Positions 1 through 64,000 of a stretch of DNA of 64,000 nucleotides are shown one piece after another. The position numbers and the translations under genes are program-made. Below the pieces are notes generated by a model. That model was not told the DNA's origin. It did no database searches and worked only from the letters and a program-made list of their open reading frames with translations. Source of the stretch: Escherichia coli (GTDB taxonomy: Bacteria > Pseudomonadota > Gammaproteobacteria > Enterobacterales > Enterobacteriaceae); assembly GCF_024298765.1 (NCBI RefSeq), contig NZ_CP101210.1, one strand, 5' to 3'. Position 1 is the first letter of the stretch. Each line of letters starts with the position of its first letter.

Positions 1-1713
1 GAGAAAGCGGTAGTGCGTTATGCCCGTGAACATAATCTCGGCAAGATTATTCTCGGTCGCCCGGCTTCGCGCCGCTGGTGGCGTCGGGAAACATTTGCTG
101 ACCGGCTGGCACGCATCGCCCCCGATCTCGATCAGGTGCTGGTCGCGCTTGATGAACCACCCGCCCGCACGATTAACAACGCGCCGGATAGCCGCTCTTT
201 TAAAGACAAGTGGCGGGTACAGATTCAGGGATGCGTGGTTGCCGCCGCGTTATGCGCCGTTATCACCTTAATTGCCATGCAGTGGCTGATGGCGTTTGAT
301 GCCGCCAACCTGGTGATGCTGTATCTACTTGGCGTGGTGGTGGTGGCGCTATTTTATGGACGCTGGCCTTCGGTGGTTGCTACCGTCATTAATGTGGTGA
401 GTTTCGATCTCTTTTTTATCGCCCCACGCGGCACGCTCGCCGTCTCTGATGTGCAATATCTGCTGACCTTCGCGGTGATGTTAACCGTCGGGCTGGTGAT
501 CGGGAACCTTACTGCTGGCGTGCGTTATCAGGCGCGGGTAGCCCGTTACCGCGAACAACGCACACGGCACTTATATGAAATGTCCAAAGCTCTGGCTGTG
601 GGCCGTAGTTCGCAGGATATCGCCGCCACCAGCGAACAGTTTATTGCCTCCACGTTTCATGCCCGTAGCCAGGTGTTGCTGCCTGATGACAACGGTAAAT
701 TGCAGCCGTTAACACATCCGCAAGGAATGACGCCGTGGGACGATGCCATCGCGCAGTGGAGTTTTGATAAAGGTCTGCCTGCGGGCGCGGGCACCGACAC
801 GTTACCCGGTGTACCGTACCAGATTTTGCCGCTAAAAAGCGGCGAGAAAACCTACGGACTGGTGGTGGTGGAACCGGGGAATCTGCGCCAGTTGATGATC
901 CCGGAACAGCAGCGCCTGCTGGAGACGTTTACGCTGTTAGTCGCCAATGCGCTTGAGCGGCTGACGCTGACCGCCAGCGAAGAACAGGCGCGGATGGCAA
1001 GCGAACGTGAACAGATCCGCAACGCTCTGCTGGCGGCGCTTTCGCATGATTTACGCACGCCGCTCACGGTGCTGTTCGGTCAGGCAGAAATCTTAACGCT
1101 CGATCTGGCAAGCGAAGGATCGCCCCACGCCCGCCAGGCCAGCGAGATTCGTCAGCATGTGCTGAACACGACCCGACTGGTGAATAATCTGCTCGATATG
1201 GCGCGAATTCAGTCCGGCGGCTTTAATTTGAAGAAAGAGTGGTTAACGCTGGAAGAAGTGGTCGGCAGCGCGCTGCAAATGCTGGAACCGGGTTTATCGT
1301 CGCCTATCAATCTTTCTCTGCCAGAACCGCTGACCTTAATCCACGTTGACGGGCCGCTCTTTGAACGGGTGCTGATTAATCTGCTGGAGAACGCGGTGAA
1401 ATACGCGGGTGCGCAGGCCGAAATTGGTATCGATGCCCACGTTGAGGGCGAGAAGCTACAACTGGATGTCTGGGATAACGGCCCCGGTCTTCCGCCAGGC
1501 CAGGAGCAGACGATATTTGATAAGTTTGCTCGCGGGAATAAAGAGTCGGCGGTACCGGGTGTAGGGCTTGGGCTGGCAATTTGTCGGGCGATTGTGGATG
1601 TACACGGCGGCACCATTACCGCGTTCAACCGACCGGAAGGTGGTGCCTGTTTTCGTGTTACACTTCCCCAGCAAACCGCTCCTGAACTTGAAGAATTTCA
1701 TGAGGATATGTGA
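1..1713 (+). CDS. kdpD: Sensor histidine kinase KdpD, C-terminal ~566 aa; 5' end lies upstream of the window
   Basis: Frame 1 is open from base 1; His-kinase H-box (SHDLRTPL) and ATPase motifs (DNGPG, GLGL) present; overlaps kdpE start by 4 bp. Confidence 0.95.
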   Translation, partial: EKAVVRYAREHNLGKIILGRPASRRWWRRETFADRLARIAPDLDQVLVALDEPPARTINNAPDSRSFKDKWRVQIQGCVVAAALCAVITLIAMQWLMAFDAANLVMLYLLGVVVVALFYGRWPSVVATVINVVSFDLFFIAPRGTLAVSDVQYLLTFAVMLTVGLVIGNLTAGVRYQARVARYREQRTRHLYEMSKALAVGRSSQDIAATSEQFIASTFHARSQVLLPDDNGKLQPLTHPQGMTPWDDAIAQWSFDKGLPAGAGTDTLPGVPYQILPLKSGEKTYGLVVVEPGNLRQLMIPEQQRLLETFTLLVANALERLTLTASEEQARMASEREQIRNALLAALSHDLRTPLTVLFGQAEILTLDLASEGSPHARQASEIRQHVLNTTRLVNNLLDMARIQSGGFNLKKEWLTLEEVVGSALQMLEPGLSSPINLSLPEPLTLIHVDGPLFERVLINLLENAVKYAGAQAEIGIDAHVEGEKLQLDVWDNGPGLPPGQEQTIFDKFARGNKESAVPGVGLGLAICRAIVDVHGGTITAFNRPEGGACFRVTLPQQTAPELEEFHEDM

Positions 1714-2387
1714 CAAACGTTCTGATTGTTGAAGATGAACAGGCTATTCGTCGCTTTCTGCGCACGGCGCTGGAAGGCGACGGTATGCGCGTCTTTGAGG
1801 CCGAAACGCTGCAACGCGGCTTGCTGGAAGCGGCTACCCGTAAGCCAGATTTGATTATTCTCGATCTCGGCCTGCCCGATGGTGATGGGATTGAGTTTAT
1901 CCGCGACCTGCGCCAGTGGAGCGCGGTGCCGGTGATTGTGCTTTCCGCACGTAGCGAAGAGAGCGACAAAATCGCCGCGCTGGATGCCGGAGCGGATGAT
2001 TATCTGAGTAAGCCGTTTGGCATTGGCGAATTGCAGGCCCGTCTGCGCGTCGCTTTACGTCGCCACTCCGCCACCGCCGCGCCCGATCCGCTGGTGAAAT
2101 TTTCCGATGTTACCGTCGATTTAGCAGCTCGTGTGATCCATCGGGGCGAGGAAGAGGTGCATCTCACCCCGATTGAGTTCCGCCTGCTGGCAGTGTTGCT
2201 TAATAATGCGGGAAAAGTGCTCACCCAGCGCCAGCTCCTTAACCAGGTGTGGGGGCCAAACGCGGTCGAACACAGTCATTATTTGCGTATTTATATGGGG
2301 CATCTGCGACAAAAACTGGAACAGGACCCGGCCCGGCCTCGCCATTTTATTACTGAAACCGGTATTGGGTATCGGTTTATGCTTTGA
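1710..2387 (+). CDS. kdpE: Response regulator KdpE (GTG start)
   Basis: 225-aa OmpR-family regulator with receiver domain (LIVEDE...DLGLPDGDG) and winged-helix C-terminus; translationally coupled to kdpD. Confidence 0.95.
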   Translation: MTNVLIVEDEQAIRRFLRTALEGDGMRVFEAETLQRGLLEAATRKPDLIILDLGLPDGDGIEFIRDLRQWSAVPVIVLSARSEESDKIAALDAGADDYLSKPFGIGELQARLRVALRRHSATAAPDPLVKFSDVTVDLAARVIHRGEEEVHLTPIEFRLLAVLLNNAGKVLTQRQLLNQVWGPNAVEHSHYLRIYMGHLRQKLEQDPARPRHFITETGIGYRFML

Positions 2388-2424
2388 ATATTAATTTTAA
2401 TACATCCTGCCTTTTATTAATTAA

Positions 2425-2451
2425 AGCCGTAATAATAAATACGGCTTTTTA
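2425..2451 (+). terminator. Rho-independent terminator after kdpE
   Basis: Hairpin agccgt...acggct followed by a T-run. Confidence 0.6.
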
Positions 2452-2620
2452 TCTTAAACAACACACAAAAATAACAATTCAATATTTTATATTACTGAGT
2501 AAAAAGCTCATCATTAAATAAATTAAGATTGATCATTTTTTATTGATCACCTTCACAGTTCAACCGTATTTCCTGGATAGAATACCTTCACCTTCATTCA
2601 CATCAGGAAAGGTAAATTAA

Positions 2621-2725
2621 ATGGAAAATAACAGCCGCACTATGCCCCATATAAGGCGGACAACTCATATTATGAAGTTTGCTCATCGCAATAGCTTCGA
2701 CTTTCACTTCTTCAATGCCCGTTAG
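2621..2725 (+). CDS. speFL: speF leader arrest peptide SpeFL (34 codons)
   Basis: Short ORF MENNSRTMPHIRRTTHIMKFAHRNSFDFHFFNAR about 260 bp upstream of the speF ATG; matches the ornithine-sensing leader peptide as I recall it; not in the ORF track because it is too short. Confidence 0.7.
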   Translation: MENNSRTMPHIRRTTHIMKFAHRNSFDFHFFNAR

Positions 2726-2982
2726 TCTACCGACTAAGGGCACTTCAGCGTACAGGTCTTCCTGACTCTCTGTATTACAGGCATATGCCTGTATTCCGCA
2801 GTGCTCATTCTCTGTTAACCCTTGTATTATCAGCCACCGGACTGATAAGGGTTTCTGCATTCTGAAAAAAGCAAACTTCTGATTAATTTATCAGCGGGGT
2901 AACTTTGCTTTTTTTCCGGCACGATCGATTTCTCATTCGAGAAATTGAGGACCTGCTATTACCCAAAATAAAGAGATGGAAA

Positions 2983-5181
2983 ATGTCAAAATTAAAAATT
3001 GCGGTTAGTGATTCTTGCCCGGACTGTTTTACCACGCAGCGAGAATGTATCTATATTAATGAAAACAGTAATATCGATGTGGCGGCAATAGTTTTATCGC
3101 TCAACGATGTTACACGCGGAAAACTCGATGAAATCGATGCCACGGGTTATGGCATCCCGGTATTTATTGCTACTGAAAATCAAGAACGTGTACCCGCAGA
3201 GTATTTGCCCCGTATTTCGGGTGTCTTTGAGAATTGCGAATCGCGACGAGAATTTTATGGTCGTCAGTTAGAAACCGCAGCCAGCCATTATGAAACGCAA
3301 CTGCGCCCGCCCTTCTTCCGCGCACTGGTCGATTATGTCAATCAGGGTAACAGCGCGTTTGATTGCCCCGGTCATCAGGGCGGCGAATTTTTCCGTCGCC
3401 ATCCCGCGGGGAATCAGTTTGTGGAATACTTTGGTGAGGCGCTGTTCCGTGCTGACTTGTGCAACGCCGACGTAGCGATGGGCGATCTGCTGATTCACGA
3501 AGGCGCGCCATGCATTGCACAGCAACATGCGGCAAAAGTGTTTAATGCCGATAAAACATACTTCGTTTTAAATGGCACTTCATCTTCTAACAAAGTGGTT
3601 TTAAACGCCCTGCTGACACCGGGTGATCTGGTGCTGTTTGACCGCAATAACCACAAATCTAACCACCACGGAGCGTTGCTACAGGCTGGCGCGACACCGG
3701 TTTATCTGGAAACCGCACGTAACCCGTATGGTTTTATCGGTGGTATTGACGCTCACTGTTTTGAAGAAAGTTACCTGCGTGAACTGATCGCGGAATTCGC
3801 ACCGCAGCGGGCAAAAGAGGCTCGTCCTTTCCGCCTCGCCGTTATTCAGCTAGGCACTTACGACGGTACGATTTATAACGCCCGTCAGGTGGTGGATAAA
3901 ATTGGTCATCTGTGTGACTACATCCTCTTTGACTCCGCATGGGTCGGCTATGAGCAGTTTATCCCGATGATGGCGGACTGTTCACCACTGTTGCTGGATC
4001 TTAATGAGAACGATCCGGGTATTCTGGTTACGCAATCTGTGCATAAACAGCAGGCTGGTTTTTCTCAGACTTCACAAATCCATAAAAAAGACAGCCATAT
4101 CAAAGGGCAACAGCGTTATGTACCGCACAAACGCATGAACAACGCCTTTATGATGCATGCCTCCACCAGCCCGTTCTATCCGCTGTTTGCCGCACTGGAT
4201 ATCAACGCCAAAATGCATGAAGGTGTCAGCGGTCGTAATATGTGGATGGATTGTGTGGTAAATGGCATTAATGCCCGCAAACTGATCCTCGATAACTGTC
4301 AGCATATTCGTCCATTCGTACCTGAACTGGTGGATGGTAAACCCTGGCAGTCGTATGAAACGGCGCAAATTGCGGTTGATCTGCGCTTCTTCCAGTTTGT
4401 ACCAGGTGAGCACTGGCATTCTTTTGAAGGCTATGCAGAGAATCAATACTTTGTCGATCCGTGCAAACTGTTGCTGACAACCCCAGGTATTGATGCACGT
4501 AACGGCGAATATGAAGCGTTCGGTGTACCCGCGACGATTCTTGCTAACTTCCTGCGCGAAAATGGCGTAGTGCCGGAAAAATGCGATCTTAACTCCATCC
4601 TCTTTCTGCTGACTCCGGCAGAAGATATGGCCAAACTTCAGCAACTTGTTGCTCTGCTGGTACGCTTCGAAAAACTGCTTGAGTCCGACGCGCCATTATC
4701 AGAAGTACTGCCTTCCATCTACAAACAGCATGAAGAGCGCTACACCGGTTATACCCTGCGTCAGTTGTGTCAGGAAATGCATGATTTGTATGCCCGTCAC
4801 AACGTGAAACAACTGCAAAAAGAGATGTTCCGTAAGGAACACTTCCCACGCGTAAGCATGAATCCACAAGAAGCCAACTACGCCTATTTACGCGGTGAAG
4901 TGGAGCTGGTTCGTCTGCCGGATGCAGAAGGCCGTATCGCTGCCGAAGGTGCGCTTCCTTATCCTCCGGGTGTGCTGTGTGTTGTTCCGGGTGAAATCTG
5001 GGGTGGTGCTGTTCTGCGTTACTTCAGCGCTCTGGAAGAAGGGATCAACCTGCTGCCAGGTTTTGCACCAGAGCTGCAGGGTGTCTATATCGAAGAACAT
5101 GATGGTCGTAAGCAAGTTTGGTGCTATGTCATCAAGCCTCGTGATGCGCAAAGCACCCTGTTGAAAGGGGAAAAATTATGA
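2983..5181 (+). CDS. speF: Inducible ornithine decarboxylase SpeF (732 aa)
   Basis: Large fold-type I PLP decarboxylase; start taken at MSKLKIAV with RBS aagaga upstream, not the extended ORF-track start at 2905. Confidence 0.95.
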   Translation: MSKLKIAVSDSCPDCFTTQRECIYINENSNIDVAAIVLSLNDVTRGKLDEIDATGYGIPVFIATENQERVPAEYLPRISGVFENCESRREFYGRQLETAASHYETQLRPPFFRALVDYVNQGNSAFDCPGHQGGEFFRRHPAGNQFVEYFGEALFRADLCNADVAMGDLLIHEGAPCIAQQHAAKVFNADKTYFVLNGTSSSNKVVLNALLTPGDLVLFDRNNHKSNHHGALLQAGATPVYLETARNPYGFIGGIDAHCFEESYLRELIAEFAPQRAKEARPFRLAVIQLGTYDGTIYNARQVVDKIGHLCDYILFDSAWVGYEQFIPMMADCSPLLLDLNENDPGILVTQSVHKQQAGFSQTSQIHKKDSHIKGQQRYVPHKRMNNAFMMHASTSPFYPLFAALDINAKMHEGVSGRNMWMDCVVNGINARKLILDNCQHIRPFVPELVDGKPWQSYETAQIAVDLRFFQFVPGEHWHSFEGYAENQYFVDPCKLLLTTPGIDARNGEYEAFGVPATILANFLRENGVVPEKCDLNSILFLLTPAEDMAKLQQLVALLVRFEKLLESDAPLSEVLPSIYKQHEERYTGYTLRQLCQEMHDLYARHNVKQLQKEMFRKEHFPRVSMNPQEANYAYLRGEVELVRLPDAEGRIAAEGALPYPPGVLCVVPGEIWGGAVLRYFSALEEGINLLPGFAPELQGVYIEEHDGRKQVWCYVIKPRDAQSTLLKGEKL

Positions 5182-6497
5182 GTCAGGCTAAATCGAATAA
5201 GATGGGCGTCGTTCAGTTAACCATACTGACGATGGTCAACATGATGGGCTCCGGTATCATCATGCTGCCGACAAAGCTTGCCGAAGTTGGGACAATCTCA
5301 ATTATCTCCTGGCTGGTGACAGCCGTAGGCTCAATGGCACTGGCATGGGCATTCGCAAAATGCGGTATGTTCAGCCGTAAATCAGGCGGTATGGGCGGTT
5401 ATGCGGAGTATGCTTTCGGTAAATCCGGGAACTTTATGGCGAACTACACCTACGGTGTCTCGCTGCTGATTGCTAACGTCGCGATTGCTATTTCGGCGGT
5501 TGGTTACGGCACCGAACTGCTCGGCGCGAGTTTGTCGCCAGTGCAGATTGGTCTTGCGACCATCGGAGTGCTGTGGATTTGTACCGTGGCTAACTTTGGT
5601 GGTGCGCGCATTACCGGGCAAATCAGTAGCATTACTGTGTGGGGGGTCATTATTCCGGTCGTCGGTCTGTGCATTATCGGCTGGTTCTGGTTTAGCCCGA
5701 CGCTATACGCTAACTCATGGAACCCGCACCATGTGCCGTTCTTTAGCGCTGTAGGTTCTTCCATCGCCATGACGTTGTGGGCTTTCCTCGGTCTGGAGTC
5801 AGCCTGTGCCAACGCCGAAGTAGTTGAAAACCCGGAACGTAACGTGCCGATTGCAGTTCTTGGCGGTACTTTAGGTGCGGCGGTGATTTATATCGTCTCC
5901 ACCAACGTGATTGCAGGGATAGTGCCTAATATGGAGCTGGCAAATTCAACGGCACCATTTGGCCTGACTTTCGCACAGATGTTCACGCCAGAAGTGGGTA
6001 AAGTCATTATGGCGCTGATGGTGATGTCCTGCTGCGGTTCACTGCTTGGCTGGCAGTTCACCATTGCCCAGGTGTTTAAATCTTCATCTGATGAAGGCTA
6101 CTTCCCTAAAATTTTCTCCCGTGTAACCAAAGTGGATGCACCGGTTCAGGGAATGTTGACCATTGTGATTATTCAGAGTGGATTGGCACTGATGACCATT
6201 AGCCCGTCACTGAACAGCCAGTTCAACGTGCTGGTTAACCTGGCCGTGGTGACCAATATCATTCCGTATATTCTGTCGATGGCAGCATTAGTCATTATTC
6301 AGCAGGTCGCTAATGTGCCACCATCAAAAGCGAAAGTAGCAAACTTTGTTGCCTTTGTTGGTGCGATGTACAGTTTCTATGCGCTGTACTCATCCGGGGA
6401 AGAAGCCATGCTGTACGGTTCCATCGTGACCTTCCTTGGTTGGACACTGTATGGTCTGGTCTCACCACGCTTTGAACTGAAAAATAAACACGGTTAA
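5178..6497 (+). CDS. potE: Putrescine-ornithine antiporter PotE
   Basis: 439-aa polytopic APC-family transporter; 4-bp overlap with the speF stop. Confidence 0.95.
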   Translation: MSQAKSNKMGVVQLTILTMVNMMGSGIIMLPTKLAEVGTISIISWLVTAVGSMALAWAFAKCGMFSRKSGGMGGYAEYAFGKSGNFMANYTYGVSLLIANVAIAISAVGYGTELLGASLSPVQIGLATIGVLWICTVANFGGARITGQISSITVWGVIIPVVGLCIIGWFWFSPTLYANSWNPHHVPFFSAVGSSIAMTLWAFLGLESACANAEVVENPERNVPIAVLGGTLGAAVIYIVSTNVIAGIVPNMELANSTAPFGLTFAQMFTPEVGKVIMALMVMSCCGSLLGWQFTIAQVFKSSSDEGYFPKIFSRVTKVDAPVQGMLTIVIIQSGLALMTISPSLNSQFNVLVNLAVVTNIIPYILSMAALVIIQQVANVPPSKAKVANFVAFVGAMYSFYALYSSGEEAMLYGSIVTFLGWTLYGLVSPRFELKNKHG

Positions 6498-6512
6498 TAA
6501 AGCAAAGTAAAA

Positions 6513-6545
6513 AAGGGCGATTGAATGGTCGCCCTTTCTGTTTGT
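6513..6545 (+). terminator. Rho-independent terminator after potE
   Basis: Hairpin gggcga...tcgccc followed by a T-run. Confidence 0.6.
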
Positions 6546-6577
6546 TGACAAAGAGTTCTTTATTTATGCCGCATCCG

Positions 6578-6722
6578 GCAGGTGTAGGATCCAAACGCGG
6601 TCGGACACAGCAACTATTTGCGTAATTATATGAGGCATTTGCGACAAAAACTGGAACAGGATCTCGCCCGCCCCGCCATTTCATTACTGAAACCAGTATT
6701 GGGTATCGGTTTATGCTTTGAA
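6578..6722 (+). repeat. Degenerate direct copy of the kdpE 3' end (about 90% identity to 2243..2389)
   Basis: Aligned by eye: caggtgt..ccaaacgcggtcg..ttgcgacaaaaactggaacagga..attactgaaacc.gtattgggtatcggtttatgctttgaa; kdpE reading frame is lost after an indel. Confidence 0.85.
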
Positions 6723-6844
6723 AAAAGTGGCATTGTATGGATAAAGTCATTTTTTATTCACATATAAGGAACTTAATATTTAAAAAATGTCCCATACAAT
6801 GCCTCATCATAAATGACACCGTAGCATACAAGGAGCAAGTAGCG

Positions 6845-7240
6845 ATGCGTGATTGGACACAACGCCCTGAATTCGCAAGCGTGCGGGCTTTACCCATCGC
6901 CGATGATGTCGCAGGGGGAATTTTCTTAATGGTGGCGATCTTGGGGAAGATACTGGCTGCGTTTATTATTTTGCGCCAGATACGCTGATTTGGGAAAGTC
7001 TGGAGGTTGGATATTCTGAGTTTCTTCAGTGGGCATTATCCGGTGATTTAGATACCTTCAATGAAAATGTACGCTGGCCGCAATGGCAAGAAGACGTAAT
7101 AAAATTATCGGCAACGGAAGCCTTCACTTTCTACCCTTTCTTATGGGTACAAAGTGAAGAAGCAAGAACAAGAAAAGTTATTTCGCTTACTGAACTCTGG
7201 GAAATGCAGTATCAAATGAAAGAAACATTCACGCAATAAG
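6845..7240 (+). pseudogene. Frameshifted ORF remnant (ybfG-like); N-terminal 47 codons in one frame, about 100 further codons in another frame with no start
   Basis: ORF MRDWTQRPEFASVRALPIADD... ends at 6988; the adjacent frame reads ...FAPDTLIWESLEVGYSEFLQWALSGDLDTFNENVRWPQWQEDVIKLS...KETFTQ* without an ATG. Confidence 0.3.
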
Positions 7241-7279
7241 ACATGTTCAGGTCCGGGTTTCATTCCTGGACTCGCTATT

Positions 7280-7774
7280 TTAATGTGTATTTATCGCTTT
7301 CAATTCTTGCTGGCAATTTTCTGACTGGCAGCGTCGCAACTCAATAATCCCGACATGCATCATCGAGCCAATAAAGCCGCTTTCGCTGACATAATCCTCA
7401 TTAACTATCGGTCGAGTGCCGGGCTTGCCCTGGCAAACCTGCATAAAAAATGAGGTGTAGCATTGCCAACCAGGATTTAAACCGGCCTTTTCTTGTGCTG
7501 ACATATCGTGAAGATAAGTAAGTTCTTTTTCGTTCCCGCCTGACAACTGCCAGCGGCGGGTATTATCAGGTAAGTTATCGCCACGGCAATTTGTCTTACA
7601 CCGGGAAAGCGCAATATTTACCGCAATGCTCCCCGTTAATCCTCTGGTTTTATCTTTAGGGGTCAGTAACCAGTCACCAGCTAATGATGATTGTTCAGGT
7701 TGGGCGCATGCTGTCAGCAGTAGTGTGGCGGTAATTAATGTCACTCTGACGACCAGACTCCTTTTGGTCTTCAT
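7280..7774 (-). CDS. ybfP: Lipoprotein YbfP (164 aa)
   Basis: Signal peptide plus lipobox (LLLTAC); start taken at MKTKRSLVV rather than the extended ORF-track start. Confidence 0.8.
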   Translation of the reverse strand: MKTKRSLVVRVTLITATLLLTACAQPEQSSLAGDWLLTPKDKTRGLTGSIAVNIALSRCKTNCRGDNLPDNTRRWQLSGGNEKELTYLHDMSAQEKAGLNPGWQCYTSFFMQVCQGKPGTRPIVNEDYVSESGFIGSMMHVGIIELRRCQSENCQQELKAINTH

Positions 7775-7825
7775 TTTGAATTCCCTTGAGCTATTCAGTT
7801 TGTTGGCAAAGTGCTCGTTGTTCAT

Positions 7826-7930
7826 GCCGGATGCGGCGTGAACGCCTTATCCGGCCTACAAAATCGCGTAAATTCAATATATTGCACCATCTTCCCAGGC
7901 CTGATAAGCGTAGCGCATCAGGCAGTCATA
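7826..7930. repeat. REP/BIME palindromic elements
   Basis: Two inverted REP units (gccggatgcggcgtgaacgccttatccggcctaca ... aggcctgataagcgtagcgcatcaggca). Confidence 0.6.
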
Positions 7931-7934
7931 AGTA

Positions 7935-8640
7935 ATAAATATCCTCCGGCATAGCCGGAGGTTTTTCAAATGCGCCTATAAGGCTCTCTTACCAGCCGCG
8001 CCCTAACAGGCGCACACGATCTGACATTTGCATCCAACTTCGTTACTTACGGCCCGTAAACGGGCTGCCCGGATAGGGAATCGATAACTGCTCTCCCATT
8101 TTATCCTCTTCAAGCTGGTGCTTTATGTAATCCTGTATCTTCGCCGTGTTCTTACCCACCGTATCGACGTAGTACCCTCTGCACCAGAACTCTCTGTTCC
8201 TGTATTTGAATTTCAAATCACCAAACTGCTCGTAAAGCATCAGACTGCTTTTCCCTTTCAGATATCCCATAAAGCCGGATACACTCATTTTGGGCGGGAT
8301 CTCCACAAGCATATGGATATGATCTGCACAGCATTCAGCTTCAAGAATCCGTACGCTTTTCCACTCACACAGCTTTCTCAAAATACTGCCTATTGCTCTA
8401 CGCTTCTCTCTGTAGAACACTTGTCTTCGGTATTTTGGCGCAAAAACTATGTGATATTTACAGTTCCATCGGGTGTGCGCTAAGCTCTTTTCGTTCCCCA
8501 TTGGGACCCCCTTTTGATTTCTTGTTTGACACTTGCAGTTGCCAGACCGCAAGGTGTTTTAACAAATCAAAAGGGGTTTTAATAACTGGCTCAAAGCTGA
8601 AAGCTTTCCGGAACCCCCAGCCTAGCTGGGGGTTTTCTGT
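7935..8640 (-). mobile_element. IS200-family insertion sequence (boundaries approximate)
   Basis: Contains a Y1 HUH transposase gene plus subterminal hairpins (cccccagc-cta-gctggggg at 8614..8632; cctccggcatagccggagg at 7943..7961); about 0.7 kb, as expected for IS200. Confidence 0.55.
8043..8501 (-). CDS. tnpA: IS200 transposase TnpA (152 aa)
   Basis: Near-identical to Salmonella IS200 TnpA as I recall it (MGNEKSLAHTRWNCKYHIVFAPKYRR...HIHML...CRGYYVDTVG); HUH motif and catalytic Tyr present. Confidence 0.85.
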   Translation of the reverse strand: MGNEKSLAHTRWNCKYHIVFAPKYRRQVFYREKRRAIGSILRKLCEWKSVRILEAECCADHIHMLVEIPPKMSVSGFMGYLKGKSSLMLYEQFGDLKFKYRNREFWCRGYYVDTVGKNTAKIQDYIKHQLEEDKMGEQLSIPYPGSPFTGRK

Positions 8641-8647
8641 GCACAAA

Positions 8648-8676
8648 AAAGGGCGATCTTCCGACCGCCCTTTTTC
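8648..8676 (-). terminator. Terminator downstream of pgm
   Basis: Hairpin gggcg...cgccc flanked by A/T runs immediately 3' of the pgm stop. Confidence 0.5.
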
Positions 8677-8689
8677 TTATTAAATGTGT

Positions 8690-10330
8690 TTACGCGTTTT
8701 TCAGAACTTCGCTAACAATCTCAACCGCTTCTTTCTCAATTTGCTTGCGATGTTCTTCCCCGAGGAAGCTTTCGCAATAAATCTTGTACGCGTCTTCCGT
8801 GCCTGACGGACGCGCGGCGAACCAGCCGTTGTCAGTCATCACTTTCAGACCGCCAATAGAAGCACCGTTGCCCGGAGCAGCAGTCAGGCGTGCGGTGATC
8901 GGGTCACCTGCCAGGGTGCTGGCGCTCACCATTTCCGGAGACAGTTTAGACAGCGCCGCTTTTTGTGCGGAAGTCGCGGCTGCCTGCAAACGGTTGTAGC
9001 TCGGCGCACCAAAGCGTTTTGCCAGTTCGTTGTAGTGTTCCTGCGGATTCTTACCGGTAACAGCGGTGATTTCCGCCGCCAGCAGACACATAATGATGCC
9101 GTCTTTATCGGTGGACCACGGCGTGCCGTCGAAACGCAGGAAGGAAGCCCCTGCGCTCTCTTCGCCGCCAAAGCCGAAGCTGCCGTCGAACAGACCATCA
9201 ACAAACCATTTGAAACCTACCGGGACTTCTACCAGCTTACGGCCCAAGTCATTGACCACACGGTCGATCATCGCAGATGAAACCAGCGTTTTACCGACAG
9301 CAACATCTTTGCCCCACTGCGGACGGTGCTGGAACAGGTAGTTGATCGCCACCGCCAGGTAGTGGTTCGGATTCATCAAACCTGCCGGAGTGACGATACC
9401 GTGACGGTCATAATCCGGGTCGTTAGCAAACGCCAGATCGAACTTATCACGCAGTGCCAGCAGGCCCGCCATCGCACACTCGGAGGAGCAGTCCATACGG
9501 ATCGCACCGTCTTTATCTAGGTGCATAAAGCGGAAGGTTTGATCGACCTGATCGTTAACGATGGTCAGGTTGAGGTTGTAATACTCGCCAATACGCTTCC
9601 AGTATTCGATACCAGAACCGCCCAGCGGATCGACACCCAGCGTCAGGCCCGCTTTCTGAATCGCTGCCATATCAACGATATCGGCCAGCCCTTCCACGAA
9701 CGGCTGCACCAGATCCTGCTCTTTCACATGACCGGATGCCATCGCTTCGTCGAGGGAGATACGCTTCACGCCTTTCAGGCCATCAGCCATCAGTGCGTTG
9801 GCCCTGTCTTCCACCACTTTAGTGACGTTGGTATCAGCCGGGCCACCATTTGGCGGATTGTACTTGATACCACCATCTTCCGGCGGGTTATGAGACGGTG
9901 TAATCACGATACCGTCTGCCAGCGGGCCACCTTTTTTATTGTGAACCAGAATGGCATTGGAAATGGCAGGTGTCGGAGTGAAGCCATTGTTTTCCTGCAC
10001 AATGATATCAACACCGTTCGCTGCCAGCACTTCCAGTACGGAAATGAACGCAGGCTCGGACAGGGCGTGAGTATCTTTACCCACATAGCAAGGGCCAGTG
10101 ATGCCGTTTTTCGCACGTTCTTCAGCAATTGCCTGAGCGATCGCCAGAATGTGCGGCTCGTTAAAGCTGTGGCGCGCTGCACTGCCACGGTGACCGGAAG
10201 TACCGAATTTCACCGCGTGCTCCGCATTCCCTGCTTCTGGTTTCAGTACATAATATTGCGCCGTCAGTTGGGCGACGTTAATCAAATCACTCTGTTGTGC
10301 AGGTTGGCCTGCACGATTGTGGATTGCCAT
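8690..10330 (-). CDS. pgm: Phosphoglucomutase (546 aa)
   Basis: Alpha-D-phosphohexomutase signature (TPSHNP); start at MAIHNRAG. Confidence 0.95.
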
Positions 10331-10355
10331 TGCTTTGTCCTTTGTCTGCAACGTT

Positions 10356-10901
10356 TTAGATAGTTCCGCAAACCTTCTCAATCAATTCCGCCGGGAATTG
10401 CATCGACTGCATGATGTGTTCGATCATGCTGCATTTACGGCCGGTGTTGGTGTTGGTGATCACCCAATACGGCGTGCCAGGCACATGTTTCGGCTTGGTC
10501 TGATTACCATTTTTCAGCAGCGTTTGTTCATCTGCCGCAAAGTAAACGCGTGTACGACCGTGCAACGATTCCGTTGCCTCGGCAAACGCCTGGGCGTCAA
10601 GAGAATATAGTGTAGACAACAGCAGCATAAAGCGATTGACCGCTCGCTTTTGCTCTGCGTATTCATCCGAAAGCAGAAGTTCACGCATTGCGCGAACCTT
10701 GTCTTTAATCGTTTTGACCGGCTTCGCTTCGACGATAGCAGGTGACGCAACGCGAACCTCTTTCGTCACCGGAGCAGCAGGCTGTGATGCGGCGGAAAAT
10801 TTCAACATACGCCGTAAAATGTCGGATGCGCTCTCGCCGATATGCTTAGTGTGGCTGGCAATATAGCTGTAGAGTTCATCATCAACTTCAATCGTTTTCA
10901 T
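10356..10901 (-). CDS. seqA: Replication initiation negative regulator SeqA (181 aa)
   Basis: Matches SeqA ([35 protein letters not shown]...); ORF-track start is an upstream extension. Confidence 0.95.
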
Positions 10902-11085
10902 CTTAATCCAGTGCAGTGTCTTAGCTGAATACAAGTCGCCAGGAGTATATGAATAAATCCCGGCAGCGGATAGCGTCAAGCCTAGCTTGCAGAAAAACTC
11001 GGAATAAACCTTATTTGTTGCAGCCCTGTGGCACAATGGTCAACATAATACCCTAACCCGACAACGCGAAAAAAAGAACTTTGCC

Positions 11086-11850
11086 ATGAAATTGAATATC
11101 CGCGCGCAAACTGCACAAAACCAGCACAATAATTCTCCCATCGTTCTTGTCCACGGTCTGTTTGGCAGCCTCGACAACCTTGGCGTACTGGCTCGCGATC
11201 TGGTAAACGATCACAATATCATCCAGGTTGATATGCGTAACCACGGTCTTTCACCGAGAGATCCGGTAATGAATTACCCGGCGATGGCCCAGGATCTTGT
11301 TGATACCCTGGATGCACTGCAGATCGACAAAGCAACATTTATCGGTCACTCCATGGGCGGTAAAGCGGTAATGGCACTTACTGCACTGGCCCCCGATCGG
11401 ATTGACAAGCTGGTGGCAATTGATATTGCGCCGGTCGATTATCACGTTCGCCGGCATGATGAGATTTTCGCGGCCATCAACGCAGTCAGTGAATCGGACG
11501 CACAAACTCGCCAGCAAGCAGCAGCAATAATGCGCCAGCATCTTAATGAAGAAGGGGTGATTCAGTTTCTGCTGAAATCTTTTGTTGACGGGGAGTGGCG
11601 CTTTAACGTGCCGGTATTGTGGGATCAGTATCCGCATATTGTGGGTTGGGAGAAAATCCCGGCATGGGATCACCCTGCCCTGTTTATCCCTGGCGGCAAT
11701 TCTCCGTATGTTAGCGAGCAGTACCGTGATGATTTACTGGCGCAATTTCCACAGGCGCGGGCGCATGTGATTGCTGGCGCGGGTCACTGGGTCCATGCTG
11801 AAAAACCGGATGCGGTATTACGCGCTATCCGTCGCTATCTCAATGATTAA
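11086..11850 (+). CDS. ybfF: Alpha/beta-hydrolase esterase YbfF
   Basis: 254 aa with GHSMGG nucleophile elbow. Confidence 0.9.
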   Translation: MKLNIRAQTAQNQHNNSPIVLVHGLFGSLDNLGVLARDLVNDHNIIQVDMRNHGLSPRDPVMNYPAMAQDLVDTLDALQIDKATFIGHSMGGKAVMALTALAPDRIDKLVAIDIAPVDYHVRRHDEIFAAINAVSESDAQTRQQAAAIMRQHLNEEGVIQFLLKSFVDGEWRFNVPVLWDQYPHIVGWEKIPAWDHPALFIPGGNSPYVSEQYRDDLLAQFPQARAHVIAGAGHWVHAEKPDAVLRAIRRYLND

Positions 11851-11989
11851 CGCAACTGATTAAAAACCCAGCGTCCGCGTCGCTTTCCGCGCGTGGGCGT
11901 TGGCGTGACTCATCGCGCTGATGTATTATGGCGCGCTATCCATCCGGGCAGAGGCCTGGCTGATTGTTTCCCCCGAAGTCACCAAGATC

Positions 11990-12283
11990 ATGGCCAAAGA
12001 ACAAACGGACCGTACGACATTAGATCTGTTCGCGCACGAGCGTCGACCGGGACGACCGAAAACTAATCCGCTTTCGCGCGATGAACAGCTGCGTATTAAT
12101 AAACGCAACCAGCTAAAACGCGACAAAGTACGTGGCCTTAAGCGTGTCGAACTGAAGCTGAACGCGGAAGCTGTCGAGGCGCTGAACGAGCTGGCGGAAT
12201 CGCGCAATATGAGCCGTAGCGAACTGATCGAAGAGATGTTAATGCAGCAACTGGCGGCGCTGCGTAGTCAGGGCATCGTTTAA
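11990..12283 (+). CDS. ybfE: LexA-regulated small protein YbfE (97 aa)
   Basis: Start taken at [14 protein letters not shown]...; basic ribbon-helix-helix-like protein. Confidence 0.8.
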
Positions 12284-12422
12284 ATTTCCACTTTCATGTA
12301 GCACAGTGTGCAGTCCTGCTCGTTTGCTGATTCCGCAAGACTGCCTGTTCTGCTATGATTGCCTTTATCCGTGGGCAATTTTCCACCCCCATTTCAATAA
12401 GTTTCAAGAGGTTATTTCACTC

Positions 12423-12953
12423 ATGGCTATCACTGGCATCTTTTTCGGCAGCGACACCGGTAATACCGAAAATATCGCAAAAATGATTCAAAAACAGCTT
12501 GGTAAAGACGTTGCCGATGTCCATGACATTGCAAAAAGCAGCAAAGAAGATCTGGAAGCTTATGACATTCTGCTGCTGGGCATCCCAACCTGGTATTACG
12601 GCGAAGCGCAGTGTGACTGGGATGACTTCTTCCCGACTCTCGAAGAGATTGATTTCAATGGCAAACTGGTTGCGCTGTTTGGTTGTGGTGACCAGGAAGA
12701 TTACGCCGAATATTTCTGCGACGCATTGGGCACCATCCGCGACATTATTGAACCGCGCGGTGCAACCATCGTTGGTCACTGGCCAACTGCGGGCTACCAT
12801 TTCGAAGCGTCAAAAGGTCTGGCAGATGACGACCACTTTGTCGGTCTGGCTATCGACGAAGACCGTCAGCCGGAACTGACCGCTGAACGTGTAGAAAAAT
12901 GGGTTAAACAGATTTCTGAAGAGTTGCATCTCGACGAAATTCTCAATGCCTGA
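12423..12953 (+). CDS. fldA: Flavodoxin 1 (176 aa)
   Basis: Flavodoxin signature [16 protein letters not shown]; start chosen at the internal ATG. Confidence 0.95.
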
Positions 12954-13158
12954 TGTGATGCGGCGTAGACTCATGTCTACGCCGTATTAATAGATAATGC
13001 CAATCAAAATAATTGCTACAAATTTGTAACTTTTGCTGTTGTACCTGTACAATGTCCCGGTGTTCAAGTGGCCTTGCCGTTGTAAATGTAAGCTGTGCCA
13101 CGTTTTTATTAACAATATTTGCCAGGGACTTGTGGTTTTCATTTAGGCGTGGCAATTC

Positions 13159-13177
13159 TATAATGATACGCATTATC
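13159..13177. promoter_or_regulatory. Fur box in the fur/uof promoter
   Basis: tataatgatacgcattatc, close to the gataatgataatcattatc consensus; overlaps the uof start codon. Confidence 0.55.
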
Positions 13178-13249
13178 TCAAGAGCAAATTCTGTCACTTC
13201 TCCTAATGAAGTGAACCGCTTAGTAACAGGACAGATTCCGCATGACTGA
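13163..13249 (+). CDS. uof: fur leader ORF uof (28 codons)
   Basis: MIRIISRANSVTSPNEVNRLVTGQIPHD; stop overlaps the fur start codon region, consistent with translational coupling. Confidence 0.65.
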   Translation: MIRIISRANSVTSPNEVNRLVTGQIPHD

Positions 13250-13688
13250 TAACAATACCGCCCTAAAGAAAGCTGGCCTGAAAGTAACGCTTCCTCGTTT
13301 AAAAATCCTGGAAGTTCTTCAGGAGCCGGACAACCATCACGTCAGTGCGGAAGATTTATACAAACGTCTGATCGATATGGGTGAAGAAATTGGTCTGGCT
13401 ACGGTATATCGCGTACTGAACCAGTTTGACGATGCTGGTATCGTCACCCGCCACAATTTTGAAGGCGGTAAATCCGTATTTGAACTGACACAGCAACATC
13501 ACCACGATCACCTGATCTGCCTCGACTGCGGCAAGGTTATCGAATTTAGTGATGATTCCATCGAAGCGCGTCAGCGTGAAATCGCCGCAAAACATGGCAT
13601 TCGCCTGACTAACCACAGTCTCTATCTTTACGGTCACTGCGCCGAAGGCGATTGCCGCGAAGATGAGCACGCGCACGAAGGCAAATAA
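13242..13688 (+). CDS. fur: Ferric uptake regulator Fur
   Basis: 148-aa protein matching E. coli Fur (MTDNNTALKKAGLKVTLPRLKILEVL...). Confidence 0.95.
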   Translation: MTDNNTALKKAGLKVTLPRLKILEVLQEPDNHHVSAEDLYKRLIDMGEEIGLATVYRVLNQFDDAGIVTRHNFEGGKSVFELTQQHHHDHLICLDCGKVIEFSDDSIEARQREIAAKHGIRLTNHSLYLYGHCAEGDCREDEHAHEGK

Positions 13689-13703
13689 GCCAGCCTGAAC
13701 GAG

Positions 13704-13732
13704 AAAAGCCAACCTGCAGGTTGGCTTTTTTA
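13704..13732. terminator. Bidirectional terminator between fur and chiQ
   Basis: Hairpin aagccaacc-tgcag-ggttggctt with flanking A and T runs. Confidence 0.6.
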
Positions 13733-13771
13733 TACAAGGAAAATAAGAAAAGCGAGAGTTACAGCTCTCAC

Positions 13772-14098
13772 TTATTTGTTATTACTGCGAATTTCCTGCC
13801 AGACCTTATCACAATCGGCTTTCACCGCCTGATCATTTCCGGTTTGCGTTGCCTGAATACACTGCTGATAATCCAGTACGCGGACACTTTCCTGCTCGGC
13901 AAACTGCTGATGTTGTTTCTCTTTCTTCAGCACGTTTAACACGCTCTGGCAGGCTTCAATTTTTTCCGGCGAACCTTGCGCGGTGTTGATACAGGCGCTG
14001 TAAGCCTCTTTCAGACGACTGTCTTCCTGCGGTGCGGTTGATTGCGCACAAGCTACCAGCCCCGATGCCATCATGGCGATGAGAATCAGTTTTTTCAT
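13772..14098 (-). CDS. chiQ: Lipoprotein ChiQ (YbfN)
   Basis: 108 aa; signal peptide plus lipobox (LVAC); lies downstream of chiP. Confidence 0.85.
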   Translation of the reverse strand: MKKLILIAMMASGLVACAQSTAPQEDSRLKEAYSACINTAQGSPEKIEACQSVLNVLKKEKQHQQFAEQESVRVLDYQQCIQATQTGNDQAVKADCDKVWQEIRSNNK

Positions 14099-14147
14099 AG
14101 CAAATTCCTCAAACGTGCGGCAGGCACAAAACCTGCCGCGTCGGGCA

Positions 14148-15554
14148 TCAGAAGATGGTGAATGGTGCGATTACCATGAATTTCACGTCGCGCTCATCCT
14201 GGAAAATGTTGCCGTAACCACCGCCCCAGCTTGGGATGTCGGAGTGGTTGTCATATTCGGTGAAATGCAGTTTGAACATCGTGCCCTTGGCACGACCGTC
14301 CTGAATGGTGTAAACCGCATCCAGGCTGTAGGCAGACTCTTCAATAGTCCGGTTCTTGTCGTAGTACGCATCCGGATTGCTCTGCCAGGTCGCAGGTTTA
14401 GCATCCCATGCGTAAACGTAGGAAGCGCCGATGGCGAAGCCTGGAAGATTCCAGTTTTTCAGGTCATACATCGCACCGAAGAAGACCGCTTTTTCGCCGT
14501 TGGCGTTGAAGTCGGAACGGTTATCCCACCAGATATCCAGGCGACCGTTCGAGGAAGCGTAGGTTGGAGTCATACGTTGCAGGAAGTATCCTTGCTGACC
14601 GTCAGCCTTAACCCAGGTACCTTCGAGGCGCAAATCCACTACGTCAGCCGCCCGGTAACCAAAGGTCAACGCCTGCAGCCAGGCGGTGCCGTCATAAAGA
14701 TCGTTGATGCTGCGATCGTCAACTTTATCGCGCGTACCATAGAACTGGTAGCTGGTGGTTAACGGGCTACCGGCGATATCAAATTTGTAGCTGGCTTTGG
14801 CAAAATATTGATCGATATACCCTTCGGCCTGACCAAACGCCGCTTCCAGTACGAAGTTATTTTTGAAGTCGTACTTCGCCCCAAGGGAGTGTAGATAATC
14901 AACTTTGGTGGTTTTATCGTTCTGATAAAACTCATCCATTTCCAGATGCCACGGTGCTTTGTATTCGTTGGTCCACATGTAGGAGAAACTCAACGCACCA
15001 GCATCGCCGTAATCAAAATTCGCCCCGGCCTCCGCCCCCTGATAAGTACCCGGCATAAAGCTCCAGTGTGGCGCTAACAGCGTCTGACCGGTTGGCTGAA
15101 TATAACCTGCCCTCGCCCAAACCGGACCGTATTTAAATTTGGCCGCTGCTTTATACAGGCTTATACCGCTTTTATCGCCGGACCAGTCTTCGTCATAGGC
15201 TTTATTACTTTTTGAAAACGCGATTTCGTTCGGGTGAGAGCTGTCGCCGTTTTCCGCCATTTCAATCGCCGTAAACACGGCAATATCAAGGCCGAACATA
15301 TCAGCAGCATAACCAGACTGAAAATCGAGGTTGGCGTTCCAGGTGGAGTGAGAAAGGTTGGTTTTGTATTTATCGCCGTCGGTAACATCTTTACGGTCGC
15401 GTTCACGCTGCCAGTAATAGATACCGCCGGTTAAGGTTGAATCGTCGATGAATCCTTCGGCGCGAGCCTCCGGAATTGCCATAAAGCCCGACATAGCTGT
15501 AACACCGGCGATAGCCAGCGCCAGCGTACTACGTTTGCCACTAAACGTACGCAT
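14148..15554 (-). CDS. chiP: Chitoporin ChiP (YbfM), OprD-family outer-membrane porin
   Basis: 468 aa; signal peptide; C-terminal aromatic residue (...FTIF) typical of beta-barrel outer-membrane proteins. Confidence 0.9.
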
Positions 15555-16001
15555 GGGTTAATCCTCTTTGACGTATAAATTGCTGCACCAAAGGTGAACA
15601 GCGAAAAAAATAAAAATTAAAAAAATAGCGTTGAGAAAAGTCTCGCTGACTACAGGAACAGACTATTTTTCGCGACGCGAATTATCAATCTCTTTCTGTA
15701 ACCAGAATGTAAGAACATGAGCAACCGCACATATTTTGATGATTTTTGTTACAAGGCTTAAGTTTGCGGTTGAAAGGCTTGCAGAAGAATAAAAGCGTGA
15801 AATTCCAGCAAGATGAAAGCGGTTACATTTTATTTAATTATGTTTTGTGATTTTAAATTTATTTTATGGATAAATTGCGAAGCGGAATTAATTCGCGAAG
15901 AAAAGCAGAAAAAACGCCGCAGAGCGCGGCGTTTGGGATTGTTTGCATGTTTCTTGCCGGATGCGGCGTAAATGCCTCACCCGGCCTGGTAGAACTTAAA
16001 A

Positions 16002-17666
16002 TTACTCGCCTACTTTCGCCCAGGTATCACGCAGCCCAACGGTGCGGTTAAATACCGGTTTTTCCGCCGTAGAATGGCGGCTGTCGAGGCAGAAGTAACC
16101 TTCACGCTCAAACTGGAATGCTTTACCCGCTACCGCGTCTTTCAGCGACGGTTCAGCGAAACCCTGTTTGATCACCAGCGATTCCGGGTTAATCACCGAC
16201 AGGAAATCATCCGCAGCACCTGGGTTAGGCACGCTGAACAGACGGTCATACAAACGGATTTCAACCGGCAGCGCATGTGCCGCGCTCACCCAGTGAATAA
16301 CACCTTTCACTTTACGACCATCTGCCGGATCTTTGCTTAAGGTGTCGGCGTCATAAGTACAGAAGATGGTGGTGATATTGCCTTCGGCATCTTTCTCCAC
16401 GCGTTCAGCCTTAATGACGTAAGCATTACGCAGACGCACTTCTTTACCCAGCACCAGACGTTTGTACTGCTTGTTAGCTTCTTCGCGGAAATCGGCGCGA
16501 TCGATCCAAATCTCACCGCTAAACGGCACCTGACGGCTCCCCATTTCCGGTTTGTTCGGATGGTTCGGCATGGTGACCATTTCGCCTTCGCCCTGATAGT
16601 TTTCGATAACCAGTTTCACCGGATCGATAACCGCCATTGCGCGCGGAGCGTTTTCGTTGAGATCTTCACGGATGCAGGATTCCAGCGACGCCATTTCAAT
16701 GGTGTTGTCCTGCTTGGTCACGCCGATGCGTTTGCAGAACTCACGAATAGAAGCCGCAGTGTAACCACGACGACGCAGACCGGAAATGGTCGGCATACGC
16801 GGGTCATCCCAGCCTTCAACGTGCTTGTCGGTCACCAGCAGGTTCAGCTTACGCTTGGACATCACAGTGTATTCCAGATTCAGGCGCGAGAATTCGTACT
16901 GGCGCGGGTGAACAGGAATGGTGATGTTGTCCAGCACCCAGTCGTACAGGCGACGGTTGTCCTGGAACTCAAGCGTACACAGAGAGTGCGTAATACCTTC
17001 CAGCGCATCGCTGATGCAATGGGTGAAGTCGTACATCGGGTAGATGCACCACTTGTTGCCAGTCTGGTGGTGTTCAGCAAATTTAATGCGGTACAGCACC
17101 GGATCGCGCATTACGATAAATGGCGACGCCATGTCGATTTTCGCACGCAGGCAGGCTTTACCTTCTTCAAAACTACCGGTACGCATTTTTTCGAACAGCG
17201 CCAGGTTCTCTTCAACGCTGCGGTCGCGGTACGGGCTGTTTTTACCCGGCTGCGTCAGGGTGCCGCGGTATTCGCGGATCTGTTCCGGTGTCAGTTCATC
17301 AACGTACGCCAGGCCTTTATTGATCAGTTCGATCGCATAGGCGTGGAGCTGATCAAAATAATCGGAGGAGTAACGGACGTTACCAGACCAGTGAAAACCT
17401 AACCACTCAACGTCGTTTTTGATCGACTCAACATACTCGATATCTTCTTTTACCGGGTTAGTGTCGTCGAAACGCAGGTTGCACTGGCCTTTATAGTCCT
17501 GGGCGATCCCGAAGTTCAGGCAGATAGATTTCGCATGGCCAATATGCAGATAGCCATTCGGCTCCGGCGGGAAACGGGTGTGTACTGTGGTGTGCTTACC
17601 ACTGGCCAGATCTTCATCGATGATCTGACGAATAAAGTTAGTCGGGCGGGCTTCTGCCTCACTCAT
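16002..17666 (-). CDS. glnS: Glutaminyl-tRNA synthetase
   Basis: 554 aa; class I HIGH (HIGH at residues 41-44) and VMSKR motifs. Confidence 0.95.
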
Positions 17667-17868
17667 CGTGGATTCCTCAAAGCGTAAACAACGTATAACG
17701 GCGTATGATCTTATAAGCGGGACAGGCTGACAACTGTTAGTTAGTGAAAATCGAAAATCTCACTGAGATTATGGGGATGATTGATGAAAAAAAAAGCGGC
17801 AGAGAAGATCTCCACCGCTTGTCATTGTTGGATGCGACGCTCAAGCGTCGCATCAGGCATAAAGCAGA

Positions 17869-19815
17869 TTACTTTTTGATTTCATACAGCGGTGTTTGAC
17901 CCGCCACAACATGGCCCTGAGCTTTAATGATCAGGCCGCTGAAATCGTCGATATTGCTGCAAACCACCGGGCTAATCATCGAGCGGGCGTTAGCGTTCAG
18001 GTAATCCAGATCCATTTCCAGAATCGGTTGTCCTGCGCTTACCTGCGCGCCCTCTTCCACCAGACGTTTAAAGCCTTTACCTTCCAGCGCTACGGTGTCG
18101 ATACCCATATGGACGACGATCTCCGCGCCTTTTTCGGTTTCCAGACAGAACGCGTGGTTGGTGTTGAAGATTTTCACGATTGTCCCTGCGGCTGGTGATA
18201 CGACGATTTTATCTGTCGGTTTCACCGCCACACCGTCACCCACCGCTTTGCTGGCGAATGCTTCGTCAGGAACCTGATCCAGTGCCACAACATCACCGGT
18301 AATCGGCGATACCAGCTCCGCGATAGACACCGCGTTTGGTACAGCCTGCGGTTTTGCTACAGGCGCGGCAGTTGCAGGCGCAGTTTCAGCTGACGCAGCG
18401 GCTACCGGACCACGGGCAACGACTTTCTTCATCGCATCGCCGATGGATTCTGCTTTCGCGCCCACAATCACCTGAATAGTCTGTTTGTTCAGTTTTACTA
18501 CCCCAGAAGCCCCCAGACGTTTACACATCACATCGTTGACGCGAGCTGAGTCAACCACGGTAAGGCGCAGACGAGTAATACAGGCGTCAATGGCTTTCAG
18601 GTTGTCAGTACCGCCAACCGCAGCAATATAGTTGGTTGCCAGTTGATTGAGACCTTCTTCCGTGTTGCTGTTGGCTTCTTCAGTAACGATCTCGTCTTCT
18701 TTATCTTCACGGCCCGGCGTTTTCAGGTTGAACATGCGGATAACCAAACTGAACACCACGAAGTAGATAGCGAAGAAGACAACACCCATCACCAGCAGCA
18801 TCCAGACGTTCTGGCTGGCGGCCGGCAGGTTATACATCAACGCGTAGTCGATAGCCCCCGCAGAGAAGGAGAAGCCCGCGTGGATACCCAGCAGCGTTGC
18901 CACAAACAGGCTGATACCGGTCAGCAGTGCGTGCAGGAGGTACAGCAGCGGCGCAAGGAACATGAACAGGAATTCCAGCGGCTCAGTCACACCGGTCAGG
19001 AACGCAGTAACAGCAACAGAAAGCAGCATACCGCCAACCATCGGACGACGCTCTTTCGGTGCTGCAAAGTACATCGCCAGCGCCGCACCCGGCAGACCGA
19101 ACATCATGATCGGGAAGAAGCCGGACATGAACATCCCCGCGGTGCCGTCACCGGCATAGAAGCGGTTAATGTCGCCGTGGAAAACCGTACCCGCCGCGTT
19201 GGTGAATTCACCAATCTGGAACCAGGCGATGGTGTTCAGTACCTGATGCAGACCGGTTGGGATCAGCAGACGGTTGATGAAACCAAAGATACCGGAACCC
19301 AGCGCGCCCGCAGAAACGATCCACTCGCCGCCTGCATGGATAGCGTGCTGTACCGGCGGCCAGACGTAACCAAAAATGGCCGCCAGCACCAGGCAGAAGA
19401 AGCCGGTGGCAATCGGCACAAAGCGTTTGCCGCCGAAGAAGCTCAGGAAGTCCGGCAGTTTAATATCGGACCAACGGTTATAGGCTGCACCACCGACCAG
19501 ACCGGTAATGATACCCGCCAGTACACCCATGTTAATTTCCGGGTTGATGGTCACCATCGCTTTGGTTAACACAAAGTAACCTACCGCACCCGCCAGTGCC
19601 GCCGCACCTGCGCTGTCTTTCGACCAGCTGGATGCCACGCCGATGGCGAAGATTAATGCGAGGTTATCAAAAATCGCACCGCCCGCCTGGGCAATAAACG
19701 CAACGTTAAGTAAATCTGGCTGACCGAATCGCAGCAACAGCGCCGCCACCGGCAGCACCGCGATAGGGAGCTGTAACGCCCTACCGAGTCGCTGGAAAAA
19801 ACCTAAAATATTCAT
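17869..19815 (-). CDS. nagE: PTS N-acetylglucosamine-specific EIICBA
   Basis: 648 aa; N-terminal polytopic EIIC domain followed by EIIB and EIIA domains. Confidence 0.95.
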   Translation of the reverse strand: MNILGFFQRLGRALQLPIAVLPVAALLLRFGQPDLLNVAFIAQAGGAIFDNLALIFAIGVASSWSKDSAGAAALAGAVGYFVLTKAMVTINPEINMGVLAGIITGLVGGAAYNRWSDIKLPDFLSFFGGKRFVPIATGFFCLVLAAIFGYVWPPVQHAIHAGGEWIVSAGALGSGIFGFINRLLIPTGLHQVLNTIAWFQIGEFTNAAGTVFHGDINRFYAGDGTAGMFMSGFFPIMMFGLPGAALAMYFAAPKERRPMVGGMLLSVAVTAFLTGVTEPLEFLFMFLAPLLYLLHALLTGISLFVATLLGIHAGFSFSAGAIDYALMYNLPAASQNVWMLLVMGVVFFAIYFVVFSLVIRMFNLKTPGREDKEDEIVTEEANSNTEEGLNQLATNYIAAVGGTDNLKAIDACITRLRLTVVDSARVNDVMCKRLGASGVVKLNKQTIQVIVGAKAESIGDAMKKVVARGPVAAASAETAPATAAPVAKPQAVPNAVSIAELVSPITGDVVALDQVPDEAFASKAVGDGVAVKPTDKIVVSPAAGTIVKIFNTNHAFCLETEKGAEIVVHMGIDTVALEGKGFKRLVEEGAQVSAGQPILEMDLDYLNANARSMISPVVCSNIDDFSGLIIKAQGHVVAGQTPLYEIKK

Positions 19816-19937
19816 CTTATTCCCCCTACGAGAACCCTATTTGGCTCGTTTAAAGCCGTATTTTTATTTTGCTGCAAATTGTACTGCCGATGTTCTGTAA
19901 TCAGATTGTTAGATCATCTGCTACAGAGTGTGTGAAA

Positions 19938-19960
19938 ATTTAATTCGTATCGCAAATTAA
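19938..19960. promoter_or_regulatory. Candidate NagC operator (nagE-proximal)
   Basis: Palindromic ttaattcgtatcgcaaattaa in the nagE-nagB divergent region. Confidence 0.4.
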
Positions 19961-19970
19961 ACGCGTGTCT

Positions 19971-19990
19971 TTTGTGAGTTTTGTCACCAA
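19971..19990. promoter_or_regulatory. Candidate CRP site in the nagE-nagB intergenic region
   Basis: tttgTGAgttttgTCAcc, resembling TGTGA-N6-TCACA. Confidence 0.45.
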
Positions 19991-20032
19991 ATATCGTTAT
20001 CATCACTCCCTTTTACTGGCTAAACCAGAAAA

Positions 20033-20057
20033 CTTATTTTATCATTCAAAAAATCAG
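20033..20057. promoter_or_regulatory. Candidate NagC operator (nagB-proximal)
   Basis: AT-rich dyad cttattttatcattcaaaaaatcag. Confidence 0.35.
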
Positions 20058-20147
20058 GTCGGATTGACGCCTGTCTGCGCAAATCCAGGTTACGCTTAAA
20101 GATGCCTAATCCGCCAACGGCTTACATTTTACTTATTGAGGTGAATA

Positions 20148-22156
<2,009 letters not shown>

Positions 22157-22164
22157 GAGAAAGT

Positions 22165-23385
22165 ATGACACCAGGCGGACAAGCTCAGATAGGTAATGTT
22201 GATCTCGTAAAACAGCTTAACAGCGCGGCGGTTTATCGCCTGATTGACCAGTACGGGCCAATCTCGCGGATTCAGATTGCCGAGCAAAGCCAGCTTGCCC
22301 CCGCCAGCGTAACCAAAATTACGCGTCAGCTTATCGAACGCGGGTTGATCAAAGAAGTTGATCAGCAGGCCTCCACCGGGGGCCGCCGCGCTATCTCTAT
22401 TGTCACCGAAACCCGCAATTTCCACGCAATCGGCGTACGGCTTGGTCGTCACGACGCCACCATCACTTTGTTTGATCTCAGTAGCAAAGTGCTGGCAGAA
22501 GAACATTACCCGCTGCCGGAACGTACCCAGCAGACGCTGGAACATGCCCTGCTGAATGCCATTGCTCAGTTTATTGATAGCTACCAGCGCAAGCTGCGCG
22601 AGCTGATCGCCATTTCCGTGATCCTGCCAGGGCTTGTTGACCCGGACAGCGGCAAAATTCATTACATGCCGCATATTCAGGTAGAAAACTGGGGGCTGGT
22701 AGAAGCACTGGAAGAACGTTTTAAAGTGACCTGTTTCGTCGGTCACGATATCCGTAGTCTGGCGCTAGCGGAGCACTACTTCGGTGCAAGTCAGGATTGC
22801 GAAGACTCCATTCTGGTGCGTGTACATCGCGGAACCGGGGCCGGGATTATCTCTAACGGGCGCATTTTTATTGGCCGCAACGGTAACGTCGGTGAAATTG
22901 GCCATATTCAGGTCGAACCGCTGGGTGAACGCTGCCACTGTGGCAACTTTGGCTGCCTGGAAACTATCGCTGCCAACGCTGCCATTGAACAACGGGTGTT
23001 GAATCTGTTAAAGCAGGGCTACCAGAGCCGCGTGCCGCTGGACGACTGCACCATAAAAACTATCTGCAAAGCTGCGAACAAAGGCGATAGCCTGGCGTCG
23101 GAAGTGATTGAGTATGTCGGTCGTCATCTGGGCAAAACCATCGCCATTGCCATCAACCTGTTTAACCCGCAAAAAATTGTTATTGCCGGAGAAATCACCG
23201 AAGCCGATAAAGTGCTGCTCCCTGCTATTGAAAGCTGCATTAATACCCAGGCGCTGAAGGCGTTTCGCACTAATCTGCCGGTGGTACGTTCTGAGCTGGA
23301 TCACCGCTCGGCAATCGGCGCTTTTGCGCTGGTAAAACGCGCCATGCTCAACGGTATTTTGCTCCAGCATTTGCTGGAAAATTAA
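22165..23385 (+). CDS. nagC: ROK-family transcriptional repressor NagC
   Basis: 406 aa; N-terminal HTH followed by ROK sugar-kinase-like domain. Confidence 0.95.
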   Translation: MTPGGQAQIGNVDLVKQLNSAAVYRLIDQYGPISRIQIAEQSQLAPASVTKITRQLIERGLIKEVDQQASTGGRRAISIVTETRNFHAIGVRLGRHDATITLFDLSSKVLAEEHYPLPERTQQTLEHALLNAIAQFIDSYQRKLRELIAISVILPGLVDPDSGKIHYMPHIQVENWGLVEALEERFKVTCFVGHDIRSLALAEHYFGASQDCEDSILVRVHRGTGAGIISNGRIFIGRNGNVGEIGHIQVEPLGERCHCGNFGCLETIAANAAIEQRVLNLLKQGYQSRVPLDDCTIKTICKAANKGDSLASEVIEYVGRHLGKTIAIAINLFNPQKIVIAGEITEADKVLLPAIESCINTQALKAFRTNLPVVRSELDHRSAIGAFALVKRAMLNGILLQHLLEN

Positions 23386-23432
23386 TGTGCTTTTATAGTG
23401 GCGCTTATTGTTGTCAATATTCTGGGTAGTCC

Positions 23433-24185
23433 ATGACCATTAAAAATGTAATTTGCGATATCGACGGCGTGCTGATGCACGATAACGTCGCCGTACCGGG
23501 TGCAGCGGAATTTTTGCACGGGATTATGGATAAAGGCCTGCCGCTGGTGTTGCTGACCAACTATCCTTCGCAGACCGGGCAAGATCTGGCGAATCGCTTT
23601 GCCACTGCCGGTGTCGATGTACCGGATAGCGTGTTTTATACCTCCGCGATGGCGACCGCCGATTTCCTGCGTCGCCAGGAAGGCAAGAAAGCATATGTGG
23701 TGGGCGAAGGCGCACTGATTCATGAACTGTACAAAGCCGGTTTCACTATTACCGATGTGAACCCTGATTTTGTGATTGTTGGCGAAACGCGTTCCTACAA
23801 CTGGGACATGATGCATAAAGCAGCCTATTTCGTCGCTAACGGTGCACGCTTTATCGCCACCAACCCGGACACCCACGGGCGCGGTTTTTATCCGGCCTGT
23901 GGCGCGTTGTGTGCAGGGATCGAGAAAATCTCCGGGCGCAAACCGTTCTATGTTGGAAAGCCGAGTCCGTGGATCATCCGCGCGGCATTAAACAAAATGC
24001 AGGCGCATTCGGAAGAAACGGTGATTGTCGGCGATAACTTGCGTACCGATATTCTGGCGGGCTTCCAGGCCGGTCTGGAGACGATTCTGGTGCTTTCTGG
24101 TGTTTCGTCACTCGACGATATCGACAGTATGCCGTTCCGCCCAAGCTGGATTTACCCGTCGGTCGCTGAAATCGACGTTATCTGA
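23433..24185 (+). CDS. umpH: HAD-family UMP phosphatase NagD (UmpH)
   Basis: 250 aa; HAD motif I DIDGV. Confidence 0.9.
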   Translation: MTIKNVICDIDGVLMHDNVAVPGAAEFLHGIMDKGLPLVLLTNYPSQTGQDLANRFATAGVDVPDSVFYTSAMATADFLRRQEGKKAYVVGEGALIHELYKAGFTITDVNPDFVIVGETRSYNWDMMHKAAYFVANGARFIATNPDTHGRGFYPACGALCAGIEKISGRKPFYVGKPSPWIIRAALNKMQAHSEETVIVGDNLRTDILAGFQAGLETILVLSGVSSLDDIDSMPFRPSWIYPSVAEIDVI

Positions 24186-24224
24186 ATAGCAACCACGTCT
24201 GCGGACGTGGTTGGCTCTGATGAC

Positions 24225-24335
24225 AAGCGCCAAACTGCCTGATGCGCTACGCTTATCAGGCCTACGCAGCTCCTGCAATATATCGAATTTTCATGCTTTT
24301 GTAGGCCGGATAAGGCGTTCACGCCGCATCCGGCA
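24225..24335. repeat. REP/BIME cluster
   Basis: gcctgatgcgctacgcttatcaggcctac ... ggccggataaggcgttcacgccgcatccggca. Confidence 0.6.
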
Positions 24336-24581
24336 TGAACAAATCGCACTTTGTCAGCAATTTGGCTCCCGTAAAATACAACCATTCAATAAAACCCGCT
24401 AAAAATTATCGATTCATCAATAATTACATCCTCACACCAGACCTTTTTTCATCAATCGACAATCACCATTACGTTTTTTATTTTTTCACCGCCAAATCGC
24501 TTGCGCACAGTGCTGCTTTGCGGCATTTTTTTAAACAAGCAAACACAACAAGCAACAAATACCAGGTTAACGGAGAAGGTT

Positions 24582-26246
24582 ATGTGTTCAATTTTTGGCG
24601 TATTCGATATCAAAACAGACGCAGTTGAGCTGCGCAAGAAAGCACTCGAGCTGTCACGCCTGATGCGTCATCGTGGCCCGGACTGGTCCGGTATTTATGC
24701 CAGCGATAACGCCATTCTCGCCCACGAACGTCTGTCCATTGTTGACGTTAACGCGGGGGCGCAACCTCTCTACAACCAACAAAAAACCCACGTGCTGGCA
24801 GTAAACGGTGAAATCTACAACCACCAGGCATTGCGCGCTGAATATGGCGATCGTTACCAGTTCCAGACCGGGTCTGACTGTGAAGTGATCCTCGCGCTGT
24901 ATCAGGAAAAAGGGCCGGAATTTCTCGACGACTTGCAGGGCATGTTTGCCTTTGCCCTGTACGACAGCGAAAAAGATGCCTACCTGATTGGTCGCGACCA
25001 TCTGGGGATCATCCCACTGTATATGGGCTATGACGAACATGGTCAGCTGTATGTGGCCTCAGAAATGAAAGCCCTGGTGCCGGTATGCCGCACGATTAAA
25101 GAGTTCCCGGCGGGGAGCTATTTGTGGAGTCAGGACGGCGAGATCCGTTCTTATTATCACCGCGACTGGTTCGACTACGATGCGGTGAAAGATAACGTGA
25201 CCGACAAAAACGAGCTGCGTCAGGCACTGGAAGAATCCGTTAAAAGCCATCTGATGTCTGATGTGCCTTACGGTGTGCTGCTATCTGGTGGCCTGGATTC
25301 CTCAATTATTTCCGCTATCACCAAGAAATACGCAGCCCGTCGCGTGGAAGATCAGGAACGCTCTGAAGCCTGGTGGCCGCAGCTGCACTCCTTTGCTGTA
25401 GGTCTGCCGGGTTCACCGGATCTGAAGGCAGCCCAGGAAGTGGCAAACCATCTGGGCACTGTGCATCATGAAATTCACTTCACTGTACAGGAAGGTCTGG
25501 ACGCCATCCGCGACGTGATTTACCACATCGAAACCTATGACGTGACGACAATCCGCGCTTCAACACCGATGTATTTAATGTCGCGTAAGATCAAGGCGAT
25601 GGGCATTAAAATGGTGCTGTCCGGTGAAGGATCTGATGAAGTGTTTGGCGGTTATCTATACTTCCACAAAGCGCCGAATGCCAAAGAACTGCATGAAGAG
25701 ACGGTGCGTAAACTGCTGGCCCTGCATATGTATGACTGCGCGCGTGCCAACAAAGCGATGTCAGCCTGGGGCGTGGAAGCACGCGTTCCGTTCCTCGACA
25801 AAAAATTCCTCGACGTGGCGATGCGCATTAACCCACAGGATAAAATGTGCGGTAACGGCAAAATGGAAAAACACATCCTGCGTGAATGTTTTGAAGCGTA
25901 TCTGCCCGCAAGCGTGGCCTGGCGGCAGAAAGAGCAGTTCTCCGATGGCGTCGGTTACAGTTGGATCGACACCCTGAAAGAAGTGGCGGCGCAGCAGGTT
26001 TCTGATCAACAGCTGGAAACTGCCCGCTTCCGCTTCCCGTACAACACGCCGACGTCCAAAGAAGCGTATCTGTACCGCGAGATCTTTGAAGAACTGTTCC
26101 CGCTTCCGAGCGCCGCTGAGTGCGTGCCGGGCGGTCCTTCCGTCGCGTGTTCTTCCGCTAAAGCGATCGAATGGGATGAAGCGTTCAAAAAAATGGACGA
26201 TCCATCTGGTCGTGCGGTTGGTGTTCACCAGTCGGCGTATAAGTAA
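24582..26246 (+). CDS. asnB: Asparagine synthetase B (554 aa)
   Basis: N-terminal MCSIFG with catalytic Cys2; start chosen at the internal ATG rather than the extended ORF. Confidence 0.95.
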   Translation: MCSIFGVFDIKTDAVELRKKALELSRLMRHRGPDWSGIYASDNAILAHERLSIVDVNAGAQPLYNQQKTHVLAVNGEIYNHQALRAEYGDRYQFQTGSDCEVILALYQEKGPEFLDDLQGMFAFALYDSEKDAYLIGRDHLGIIPLYMGYDEHGQLYVASEMKALVPVCRTIKEFPAGSYLWSQDGEIRSYYHRDWFDYDAVKDNVTDKNELRQALEESVKSHLMSDVPYGVLLSGGLDSSIISAITKKYAARRVEDQERSEAWWPQLHSFAVGLPGSPDLKAAQEVANHLGTVHHEIHFTVQEGLDAIRDVIYHIETYDVTTIRASTPMYLMSRKIKAMGIKMVLSGEGSDEVFGGYLYFHKAPNAKELHEETVRKLLALHMYDCARANKAMSAWGVEARVPFLDKKFLDVAMRINPQDKMCGNGKMEKHILRECFEAYLPASVAWRQKEQFSDGVGYSWIDTLKEVAAQQVSDQQLETARFRFPYNTPTSKEAYLYREIFEELFPLPSAAECVPGGPSVACSSAKAIEWDEAFKKMDDPSGRAVGVHQSAYK

Positions 26247-26254
26247 GAAATGCG

Positions 26255-26287
26255 AAACAGCCCCGGTAAAATCCGGGGCTGTTTCAG
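26255..26287. terminator. Bidirectional terminator between asnB and the convergent 145-aa ORF
   Basis: Hairpin cagccccgg-taaaat-ccggggctg flanked by A and T runs. Confidence 0.65.
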
Positions 26288-26725
26288 TTATTGAGGTGCT
26301 TGTTGATTCTGATATGCAGTAAGGAAATGTTCCGGGTTTGCCACATCACTGTTTGACAACTCATCACTGTAGGCCACCGACCAGGTCGCCTGCTCATTCG
26401 GAATATGCAGGCTGCCATTCCCCTCTTTCAGGCGTAATAACTCAAAAGATTTGCCCTTAATTACGGCGGTATAGGATTTTTCACCTTCCTGTAATGCTTT
26501 CACTTTACAGCGAAAAATCTGGCCATCGATGTCATTATCAACATGCGATACCTGAATGAGGGCTTCATTAGAGGCTTTCGGCCCTATCCGCATCATCCAC
26601 ACCACAGCGCCTTCCTGCCCACGATAGCCAAAAACATATTTACCGATTTCCGGTTTGACCGTATCGGCAAACGCAGATTGCATAAGTAATAACGCACCCA
26701 TCAGCGCCGTCATAAAACGCAGCAT
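26288..26725 (-). CDS. Hypothetical secreted protein (145 aa) with N-terminal signal peptide
   Basis: Clean ORF with its own intergenic space and a signal peptide ending ...MQSAFA; function not recognised. Confidence 0.6.
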   Translation of the reverse strand: MLRFMTALMGALLLMQSAFADTVKPEIGKYVFGYRGQEGAVVWMMRIGPKASNEALIQVSHVDNDIDGQIFRCKVKALQEGEKSYTAVIKGKSFELLRLKEGNGSLHIPNEQATWSVAYSDELSNSDVANPEHFLTAYQNQQAPQ

Positions 26726-26988
26726 AGTATTCCCTCAATAAATCGCCTGAAGTGGTAGCAGAGATGCAGGCGTAGCGATCCCTGCCCTGTCCTGTTGCAA
26801 CGGGCCAGTATTTCATAGATTAATTTCCCACCACTATTGTAGAATTCCGAATTTCATCCTGTATGACAAAAGAATGGCTGTAGGGTGGGGAAAAAACACA
26901 AAGTAAACAATAATTGACGAATATAGCGCCATGCTGTTCGCAACCTAACCAAACAGTCACTTTCGAGCAATTTTCCTTGAAAAAGAGG

Positions 26989-27017
26989 TTGACGCTGCAA
27001 GGCTCTATACGCATAAT
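26989..27017 (+). promoter_or_regulatory. Sigma70 promoter of the tRNA operon
   Basis: -35 ttgacg, 17-bp spacer, -10 cataat, then GC-rich discriminator gcgcccc typical of stable-RNA promoters. Confidence 0.55.
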
Positions 27018-27056
27018 GCGCCCCGCAACGCCGATAAGGTATCGCGAAAAAAAGAT

Positions 27057-27133
27057 GGCTACGTAGCTCAGTTGGTTAGAGCACATCACTCATAATGATG
27101 GGGTCACAGGTTCGAATCCCGTCGTAGCCACCA
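27057..27133 (+). tRNA. metT: tRNA-Met (elongator, anticodon CAT)
   Basis: 77-nt cloverleaf ggctacgtagctcagttggttagagc...cat..ggttcgaatcc...cca. Confidence 0.95.
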
Positions 27134-27142
27134 TCTTTTTTT

Positions 27143-27227
27143 GCGGGAGTGGCGAAATTGGTAGACGCACCAGATTTAGGTTCTGGCGCCGCAAGGTGTG
27201 CGAGTTCAAGTCTCGCCTCCCGCACCA
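27143..27227 (+). tRNA. leuW: tRNA-Leu (anticodon TAG, long variable arm)
   Basis: 85-nt type II tRNA gcgggagtggcgaaattggtagacgc...tttaggt... Confidence 0.9.
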
Positions 27228-27250
27228 TTCACCAGAAAGCGTTGTACGGA

Positions 27251-27325
27251 TGGGGTATCGCCAAGCGGTAAGGCACCGGTTTTTGATACCGGCATTCCCT
27301 GGTTCAAATCCAGGTACCCCAGCCA
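27251..27325 (+). tRNA. glnU: tRNA-Gln (anticodon TTG)
   Basis: 75 nt; anticodon loop ttttgat; T-loop ttcaaat differs by one base from the next copy. Confidence 0.9.
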
Positions 27326-27359
27326 TCTTCTTCGAGTAAGCGGTTCACCGCCCGGTTAT

Positions 27360-27434
27360 TGGGGTATCGCCAAGCGGTAAGGCACCGGTTTTTGATACCG
27401 GCATTCCCTGGTTCGAATCCAGGTACCCCAGCCA
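27360..27434 (+). tRNA. glnW: tRNA-Gln (anticodon TTG)
   Basis: 75 nt; near-identical to the previous copy, with T-loop ttcgaat. Confidence 0.9.
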
Positions 27435-27449
27435 TCGAAGAAACAATCT

Positions 27450-27526
27450 GGCTACGTAGCTCAGTTGGTTAGAGCACATCACTCATAATGATGGGGTCAC
27501 AGGTTCGAATCCCGTCGTAGCCACCA
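27450..27526 (+). tRNA. metU: tRNA-Met (elongator, anticodon CAT)
   Basis: 77 nt; identical to the first tRNA-Met. Confidence 0.95.
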
Positions 27527-27574
27527 AATTCTGAATGTGTCGAATATGTTCGGCAAATTCAAAAACCAATTTGT

Positions 27575-27649
27575 TGGGGTATCGCCAAGCGGTAAGGCAC
27601 CGGATTCTGATTCCGGCATTCCGAGGTTCGAATCCTCGTACCCCAGCCA
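27575..27649 (+). tRNA. glnV: tRNA-Gln (anticodon CTG)
   Basis: 75 nt; anticodon loop attctga. Confidence 0.9.
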
Positions 27650-27686
27650 CTTTATTCAAGACGCTTACATCGTAAGTGCACCCAGT

Positions 27687-27761
27687 TGGGGTATCGCCAA
27701 GCGGTAAGGCACCGGATTCTGATTCCGGCATTCCGAGGTTCGAATCCTCGTACCCCAGCCA
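27687..27761 (+). tRNA. glnX: tRNA-Gln (anticodon CTG)
   Basis: 75 nt; identical to the previous CTG copy. Confidence 0.9.
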
Positions 27762-27765
27762 CATT

Positions 27766-27796
27766 AAAAAAGCTCGCTTCGGCGAGCTTTTTGCTT
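27766..27796 (+). terminator. Rho-independent terminator of the tRNA operon
   Basis: Hairpin aagctcgc-ttcg-gcgagctt followed by a T-run. Confidence 0.7.
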
Positions 27797-27804
27797 TTCT
27801 GCGT

Positions 27805-27905
27805 ATATTCAATGCCGAATGTGATGCTGACACGTCTTATCCTTCAAAGTCGGATGCGACGCTGGCGCGTCTTATCCGACCTACGGTTGGCATGCTTCCG
27901 GCAAT
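27805..27905. repeat. REP elements
   Basis: gtcggatgcgacgctggcgcgtcttatccgacctac and related units. Confidence 0.55.
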
Positions 27906-27914
27906 GTTGTAAGG

Positions 27915-29090
27915 CTACAACCCTAACGCATACTTCAGCGCCTGACGTTTCAACACGCCAGCACGCTCCGCCGCCATCAAACCAAGATTACGCACAAAAC
28001 GCAGCGGCGGCAGATTATTACTGAATCCGGCATAAAACAGATCCATACCACTTTGCATAATGAAGTTATCCGCCATGCGCCGCATCTGGTAACGCTTGAG
28101 GATCGGATAACTGGCCCACGCTTCGCCGTAGCTGCGGGCGTTGACCAGAACATCAATTAGGGCATCGACATCACGATAACCAAGATTCACCCCCTGCCCC
28201 GCCAGCGGATGGATGGTATGCGCGGCATCGCCCACCAGCGCAAGCCCCGGCTGCACATACTGCAACGCATGTCGGCGCGTCAGCGGAAACGCACCAGCGG
28301 CAAGCGGTGTCACGTAACCCAGACACGACGGGAAATGCTTCGCGATTTCCGTCTGGAGCTGCGTCATATTCATATTCTGCAACTGGCGAATACGCGCCGG
28401 AGAGTCATACCACACCAGCGATGCCCAGTTATCAAACAACGGCAGAAACGCACGCGGTCCGTCCGGAGTAAATTGCTGCCAGGTGCTATCGCCGGGATCG
28501 TTCTCGCACTGGACGCTAATCAACATGCACGACTGCGCATACTGCCAGGCATGAACGCCAATTCCCGCTATCTGCCGCACCTGCGAATTTGCGCCATCGG
28601 CACCAATCACCAGCTTCGCGCGGATCGTTTCACCGCCCTTCAGTTCCAGCTCCTGAAGATCATTATGGCGATGCAGCGCAATCAGCGAGCCTGGCACACG
28701 TAACGTTACTTTCGGATGCGCTTCCAGCGCCTGCCACAGCGCCTGTTGCAGGACAGTGTTTTCCACCATGTAGCCAAGCAACGGTAGCTTAAGTTCAGCG
28801 GCGTCAAACACCACATGCGCCGTTTCCCACTCCCACGTTTCCAGTCTGCGGTAAGGATGGCAACGCATAGCCTGTACTGCATCCCAGACCCCTAACCCTT
28901 TAAGCAATGATACCGAAGCCGCACTAATCGCCGAGATCCGCACGTCCGGCTGGCTGTCAGCGACAAACGGTGCAGGTTGGGCATGTTCGATAACCATTAC
29001 CGAAAATCCGTGCTGAGCCAGTCCCAGCGCCAGTGCGCCGCCGACCATTCCTCCGCCGACAATGGCAATTTCCGTTGGTTGATTTGTCAT
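27915..29090 (-). CDS. ubiF: FAD-dependent ubiquinone biosynthesis hydroxylase UbiF (391 aa)
   Basis: Rossmann GGGMVGG motif near the N-terminus. Confidence 0.9.
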   Translation of the reverse strand: MTNQPTEIAIVGGGMVGGALALGLAQHGFSVMVIEHAQPAPFVADSQPDVRISAISAASVSLLKGLGVWDAVQAMRCHPYRRLETWEWETAHVVFDAAELKLPLLGYMVENTVLQQALWQALEAHPKVTLRVPGSLIALHRHNDLQELELKGGETIRAKLVIGADGANSQVRQIAGIGVHAWQYAQSCMLISVQCENDPGDSTWQQFTPDGPRAFLPLFDNWASLVWYDSPARIRQLQNMNMTQLQTEIAKHFPSCLGYVTPLAAGAFPLTRRHALQYVQPGLALVGDAAHTIHPLAGQGVNLGYRDVDALIDVLVNARSYGEAWASYPILKRYQMRRMADNFIMQSGMDLFYAGFSNNLPPLRFVRNLGLMAAERAGVLKRQALKYALGL

Positions 29091-29235
29091 GGTCAATCAT
29101 CCTGTTAGCAATATGCTTTAAGTTTACAGGATTTTTACCCCCAAGGGCTGATAACGCTCATACTGGTCACAACGGCAGCAAAGCATTACACTATGCGCCC
29201 TGCATTCCTGGCTACTATTTCGCAAGAGCAAGTCG

Positions 29236-30660
29236 ATGACCAAAAAACTCCATATTAAAACCTGGGGCTGTCAGATGAACGAGTACGATTCATCGAAGAT
29301 GGCCGATCTGCTGGATGCCACCCACGGCTATCAACTGACCGATGTGGCGGAAGAAGCGGATGTGCTGCTGCTGAACACCTGCTCAATCCGCGAGAAGGCT
29401 CAGGAAAAAGTCTTCCATCAGTTGGGTCGCTGGAAACTGTTAAAAGAGAAGAATCCAGACCTGATTATCGGCGTCGGCGGCTGCGTGGCATCGCAAGAAG
29501 GCGAGCACATTCGCCAGCGCGCCCACTATGTCGATATTATTTTTGGGCCGCAAACGCTGCACCGTCTGCCGGAGATGATCAACTCCGTGCGCGGCGACCG
29601 CAGCCCGGTTGTAGATATCAGCTTCCCGGAAATCGAGAAGTTTGACCGTCTGCCGGAACCGCGCGCCGAAGGGCCGACCGCGTTTGTCTCCATCATGGAA
29701 GGCTGCAATAAATATTGCACCTACTGCGTAGTGCCTTACACCCGTGGTGAAGAGGTAAGCCGTCCGTCCGACGATATTCTGTTTGAAATTGCCCAGCTTG
29801 CGGCTCAGGGCGTGCGTGAAGTCAACCTGCTCGGTCAGAACGTGAACGCCTGGCGTGGTGAGAACTACGACGGCACCACCGGATCGTTTGCCGACCTGCT
29901 GCGTCTGGTTGCGGCGATCGACGGGATCGATCGTATTCGCTTTACCACCAGCCATCCGATCGAATTCACCGACGATATCATCGAAGTGTACCGCGACACG
30001 CCGGAGCTGGTGAGTTTCCTGCATCTGCCGGTACAGAGCGGTTCCGATCGCATTCTGAACCTGATGGGACGTACCCATACAGCGCTGGAGTACAAAGCGA
30101 TCATCCGTAAACTGCGTGCGGCGCGTCCGGATATTCAGATCAGTTCTGACTTCATCGTTGGCTTCCCTGGCGAAACCACCGAAGACTTCGAGAAAACGAT
30201 GAAGCTGATTGCCGACGTCAATTTCGACATGAGCTACAGCTTTATCTTCTCCGCTCGTCCAGGTACACCAGCCGCCGATATGGTTGATGATGTTCCGGAA
30301 GAAGAGAAGAAGCAGCGCCTGTATATTCTACAAGAACGTATCAATCAGCAAGCAATGGCATGGAGCCGCCGGATGCTCGGTACCACCCAGCGTATTCTGG
30401 TAGAAGGTACATCGCGTAAGAGCATCATGGAGCTTTCCGGCCGTACTGAAAATAACCGCGTCGTCAACTTCGAAGGTACGCCGGATATGATCGGTAAATT
30501 CGTCGATGTAGAAATTACCGACGTCTACCCGAACTCTCTGCGCGGTAAAGTGGTGCGAACTGAAGATGAAATGGGTCTGCGCGTGGCAGAAACACCGGAA
30601 TCGGTGATTGCCCGTACCCGCAAAGAAAACGACCTTGGCGTGGGTTATTATCAGCCGTAA
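29236..30660 (+). CDS. miaB: tRNA-i6A37 methylthiotransferase MiaB
   Basis: 474 aa; radical-SAM CxxxCxxC (CNKYCTYC) plus N-terminal MTTase and TRAM domains. Confidence 0.95.
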
Positions 30661-30663
30661 TAC

Positions 30664-30697
30664 TCAGGCCCGCCGTTCCGGTGGGCCTTGTTTTTTC
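30664..30697 (+). terminator. Terminator after miaB
   Basis: Hairpin ggcccgccgttccggtgggcc followed by a T-run. Confidence 0.55.
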
Positions 30698-30812
30698 TCT
30701 CTTTATCCCCATCTTTATCGCAATGCTTGCGCCTTTTTCCTGTGGCGTGAATAATTTCCTTATAGGCCGGTGAATGTTCAGCTTCCGGCGGCATACAGAT
30801 AAGAGGAACGGT

Positions 30813-31853
30813 TTGAACATAGACACTCGCGAAATCACCCTGGAGCCAGCAGACAACGCGCGTCTGTTGAGCCTGTGCGGCCCGTTTGATGACAACATCA
30901 AACAACTCGAACGCCGTCTCGGCATCGAGATCAATCGCCGCGATAACCACTTTAAACTGACCGGCCGTCCGATTTGCGTCACCGCTGCGGCAGACATTCT
31001 GCGTAGCCTGTATGTCGATACCGCCCCGATGCGCGGTCAGATTCAGGATATCGAACCGGAACAGATCCACCTTGCGATTAAAGAAGCGCGGGTACTGGAG
31101 CAAAGCGCGGAGAGCGTGCCGGAGTACGGCAAAGCGGTCAATATCAAAACCAAACGCGGCGTAATTAAGCCGCGCACGCCAAACCAGGCGCAGTACATCG
31201 CCAATATTCTCGACCATGACATTACCTTCGGCGTTGGCCCGGCGGGTACGGGTAAAACCTACCTGGCAGTGGCTGCGGCAGTTGATGCCCTGGAGCGTCA
31301 GGAAATTCGCCGTATTCTGCTGACTCGTCCGGCAGTAGAAGCCGGTGAGAAACTGGGCTTCCTGCCTGGCGATTTAAGCCAGAAAGTAGACCCGTATCTG
31401 CGCCCGCTGTACGACGCGCTGTTTGAAATGCTGGGCTTTGAGAAAGTCGAGAAACTGATTGAGCGCAACGTTATTGAAGTCGCACCGCTGGCCTATATGC
31501 GTGGTCGTACGCTGAACGACGCGTTTATCATTCTTGATGAGAGCCAGAACACCACCATCGAACAGATGAAGATGTTCCTGACCCGTATCGGTTTTAACTC
31601 AAAAGCGGTTATCACCGGCGACGTCACACAGATCGACCTGCCGCGTAATACCAAGTCTGGTTTGCGTCATGCCATCGAAGTACTGGCTGATGTCGAAGAG
31701 ATCAGCTTTAACTTCTTCCACAGCGAAGACGTGGTTCGTCACCCGGTGGTGGCGCGTATCGTTAACGCCTATGAAGCCTGGGAAGAAGCCGAACAAAAAC
31801 GTAAAGCGGCGCTGGCAGCAGAACGCAAGCGCGAAGAACAGGAACAAAAATGA
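30813..31853 (+). CDS. ybeZ: PhoH-like ATPase YbeZ (TTG start, 346 aa)
   Basis: Walker A GPAGTGKT; start placed at TTG preceded by RBS aagagga (protein begins [10 protein letters not shown]). Confidence 0.85.
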
Positions 31854-32317
31854 GTCAGGTGATCCTCGATTTACAACTGGCATGTGAAGATAATTCCGGG
31901 TTACCGGAAGAGAGCCAGTTTCAGACATGGCTGAATGCGGTGATCCCGCAGTTTCAGGAAGAATCGGAAGTGACTATTCGCGTGGTCGATACCGCCGAAA
32001 GCCACAGTCTGAATCTGACCTATCGCGGTAAGGATAAGCCGACCAACGTGCTCTCCTTCCCGTTTGAAGTACCGCCTGGCATGGAAATGTCGCTACTGGG
32101 CGATCTGGTTATCTGCCGTCAGGTGGTTGAGAAGGAAGCTCAGGAGCAAGGCAAACCACTGGAGGCGCACTGGGCGCATATGGTGGTGCACGGCAGTCTG
32201 CATTTGTTAGGTTACGATCACATCGAAGATGACGAAGCAGAAGAAATGGAAGCCATCGAAACAGAGATTATGCTTGCTCTGGGCTATGAGGATCCGTACA
32301 TTGCCGAGAAAGAATAA
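31850..32317 (+). CDS. ybeY: rRNA maturation endoribonuclease YbeY
   Basis: 155 aa; metal-binding H-x-x-x-H-x-x-x-x-x-H motif ([11 protein letters not shown]); 4-bp overlap with ybeZ. Confidence 0.95.
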
Positions 32318-32406
32318 TTTGCCAGGCATTTGACTGGCAGACGTCCCCGCCGTTGGTGATTAACGACGGCGTTTTGATTAACTAACATGAGAACCCATAC
32401 GACGCC

Positions 32407-33285
32407 ATGAGCGACGACAATTCACACAGTAGTGACACGATAAGCAACAAGAAGGGATTTTTCTCCCTGTTACTCAGCCAACTTTTCCACGGTGAACCGA
32501 AAAACCGTGACGAACTGCTGGCGCTGATCCGTGATTCCGGGCAGAACGACCTTATCGACGAAGATACGCGCGATATGCTCGAAGGGGTGATGGACATCGC
32601 AGACCAACGCGTTCGCGACATCATGATCCCCCGCTCCCAGATGATTACCCTGAAACGCAACCAGACGCTGGACGAATGCCTTGATGTCATCATCGAGTCC
32701 GCCCACTCACGTTTCCCGGTGATTAGCGAAGACAAAGATCACATTGAAGGGATTCTGATGGCGAAAGACTTGCTGCCGTTTATGCGCAGCGATGCTGAAG
32801 CCTTCAGCATGGACAAAGTGTTACGTCAGGCGGTTGTCGTTCCTGAAAGTAAGCGCGTAGACCGGATGCTGAAAGAGTTTCGCTCTCAGCGTTACCACAT
32901 GGCGATCGTCATTGACGAATTCGGTGGGGTTTCCGGTCTGGTGACCATTGAAGACATCCTGGAACTGATTGTTGGTGAGATTGAAGACGAGTATGACGAA
33001 GAAGATGATATCGACTTCCGTCAGCTGAGTCGTCATACCTGGACCGTGCGCGCACTGGCTTCTATTGAAGACTTCAACGAAGCGTTCGGCACCCACTTTA
33101 GCGATGAAGAGGTTGACACTATCGGTGGTCTGGTGATGCAGGCATTTGGGCATCTTCCGGCGCGTGGCGAAACCATCGACATCGACGGTTACCAGTTCAA
33201 AGTGGCGATGGCCGACAGTCGGCGTATTATTCAGGTTCATGTCAAAATCCCGGATGACTCACCCCAGCCGAAGCTGGATGAATAA
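32407..33285 (+). CDS. corC: Mg/Co efflux-associated protein CorC (YbeX), CBS-pair plus CorC_HlyC domains
   Basis: 292 aa matching YbeX. Confidence 0.9.
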
Positions 33286-33309
33286 AACCGAAACTGGATA
33301 GATAACTAC

Positions 33310-34848
33310 ATGGCTTTTGCCTCATTAATTGAACGCCAGCGCATTCGCCTGCTGCTGGCGTTATTATTCGGTGCCTGCGGAACGCTGGCCTTCTCTCCTT
33401 ACGACGTCTGGCCTGCGGCGATTATTTCGCTGATGGGGCTTCAGGCGTTGACCTTTAACCGCCGTCCACTCCAGTCTGCCGCTATTGGCTTTTGCTGGGG
33501 ATTTGGCCTCTTTGGCAGCGGTATTAACTGGGTCTATGTCAGCATCGCGACCTTTGGCGGAATGCCTGGCCCGGTTAACATCTTCCTGGTGGTACTGCTG
33601 GCGGCGTATTTGTCGCTGTATACCGGACTGTTTGCTGGCGTGCTGTCGCGTCTGTGGCCGAAAACCACCTGGCTGCGCGTGGCGATTGCCGCCCCTGCTC
33701 TCTGGCAAGTGACCGAGTTTCTGCGCGGTTGGGTACTAACAGGCTTCCCGTGGTTACAGTTCGGCTATAGCCAGATTGATGGCCCGTTAAAAGGGCTGGC
33801 ACCGATAATGGGCGTGGAAGCCATTAACTTCCTGCTGATGATGGTTAGCGGCCTGCTGGCACTGGCGTTGGTCAAACGCAACTGGCGTCCGCTGGTGGTG
33901 GCCGTCGTGCTGTTTGCCCTTCCCTTCCCGCTGCGTTACATCCAGTGGTTTACCCCGCAACCGGAAAAAACTATTCAGGTTTCGATGGTTCAGGGCGATA
34001 TTCCGCAATCGCTGAAATGGGACGGAGACCAGCTACTTAATACGCTGAAGATATACTACAACGCAACGGCACCGCTGATGGGCAAATCATCGTTGATTAT
34101 CTGGCCGGAGTCGGCGATAACCGATCTGGAAATTAATCAGCAACCGTTCCTCAAAGCTCTGGACGGTGAGTTGCGCGATAAAGGGAGCTCGCTGGTCACC
34201 GGGATTGTCGACGCGCGTCTCAATAAACAGAACCGCTACGATACCTACAACACCATCATCACACTGGGTAAAGGCGCACCGTACAGCTATGAATCAGCCG
34301 ATCGCTATAACAAAAACCATCTGGTGCCGTTTGGCGAGTTTGTCCCACTGGAGTCGATACTGCGTCCGTTAGCACCGTTCTTTGATTTGCCGATGTCTTC
34401 ATTCAGCCGCGGACCATATATTCAGCCACCGCTGTCGTTGAATGGCATTCAACTTACTGCGGCCATTTGCTACGAAATCATTCTCGGCGAGCAAGTGCGC
34501 GATAACTTCCGCCCGGATACCGACTATCTGCTGACTATCTCCAACGATGCGTGGTTTGGTAAGTCTATTGGTCCATGGCAGCACTTCCAGATGGCGCGAA
34601 TGCGTGCGCTGGAGCTGGCGCGCCCACTGTTGCGCAGCACCAACAACGGCATTACGGCGGTGATTGGCCCGCAGGGTGAGATTCAGGCGATGATCCCGCA
34701 GTTCACCCGCGAGGTGTTAACCACTAACGTGACGCCGACTACCGGACTCACACCGTACGCACGTACCGGCAACTGGCCGCTGTGGGTGCTGACGGCACTG
34801 TTTGGTTTTGCAGCTGTGCTGATGAGTCTGCGAGCACGTAAACATTAA
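33310..34848 (+). CDS. lnt: Apolipoprotein N-acyltransferase
   Basis: 512 aa; polytopic N-terminal region plus C-terminal nitrilase-like domain. Confidence 0.95.
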
Positions 34849-34897
34849 TGTGCCTGATGTATCCGGCATGAACAAAACATACTTTCTCATTGAGTTG

Positions 34898-34925
34898 TGG
34901 GGCATGATTATCATGCCCTTTTTTC
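34898..34925 (+). terminator. Terminator after lnt
   Basis: Hairpin gggcatga-tta-tcatgccc followed by a T-run; abuts the stop of the convergent rhomboid gene. Confidence 0.6.
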
Positions 34926-36803
34926 TTACGGTTCAGGGATACAAGCCACATCGCCATATTGGGGATGCCGAATAATTGCCTGCGGATCAAGCGAGCGCGT
35001 CCTGTCCATTTGGATTAACCTGTTCTTCGCCATAACAAATATCTTTCTACCATCCGCTGAAAAACGAAGGTGATTAACGTAGCTGGCAGGATAAACGCCA
35101 ATAATCTGCCCGGCATTAATATTGAGCAGGATGACATAACCTTGCAGGCCATATGACACCAACGCTAAATATTGACCGTCCGGGCTAATACCCTCAACGG
35201 AATAAACGCTCCTGCTACACCATTGCGTCATAATGCTGGCTTGTTGATCCCCTACGCTTATACGTGAAATCCCCTGGCTATCGGCAAAAATAATCTCGCC
35301 ATTTTTTGGTCGGAATCCCATCGCAGAAACGATACCACGCGCATCACCTGTGGGAAAGTCTTCTTTCTGATGCGTGATGGTATTGATGCGTACAATGTCG
35401 CCTCTGACCATACCGGGTATCAACAATGTTTTTTCATCCGGGGAAAGTGCCATAACCCAGGCGCCTGGTTTACCGCTCGTCCCCGTCCCGTCGTATTTCT
35501 CCAGCGGGATATCCGTCACATGCTGATAAGTCACCAGATCAATGGCTGACACACTATTACTGGTGCGATTCATCACCCAGGCTTTTGTGCCATCACGCGA
35601 GAGGATAAGGCTGTCAGGATGGGCGCCGGTGGTAATCGACTGAATAATCTCCCCCGTCGCCACGTTAATGACCGATACTGCATTCGCTTCAAATGAAGTC
35701 GCATAAATCAACTTTTCATCCAGGCTTAATGCCAGCGATCTGACGCCCTGATCTTTACAGCCACCACAATGTTTGACTGACTTTTCTTTCGCTATGGGCG
35801 CTGTAAAGGTATGCAGGATTTTCTTTTGTCCGAGGTCGAAAACAACAATGCTGTTGGTGTTTTCAATTGCGGCATACAACGTATTACCATCCCGACTGAT
35901 CGCCATATCATGGATATCGGCAATCTCAGCGAGTAAATCACCACTGGCCTGCTCACGACTTACCGGAGCGGATAATGTTTCCCTGAGGGCGTTGCGCTCC
36001 TCCACTAACTGCTGCTTTTTTTGTCGTCGCTCTTGTTCAATCTCCTGCGGATAAAACGCTTCACGCAGGCTTTGCCTGACCTGTAAAACTGATTCATCAA
36101 TCTGCTGCTGCACAAACCAGATAGTCCCGGTCAGAAGAAGAGTGACCGCAACAATAATCCCGCCTTCCGTAACGAGCCGATTTTGCCCAACTAAACGCGC
36201 ACTCAGCCAACCCAACGCGCCCCCCGCAATCAGGCCGCCAATGTGGCAAGCGTTATCTATTCCTGCTTGCCGGGCACCATACAACAGTGTCAGCGCCACC
36301 ATACCCAACAGAGAAAATACTCGCCGCTGGTTTTTATGGTGTGTACCCGCACCTGAAGAAAGCTGTGTTGCTATCGCAGCGCCCGCTATTCCCATAATTG
36401 CCCCGGATGCCCCAACGCTGATGACTATCTGCTCACTTTCGTGTAACGCATAACAGGCGCTGATCAGCCCACCAAAGATGCCGGAGAATAACCAGATAAT
36501 CAGGAGTCGCCATTTCCCCAGAATACGTTCCACCGCTCCCCCCACCACCAGGAGTGCAAACATATTCATCAGCAAATGAGAAACACTGCTGTGCAGAAAG
36601 ACACTGCTCAATAAGCGCCAGGATTCACCCGACAACGTGAGAGAAGCAACGTTAGCACCGAGATGGATAAGTGCGGATTGATCGACTTCTTCATAACTCA
36701 TCCATTGTGCGAGGTAACAAAATATCCCAACACAGAGCGCAAAAAGGATAAGGGTTATTGCGGGTAATTGAACATTTAACGGCTTAACCGAAGATGCAGA
36801 CAT
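34926..36803 (-). CDS. Rhomboid-family intramembrane serine protease fused to a C-terminal seven-repeat beta-propeller (625 aa)
   Basis: N-terminal ~230 aa has the rhomboid hallmarks: WR motif in loop L1 (SWRLL), TM2 HxxxN plus GGAVE, catalytic Ser in GASGA, catalytic His in NACHIGGLIAGGA, and an extra seventh TM. A charged linker follows, then seven S-x-D-G... repeats resembling YVTN beta-propeller blades. Confidence 0.75.
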   Translation of the reverse strand: MSASSVKPLNVQLPAITLILFALCVGIFCYLAQWMSYEEVDQSALIHLGANVASLTLSGESWRLLSSVFLHSSVSHLLMNMFALLVVGGAVERILGKWRLLIIWLFSGIFGGLISACYALHESEQIVISVGASGAIMGIAGAAIATQLSSGAGTHHKNQRRVFSLLGMVALTLLYGARQAGIDNACHIGGLIAGGALGWLSARLVGQNRLVTEGGIIVAVTLLLTGTIWFVQQQIDESVLQVRQSLREAFYPQEIEQERRQKKQQLVEERNALRETLSAPVSREQASGDLLAEIADIHDMAISRDGNTLYAAIENTNSIVVFDLGQKKILHTFTAPIAKEKSVKHCGGCKDQGVRSLALSLDEKLIYATSFEANAVSVINVATGEIIQSITTGAHPDSLILSRDGTKAWVMNRTSNSVSAIDLVTYQHVTDIPLEKYDGTGTSGKPGAWVMALSPDEKTLLIPGMVRGDIVRINTITHQKEDFPTGDARGIVSAMGFRPKNGEIIFADSQGISRISVGDQQASIMTQWCSRSVYSVEGISPDGQYLALVSYGLQGYVILLNINAGQIIGVYPASYVNHLRFSADGRKIFVMAKNRLIQMDRTRSLDPQAIIRHPQYGDVACIPEP

Positions 36804-37257
36804 AAGGTGATTCTTCCTTGAAAAGACAGGTAAAAAGCATTTTTCCCGTGTGCAGTTATCATCCCGGCAAACGTCCCATGCCGAAAAGATAACCCTGTCC
36901 GAAATATGACTATTTCAGCCTAACATTACAATCGTAATTAATTCACCTATAAGTATTTTTTGGCATGTAAGTTGCTTTATTTACTGTGTAAGCAATGAAA
37001 TCAGCCGCGACGCAACCGGGTTGCACCACCACAAATCAGCGGTAGCACCAAAAAGGTGCGATTTAAGAATTTTGCTTCGGAATGGTGCGGCGCATCTCGC
37101 AAAAACAAACAATAAAACAGCAATATCTTTACATTTAGCCAAACTAAATGTTACCTAACAAGCACAACACTGCACAATAAAGTTGCAGATGATAACAACA
37201 CAAACACTCACAACGGGTATCCATGCGTTCTTAACGCAGAAGATAAAGGAGTTGGAT

Positions 37258-38166
37258 ATGCAATTACGTAAACCTGCCACAGCAATCCTGGCCCTGGCGC
37301 TTTCCGCAGGACTGGCACAGGCAGATGACGCCGCCCCGGCAGCAGGCAGTACGCTGGACAAAATCGCCAAAAACGGCGTGATTGTCGTCGGTCACCGTGA
37401 ATCTTCAGTACCTTTCTCTTATTACGACAATCAGCAAAAAGTGGTGGGCTACTCGCAGGATTACTCCAACGCCATTGTTGAAGCAGTGAAAAAGAAACTC
37501 AACAAACCAGACTTACAGGTGAAATTGATTCCGATCACCTCACAAAACCGTATTCCACTGCTGCAAAACGGCACTTTCGATTTTGAATGCGGTTCTACCA
37601 CCAACAATGCCGAACGCCAAAAACAGGCGGCTTTCTCTGACACTATTTTCGTGGTCGGTACGCGCCTGCTGACCAAAAAGGGCGGCGATATCAAAGATTT
37701 TGCCGACCTGAAAGGCAAAGCCGTAGTCGTCACTTCCGGCACCACCTCTGAAGTTTTGCTCAACAAACTGAATGAAGAGCAAAAAATGAATATGCGCATC
37801 ATCAGCGCCAAAGATCACGGTGACTCTTTCCGTACCCTGGAAAGCGGTCGTGCCGTTGCCTTTATGATGGATGATGCTCTGCTGGCCGGTGAACGTGCGA
37901 AAGCGAAGAAACCAGACAACTGGGAAATCGTCGGCAAGCCGCAGTCTCAGGAAGCCTATGGTTGCATGTTGCGTAAAGACGATCCGCAGTTCAAAAAGCT
38001 GATGGATGATACCATCGCTCAGGTGCAGACCTCCGGTGAAGCGGAAAAATGGTTTGATAAGTGGTTCAAAAATCCAATTCCGCCGAAAAACCTGAACATG
38101 AATTTCGAACTGTCAGACGAAATGAAAGCACTGTTCAAAGAACCGAATGACAAGGCACTGAACTAA
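37258..38166 (+). CDS. gltI: Glutamate/aspartate ABC transporter periplasmic binding protein (302 aa)
   Basis: Signal peptide MQLRKPATAILALALSAGLAQA; start placed at the internal ATG. Confidence 0.95.
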   Translation: MQLRKPATAILALALSAGLAQADDAAPAAGSTLDKIAKNGVIVVGHRESSVPFSYYDNQQKVVGYSQDYSNAIVEAVKKKLNKPDLQVKLIPITSQNRIPLLQNGTFDFECGSTTNNAERQKQAAFSDTIFVVGTRLLTKKGGDIKDFADLKGKAVVVTSGTTSEVLLNKLNEEQKMNMRIISAKDHGDSFRTLESGRAVAFMMDDALLAGERAKAKKPDNWEIVGKPQSQEAYGCMLRKDDPQFKKLMDDTIAQVQTSGEAEKWFDKWFKNPIPPKNLNMNFELSDEMKALFKEPNDKALN

Positions 38167-38323
38167 TTACAAGAACCAGGGGCGGAAATTCCAGCCCTCT
38201 CGATTGTTACGTAGCACGGACAGACTATACGCCTGGTGGTCGTTCCCCATCGGGCCTGAAAACCGCAATACGCTGGGTAACAATCTTCGAGGGTAGCAGT
38301 TAACGCTGCTACCCTCTTTTTTC
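38165..38323 (+). ncRNA. sroC: Probable SroC sRNA (gltI 3' UTR-derived); 5' end approximate
   Basis: gltI-gltJ intergenic region ending in a strong terminator (gagggtagcag-ttaacg-ctgctaccctc followed by TTTTTT); location matches the known SroC locus. Confidence 0.45.
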
Positions 38324-38335
38324 TGGAGTAGATTT

Positions 38336-39076
38336 ATGTCTATAGACTGGAACTGGGGTATTTTTTTACAACAAGCCCCGTTCGGCAACACCACCTATCT
38401 TGGTTGGATCTGGAGTGGTTTTCAGGTGACGATCGCTTTGTCGATCTGCGCCTGGATTATCGCTTTCCTCGTCGGTTCATTTTTCGGCATTTTACGTACC
38501 GTTCCAAACCGTTTTCTCTCCGGTCTGGGTACGTTGTATGTCGAACTGTTCCGCAACGTGCCGTTGATTGTGCAATTCTTTACCTGGTACCTGGTGATCC
38601 CGGAGCTGCTGCCAGAGAAAATCGGCATGTGGTTTAAGGCAGAGCTGGATCCCAATATTCAGTTTTTCCTTTCATCCATGCTCTGCCTGGGGCTGTTTAC
38701 CGCCGCCCGTGTTTGCGAACAGGTACGCGCCGCTATTCAGTCGCTGCCGCGTGGGCAAAAAAATGCCGCGCTGGCGATGGGTCTGACGCTACCGCAGGCT
38801 TACCGCTACGTACTGCTGCCTAATGCTTATCGCGTTATCGTCCCGCCGATGACCTCAGAGATGATGAACCTGGTGAAAAACTCCGCCATCGCCTCGACTA
38901 TCGGTCTGGTGGATATGGCGGCGCAGGCGGGTAAATTGCTCGATTACTCGGCCCACGCCTGGGAGTCGTTTACCGCCATCACGCTGGCGTATGTATTGAT
39001 TAACGCTTTTATCATGCTGGTGATGACGCTGGTTGAACGTAAAGTTCGTCTGCCCGGCAACATGGGGGGCAAATAA
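38336..39076 (+). CDS. gltJ: Glutamate/aspartate ABC transporter permease
   Basis: 246-aa polytopic permease. Confidence 0.95.
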
Positions 39077-39750
39077 TGTACGAGTTTGACTGGAGTTCCA
39101 TTGTTCCTTCCCTGCCATATCTGCTCGACGGGCTGGTGATCACGCTGAAAATCACCGTCACGGCAGTGGTGATTGGTATTTTGTGGGGCACCATGCTGGC
39201 GGTGATGCGCTTGTCCAGCTTTGCGCCTGTTGCGTGGTTTGCCAAAGCCTATGTTAACGTATTCCGCTCGATTCCTTTAGTCATGGTTTTGCTGTGGTTT
39301 TACCTGATTGTGCCGGGATTTCTGCAAAACGTGCTGGGATTATCGCCAAAAAATGATATCCGTTTAATTTCGGCAATGGTGGCGTTTTCGATGTTTGAAG
39401 CGGCCTACTATTCAGAGATTATCCGTGCCGGTATTCAAAGTATTTCCCGTGGTCAGTCGAGCGCCGCGCTGGCGTTGGGGATGACTCACTGGCAGTCGAT
39501 GAAACTGATTATTCTGCCGCAGGCTTTCCGCGCGATGGTGCCGCTGCTACTCACTCAGGGCATCGTACTGTTCCAGGATACCTCGCTGGTGTATGTGTTA
39601 TCTCTGGCCGATTTCTTCCGTACCGCTTCAACCATTGGTGAGCGTGATGGTACGCAGGTTGAGATGATCCTGTTTGCCGGATTTGTTTATTTCGTTATTA
39701 GCCTTAGCGCGTCGTTGTTGGTCAGCTACTTGAAAAGAAGGACAGCATAA
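39076..39750 (+). CDS. gltK: Glutamate/aspartate ABC transporter permease
   Basis: 224-aa polytopic permease; start overlaps the gltJ stop. Confidence 0.95.
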
Positions 39751-40475
39751 TGATTACCCTGAAAAATGTTTCAAAATGGTATGGTCACTTTCAGGTGCTG
39801 ACCGACTGCTCAACCGAAGTGAAAAAAGGCGAAGTGGTGGTGGTTTGCGGCCCGTCTGGTTCCGGCAAATCAACGCTGATTAAAACCGTCAACGGCCTCG
39901 AACCGGTGCAGCAAGGTGAAATCACCGTCGATGGCATCGTGGTTAACGACAAGAAAACCGATCAGGCAAAGCTGCGTTCCCGCGTCGGGATGGTATTCCA
40001 GCATTTCGAGCTGTTCCCTCATCTGTCGATTATCGAAAACCTGACCCTGGCGCAGGTGAAAGTGCTTAAACGCGATAAAGCGCCGGCTCGTGAAAAAGCA
40101 TTGAAATTGCTGGAGCGCGTCGGGCTTTCCGCACATGCCAATAAGTTTCCGGCGCAGCTTTCCGGCGGTCAGCAGCAGCGTGTGGCGATCGCTCGCGCAT
40201 TGTGTATGGATCCTATTGCCATGCTGTTCGACGAACCGACATCGGCGCTGGATCCGGAGATGATCAACGAAGTGCTGGACGTGATGGTGGAACTGGCGAA
40301 CGAAGGAATGACCATGATGGTGGTGACCCACGAAATGGGCTTTGCCCGTAAAGTGGCGAATCGGGTGATCTTTATGGACGAGGGTAAAATTGTCGAAGAC
40401 TCGCCGAAAGACGCTTTCTTCGATGATCCGAAATCGGACCGCGCAAAAGACTTCCTCGCGAAAATCCTGCATTAA
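39750..40475 (+). CDS. gltL: Glutamate/aspartate ABC transporter ATPase
   Basis: Walker [12 protein letters not shown] signature LSGGQQQR, Walker B LLFDE. Confidence 0.95.
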
Positions 40476-40592
40476 TCACTCTGGCGCGCATACCCAAGTG
40501 CGCGCCATCTCACGCTTTATCGTTTCGCTCCTCGTATCTGTTACATCCTGGCGGTACCCTTGTCGCAAAGAAGCACACAACAAGGAGCAACA

Positions 40593-41528
40593 ATGGCACT
40601 GCCAATTCTGTTAGATTGCGACCCAGGTCATGACGACGCTATCGCAATAGTTCTTGCCCTCGCCTCACCAGAGCTTGATGTCAAAGCAATTACGTCTTCC
40701 GCCGGAAACCAGACACCAGAAAAAACCTTACGCAATGTTCTGCGTATGCTGACCTTGCTTAATCGCACCGATATTCCGGTAGCAGGCGGCGCGGTAAAAC
40801 CGTTAATGCGTAATTTGATTATTGCGGACAATGTGCACGGCGAAAGCGGTCTCGACGGCCCGGCATTACCGGAACCGACGTTCGCACCGCAAAACTGTAC
40901 GGCGGTGGAGCTGATGGCGAAAACGCTGTGTGAAAGTGAGGAACCTATCACCATTGTTTCAACCGGACCGCAAACTAACGTTGCCTTGCTGCTCAATAGC
41001 CACCCGGAACTGCATAGCAAAATTGCCCGTATCGTGATTATGGGCGGCGCAATGGGGCTTGGTAACTGGACGCCTGCGGCTGAATTTAATATTTACGTTG
41101 ACCCGGAAGCGGCAGAAATTGTCTTCCAGTCAGGAATTCCGGTGGTGATGGCCGGTCTGGATGTTACTCACAAAGCACAAATCCACGTTGAAGACACTGA
41201 GCGTTTCCGCGCGATTGGCAACCCTGTTTCAACCATTGTTGCCGAACTGCTGGATTTCTTCCTCGAATATCATAAAGACGAAAAATGGGGCTTTGTCGGC
41301 GCACCACTGCATGACCCATGCACCATCGCCTGGCTGTTGAAACCGGAGTTGTTTACCACTGTTGAGCGCTGGGTTGGCGTGGAAACACAAGGGAAATATA
41401 CCCAGGGTATGACGGTTGTTGATTATTATTATCTGACTGGCAATAAACCGAATGCCACCGTAATGGTCGATGTTGATCGTCAGGGCTTTGTTGATTTACT
41501 GGCTGATCGTCTGAAATTTTACGCTTAA
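40593..41528 (+). CDS. rihA: Pyrimidine-specific ribonucleoside hydrolase RihA (311 aa)
   Basis: N-terminal DxDxxxDD fingerprint ([12 protein letters not shown]). Confidence 0.9.
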
Positions 41529-41572
41529 TCACTCGCCGGATGACATCACGCCATCCGGCACCACTCATTTCA

Positions 41573-42055
41573 TTACGGCTCGAACGGACGTCTCTGGAAC
41601 TGATCATGACCACATTTCGGGCATAGCGTCAGCACTTCCGGTGTATAGATCGGGAGATGGAAGTGACATTTCTCGCAGACCAGATTTCCCAGCCCTACCA
41701 CTTCTCCGCTGTGATAAACCCCGTGATGATTGAGGTCCTGGAAAACTTCGCGCCATTCAAGCTGCGTTTTATCGGTGATGTCTGCCAGCTCCTGCCACAA
41801 GCTTTCTTTAATCACCCGCATAAAGACGCTGTCAGATTCTTCTTTCAGGCTCTCTTCATAGCTCATGGCGAACTCTTCCAGGTCACGTCTGACAGCTCGC
41901 GTCAGCTCATCGACCTCGGTTCGCGTTAACTCCCCTGTTTTTATTACGCGCTCGCGCGCCTGTTCCACCAGTGCGTCGATATCACGTTCGCCATTGCGCA
42001 GGCGTTCGCTCAGTGACGCGACCAGTTCACGGTAATATTGAGCAACCTTGTTCAT
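41573..42055 (-). CDS. ybeL: Zinc-ribbon-containing protein YbeL (160 aa)
   Basis: Matches YbeL; C-terminal CxxC...CxxC pair. Confidence 0.8.
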   Translation of the reverse strand: MNKVAQYYRELVASLSERLRNGERDIDALVEQARERVIKTGELTRTEVDELTRAVRRDLEEFAMSYEESLKEESDSVFMRVIKESLWQELADITDKTQLEWREVFQDLNHHGVYHSGEVVGLGNLVCEKCHFHLPIYTPEVLTLCPKCGHDQFQRRPFEP

Positions 42056-42289
42056 CGTTTCATCTCCCGGGTCGTTAACTGACTATAATAATAGACGTTC
42101 TTTGTTCCTTGCTTTGCTAATACGCCCACAAACTCTGTAAATTAATGTATGAATAATCCGGGCATCATTTCAACGTCGAGTGCGCGAAAGGCTGTTTTGA
42201 CGCGGACGTTTGGGCTATGCTATGCGGATCTGAAAAACCACCTCAACGCTACATTTGTAGCCGTATTGAAAACAGGACCACTGGCTGCC

Positions 42290-44872
42290 ATGCAAGAGCA
42301 ATACCGCCCGGAAGAGATAGAATCCAAAGTACAGCTTCATTGGGATGAGAAGCGCACATTTGAAGTAACCGAAGACGAGAGCAAAGAGAAGTATTACTGC
42401 CTGTCTATGCTTCCCTATCCTTCTGGTCGACTACACATGGGCCACGTACGTAACTACACCATCGGTGACGTGATCGCCCGCTACCAGCGTATGCTGGGCA
42501 AAAACGTCCTGCAGCCGATCGGCTGGGACGCGTTTGGTCTGCCTGCGGAAGGCGCGGCGGTGAAAAACAACACCGCACCGGCACCGTGGACGTACGACAA
42601 CATCGCGTACATGAAAAACCAGCTCAAAATGCTGGGCTTTGGTTATGACTGGAGCCGCGAGCTGGCAACCTGTACGCCGGAATACTACCGTTGGGAACAG
42701 AAATTCTTCACCGAGCTGTATAAAAAAGGCCTGGTATATAAGAAGACTTCTGCAGTCAACTGGTGCCCGAACGACCAGACCGTACTGGCGAACGAACAAG
42801 TTATCGACGGCTGCTGCTGGCGCTGCGATACCAAAGTTGAGCGTAAAGAGATCCCGCAATGGTTTATCAAAATCACCGCTTACGCTGACGAGCTGCTCAA
42901 CGATCTGGATAAACTGGATCACTGGCCAGACACCGTTAAAACCATGCAGCGTAACTGGATCGGTCGTTCCGAAGGCGTGGAAATCACCTTCAACGTTAAC
43001 GACTATGACAACACGCTGACCGTTTACACTACCCGCCCGGACACCTTTATGGGTTGTACCTACCTGGCGGTGGCTGCGGGTCATCCGCTGGCACAGAAAG
43101 CGGCGGAAAATAATCCTGAACTGGCCGCCTTTATTGACGAATGCCGTAACACCAAAGTTGCCGAAGCTGAAATGGCGACGATGGAGAAAAAAGGCGTCGA
43201 TACTGGCTTTAAAGCGGTTCACCCATTAACGGGCGAAGAAATTCCCGTTTGGGCAGCAAACTTCGTATTGATGGAATACGGCACGGGCGCAGTTATGGCG
43301 GTTCCGGGTCACGACCAGCGCGACTACGAGTTTGCCTCTAAATACGGCCTGAACATCAAACCGGTTATCCTGGCAGCTGACGGCTCTGAGCCAGATCTTT
43401 CTCAGCAAGCCCTGACTGAAAAAGGCGTGCTGTTCAACTCTGGCGAGTTCAACGGTCTTGACCATGAAGCGGCCTTCAACGCCATCGCCGATAAACTGAC
43501 TGCGATGGGCGTTGGCGAGCGTAAAGTGAACTACCGCCTGCGCGACTGGGGTGTTTCTCGTCAGCGTTACTGGGGCGCGCCGATTCCGATGGTGACGCTG
43601 GAAGACGGTACCGTAATGCCGACCCCGGACGACCAGCTGCCGGTGATCCTGCCGGAAGATGTGGTGATGGACGGCATTACCAGCCCGATTAAAGCAGATC
43701 CGGAGTGGGCAAAAACTACCGTTAACGGTATGCCAGCGCTGCGTGAAACCGACACTTTCGACACCTTTATGGAGTCCTCCTGGTACTATGCGCGCTACAC
43801 TTGCCCGGAGTACAAAGAAGGTATGCTGGATTCCAAAGCGGCTAACTACTGGCTGCCGGTGGATATCTACATTGGTGGTATCGAACACGCCATTATGCAC
43901 CTGCTCTACTTCCGCTTCTTCCACAAACTGATGCGTGATGCAGGCATGGTGAACTCTGACGAACCAGCAAAACAGTTGCTGTGTCAGGGTATGGTGCTGG
44001 CAGATGCCTTCTACTATGTTGGCGAAAACGGCGAACGTAACTGGGTTTCCCCGGTTGATGCTATCGTTGAACGTGACGAGAAAGGCCGTATCGTGAAAGC
44101 GAAAGATGCGGCAGGCCATGAACTGGTTTATACCGGCATGAGCAAAATGTCCAAGTCGAAGAACAACGGTATCGACCCGCAGGTGATGGTTGAACGTTAC
44201 GGCGCGGACACCGTTCGTCTGTTTATGATGTTTGCTTCTCCGGCTGATATGACTCTCGAATGGCAGGAATCCGGCGTGGAAGGGGCTAACCGCTTCCTGA
44301 AACGTGTCTGGAAACTGGTTTACGAGCACACAGCGAAAGGTGATGTTGCGGCACTGAACGTTGATGCGCTGACTGAAGATCAGAAAGCGCTGCGTCGCGA
44401 TGTGCATAAAACGATCGCTAAAGTGACCGATGATATCGGCCGTCGTCAGACCTTCAACACCGCAATTGCGGCGATTATGGAGCTGATGAACAAACTGGCG
44501 AAAGCACCGACCGATGGCGAGCAGGACCGCGCCCTGATGCAGGAAGCACTGCTGGCCGTTGTCCGTATGCTTAACCCGTTCACCCCGCACATCTGCTTCA
44601 CGCTGTGGCAGGAACTGAAAGGCGAAGGCGATATCGACAACGCGCCGTGGCCGGTTGCTGACGAAAAAGCGATGGTGGAAGACTCCACGCTGGTCGTGGT
44701 GCAGGTTAACGGTAAAGTCCGTGCAAAAATCACCGTTCCGGTGGACGCAACGGAAGAACAGGTTCGCGAACGTGCTGGCCAGGAACATCTGGTAGCAAAA
44801 TATCTTGATGGCGTTACCGTGCGTAAAGTGATTTACGTACCCGGTAAACTCCTCAATCTGGTCGTTGGCTAA
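42290..44872 (+). CDS. leuS: Leucyl-tRNA synthetase (860 aa)
   Basis: Class I HMGH and KMSKS motifs; start at [11 protein letters not shown], not the extended ORF start. Confidence 0.95.
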
Positions 44873-44886
44873 GCGCGGGAGGAAGC

Positions 44887-45468
44887 GTGCGATATCTGGC
44901 AACATTGTTGTTATCTCTGGCGGTGTTAATCACCGCCGGGTGTGGCTGGCATCTGCGTGATACCACGCAGGTTCCTTCCACTATGAAGGTCATGATCCTG
45001 GACTCAGGCGATCCGAACGGGCCATTAAGCCGTGCGGTGCGTAACCAGTTACGTCTAAATGGTGTCGAGTTGCTTGATAAAGAAACCACGCGTAAGGACG
45101 TTCCATCCCTGCGTTTGGGTAAAGTGAGCATCGCGAAAGATACCGCATCGGTATTCCGTAACGGTCAAACAGCAGAGTATCAGATGATCATGACGGTCAA
45201 TGCGACCGTGTTGATCCCCGGCCGTGACATCTACCCGATTAGCGCCAAAGTCTTCCGTTCGTTCTTCGATAACCCGCAAATGGCGTTAGCGAAAGATAAC
45301 GAACAAGACATGATCGTAAAAGAGATGTACGACCGTGCTGCCGAACAGCTGATTCGTAAGCTGCCAAGCATCCGTGCTGCGGATATTCGTTCCGACGAAG
45401 AACAGACGTCGACCACAACGGATACTCCGGCAACGCCTGCACGCGTCTCTACCACGCTGGGTAACTGA
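44887..45468 (+). CDS. lptE: LPS assembly lipoprotein LptE (GTG start)
   Basis: 193 aa; lipobox LITAGC. Confidence 0.9.
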
Positions 45469-46499
45469 TGATTCGGTTGTACCCGGAACAACTCCGCGCG
45501 CAGCTCAATGAAGGGCTGCGCGCGGCGTATCTTTTACTTGGTAACGATCCTCTGTTATTGCAGGAAAGCCAGGACGCTATTCGTCAGGTAGCTGCGGTAC
45601 AAGGATTCGAAGAACACCACACTTTTTCCATTGATCCCAACACTGACTGGAATGCGATCTTTTCGTTATGCCAGGCCATGAGTCTGTTTGCCAGTCGACA
45701 AACGCTATTGCTGTTGTTACCAGAAAACGGACCGAATGCGGCGATCAATGAACAACTTCTCACACTCACCGGACTTCTGCATGACGACCTGCTGTTGATC
45801 GTCCGCGGCAATAAATTAAGCAAAGCGCAAGAAAATGCCGCCTGGTTTACTGCTCTTGCGAATCGCAGCGTGCAGGTGACCTGTCAGACACCGGAGCAGG
45901 CTCAGCTTCCCCGCTGGGTTGCTGTGCGCGCAAAACAGCTCAACTTAGAGCTGGATGACGCGGCGAATCAGGTGCTCTGCTACTGTTATGAAGGTAACCT
46001 GCTGGCGCTGGCTCAGGCACTGGAGCGTTTATCGCTACTCTGGCCAGACGGCAAACTGACATTACCTCGCGTTGAACAGGCGGTGAATGATGCCGCGCAT
46101 TTCACCCCTTTTCATTGGGTTGATGCTTTGTTGATGGGAAAAAGTAAGCGCGCGTTGCATATTCTTCAGCAACTGCGTCTGGAAGGCAGCGAACCGGTTA
46201 TTTTGTTGCGCACATTACAACGTGAACTGTTGTTACTGGTTAACCTGAAACGCCAGTCTGCCCATATGCCACTGCGTGCGTTGTTTGATAAGCATCGGGT
46301 ATGGCAGAACCGCCGGGGCATGATGGGCGAGGCGTTAAATCGCTTAAGCCAGCCGCAGTTACGTCAGGCCGTGCAACTCCTGGCACGAACGGAACTCACC
46401 CTCAAACAAGATTACGGTCAGTCAGTGTGGGCAGAGCTGGAAGGGTTATCTCTTCTGTTGTGCCATAAACCCCTGGCGGACGTATTTATCGACGGTTGA
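45468..46499 (+). CDS. holA: DNA polymerase III delta subunit
   Basis: 343 aa matching HolA. Confidence 0.9.
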
Positions 46500-46500
46500 T

Positions 46501-47142
46501 ATGAAATCTTTACAGGCTCTGTTTGGTGGCACCTTTGATCCGGTGCACTATGGTCATCTTAAACCCGTGGAAACGCTGGCGAATTTGATTGGTCTGACAC
46601 GGGTCACAATCATCCCTAATAATGTTCCTCCGCATCGTCCCCAGCCGGAAGCGAACAGCGTACAGCGTAAACACATGCTTGAACTGGCGATTGCCGACAA
46701 GCCATTATTTACTCTTGATGAACGCGAGCTAAAGCGCAATGCCCCCTCTTACACTGCGCAAACACTGAAAGAGTGGCGGCAGGAACAAGGGCCGGACGTG
46801 CCGCTGGCGTTTATTATAGGTCAGGATTCATTGCTGACCTTTCCGACCTGGTACGAATACGAAACGATACTCGACAATGCACATTTGATCGTCTGTCGGC
46901 GTCCAGGTTACCCACTTGAAATGGCGCAACCGCAATACCAGCAATGGCTGGAAGATCATTTGACACATAACCCGGAAGATCTTCACCTTCAGCCTGCCGG
47001 TAAAATTTATCTGGCTGAAACGCCGTGGTTTAACATCTCGGCGACCATCATCCGCGAACGTTTGCAAAACGGTGAATCGTGTGAGGATTTATTGCCGGAA
47101 CCGGTACTGACTTACATTAACCAACAAGGCTTGTATCGCTGA
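46501..47142 (+). CDS. nadD: Nicotinate-mononucleotide adenylyltransferase
   Basis: 213 aa; [11 protein letters not shown] nucleotidyltransferase motif. Confidence 0.95.
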
Positions 47143-47165
47143 TACCTGTCGTTACGGAGGGCATG

Positions 47166-47777
47166 ATGCGACTGTGGTTAATTCGTCATGGCGAAACGCA
47201 AGCGAATGTCGATGGTCTGTACAGCGGTCATGCGCCCACTCCCCTGACCGCGCGCGGTATTGAGCAAGCGCAAAATCTGCATACGCTGCTACATGGTGTT
47301 TCCTTTGACCTGGTTTTATGCAGTGAACTGGAACGGGCACAGCATACCGCGCGACGGGTTCTCAGTGATCGCCAGCTCCCCGTGCAAATCATCCCTGAAC
47401 TCAACGAAATGTTTTTTGGCGACTGGGAGATGCGACATCATCGCGACCTCATGCAAGAAGATGCCGAAAACTATAGCGCGTGGTGCAATGACTGGCAGCA
47501 TGCTATCCCCACGAACGGTGAAGGATTTCAGGCATTTTCACAACGTGTGGAACGGTTTATCGCAAGGCTTAGTGAATTTCAGCACTATCAGAATATTTTA
47601 GTCGTCAGCCATCAGGGTGTACTGAGTCTGTTAATCGCTCGTTTAATTGGCATGCCTGCCGAGGCTATGTGGCATTTTCGCGTTGACCAGGGGTGTTGGA
47701 GCGCCATTGATATCAACCAAAAATTCGCGACGCTACGCGTCCTCAATAGCCGTGCCATCGGGGTCGAGAATGCATGA
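47166..47777 (+). CDS. cobC: Histidine-phosphatase-family alpha-ribazole phosphatase (CobC/PhpB)
   Basis: 203 aa; RHGE catalytic motif (LIRHGETQ). Confidence 0.85.
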   Translation: MRLWLIRHGETQANVDGLYSGHAPTPLTARGIEQAQNLHTLLHGVSFDLVLCSELERAQHTARRVLSDRQLPVQIIPELNEMFFGDWEMRHHRDLMQEDAENYSAWCNDWQHAIPTNGEGFQAFSQRVERFIARLSEFQHYQNILVVSHQGVLSLLIARLIGMPAEAMWHFRVDQGCWSAIDINQKFATLRVLNSRAIGVENA

Positions 47778-48018
47778 CTTTTCTGTTTTTTTACGGGTAA
47801 GCCGCAACGACCATTGACAGCCCCGGGCAGGCTGATATTCTCCGCAGCCAGACTTTTTTCGCCAGACACGACTTTGTAGAAATTGTTTTACAAAAATGGC
47901 GATGCAATCTGCGGCGCGGGGTGGGATGATAGCCCACTTTCGAAAGCCGATTCGGCGACAATTGTCCCGAAATCGCCTCTGGTTCAGGTATACTGACAGA
48001 CCATTTTTATCTATTTGA

Positions 48019-48354
<336 letters not shown>

Positions 48355-48357
48355 TGC

Positions 48358-48825
48358 GTGAAGCTGCAACTTGTCGCCGTGGGAACGAAAATGCCGGACT
48401 GGGTACAAACCGGTTTTACCGAGTACCTGCGTCGTTTTCCGAAAGATATGCCCTTCGAGCTGATTGAAATTCCGGCCGGAAAACGCGGCAAGAATGCGGA
48501 CATCAAGCGCATACTCGACAAAGAGGGTGAGCAGATGTTGGCGGCCGCAGGCAAAAACCGCATTGTCACCCTCGATATTCCAGGCAAGCCCTGGGATACG
48601 CCGCAGTTAGCCGCTGAGCTGGAACGCTGGAAGCTGGATGGTCGCGACGTCAGTCTACTGATTGGCGGGCCTGAAGGGTTGTCGCCTGCCTGTAAAGCGG
48701 CGGCGGAGCAGAGCTGGTCGCTGTCGGCGCTTACCCTCCCCCATCCGCTGGTTCGCGTGCTGGTCGCAGAGAGTCTGTACCGGGCGTGGAGCATCACCAC
48801 CAACCATCCTTATCACCGTGAGTGA
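48358..48825 (+). CDS. rlmH: 23S rRNA m3-pseudouridine1915 methyltransferase RlmH (GTG start)
   Basis: 155-aa SPOUT-family protein. Confidence 0.9.
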
Positions 48826-48855
48826 TAAGGGAGCTTTGAGTAGAAAACGCAGCGG

Positions 48856-50757
48856 ATGAAACTACAGAACTCTTTTCGCGACTATACGGCAGAGTCCGCG
48901 CTGTTTGTGCGCCGGGCGCTGGTCGCCTTTTTGGGGATTTTGCTGCTGACCGGCGTGCTTATCGCCAACCTGTATAATCTGCAAATTGTTCGCTTTACCG
49001 ATTACCAGACCCGCTCTAATGAAAACCGCATTAAGCTGGTGCCTATCGCGCCCAGCCGCGGCATTATCTACGACCGTAACGGTATCCCTCTGGCCCTCAA
49101 CCGCACTATCTACCAGATAGAAATGATGCCGGAGAAAGTCGATAACGTGCAGCAAACGCTGGACGCTTTGCGCAGCGTGGTTGATCTGACCGATGACGAT
49201 ATTGCTGCATTCCGAAAAGAGCGCGCACGTTCACACCGTTTCACCTCCATTCCGGTGAAAACTAACCTGACCGAAGTACAAGTAGCTCGCTTTGCCGTCA
49301 ATCAGTACCGTTTTCCGGGTGTTGAAGTTAAAGGCTATAAACGTCGTTACTATCCTTACGGTTCAGCGTTGACCCACGTCATCGGCTATGTGTCGAAAAT
49401 CAACGATAAAGACGTCGAACGCCTGAATAATGACGGCAAACTGGCCAACTATGCGGCAACGCATGATATCGGTAAGCTGGGCATTGAGCGTTACTATGAA
49501 GACGTGCTGCACGGTCAGACCGGTTATGAAGAGGTTGAAGTTAACAACCGTGGGCGTGTTATCCGCCAGTTAAAAGAAGTGCCACCGCAAGCCGGACACG
49601 ATATTTACCTGACGCTGGATCTCAAACTCCAGCAATATATCGAAACGCTGCTGGCGGGTAGCCGCGCAGCTGTGGTAGTCACCGATCCGCGTACAGGTGG
49701 GGTGCTGGCGCTGGTTTCCACGCCTAGTTATGACCCAAACCTGTTTGTTGACGGTATCTCCAGCAAAGATTATTCCGCCTTGCTGAACGACCCGAATACA
49801 CCGCTGGTGAACCGCGCCACACAGGGGGTTTATCCTCCCGCGTCTACAGTTAAACCCTATGTGGCGGTTTCGGCATTGAGCGCCGGAGTGATCACGCGCA
49901 ATACGACGCTGTTTGACCCTGGCTGGTGGCAACTGCCAGGGTCGGAAAAACGTTATCGTGACTGGAAAAAATGGGGCCACGGGCGTCTGAATGTCACAAG
50001 ATCGCTGGAAGAATCTGCGGATACCTTCTTCTATCAGGTGGCCTACGATATGGGAATCGATCGCCTCTCCGAATGGATGGGTAAATTCGGTTATGGTCAT
50101 TACACCGGTATCGACCTGGCGGAAGAACGTTCCGGCAACATGCCTACCCGCGAATGGAAACAGAAACGCTTTAAAAAACCGTGGTATCAGGGTGACACCA
50201 TTCCGGTTGGTATCGGTCAGGGTTACTGGACAGCGACCCCAATCCAGATGAGTAAGGCACTGATGATCCTGATTAATGACGGTATCGTGAAGGTTCCGCA
50301 TTTGCTGATGAGCACCGCCGAAGACGGCAAACAGGTGCCATGGGTACAACCGCATGAACCGCCCGTCGGCGATATTCATTCCGGTTACTGGGAGCTGGCA
50401 AAAGACGGTATGTACGGTGTTGCTAACCGCCCTAACGGTACTGCGCATAAATACTTTGCCAGCGCACCGTACAAAATTGCGGCGAAATCTGGTACAGCTC
50501 AGGTCTTCGGTCTGAAAGCGAACGAAACCTATAATGCGCACAAAATTGCCGAGCGTTTACGTGACCACAAACTGATGACCGCCTTTGCGCCATACAACAA
50601 TCCGCAAGTCGCTGTCGCCATGATTCTGGAGAACGGCGGTGCGGGTCCGGCGGTTGGTACGCTGATGCGCCAGATCCTCGACCACATTATGCTGGGTGAT
50701 AACAACACCGATCTGCCTGCGGAAAATCCAGCGGTTGCCGCAGCGGAGGACCATTAA
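48856..50757 (+). CDS. mrdA: Penicillin-binding protein 2 (elongasome transpeptidase)
   Basis: 633 aa; SxxK (STVK), SxN and KSGT motifs. Confidence 0.95.
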
Positions 50758-50759
50758 TC

Positions 50760-51872
50760 ATGACGGATAATCCGAATAAAAAAACATTCTGGGATAAAGT
50801 CCATCTCGATCCCACAATGCTGCTGATCTTACTGGCATTGCTGGTTTACAGCGCCCTGGTTATCTGGAGCGCCAGCGGTCAGGATATTGGCATGATGGAG
50901 CGTAAAATAGGCCAAATCGCGATGGGCCTGGTCATCATGGTGGTGATGGCGCAAATTCCTCCACGCGTTTATGAAGGCTGGGCCCCCTATCTCTATATCA
51001 TCTGTATTATTTTGCTGGTGGCGGTAGATGCTTTTGGTGCCATCTCTAAAGGCGCTCAACGCTGGCTGGACCTCGGTATTGTTCGTTTTCAGCCGTCGGA
51101 AATTGCCAAAATAGCCGTACCACTGATGGTTGCGCGCTTTATCAACCGCGACGTTTGCCCGCCATCGTTGAAGAACACTGGCATCGCGCTGGTGCTGATA
51201 TTTATGCCCACGCTGCTGGTGGCTGCACAGCCTGACCTGGGAACATCAATCCTCGTTGCGCTTTCCGGCCTGTTTGTACTGTTCCTCTCTGGCCTTAGCT
51301 GGCGTCTGATTGGCGTCGCAGTAGTGCTGGTAGCGGCGTTCATTCCGATTCTGTGGTTCTTCCTGATGCATGATTACCAGCGCCAGCGCGTAATGATGCT
51401 CCTGGACCCGGAATCAGACCCACTCGGCGCAGGCTATCACATTATTCAGTCTAAAATTGCTATTGGCTCCGGCGGATTACGCGGCAAAGGCTGGCTGCAC
51501 GGCACTCAGTCACAGCTTGAATTTCTCCCCGAACGCCATACCGACTTTATCTTCGCGGTACTGGCGGAAGAGCTGGGATTAGTGGGCATTTTGATTCTGC
51601 TCGCTCTCTACATTCTGCTGATCATGCGCGGGCTGTGGATAGCCGCCAGAGCGCAAACCACCTTTGGTCGCGTCATGGCTGGCGGCTTAATGCTGATATT
51701 ATTCGTTTATGTCTTCGTAAATATTGGTATGGTAAGCGGTATTCTGCCGGTTGTAGGGGTTCCGCTCCCACTGGTCAGTTATGGAGGATCGGCGCTAATT
51801 GTGCTGATGGCTGGGTTCGGGATTGTAATGTCAATCCACACCCACAGGAAAATGTTGTCGAAAAGCGTGTAA
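50760..51872 (+). CDS. mrdB: SEDS-family peptidoglycan polymerase RodA
   Basis: 370-aa polytopic protein. Confidence 0.95.
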
Positions 51873-51882
51873 GAGGTGCGCA

Positions 51883-52971
51883 ATGCGTAAGCAGTGGCTC
51901 GGGATCTGCATCGCGGCAGGAATGCTCGCGGCATGTACAAGCGATGATGGTCAGCAACAGACGGTAAGTGTACCGCAGCCTGCGGTATGTAACGGCCCCA
52001 TAGTTGAAATTAGCGGGGCGGACCCGCGTTTCGAACCACTGAATGCGACGGCAAATCAGGATTACCAGCGCGACGGTAAAAGCTACAAAATCGTGCAGGA
52101 TCCGTCTCGATTTAGCCAGGCGGGACTGGCGGCAATCTATGATGCCGAACCCGGCAGTAACCTGACGGCCTCTGGCGAAGCTTTCGATCCGACACAGTTG
52201 ACGGCGGCCCATCCAACGCTTCCGATCCCCAGCTACGCCAGAATCACTAACCTGGCTAACGGGCGAATGATCGTGGTGCGCATTAATGATCGCGGTCCTT
52301 ACGGCAACGACCGCGTTATTTCGCTTTCTCGCGCGGCAGCTGACCGTCTTAACACGTCAAACAACACCAAAGTTCGTATCGATCCGATTATTGTCGCCCA
52401 GGATGGTTCGCTTTCTGGTCCTGGTATGGCTTGTACCACAGTTGCCAAACAGACTTACGCCCTGCCTGCACCTCCCGATTTAAGCGGTGGCGCGGGAACA
52501 AGTTCAGTGTCTGGCCCGCAGGGTGACATTCTTCCGGTCAGTAATTCGACGCTAAAAAGCGAAGATCCGACCGGCGCGCCGGTAACCAGCAGCGGTTTCC
52601 TCGGCGCACCAACGACCTTAGCGCCTGGTGTACTGGAAGGCAGCGAACCGACGCCTGCGCCACAGCCCGTTGTTACAGCTCCGTCGACAACGCCTGCAAC
52701 CTCACCTGCAATGGTGACACCGCAAGCCGCCTCGCAAAGCGCCAGCGGCAACTTTATGGTGCAAGTCGGGGCCGTTAGCGATCAGGCTCGTGCGCAACAG
52801 TACCAACAGCAACTGGGACAGAAGTTCGGCGTCCCCGGTCGCGTAACTCAAAATGGCGCGGTCTGGCGGATCCAGCTTGGCCCATTCGCCAGCAAAGCCG
52901 AAGCCAGTACCTTGCAGCAACGTTTGCAAACCGAAGCCCAATTACAGTCATTTATTACCACCGCGCAGTAG
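51883..52971 (+). CDS. rlpA: Septal ring lytic transglycosylase RlpA (lipoprotein, SPOR domain)
   Basis: 362 aa; lipobox LAAC; Pro/Thr-rich linker; C-terminal SPOR domain. Confidence 0.9.
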   Translation: MRKQWLGICIAAGMLAACTSDDGQQQTVSVPQPAVCNGPIVEISGADPRFEPLNATANQDYQRDGKSYKIVQDPSRFSQAGLAAIYDAEPGSNLTASGEAFDPTQLTAAHPTLPIPSYARITNLANGRMIVVRINDRGPYGNDRVISLSRAAADRLNTSNNTKVRIDPIIVAQDGSLSGPGMACTTVAKQTYALPAPPDLSGGAGTSSVSGPQGDILPVSNSTLKSEDPTGAPVTSSGFLGAPTTLAPGVLEGSEPTPAPQPVVTAPSTTPATSPAMVTPQAASQSASGNFMVQVGAVSDQARAQQYQQQLGQKFGVPGRVTQNGAVWRIQLGPFASKAEASTLQQRLQTEAQLQSFITTAQ

Positions 52972-53110
52972 CGTAAAGCAGGCATCTGATGTGTCAATTT
53001 CTGTAAATGACGTTAACAAAGTCACGCGGAAAGTCAGATGCCTGCCGGTAGTGCATTTGCTATAGTAGGGCACTTTTTTTAATTCCATCACGGATGTCGT
53101 AGTTCAGACC

Positions 53111-54322
53111 ATGAATACCATTTTTTCCGCTCGTATCATGAAGCGCCTGGCGCTCACCACGGCTCTTTGCACAGCCTTTATCTCTGCTGCACATGCCGAT
53201 GACCTGAATATCAAAACTATGATCCCGGGTGTACCGCAGATCGATGCGGAGTCCTACATCCTGATTGACTATAACTCCGGCAAAGTGCTCGCCGAACAGA
53301 ACGCAGATGTCCGCCGCGATCCTGCCAGCCTGACCAAAATGATGACCAGTTACGTTATCGGCCAGGCAATGAAAGCCGGTAAATTTAAAGAAACTGATTT
53401 AGTCACCATCGGTAACGACGCATGGGCCACCGGTAACCCGGTATTTAAAGGTTCTTCGCTGATGTTCCTCAAACCGGGCATGCAGGTTCCGGTTTCTCAG
53501 CTGATCCGCGGTATTAACCTGCAATCGGGTAACGATGCTTGTGTCGCCATGGCCGATTTTGCCGCTGGTAGCCAGGACGCTTTTGTTGGCTTGATGAACA
53601 GCTACGTTAACGCACTGGGCCTGAAAAATACCCACTTCCAGACGGTACATGGTCTGGATGCTGATGGTCAGTACAGCTCCGCGCGAGATATGGCGCTGAT
53701 CGGCCAGGCGTTGATCCGTGACGTACCGAATGAATACTCGATCTATAAAGAAAAAGAATTTACGTTTAACGGTATTCGCCAGCTGAACCGTAACGGTCTG
53801 TTATGGGATAACAGCCTGAATGTCGACGGCATCAAAACCGGACACACTGACAAAGCAGGTTACAACCTTGTTGCTTCTGCGACTGAAGGCCAGATGCGCT
53901 TGATCTCTGCGGTGATGGGCGGACGTACTTTTAAAGGCCGTGAAGCCGAAAGTAAAAAACTGCTAACCTGGGGCTTCCGTTTCTTCGAAACCGTTAACCC
54001 ACTGAAAGTAGGTAAAGAGTTCGCCTCTGAACCGGTTTGGTTTGGTGATTCTGATCGCGCTTCGTTAGGGGTTGATAAAGACGTGTACCTGACCATTCCG
54101 CGTGGTCGCATGAAAGATCTGAAAGCCAGCTATGTGCTGAACAGCAGTGAATTGCATGCGCCGCTGCAAAAGAATCAGGTCGTCGGAACTATCAACTTCC
54201 AGCTTGATGGCAAAACGATCGAACAACGCCCGCTGGTTGTGCTGCAAGAAATACCGGAAGGTAACTTCTTCGGCAAAATCATTGATTACATTAAATTAAT
54301 GTTCCATCACTGGTTTGGTTAA
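53111..54322 (+). CDS. dacA: D-alanyl-D-alanine carboxypeptidase PBP5
   Basis: 403 aa; SxxK (SLTK), SGN and KTG motifs. Confidence 0.95.
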
Positions 54323-54431
54323 AAATTGAACACTTGAAAGTGTGATTTCCGTCCCCATATACTAAGCATCAGTAAAAAACTCCCGCCTTCTGGCGGGAGT
54401 TGCTATTTAATTACGTTACGCCGGAGCTGAC

Positions 54432-54695
54432 ATGAAAACCAAACTTAACGAACTGCTTGAATTCCCTACTCCTTTTACTTACAAAGTTATGGGGCAGGCG
54501 TTACCTGAGCTGGTTGATCAGGTGGTTGAAGTGGTACAGCGCCATGCGCCAGGTGACTACACCCCAACGGTAAAACCAAGCAGCAAAGGCAACTACCACT
54601 CGGTATCTATCACTATCAACGCTACTCATATCGAGCAGGTTGAAACACTGTATGAAGAACTGGGCAAAATCGATATTGTCCGCATGGTTCTGTAA
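54432..54695 (+). CDS. ybeD: UPF0250 protein YbeD
   Basis: 87 aa matching YbeD. Confidence 0.9.
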
Positions 54696-54795
54696 CTCGC
54701 TTCTCCGTTACCCGGCTCCTGGTCGGGTAACTCCCCTCTCCTCGCTGTGATATACTTTTCCCCCACTTTTACTCATTCTCCACGGAGATGCCGTT

Positions 54796-55437
54796 TTGTA
54801 TCAGGATAAAATTCTTGTCCGCCAGCTCGGTCTTCAGCCTTACGAGCCAATATCCCAGGCTATGCATGAATTCACCGATACCCGCGATGATAGTACCCTT
54901 GATGAAATCTGGCTGGTCGAGCACTATCCGGTATTCACCCAAGGGCAGGCAGGAAAAGCGGAGCACATTTTAATGCCGGGTGATATTCCGGTGATCCAGA
55001 GCGATCGCGGTGGGCAGGTGACTTATCACGGGCCGGGGCAACAGGTGATGTATGTGTTGCTTAACCTGAAACGCCGTAAACTCGGTGTGCGTGAACTGGT
55101 GACCTTGCTTGAGCAAACAGTGGTGAATACCCTGTCTGAACTGGGTATAGAAGCGCATCCTCGGGCTGACGCGCCTGGTGTCTATGTCGGGGAAAAGAAA
55201 ATTTGCTCACTGGGTTTACGTATTCGACGCGGTTGTTCATTCCACGGTCTGGCATTAAACGTCAATATGGATCTTTCACCATTTTTACGTATTAATCCTT
55301 GTGGGTATGCAGGAATGGAAATGGCTAAAATATCACAATGGAAACCCGAAGCGACGACTAATAATATTGCACCACGTTTACTGGAAAATATTTTAGCGCT
55401 ACTAAACAATCCTGACTTCGAATATATTACCGCTTAA
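54796..55437 (+). CDS. lipB: Octanoyltransferase LipB
   Basis: 213 aa matching LipB. Confidence 0.9.
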
Positions 55438-55696
55438 TTCCATACATCAATGGCCCAATTTACACTGGGTCATTACTCATAACACCTGCTAATGCTTTAC
55501 ATCTCCTTCGCGTTTGTATATTTTCTTTATCACTTGCAGAAATGCGATGCTACGCCTTGCTCCGTAGCCCACCTAATTGATTAACCCATTGAAATAATTG
55601 ACCATGGTGAGCAAAATCGTTCCGTCCCAATTAGACATAAGATTATTGTAATTTTTTTAAATATTATTTTTCCATGAATAAAATTGGAGTAAGTGC

Positions 55697-56650
55697 GTGG
55701 ATAGTAATAATCAAATTGAAACCTGTTTAAGCAGAAAGTCGTCAGAAGGTAAACCACAAATATTTACAACCTTACGAAATATTGATCTTAACCTTCTGAC
55801 TATTTTTGAAGCTGTATATGTACATAAAGGGATCGTTAATGCAGCGAAAGTGCTTAATCTGACACCCTCGGCAATCAGTCAGTCTATTCAGAAACTGCGC
55901 GTTATATTCCCTGACCCATTGTTTATTCGCAAAGGCCAGGGTGTCACTCCTACCGCATTTGCGATGCATCTACATGAGTATATCAGTCAGGGCCTTGAGT
56001 CCATTCTTGGCGCGCTGGATATCGAAGGAAGCTATGATAAGCAACGAACGATAACTATTGCGACCACCCCCTCAGTCGGAGCCCTGGTCCTTCCTGTCAT
56101 CTATCGGGCGATTAAAACTCACTATCCGCAGCTTTTACTGCGCAACCCGCCCATCAGCGACGCGGAAAACCAACTCAGTCAGTTTCAAACCGATCTCATC
56201 ATCGATAACATGTTTTGCACCAATCGTACGGTGCAACATCATGTTCTGTTCACCGACAATATGGTGTTAATTTGCCGTGAGGGAAATCCACTACTCTCTT
56301 TAGAAGATGACAGGGAGACTATCGACAACGCTGCGCATATACTCCTGTTACCGGAAGGGCAAAATTTCAGCGGTCTGCGGCAGAGAGTTCAAGAGATGTT
56401 TCCGGACCGGCAAATCAGTTTCACCAGCTACAACATTTTGACAATCGCTGCACTGGTTGCCAACAGTGACATGTTAGCGATTATTCCCAGCCGTTTTTAT
56501 AACCTGTTTAGCCGTTGTTGGCCGCTGGAAAAACTGCCTTTTCCGTCCTTAAATGAGGAGCAAATAGATTTCTCTATCCACTACAACAAATTCAGCCTGC
56601 GTGATCCCATCCTGCACGGGGTAATAGATGTTATCCGTAATGCATTTTGA
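55697..56650 (+). CDS. ybeF: LysR-family transcriptional regulator YbeF (GTG start)
   Basis: 317 aa; N-terminal HTH followed by LysR substrate-binding domain. Confidence 0.85.
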   Translation: MDSNNQIETCLSRKSSEGKPQIFTTLRNIDLNLLTIFEAVYVHKGIVNAAKVLNLTPSAISQSIQKLRVIFPDPLFIRKGQGVTPTAFAMHLHEYISQGLESILGALDIEGSYDKQRTITIATTPSVGALVLPVIYRAIKTHYPQLLLRNPPISDAENQLSQFQTDLIIDNMFCTNRTVQHHVLFTDNMVLICREGNPLLSLEDDRETIDNAAHILLLPEGQNFSGLRQRVQEMFPDRQISFTSYNILTIAALVANSDMLAIIPSRFYNLFSRCWPLEKLPFPSLNEEQIDFSIHYNKFSLRDPILHGVIDVIRNAF

Positions 56651-56858
56651 AAAAGTATTGTTACAGCCAGATCACAGCGAAGAGCGAAAAAATGGCACAA
56701 TCCAACAACAATTTTACATTTTCGCGACCGCTTTGGCTGCTTTCAGGTCCGTTTCAATGATATACTGCCAGTCGTTAATTCAAAAATAGTTGATAATTAC
56801 AACAATCTATTGAATTGAAACGCTTTCCTTCGTAATTCGCAACTGGAACACGCACGCT

Positions 56859-57824
56859 ATGAGTAAACCCATTGTGATGGAACGCGGTGTTAAATACCGC
56901 GATGCCGATAAGATGGCCCTTATCCCGGTTAAAAACGTGGCAACAGAGCGCGAAGCCCTGCTGCGCAAGCCGGAATGGATGAAAATCAAGCTTCCAGCGG
57001 ACTCTACACGTATCCAGGGCATCAAAGCCGCAATGCGCAAAAATGGCCTGCATTCTGTCTGCGAGGAAGCCTCCTGCCCTAACCTGGCGGAATGCTTCAA
57101 CCACGGCACAGCAACGTTTATGATCCTCGGCGCTATTTGTACCCGCCGTTGTCCGTTCTGTGACGTTGCCCACGGTCGCCCGGTAGCTCCGGATGCCAAT
57201 GAACCAGTGAAACTGGCGCAGACCATTGCCGATATGGCGCTGCGTTATGTGGTTATCACCTCCGTTGACCGTGATGACCTACGCGATGGCGGTGCCCAGC
57301 ACTTTGCGGATTGCATTACTGCCATTCGGGAAAAAAGCCCGCAAATCAAAATTGAAACTCTGGTGCCGGATTTCCGCGGTCGTATGGATCGTGCTCTGGA
57401 TATTCTGACCGCCACACCACCAGATGTGTTCAACCATAACCTGGAAAACGTACCGCGTATTTACCGTCAGGTACGGCCTGGTGCAGATTACAACTGGTCG
57501 CTGAAGCTGCTGGAACGCTTTAAAGAAGCGCATCCGGAAATCCCGACCAAGTCTGGTCTGATGGTGGGTCTGGGTGAAACCAATGAAGAAATTATTGAGG
57601 TAATGCGCGACCTGCGCCGTCATGGTGTGACGATGTTAACGCTGGGGCAATATTTGCAGCCAAGCCGCCATCACCTGCCGGTTCAACGTTACGTTAGCCC
57701 GGATGAGTTCGACGAAATGAAAGCCGAAGCGCTGGCGATGGGCTTTACCCATGCTGCATGCGGTCCGTTTGTCCGCTCGTCTTACCACGCCGATTTGCAG
57801 GCGAAAGGGATGGAAGTTAAGTAA
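56859..57824 (+). CDS. lipA: Lipoyl synthase
   Basis: 321 aa; CxxxCxxC radical-SAM cluster plus N-terminal auxiliary cysteines. Confidence 0.95.
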
Positions 57825-57855
57825 TCCTGTAATAATTACTTACATCTGTCTGATA

Positions 57856-57887
57856 AAAAACCCGCTTTTTGAAGCGGGTTTTTTGTA
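57856..57887. terminator. Bidirectional terminator between lipA and tatE
   Basis: Hairpin aacccgctt-tttga-agcgggtt flanked by A and T runs. Confidence 0.7.
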
Positions 57888-57924
57888 TCGAACAAGATAT
57901 TGAGGGAGCGTCCTGCTCGCCACG

Positions 57925-58128
57925 TCACTCTTTATGAGAGAGCTTTTCAGCCTGAAGATCAACGTCTGCGCCTTTTTTCGCCGCAGCATCGTCATCATTC
58001 ATCGCCTTCTTGAACCCTTTAATGGCCGCTCCAAGGTCTCCGCCCAGCGTACGTAACTTCTTAGTCCCAAACAGCAGAACGACCAGCGCCGCAACTACCA
58101 GCAGTTTGGTAATACTAATCTCACCCAT
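57925..58128 (-). CDS. tatE: Twin-arginine translocase subunit TatE
   Basis: 67 aa; single TM with F-G hinge, TatA/E family. Confidence 0.9.
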
Positions 58129-58256
58129 AGATACCTTCTTGACATATAACCGGCAACAGAACGCGCCTTAAAAACCAGAGAATATTAACGGTCATTCGAC
58201 GCGCGCACACAATAGCAATCTGTAACAAGGTGAATCAAGCGCCGAGTAAAAAAACA

Positions 58257-59051
58257 TCATAATAATTGCGGCGGCGCAAAGCGACGGTTGTTTAAAACGG
58301 GAAGTTGCGCGCGCACCTGACGCACACGTTCGGGCGTCACTTCCGCCATAATGAGTGCAGGCATTTCTGACGCTGCCGCAATGGTGACGCCAAAGGGATC
58401 TATAATTCGGCTTTGCCCGATATTTTTGTTCCCGCACTCCCCCGCCGCCACCATATAACAGGTGGTATCCAGCGCACGAGCGGCAAGCAACGTTGACCAG
58501 TGATGCTCTTTGAGCGGCCCACGAACCCAGGCGGCAGGAAGTACCAGGATTTCAGCTCCCTGTAATGCCTGTGCCAGCGCCAGCTCTGGAAAGCGTAAGT
58601 CATAACAGGTCATCAGACCGACCTTCATCCCTTCCACCTCCAGTAACGGAGCTATTTCATTACCAGCATCAACATGGCGTGATTCCTGAATGGCAAATGC
58701 ATCATAGAGATGCAGTTTGGCATAACGGGCGACGATGTTTCCTGCCTGTAGCGCCACCAGCATATTCCATGCGCGCCCCGGCGTTGAAGGAACATGAATC
58801 GTCAGAATTGTCGTCATCATGTTACGTTTACTTTCTCGCCGTAAACGTCCGAGGAATTCGCCTTCCAGCAGCTGTGCTGATTTAACCGATAGATCTGCAT
58901 CATGATCATCGCGCGCCAACAATGCTTCCGGCAGGACAAACAGCGAAACGTCGTTTTCCGCCGCCTGCGCCATCAACGAGGCACAAATCTCAGCGTTCTT
59001 TTCCCACACAGATGTAACAGCAAACTGTCCTGCGGCAACCAGCATTGCCAC
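58257..59051 (-). CDS. ybeM: C-N hydrolase (nitrilase-superfamily) amidase, YbeM-like, intact
   Basis: 264-aa uninterrupted ORF; catalytic Cys in the GLMTCYD context. Confidence 0.8.
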
Positions 59052-59140
59052 CTCCTCCTGTCAGAGTCGTAAAATTCGCCAACGGCGATTATTCGGCGTT
59101 ACACTTATCACTCATACAAATCAAATAGCAGGATTTTGCA

Positions 59141-59524
59141 GTGTTACAACTTCTTTTAGCAGTTTTTATTGGCGGTGGTACGGGAAGCGTGGCGAGATGG
59201 CTGTTAAGTATGCGATTTAACCCGCTGCATCAAGCGATTCCGTTGGGGACGCTGGCTGCAAACCTGATTGGGGCATTCATCATAGGAATGGGATTCGCCT
59301 GGTTTAGCAGGATGACGAACATTGATCCAGTGTGGAAAGTATTAATCACCACCGGATTTTGTGGCGGTCTAACAACCTTCTCAACATTTTCGGCAGAAGT
59401 GGTGTTTTTGTTACAAGAGGGCCGCTTTGGCTGGGCGTTACTGAACGTTTTCGTCAACCTTTTGGGGTCTTTTGCCATGACCGCACTGGCTTTCTGGCTG
59501 TTTTCCGCCTCAACCGCACACTAA
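59141..59524 (+). CDS. crcB: Fluoride channel CrcB (Fluc)
   Basis: 127 aa, four TM segments. Confidence 0.9.
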
Positions 59525-59528
59525 AGAC

Positions 59529-59559
59529 CAAAAAAAACCCGCTGATTAAGCGGGTTTTG
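59529..59559. terminator. Bidirectional terminator between crcB and cspE
   Basis: Hairpin aacccgct-gatta-agcgggtt flanked by A and T runs. Confidence 0.7.
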
Positions 59560-59577
59560 AATTCTTGCTGACGTATC

Positions 59578-59787
59578 TTACAGAGCGATTACGTTTGCAG
59601 CAGAAGGGCCTTTGGCACCGTTAGTGATTTCGAACTCTACGCGCTGACCTTCAGCAAGAGTTTTAAAACCATTAGTCTGGATTGCAGAGAAGTGTACGAA
59701 CACGTCTTTGCTGCCGTCTTCCGGAGTAATGAAACCGAATCCTTTGGACTCATTAAACCACTTAACGTTACCTTTAATCTTAGACAT
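59578..59787 (-). CDS. cspE: Cold-shock-domain protein CspE (69 aa)
   Basis: [20 protein letters not shown]... with RNP motifs; ORF-track start is extended. Confidence 0.95.
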
Positions 59788-59961
59788 CAAAATTACCTTT
59801 ACATGAAAAATAGACACAAATGCTGTGTCGGTTACCAGTACACCAATTGTGGTACGCTTTGTCCAGTGCAACTTTACTAAAAAGTGATAAAAGTCGCGTT
59901 ATTTTTGATGTTAATTATTTTACTCATTGATTTTAAAGAGTTTACTAAAATTTCATTTGTC

Positions 59962-60522
59962 TCAAAACTGAAAGCGCATCCAGGCAAAGTACACATTGCC
60001 ATTGTTATAGGTACCCGGAATGTAGGTCATCTGAAAAGTCACTGGACCATAACCCACAGAGGCCAATGGCAGTAGAACCGGGAGAGGGATGTAATTCCAG
60101 TTATCGCGTGCCGTTACGCCAGCGGTGAATCCCAGTCCTAAATGAAAATTTTCATCTGCCAGCGGTCGCCAGGTACTTTCCCATCCGTATCCGGCAATCG
60201 GTTCCCATTTGTTCCACGAGTCCTTAAATGCCATGGCATACAGGCCATGCCAGTTTCCTTTTTCATCCCAACGCGACTGACCAAAACCGCCACCCCACGG
60301 TCGCTCGTTATAGCGATCGGTTTTTTCTTTGTCGTAAGCGAAACGTGCATGCCAGGTGATGGCAGGAATATATAAATCATAATGTTCAGGCTGTTGCCAG
60401 GTTTGTGCAATATTTTCTCTAAACGTTGTCATCCACTCATCTGCGTTAGCAAAAACTTTACCAACGCTGATTAACTGAACAAAAACAAAGGAAAAGATAG
60501 CGACATATTTACTCACGTTCAT
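59962..60522 (-). CDS. pagP: Lipid A palmitoyltransferase PagP (186 aa)
   Basis: Signal peptide plus outer-membrane beta-barrel ending ...WMRFQF. Confidence 0.9.
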
Positions 60523-61007
60523 TTGTGACCATAAAACATTTATCAAAAATCTACTACTAGCATAGCAAAGCTACAATTAACATAACCTTAATAGCCCCAA
60601 CATAAAGAATAATCTGAATAGCTGCTCTATTTATTTCCGCTTGTTTAAGTTAAATATTTCCGCGCATCGATTAAAGATGATGCGTCGTTTTCTGCGATGG
60701 GAATAGTCAAAAAAGAAAAATCAAGTCTTTTTTGATGACAAAATGCAATCAAGGAAAAATTATTTTATTTTTTAACGAGATACAACAATCATCTTAACGA
60801 AGTATATAATATATATCGTCAACCTATGCTCATATTAGATTATTTTTTGAGCGCACAGCCGCAGCTAACACCATTGCAATTAACAAATTTGCATCAATCC
60901 ACCATCAATTTACACACATTATTATGTGATAATTGCCAACCGCTAAATATGCGTTTTGTTATCTATGTATAAAAACAGCAACTTCAATGTCTTAATGGCA
61001 GTTTTTC

Positions 61008-61021
61008 TTGATTTTAATCAG
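61008..61021. promoter_or_regulatory. Candidate FNR site upstream of dcuC
   Basis: TTGATtttaATCAg, 9 of 10 matches to TTGAT-N4-ATCAA, about 90 bp upstream of the dcuC ATG. Confidence 0.45.
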
Positions 61022-61110
61022 CATTTATCGCCAATTTATTGGGCATATTTTTTCCTTAAGCTTTAGGAATTTTTTATTATTTACTTTGGGGCCTGGAGAC
61101 AGGAAAAATT

Positions 61111-62496
61111 ATGCTGACATTCATTGAACTCCTTATTGGGGTTGTGGTTATTGTGGGTGTAGCTCGCTACATCATTAAAGGGTATTCCGCCACTGGCGTG
61201 TTATTTGTCGGTGGCCTGTTATTGCTGATTATCAGTGCCATTATGGGGCACAAAGTGTTACCGTCCAGCCAGGCTTCAACAGGCTACAGCGCCACGGATA
61301 TCGTTGAATACGTTAAAATATTGCTAATGAGCCGCGGCGGCGACCTCGGCATGATGATTATGATGCTGTGTGGCTTTGCCGCTTACATGACCCATATCGG
61401 CGCGAATGATATGGTGGTCAAGCTGGCGTCAAAACCATTGCAGTATATTAACTCCCCTTACCTGCTGATGATTGCCGCCTATTTTGTCGCCTGTCTGATG
61501 TCTCTGGCCGTCTCTTCCGCGACCGGTCTGGGTGTTTTGCTGATGGCAACCCTGTTTCCGGTGATGGTAAACGTTGGTATCAGCCGTGGTGCAGCTGCTG
61601 CTATTTGTGCCTCCCCGGCGGCGATTATTCTCGCACCGACTTCAGGGGATGTGGTGCTGGCGGCGCAGGCTTCCGAAATGTCGCTGATTGACTTCGCCTT
61701 CAAAACGACGCTGCCTATCTCAATTGCTGCAATTATCGGCATGGCGATCGCCCACTTCTTCTGGCAACGTTATCTGGATAAAAAAGAGCACATCTCTCAT
61801 GAAATGTTAGATGTCAGTGAAATCACCACCACTGCTCCTGCGTTTTATGCCATTTTGCCGTTCACGCCGATCATCGGAGTGCTGATTTTTGACGGCAAAT
61901 GGGGTCCGCAATTACACATCATCACTATTCTGGTGATTTGTATGCTGATTGCCTCCATTCTGGAGTTCATCCGCAGCTTTAATACCCAGAAAGTTTTCTC
62001 TGGTCTGGAAGTGGCTTATCGCGGGATGGCCGATGCGTTTGCTAACGTGGTGATGCTGCTGGTTGCCGCTGGGGTATTCGCTCAGGGGCTTAGCACCATC
62101 GGCTTTATTCAAAGTCTGATTTCTATCGCCACCTCGTTTGGTTCGGCGAGTATCATCCTGATGCTGGTATTAGTGATCCTGACAATGCTGGCGGCAGTCA
62201 CGACCGGTTCAGGCAATGCGCCGTTTTATGCGTTTGTTGAGATGATCCCGAAACTGGCGCACTCTTCCGGCATTAACCCGGCGTATTTGACTATCCCAAT
62301 GCTGCAGGCGTCAAACCTCGGCCGTACCCTGTCACCCGTTTCTGGCGTAGTCGTTGCGGTTGCCGGGATGGCGAAGATCTCACCATTTGAAGTCGTAAAA
62401 CGCACCTCGGTGCCGGTGCTTGTTGGGCTGGTGATTGTTATCGTTGCTACAGAGCTGATGGTGCCAGGAACGGCAGCCGCGGTCACAGGCAAGTAA
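61111..62496 (+). CDS. dcuC: Anaerobic C4-dicarboxylate transporter DcuC
   Basis: 461-aa polytopic transporter. Confidence 0.9.
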   Translation: MLTFIELLIGVVVIVGVARYIIKGYSATGVLFVGGLLLLIISAIMGHKVLPSSQASTGYSATDIVEYVKILLMSRGGDLGMMIMMLCGFAAYMTHIGANDMVVKLASKPLQYINSPYLLMIAAYFVACLMSLAVSSATGLGVLLMATLFPVMVNVGISRGAAAAICASPAAIILAPTSGDVVLAAQASEMSLIDFAFKTTLPISIAAIIGMAIAHFFWQRYLDKKEHISHEMLDVSEITTTAPAFYAILPFTPIIGVLIFDGKWGPQLHIITILVICMLIASILEFIRSFNTQKVFSGLEVAYRGMADAFANVVMLLVAAGVFAQGLSTIGFIQSLISIATSFGSASIILMLVLVILTMLAAVTTGSGNAPFYAFVEMIPKLAHSSGINPAYLTIPMLQASNLGRTLSPVSGVVVAVAGMAKISPFEVVKRTSVPVLVGLVIVIVATELMVPGTAAAVTGK

Positions 62497-62536
62497 ATAG
62501 TCATGCCGGAGGCAAGTTTCCTCCGGCTTTATCATG

Positions 62537-63217
62537 TCACCCACTGTGGTATATGCGTTGCGGTCTGCCAACTTTGCCGTGAACAATTTCAGCAATAATC
62601 AGATGGCGGCTGGCGCAATATTCAAGATAACGTCTGGCAGTGGTGCGGCTGATAGTCAGTGCCTGCGCCACCGTTTCTGCCGTATGTTGCACACCAGGCT
62701 CTTTAAACAGTTTTCGCACTGCGTTTAGCGTCAAGGGATCAATGCCGGTCGGCAGTTCGTCTTTAGGTTCACCGCGAGCATAGGCATTAAACATCTCATC
62801 AATTTGCTTCTGGCTGGCGCTATCAATACTTTCCAGCATATGTTTACGCTGGCGGAAACGGGTTAGCGTTTGCCCCAGCCGTTCATAGGCAATGGGCTTA
62901 ATGAGATAATCAAATACACCACAACGTACGGCTTCAGACACCGTTTCCATATCGCTGGCTGCAGTGGTAAACACCACGTCGCCGGGATAATGCGCCTGCA
63001 CCAGTTCATGCAATAAATTAATCCCTCTGCCGTCAGGAAGATAGTTATCGAGCAAGATTAGCCCCGGCTTAAAACGCTCGATCATCATTCGGGCCTGCGC
63101 CAGGTTTCCCGCCAGTAATATCTGACTGAATCCGGGAATGTGACGAATATATTCCGCATGCATCTCTGCCAGCGGCGTTTCGTCCTCAACGATCAATAGG
63201 GTTAATGGAGCTGTCAT
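62537..63217 (-). CDS. dpiA: Response regulator DpiA (CitB)
   Basis: 226 aa; receiver domain (LLIVEDE...LLDNYLPDG) plus C-terminal HTH. Confidence 0.9.
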   Translation of the reverse strand: MTAPLTLLIVEDETPLAEMHAEYIRHIPGFSQILLAGNLAQARMMIERFKPGLILLDNYLPDGRGINLLHELVQAHYPGDVVFTTAASDMETVSEAVRCGVFDYLIKPIAYERLGQTLTRFRQRKHMLESIDSASQKQIDEMFNAYARGEPKDELPTGIDPLTLNAVRKLFKEPGVQHTAETVAQALTISRTTARRYLEYCASRHLIIAEIVHGKVGRPQRIYHSG

Positions 63218-64000
63218 TAGGTTTCACTTTCGGAATATAGATTGAAAACAAGGTACCGCAGGGATCATTATCTTCGAGAGTGATAACACCACCGCAGCGC
63301 GTTACGTAGCTGGCAATCAAGTACAACCCAATGCCATGTTCACCGGGCTCGTCAGCACGCGTACTGACCCCCTGCTCAAATATTTTGTCTCGTAGAGACT
63401 CTGGAACGCCGCAGCCCTGATCGGCGACTTCAATCACCACATCATCGCCTTCATCGCTGAGGAATAATTCAACGATCTTGTTTCCTTCATCGCTACGCAG
63501 GCTGGCTTCGAAGGCGTTATCAAGTAAATTGCCCACAATGGCTGCAAACTCGGTGCTATCCAGTCCTGGCGGCAGTTGCGAAAGCTGGCTACCGGGGACA
63601 ATGATCATTTTTAGCCCCAGTTCCCGGGCGCGCTGCACTTTACCAAAAAGCAGCCCCGCCACCTGGCGATCGGCAAACGCCTCACGCAGGCTGTCAATAA
63701 GCTGTTGCTGGGCCTGAGACTCCCCCTGCACCATCGCCAGCACGCGATCATACTCTTTCATCTGCAACAGACCATTGAGCGTCGACATCCAATTGAGATG
63801 CTCGTGTCGCAATGTGCGCAGGCTCTCGACGTATTGTTTAATTTGCGTCAGTTGCGCATTGAGGGTGGATATTTCGTCTTTACTACGAAAGCTGATAATG
63901 GCCCCCAGCAAATCATCACCAGAACGAATAGCTTCCCGGTTGGCAATAACGCTCAGACCGTTAAAGTTCGCCACCACATCCTGACGTTTTTCATCAATCT
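63186..64000 (-). CDS. dpiB: Sensor histidine kinase DpiB (CitA), C-terminal part; 5' end lies beyond the window
   Basis: His-kinase H-box region and ATPase motifs (DQGCG, GIGL); overlaps the dpiA start. Confidence 0.85.
   Translation of the reverse strand, partial: IDEKRQDVVANFNGLSVIANREAIRSGDDLLGAIISFRSKDEISTLNAQLTQIKQYVESLRTLRHEHLNWMSTLNGLLQMKEYDRVLAMVQGESQAQQQLIDSLREAFADRQVAGLLFGKVQRARELGLKMIIVPGSQLSQLPPGLDSTEFAAIVGNLLDNAFEASLRSDEGNKIVELFLSDEGDDVVIEVADQGCGVPESLRDKIFEQGVSTRADEPGEHGIGLYLIASYVTRCGGVITLEDNDPCGTLFSIYIPKVKPNDSSINPIDR

Follow-up and report, generated by a model that had tools for sequence, protein, structure and literature searches.

We analysed a window of 64,000 nucleotides of Escherichia coli DNA, at the end of which the genes crcB (59141–59524, + strand), cspE (59578–59787, − strand), pagP, dcuC, dpiA and dpiB follow one another. 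The identity of the locus was established from the translations of its open reading frames (ORFs), from E. coli strain 104, which is 100% identical to it, and from the orthologous region of MG1655. The gene for the lipid A palmitoyltransferase, pagP (59962–60522, − strand), was assigned from the ORFs and from the annotation of MG1655 and strain 104. The gene for the anaerobic C4-dicarboxylate transporter, dcuC (61111–62496, + strand), is intact and codes for 461 aa. The two genes are divergent, and their limits in the annotation of strain 104 and MG1655 leave a non-coding gap of 588 bp between them (60523–61110). The gap has the same length in MG1655, where dcuC lies at 654,583–655,968 (− strand) and pagP at 656,557–657,117 (+ strand), and the record holds no annotated feature in between.

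An earlier, sequence-only reading of this DNA had described a long AT-rich gap of about 560 bp that begins at 60547. The long AT-rich gap was confirmed, and the two figures have to be corrected to 588 bp and 60523. The start at 60547 was obtained because a TTG-extended ORF had been followed, while the true ATG of pagP is at 60522. The GC content of the gap is 0.31 versus 0.507 for the whole window, and 200-bp windows inside the gap go down to 0.29–0.34. Its length had also been called unusual, and this holds for the window: the gap is the longest among 69 feature junctions, followed by one of 454 bp, and positive gaps have a median of 95 bp. The full-length gap is kept in 5375 of the 5426 complete E. 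coli genomes. Between the window and K-12, 5 of the 588 positions differ, none of which falls in the FNR site or in the predicted −10 element of dcuC. The repeats in the gap are short AT-rich pairs only, and no mobile-element remnants were found there by the repeat search.

Outside the gap, the ORF at 58257–59051 (− strand) codes for a ybeM-type deaminated glutathione amidase of 264 aa and is intact in the window, and likewise in strain 104. K-12 MG1655 and W3110 have a frameshifted pseudogene in its place.

FNR site and dcuC promoter

Anaerobic expression of dcuC is reportedly FNR-dependent, and the sequence-only reading had pointed out a near-consensus FNR motif about 90 bp upstream of the gene. 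This motif is present. The 14-mer TTGATTTTAATCAG at 61008–61021 matches TTGAT-N4-ATCAA at 9 of 10 positions, its centre lies 96.5 bp and its 3′ end 89 bp upstream of the dcuC ATG, and four E. coli phylogroup representatives share it without a change. With at most one mismatch allowed, the bare motif is matched 4 times in the window, where 2.68 matches are expected, and 27 of 100 shuffles reach that number. The motif alone is not beyond chance in the window, and these counts would be compatible with a functionless match in AT-rich DNA.

The coordinates of U00096.2 and U00096.3 differ by an offset that we take to be about 778 bp. When this version offset is applied to the MG1655 coordinates, the FNR site of the window falls at 655,280–655,293 in U00096.2. 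The K-12 FNR ChIP-seq peak assigned to dcuC by Myers et al. (2013; PMC3688515) has its summit at 655,298 (U00096.2), within about 11 bp of the site. The PWM site reported in the same study at 655,281 (U00096.2; 12.38 bits), CTGATTAAAATCAA, is the reverse complement of the 14-mer in the window. The peak was seen both in the wild type and in the hns/stpA double mutant, and no H-NS, Fis or IHF ChIP enrichment was recorded at the dcuC FNR site (Myers 2013, PMC3688515). In the same work, dcuC belongs to Category 1, the operons directly activated by FNR, and its expression was reduced in the fnr mutant (RNA-seq). The aerobic/anaerobic expression ratio was 0.05 for dcuC, which corresponds to an increase of about 20-fold under anaerobiosis, and 0.29 for pagP (crcA). 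Myers 2013 (PMC3688515) cites Zientz 1999 for the FNR-dependent anaerobic expression of dcuC. The dcuC of Zientz et al. 1999 and Myers 2013 (PMC3688515) is the same locus with the same site, and no substantive difference from the window was found. The anaerobic activation of dcuC which had been proposed from the motif is therefore borne out by a published ChIP-seq peak on the same 14-mer, by the Category 1 assignment and by the ratio of 0.05.

The conservation of the site was followed by scanning one genome per species, which gave 80 loci with DcuC orthologues in Enterobacteriaceae. In most of these loci pagP is divergent and lies upstream of dcuC, and the gap is about 280–900 bp long. In about 75 of the 80 species, exactly 22 nt separate TTGAT-N4-(A/G)TCAG from a downstream CAnATT, with GG before the hexamer. 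Unlike this fixed spacing, the distance from the FNR site to the ATG varies between 61 and 156 bp across the same species. We regard the FNR site as real because about 75 of 80 species keep it at a fixed spacing to the predicted −10 element and because its occupancy by ChIP-seq has been published. Together with the FNR-dependent expression, the same evidence refutes the idea of a chance match, to which we give practically no credit even though one-mismatch motifs are no commoner in the window than in shuffles.

A DcuC 92% identical to that of E. coli, with the enterobacterial FNR promoter upstream of its gene, is also encoded on a contig labelled Chryseobacterium sp. 18061 (CACSKA010000002.1). 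This assembly is probably mislabelled or contaminated.

In the window, the CAnATT hexamer reads CATATT, with GG before it (61044–61049, + strand), and its fixed spacing makes it the predicted −10 element of dcuC. If CAnATT is the −10 element, transcription would start near 61056 (61054–61058, + strand) and the FNR centre (61014.5) would lie at −41.5. This geometry would imply that the dcuC promoter belongs to class II, with the predicted start and the −41.5 position both derived from the distance between site and hexamer. An FNR site at −41.5 ± 4 was found in 19 of the 23 FNR-activated promoters with known transcription start site (TSS) in Myers 2013 (PMC3688515). Like the class II FNR promoters centred at −41.5 (dmsA, frdA, narG, yfiD, pykA), dcuC has a near-consensus site, ChIP occupancy and FNR-dependent anaerobic induction, as well as a predicted weak −10 element at the spacing which would give −41.5 and no recognisable −35 element. 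It differs from them in that its −41.5 is a predicted position and in that the right half-site ends with G (ATCAG) in nearly all species, whereas the consensus has A. The predicted dcuC promoter was not called by a generic promoter scan of the gap, which is expected for an activator-dependent promoter but lends it no support. The Shine-Dalgarno (SD) sequence AGGA (61101–61104, + strand), conserved within Escherichia, lies 6 nt before the ATG.

According to the mechanism we propose, [4Fe-4S]-FNR dimers would bind to TTGATTTTAATCAG under anaerobiosis, overlapping the −35 position of a promoter whose own −35 element is poor. The bound FNR would then recruit RNA polymerase to the promoter with the CATATT −10 element, and the transcript starting at about 61056 would carry a leader of 55 nt.

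In the list of Myers 2013 (PMC3688515), the entry for dcuC reads 'TSS not in peak region'. The sole sigma-70 ChIP peak listed for the gap in that study belongs to the pagP side, and the predicted core promoter of dcuC has no such entry. No start for dcuC or pagP was found in the supplements of Kim 2012, Ettwiller 2016 and Adams 2021 by gene name or expected coordinate. The Myers entry would fit a different arrangement, in which FNR binds at the site and the promoter is not of class II. The start of dcuC would then be distal, and FNR would act from a downstream or otherwise non-standard position or by relieving repression. Candidates for such a start are the sigma-70-like element ATGACA-17-AATTAT at 60735–60763 (+ strand), which is the only promoter-like match of the generic scan, and a conserved TATAAA at 60968–60973. 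A 14-nt arm at 61043–61056, able to pair with the SD/ATG region and transcribed only from an upstream start, would also find a role. However, an FNR site downstream of the start would repress, and dcuC is activated about 20-fold. The −35 of the element at 60735–60763 varies even within E. coli, and a distal start would leave unexplained why the 22 nt between FNR site and CAnATT are constant from genus to genus. On balance we consider such a start unlikely and keep the class II promoter with a predicted start near 61056 as the preferred reading.

Some details of the leader were observed in addition. The 14-nt arm at 61043–61056, which spans the predicted −10 element, shows 93% complementarity to the SD/ATG region of dcuC (61101–61114). 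Masking of the ribosome-binding site by this arm is possible only in transcripts that begin upstream of 61043. The 12-nt sequence AGGAAAAATTAT is directly repeated at 60752 and 61101.

The pagP promoter

At the other end of the gap, TATGCT (60559–60564, − strand) is the predicted −10 element of pagP. It aligns with the TATTAT −10 element of Salmonella, which would place the start of pagP near 60552. The sigma-70 ChIP peak of Myers 2013 (PMC3688515) at 655,742 (U00096.2) maps to about 60559 in the window, on the TATGCT hexamer. A PhoP-box-like repeat, TATTAA-GGTTA-TGTTAA (TATTAAGGTTATGTTAA; 60577–60593, − strand), lies 12 nt upstream of TATGCT and matches 9 of 12 positions of the pattern that was used, (T/G)GTTTA-N5-(T/G)GTTTA. 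The same repeat also fits the ArcA direct-repeat pattern at 9 of 10 positions in the motif scan. When the region was aligned with Salmonella and other genera, 60559–60610 came to lie opposite the Salmonella pagP PhoP box CTGTTTATAGTTTGTTAAG and the TATTAT −10 element. This Salmonella box has been DNase-footprinted (Zwir et al. 2012). A SlyA-like palindrome, TAGCAAAGCTA, which is TTAGCAAGCTAA with one extra base, was noticed by reading the sequence at 60563–60573; an ungapped scan of the gap for the SlyA consensus at ≥9/12 gave no match.

Several regulators of pagP have been published. Chalabaev 2014 reports that pagP depends on SlyA, with three putative sites for this regulator in its promoter, and that it is derepressed 18-fold in the hns deletion mutant. 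Induction of pagP in biofilms and by osmotic conditions requires RcsB and GadE (Szczesny 2018), and the RcsB-dependent induction was reported there without a mapped site. PhoP and EvgA are reported to act on pagP under Mg2+ limitation. The GC content of 0.31 and the published H-NS-dependent repression of pagP are those of an H-NS-silenced region, in which the role of H-NS is known from genetics.

We propose that the pagP end of the gap (60523 to about 60650) holds a weak promoter with the TATGCT −10 element and the PhoP-box-like repeat at the −35 position. On the published genetics, H-NS would silence this promoter, and SlyA, RcsB/GadE and PhoP (through EvgA) would act as counter-silencers or activators. 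The class to which it can be compared comprises the H-NS-silenced and counter-silenced promoters of the PhoP regulon, such as Salmonella pagP, pagC and ugtL and E. coli pagP (Chalabaev 2014; Szczesny 2018). The predicted box of E. coli pagP lies 12 nt from the −10 element, like architecture I/II, whereas the footprinted box of Salmonella pagP lies 23 nt away (architecture IV). The predicted E. coli box is also degenerate (9/12), unlike the footprinted one.

An RcsAB-box-like sequence, AAAGAATAATCTGA (11/14), was observed at 60604–60617, some 85 bp before the start codon of pagP. Citrobacter retains its core AATC(A/T)GA, which in Salmonella arizonae is changed by one base to AACCTGA.

Scans of the gap for CRP, NarL heptamer and IHF consensus sites gave nothing, and matches of the Fis-like and H-NS-like kind carry no information in DNA of 69% AT. 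A sigma-54 promoter was also considered, as in-vitro peaks of the RpoN holoenzyme and NtrC were reported by gSELEX (Shimada) at K-12 position 655,760 in the gap, about 60541 in the window. A sigma-54 scan of the gap (TGGCACG-N4-TTGCW, ≥9/12) returned no match, and the TGGCAG at 60995 does not have the −12 spacing that such a promoter needs. The mention in Zhao 2010 concerns dcuD and not dcuC. With no −24/−12 motif, this candidate was rejected, and the peaks were put down to in-vitro affinity for AT-rich DNA.

Sequence constraint and coding capacity of the gap

A constraint map of the gap was made by comparing the window with K-12, one B2 strain and one O157 strain, and the 4-fold degenerate sites of dcuC were used as the yardstick. 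These sites differ by 8–9%, which is above both flanks of the gap: the pagP-proximal 100–130 bp showed a divergence of 0–6% among the compared E. coli, and the 260 bp upstream of dcuC (60852–61110) one of 0–4%. Between them lies a hypervariable AT-rich core (60700–60850) with 18–24% divergence in 50-bp windows. When the window/K-12 type is compared with the B2 or O157 types, the divergence of the core is about twice that of the dcuC 4-fold sites, and the core is unalignable outside Escherichia. Judged by this yardstick, the roughly 260 bp upstream of dcuC are under purifying selection, and the middle of the gap behaves as an unconstrained or fast-evolving spacer.

The sequence-only reading had considered that the gap could hold additional regulatory sites. 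Owing to the low divergence of the outer parts, this idea is reasonable for the two flanks. It is borne out by the published regulators of pagP (H-NS, SlyA, RcsB/GadE and PhoP/EvgA) on one side and by the constrained 260 bp or so on the dcuC side.

On the dcuC side, a block upstream of the FNR site (60852–61000) combines low divergence among the phylogroups with conservation across the genus Escherichia, and is only patchily conserved outside it. It contains a tandem CATCAAT-N4-CATCAAT (60892–60898 and 60903–60909), which has an 11-bp phasing and a variable spacer and is found genus-wide in Escherichia. It also contains an ArcA-like direct repeat found by the motif scan, TGTTATCTATGTATAA (60957–60972). 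The arrangement TTTTGTTATC..GTATAAAAACAGCAAC..CAATG..TTAATG at 60953–60996 is likewise conserved across Escherichia. The block 60852–61000 probably carries extra sites that modulate dcuC. Deletion of arcA under anaerobic conditions lowered dcuC 4.1-fold and pagP 2.8-fold, and ArcA has no ChIP peak at the locus, yet a PWM site of at least 15 bits lies somewhere in the gap (Park 2013).

Within the predicted dcuC leader, a GAD-box-like sequence, TTAGGAATTTTTTATT, was observed at 61063–61078. It agrees with the core of the GadE/RcsB box at 14 of 16 positions, and within Escherichia it is conserved. A 14/20 match to the GAD box occurs in 45% of shuffles, and the 16-nt core, which was chosen post hoc, in 0.4% of Markov shuffles. 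We treat this candidate as a lead and not as a finding; a literature search found no link between GadE and dcuC.

It is conceivable, though rather improbable, that the block at 60852–61000 represents an unrecognised input through which another regulator would act on dcuC and perhaps also on pagP. The genus-restricted TTAGGAATTTTTTATT at 61063–61078 may be part of the same input. Candidate regulators would be the ArcA-to-GadE/RcsB acid/biofilm circuit or the neighbouring response regulator DpiA. If true, such an input would explain why deletion of arcA lowers dcuC and pagP together with gad/hde genes despite the missing ArcA ChIP peak. The need for GadE in the induction of pagP in biofilms would be explained as well.

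A small RNA in the gap had also been suggested. An unannotated transcript of this kind on the pagP strand is described for Shigella flexneri 301, where the 295-nt 'Ssr31', lying between pagP and dcuC, was a prediction positive by RT-PCR (Wang et al. 2016). A small protein might be encoded instead, as ORFs of 35–48 aa occur in the gap. The support for Ssr31 is RT-PCR only, without Northern blot or RACE (Wang 2016), which leaves room for a pagP leader or a read-through transcript. In the window, a search against Rfam at E ≤ 10 returned only noise inside the gap, and nothing is annotated there in MG1655, a heavily curated record. The terminator scan called a hairpin at 60662–60685 (+ strand), followed by CGTTTTCT, which is probably not functional. 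Its fold z-scores are −0.65 (+ strand) and −1.32 (− strand), those of the other segments tested range from −1.6 to +0.8, and its stem is disrupted in O157 and different in other Escherichia. The only promoter-like site (60735–60763) lies downstream of this only terminator-like hairpin, both on the + strand. O157, B2 or other Escherichia have lost the hairpin, the −35 of this promoter-like sequence and also the start codon (ATG) of the 48-aa ORF (60826–60972), and the only free room is the hypervariable core with its 18–24% divergence. With no Rfam family, MG1655 feature, conserved structure or promoter–terminator pair in the gap, the suggestion is unsupported, and we hold a small RNA or small protein to be very unlikely. 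The spacer from about 60660 to 60850 most likely encodes nothing and would be only H-NS-bindable, IS-permissive DNA.

Outside the gap, Rfam gave a match to the cspA thermoregulator at 59530–59888 (− strand; 123 bits, E 1.6e-32), over cspE and its 5′ leader. This match is expected, because cspE codes for a cold-shock-protein paralogue.

In our opinion, the gap is with high probability a shared control region, composed of a class II dcuC promoter, a constrained block upstream of it, a silenced pagP promoter and a spacer. It is an ordinary and already characterised region of this kind, as both the regulation of dcuC by FNR and that of pagP by several factors have been published. What is added here is the cross-genus spacing between the FNR site and the −10 element, compared over 80 species, and the predicted dcuC start at about 61056. 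Of the 588 bp, the constraint map marks two parts as functional, about 130 bp next to pagP and about 260 bp next to dcuC. The fast-evolving middle argues against a hidden gene and fits the recurrent targeting of the locus by IS5 and IS1. These increments are modest, and beyond housekeeping their significance is small.

Insertion elements and variation at the locus

The sequence-only reading mentioned IS insertions near dcuC in some K-12 lineages and saw none here. The locus in the window is indeed free of them, with dcuC intact (461 aa) and a gap of 588 bp as in MG1655. The remark is right for W3110, whose IS5 lies inside dcuC instead of adjacent to it. Insertions of IS5 into the gap arose repeatedly under kanamycin selection (Hoeksema 2018). 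In strain XH993, an IS1 lies beside a shortened pagP (1600–2400 of its locus). In strain MINF_8D (4150–5250 of its locus), an IS1 has taken the place of dcuC-dpiA-dpiB and of most of the gap, and pagP is joined to citC. IS events in the gap are rare.

The pagP homologue is apparently degraded next to an intact dcuC in Escherichia sp. MOD1-EC7003 (2015–2416) and E. coli SCPM-O-B-8794 (2021–2408), the degradation being read from a compressed or fragmented tblastn match.

The gap of the window is 99.15% identical to that of K-12, yet the dcuC of the window differs from that of K-12 at 7.6% of the 4-fold degenerate sites, as much as from that of B2 or O157. This difference suggests that the locus (60523–62496) is a mosaic, with a putative recombination junction near the start of dcuC.
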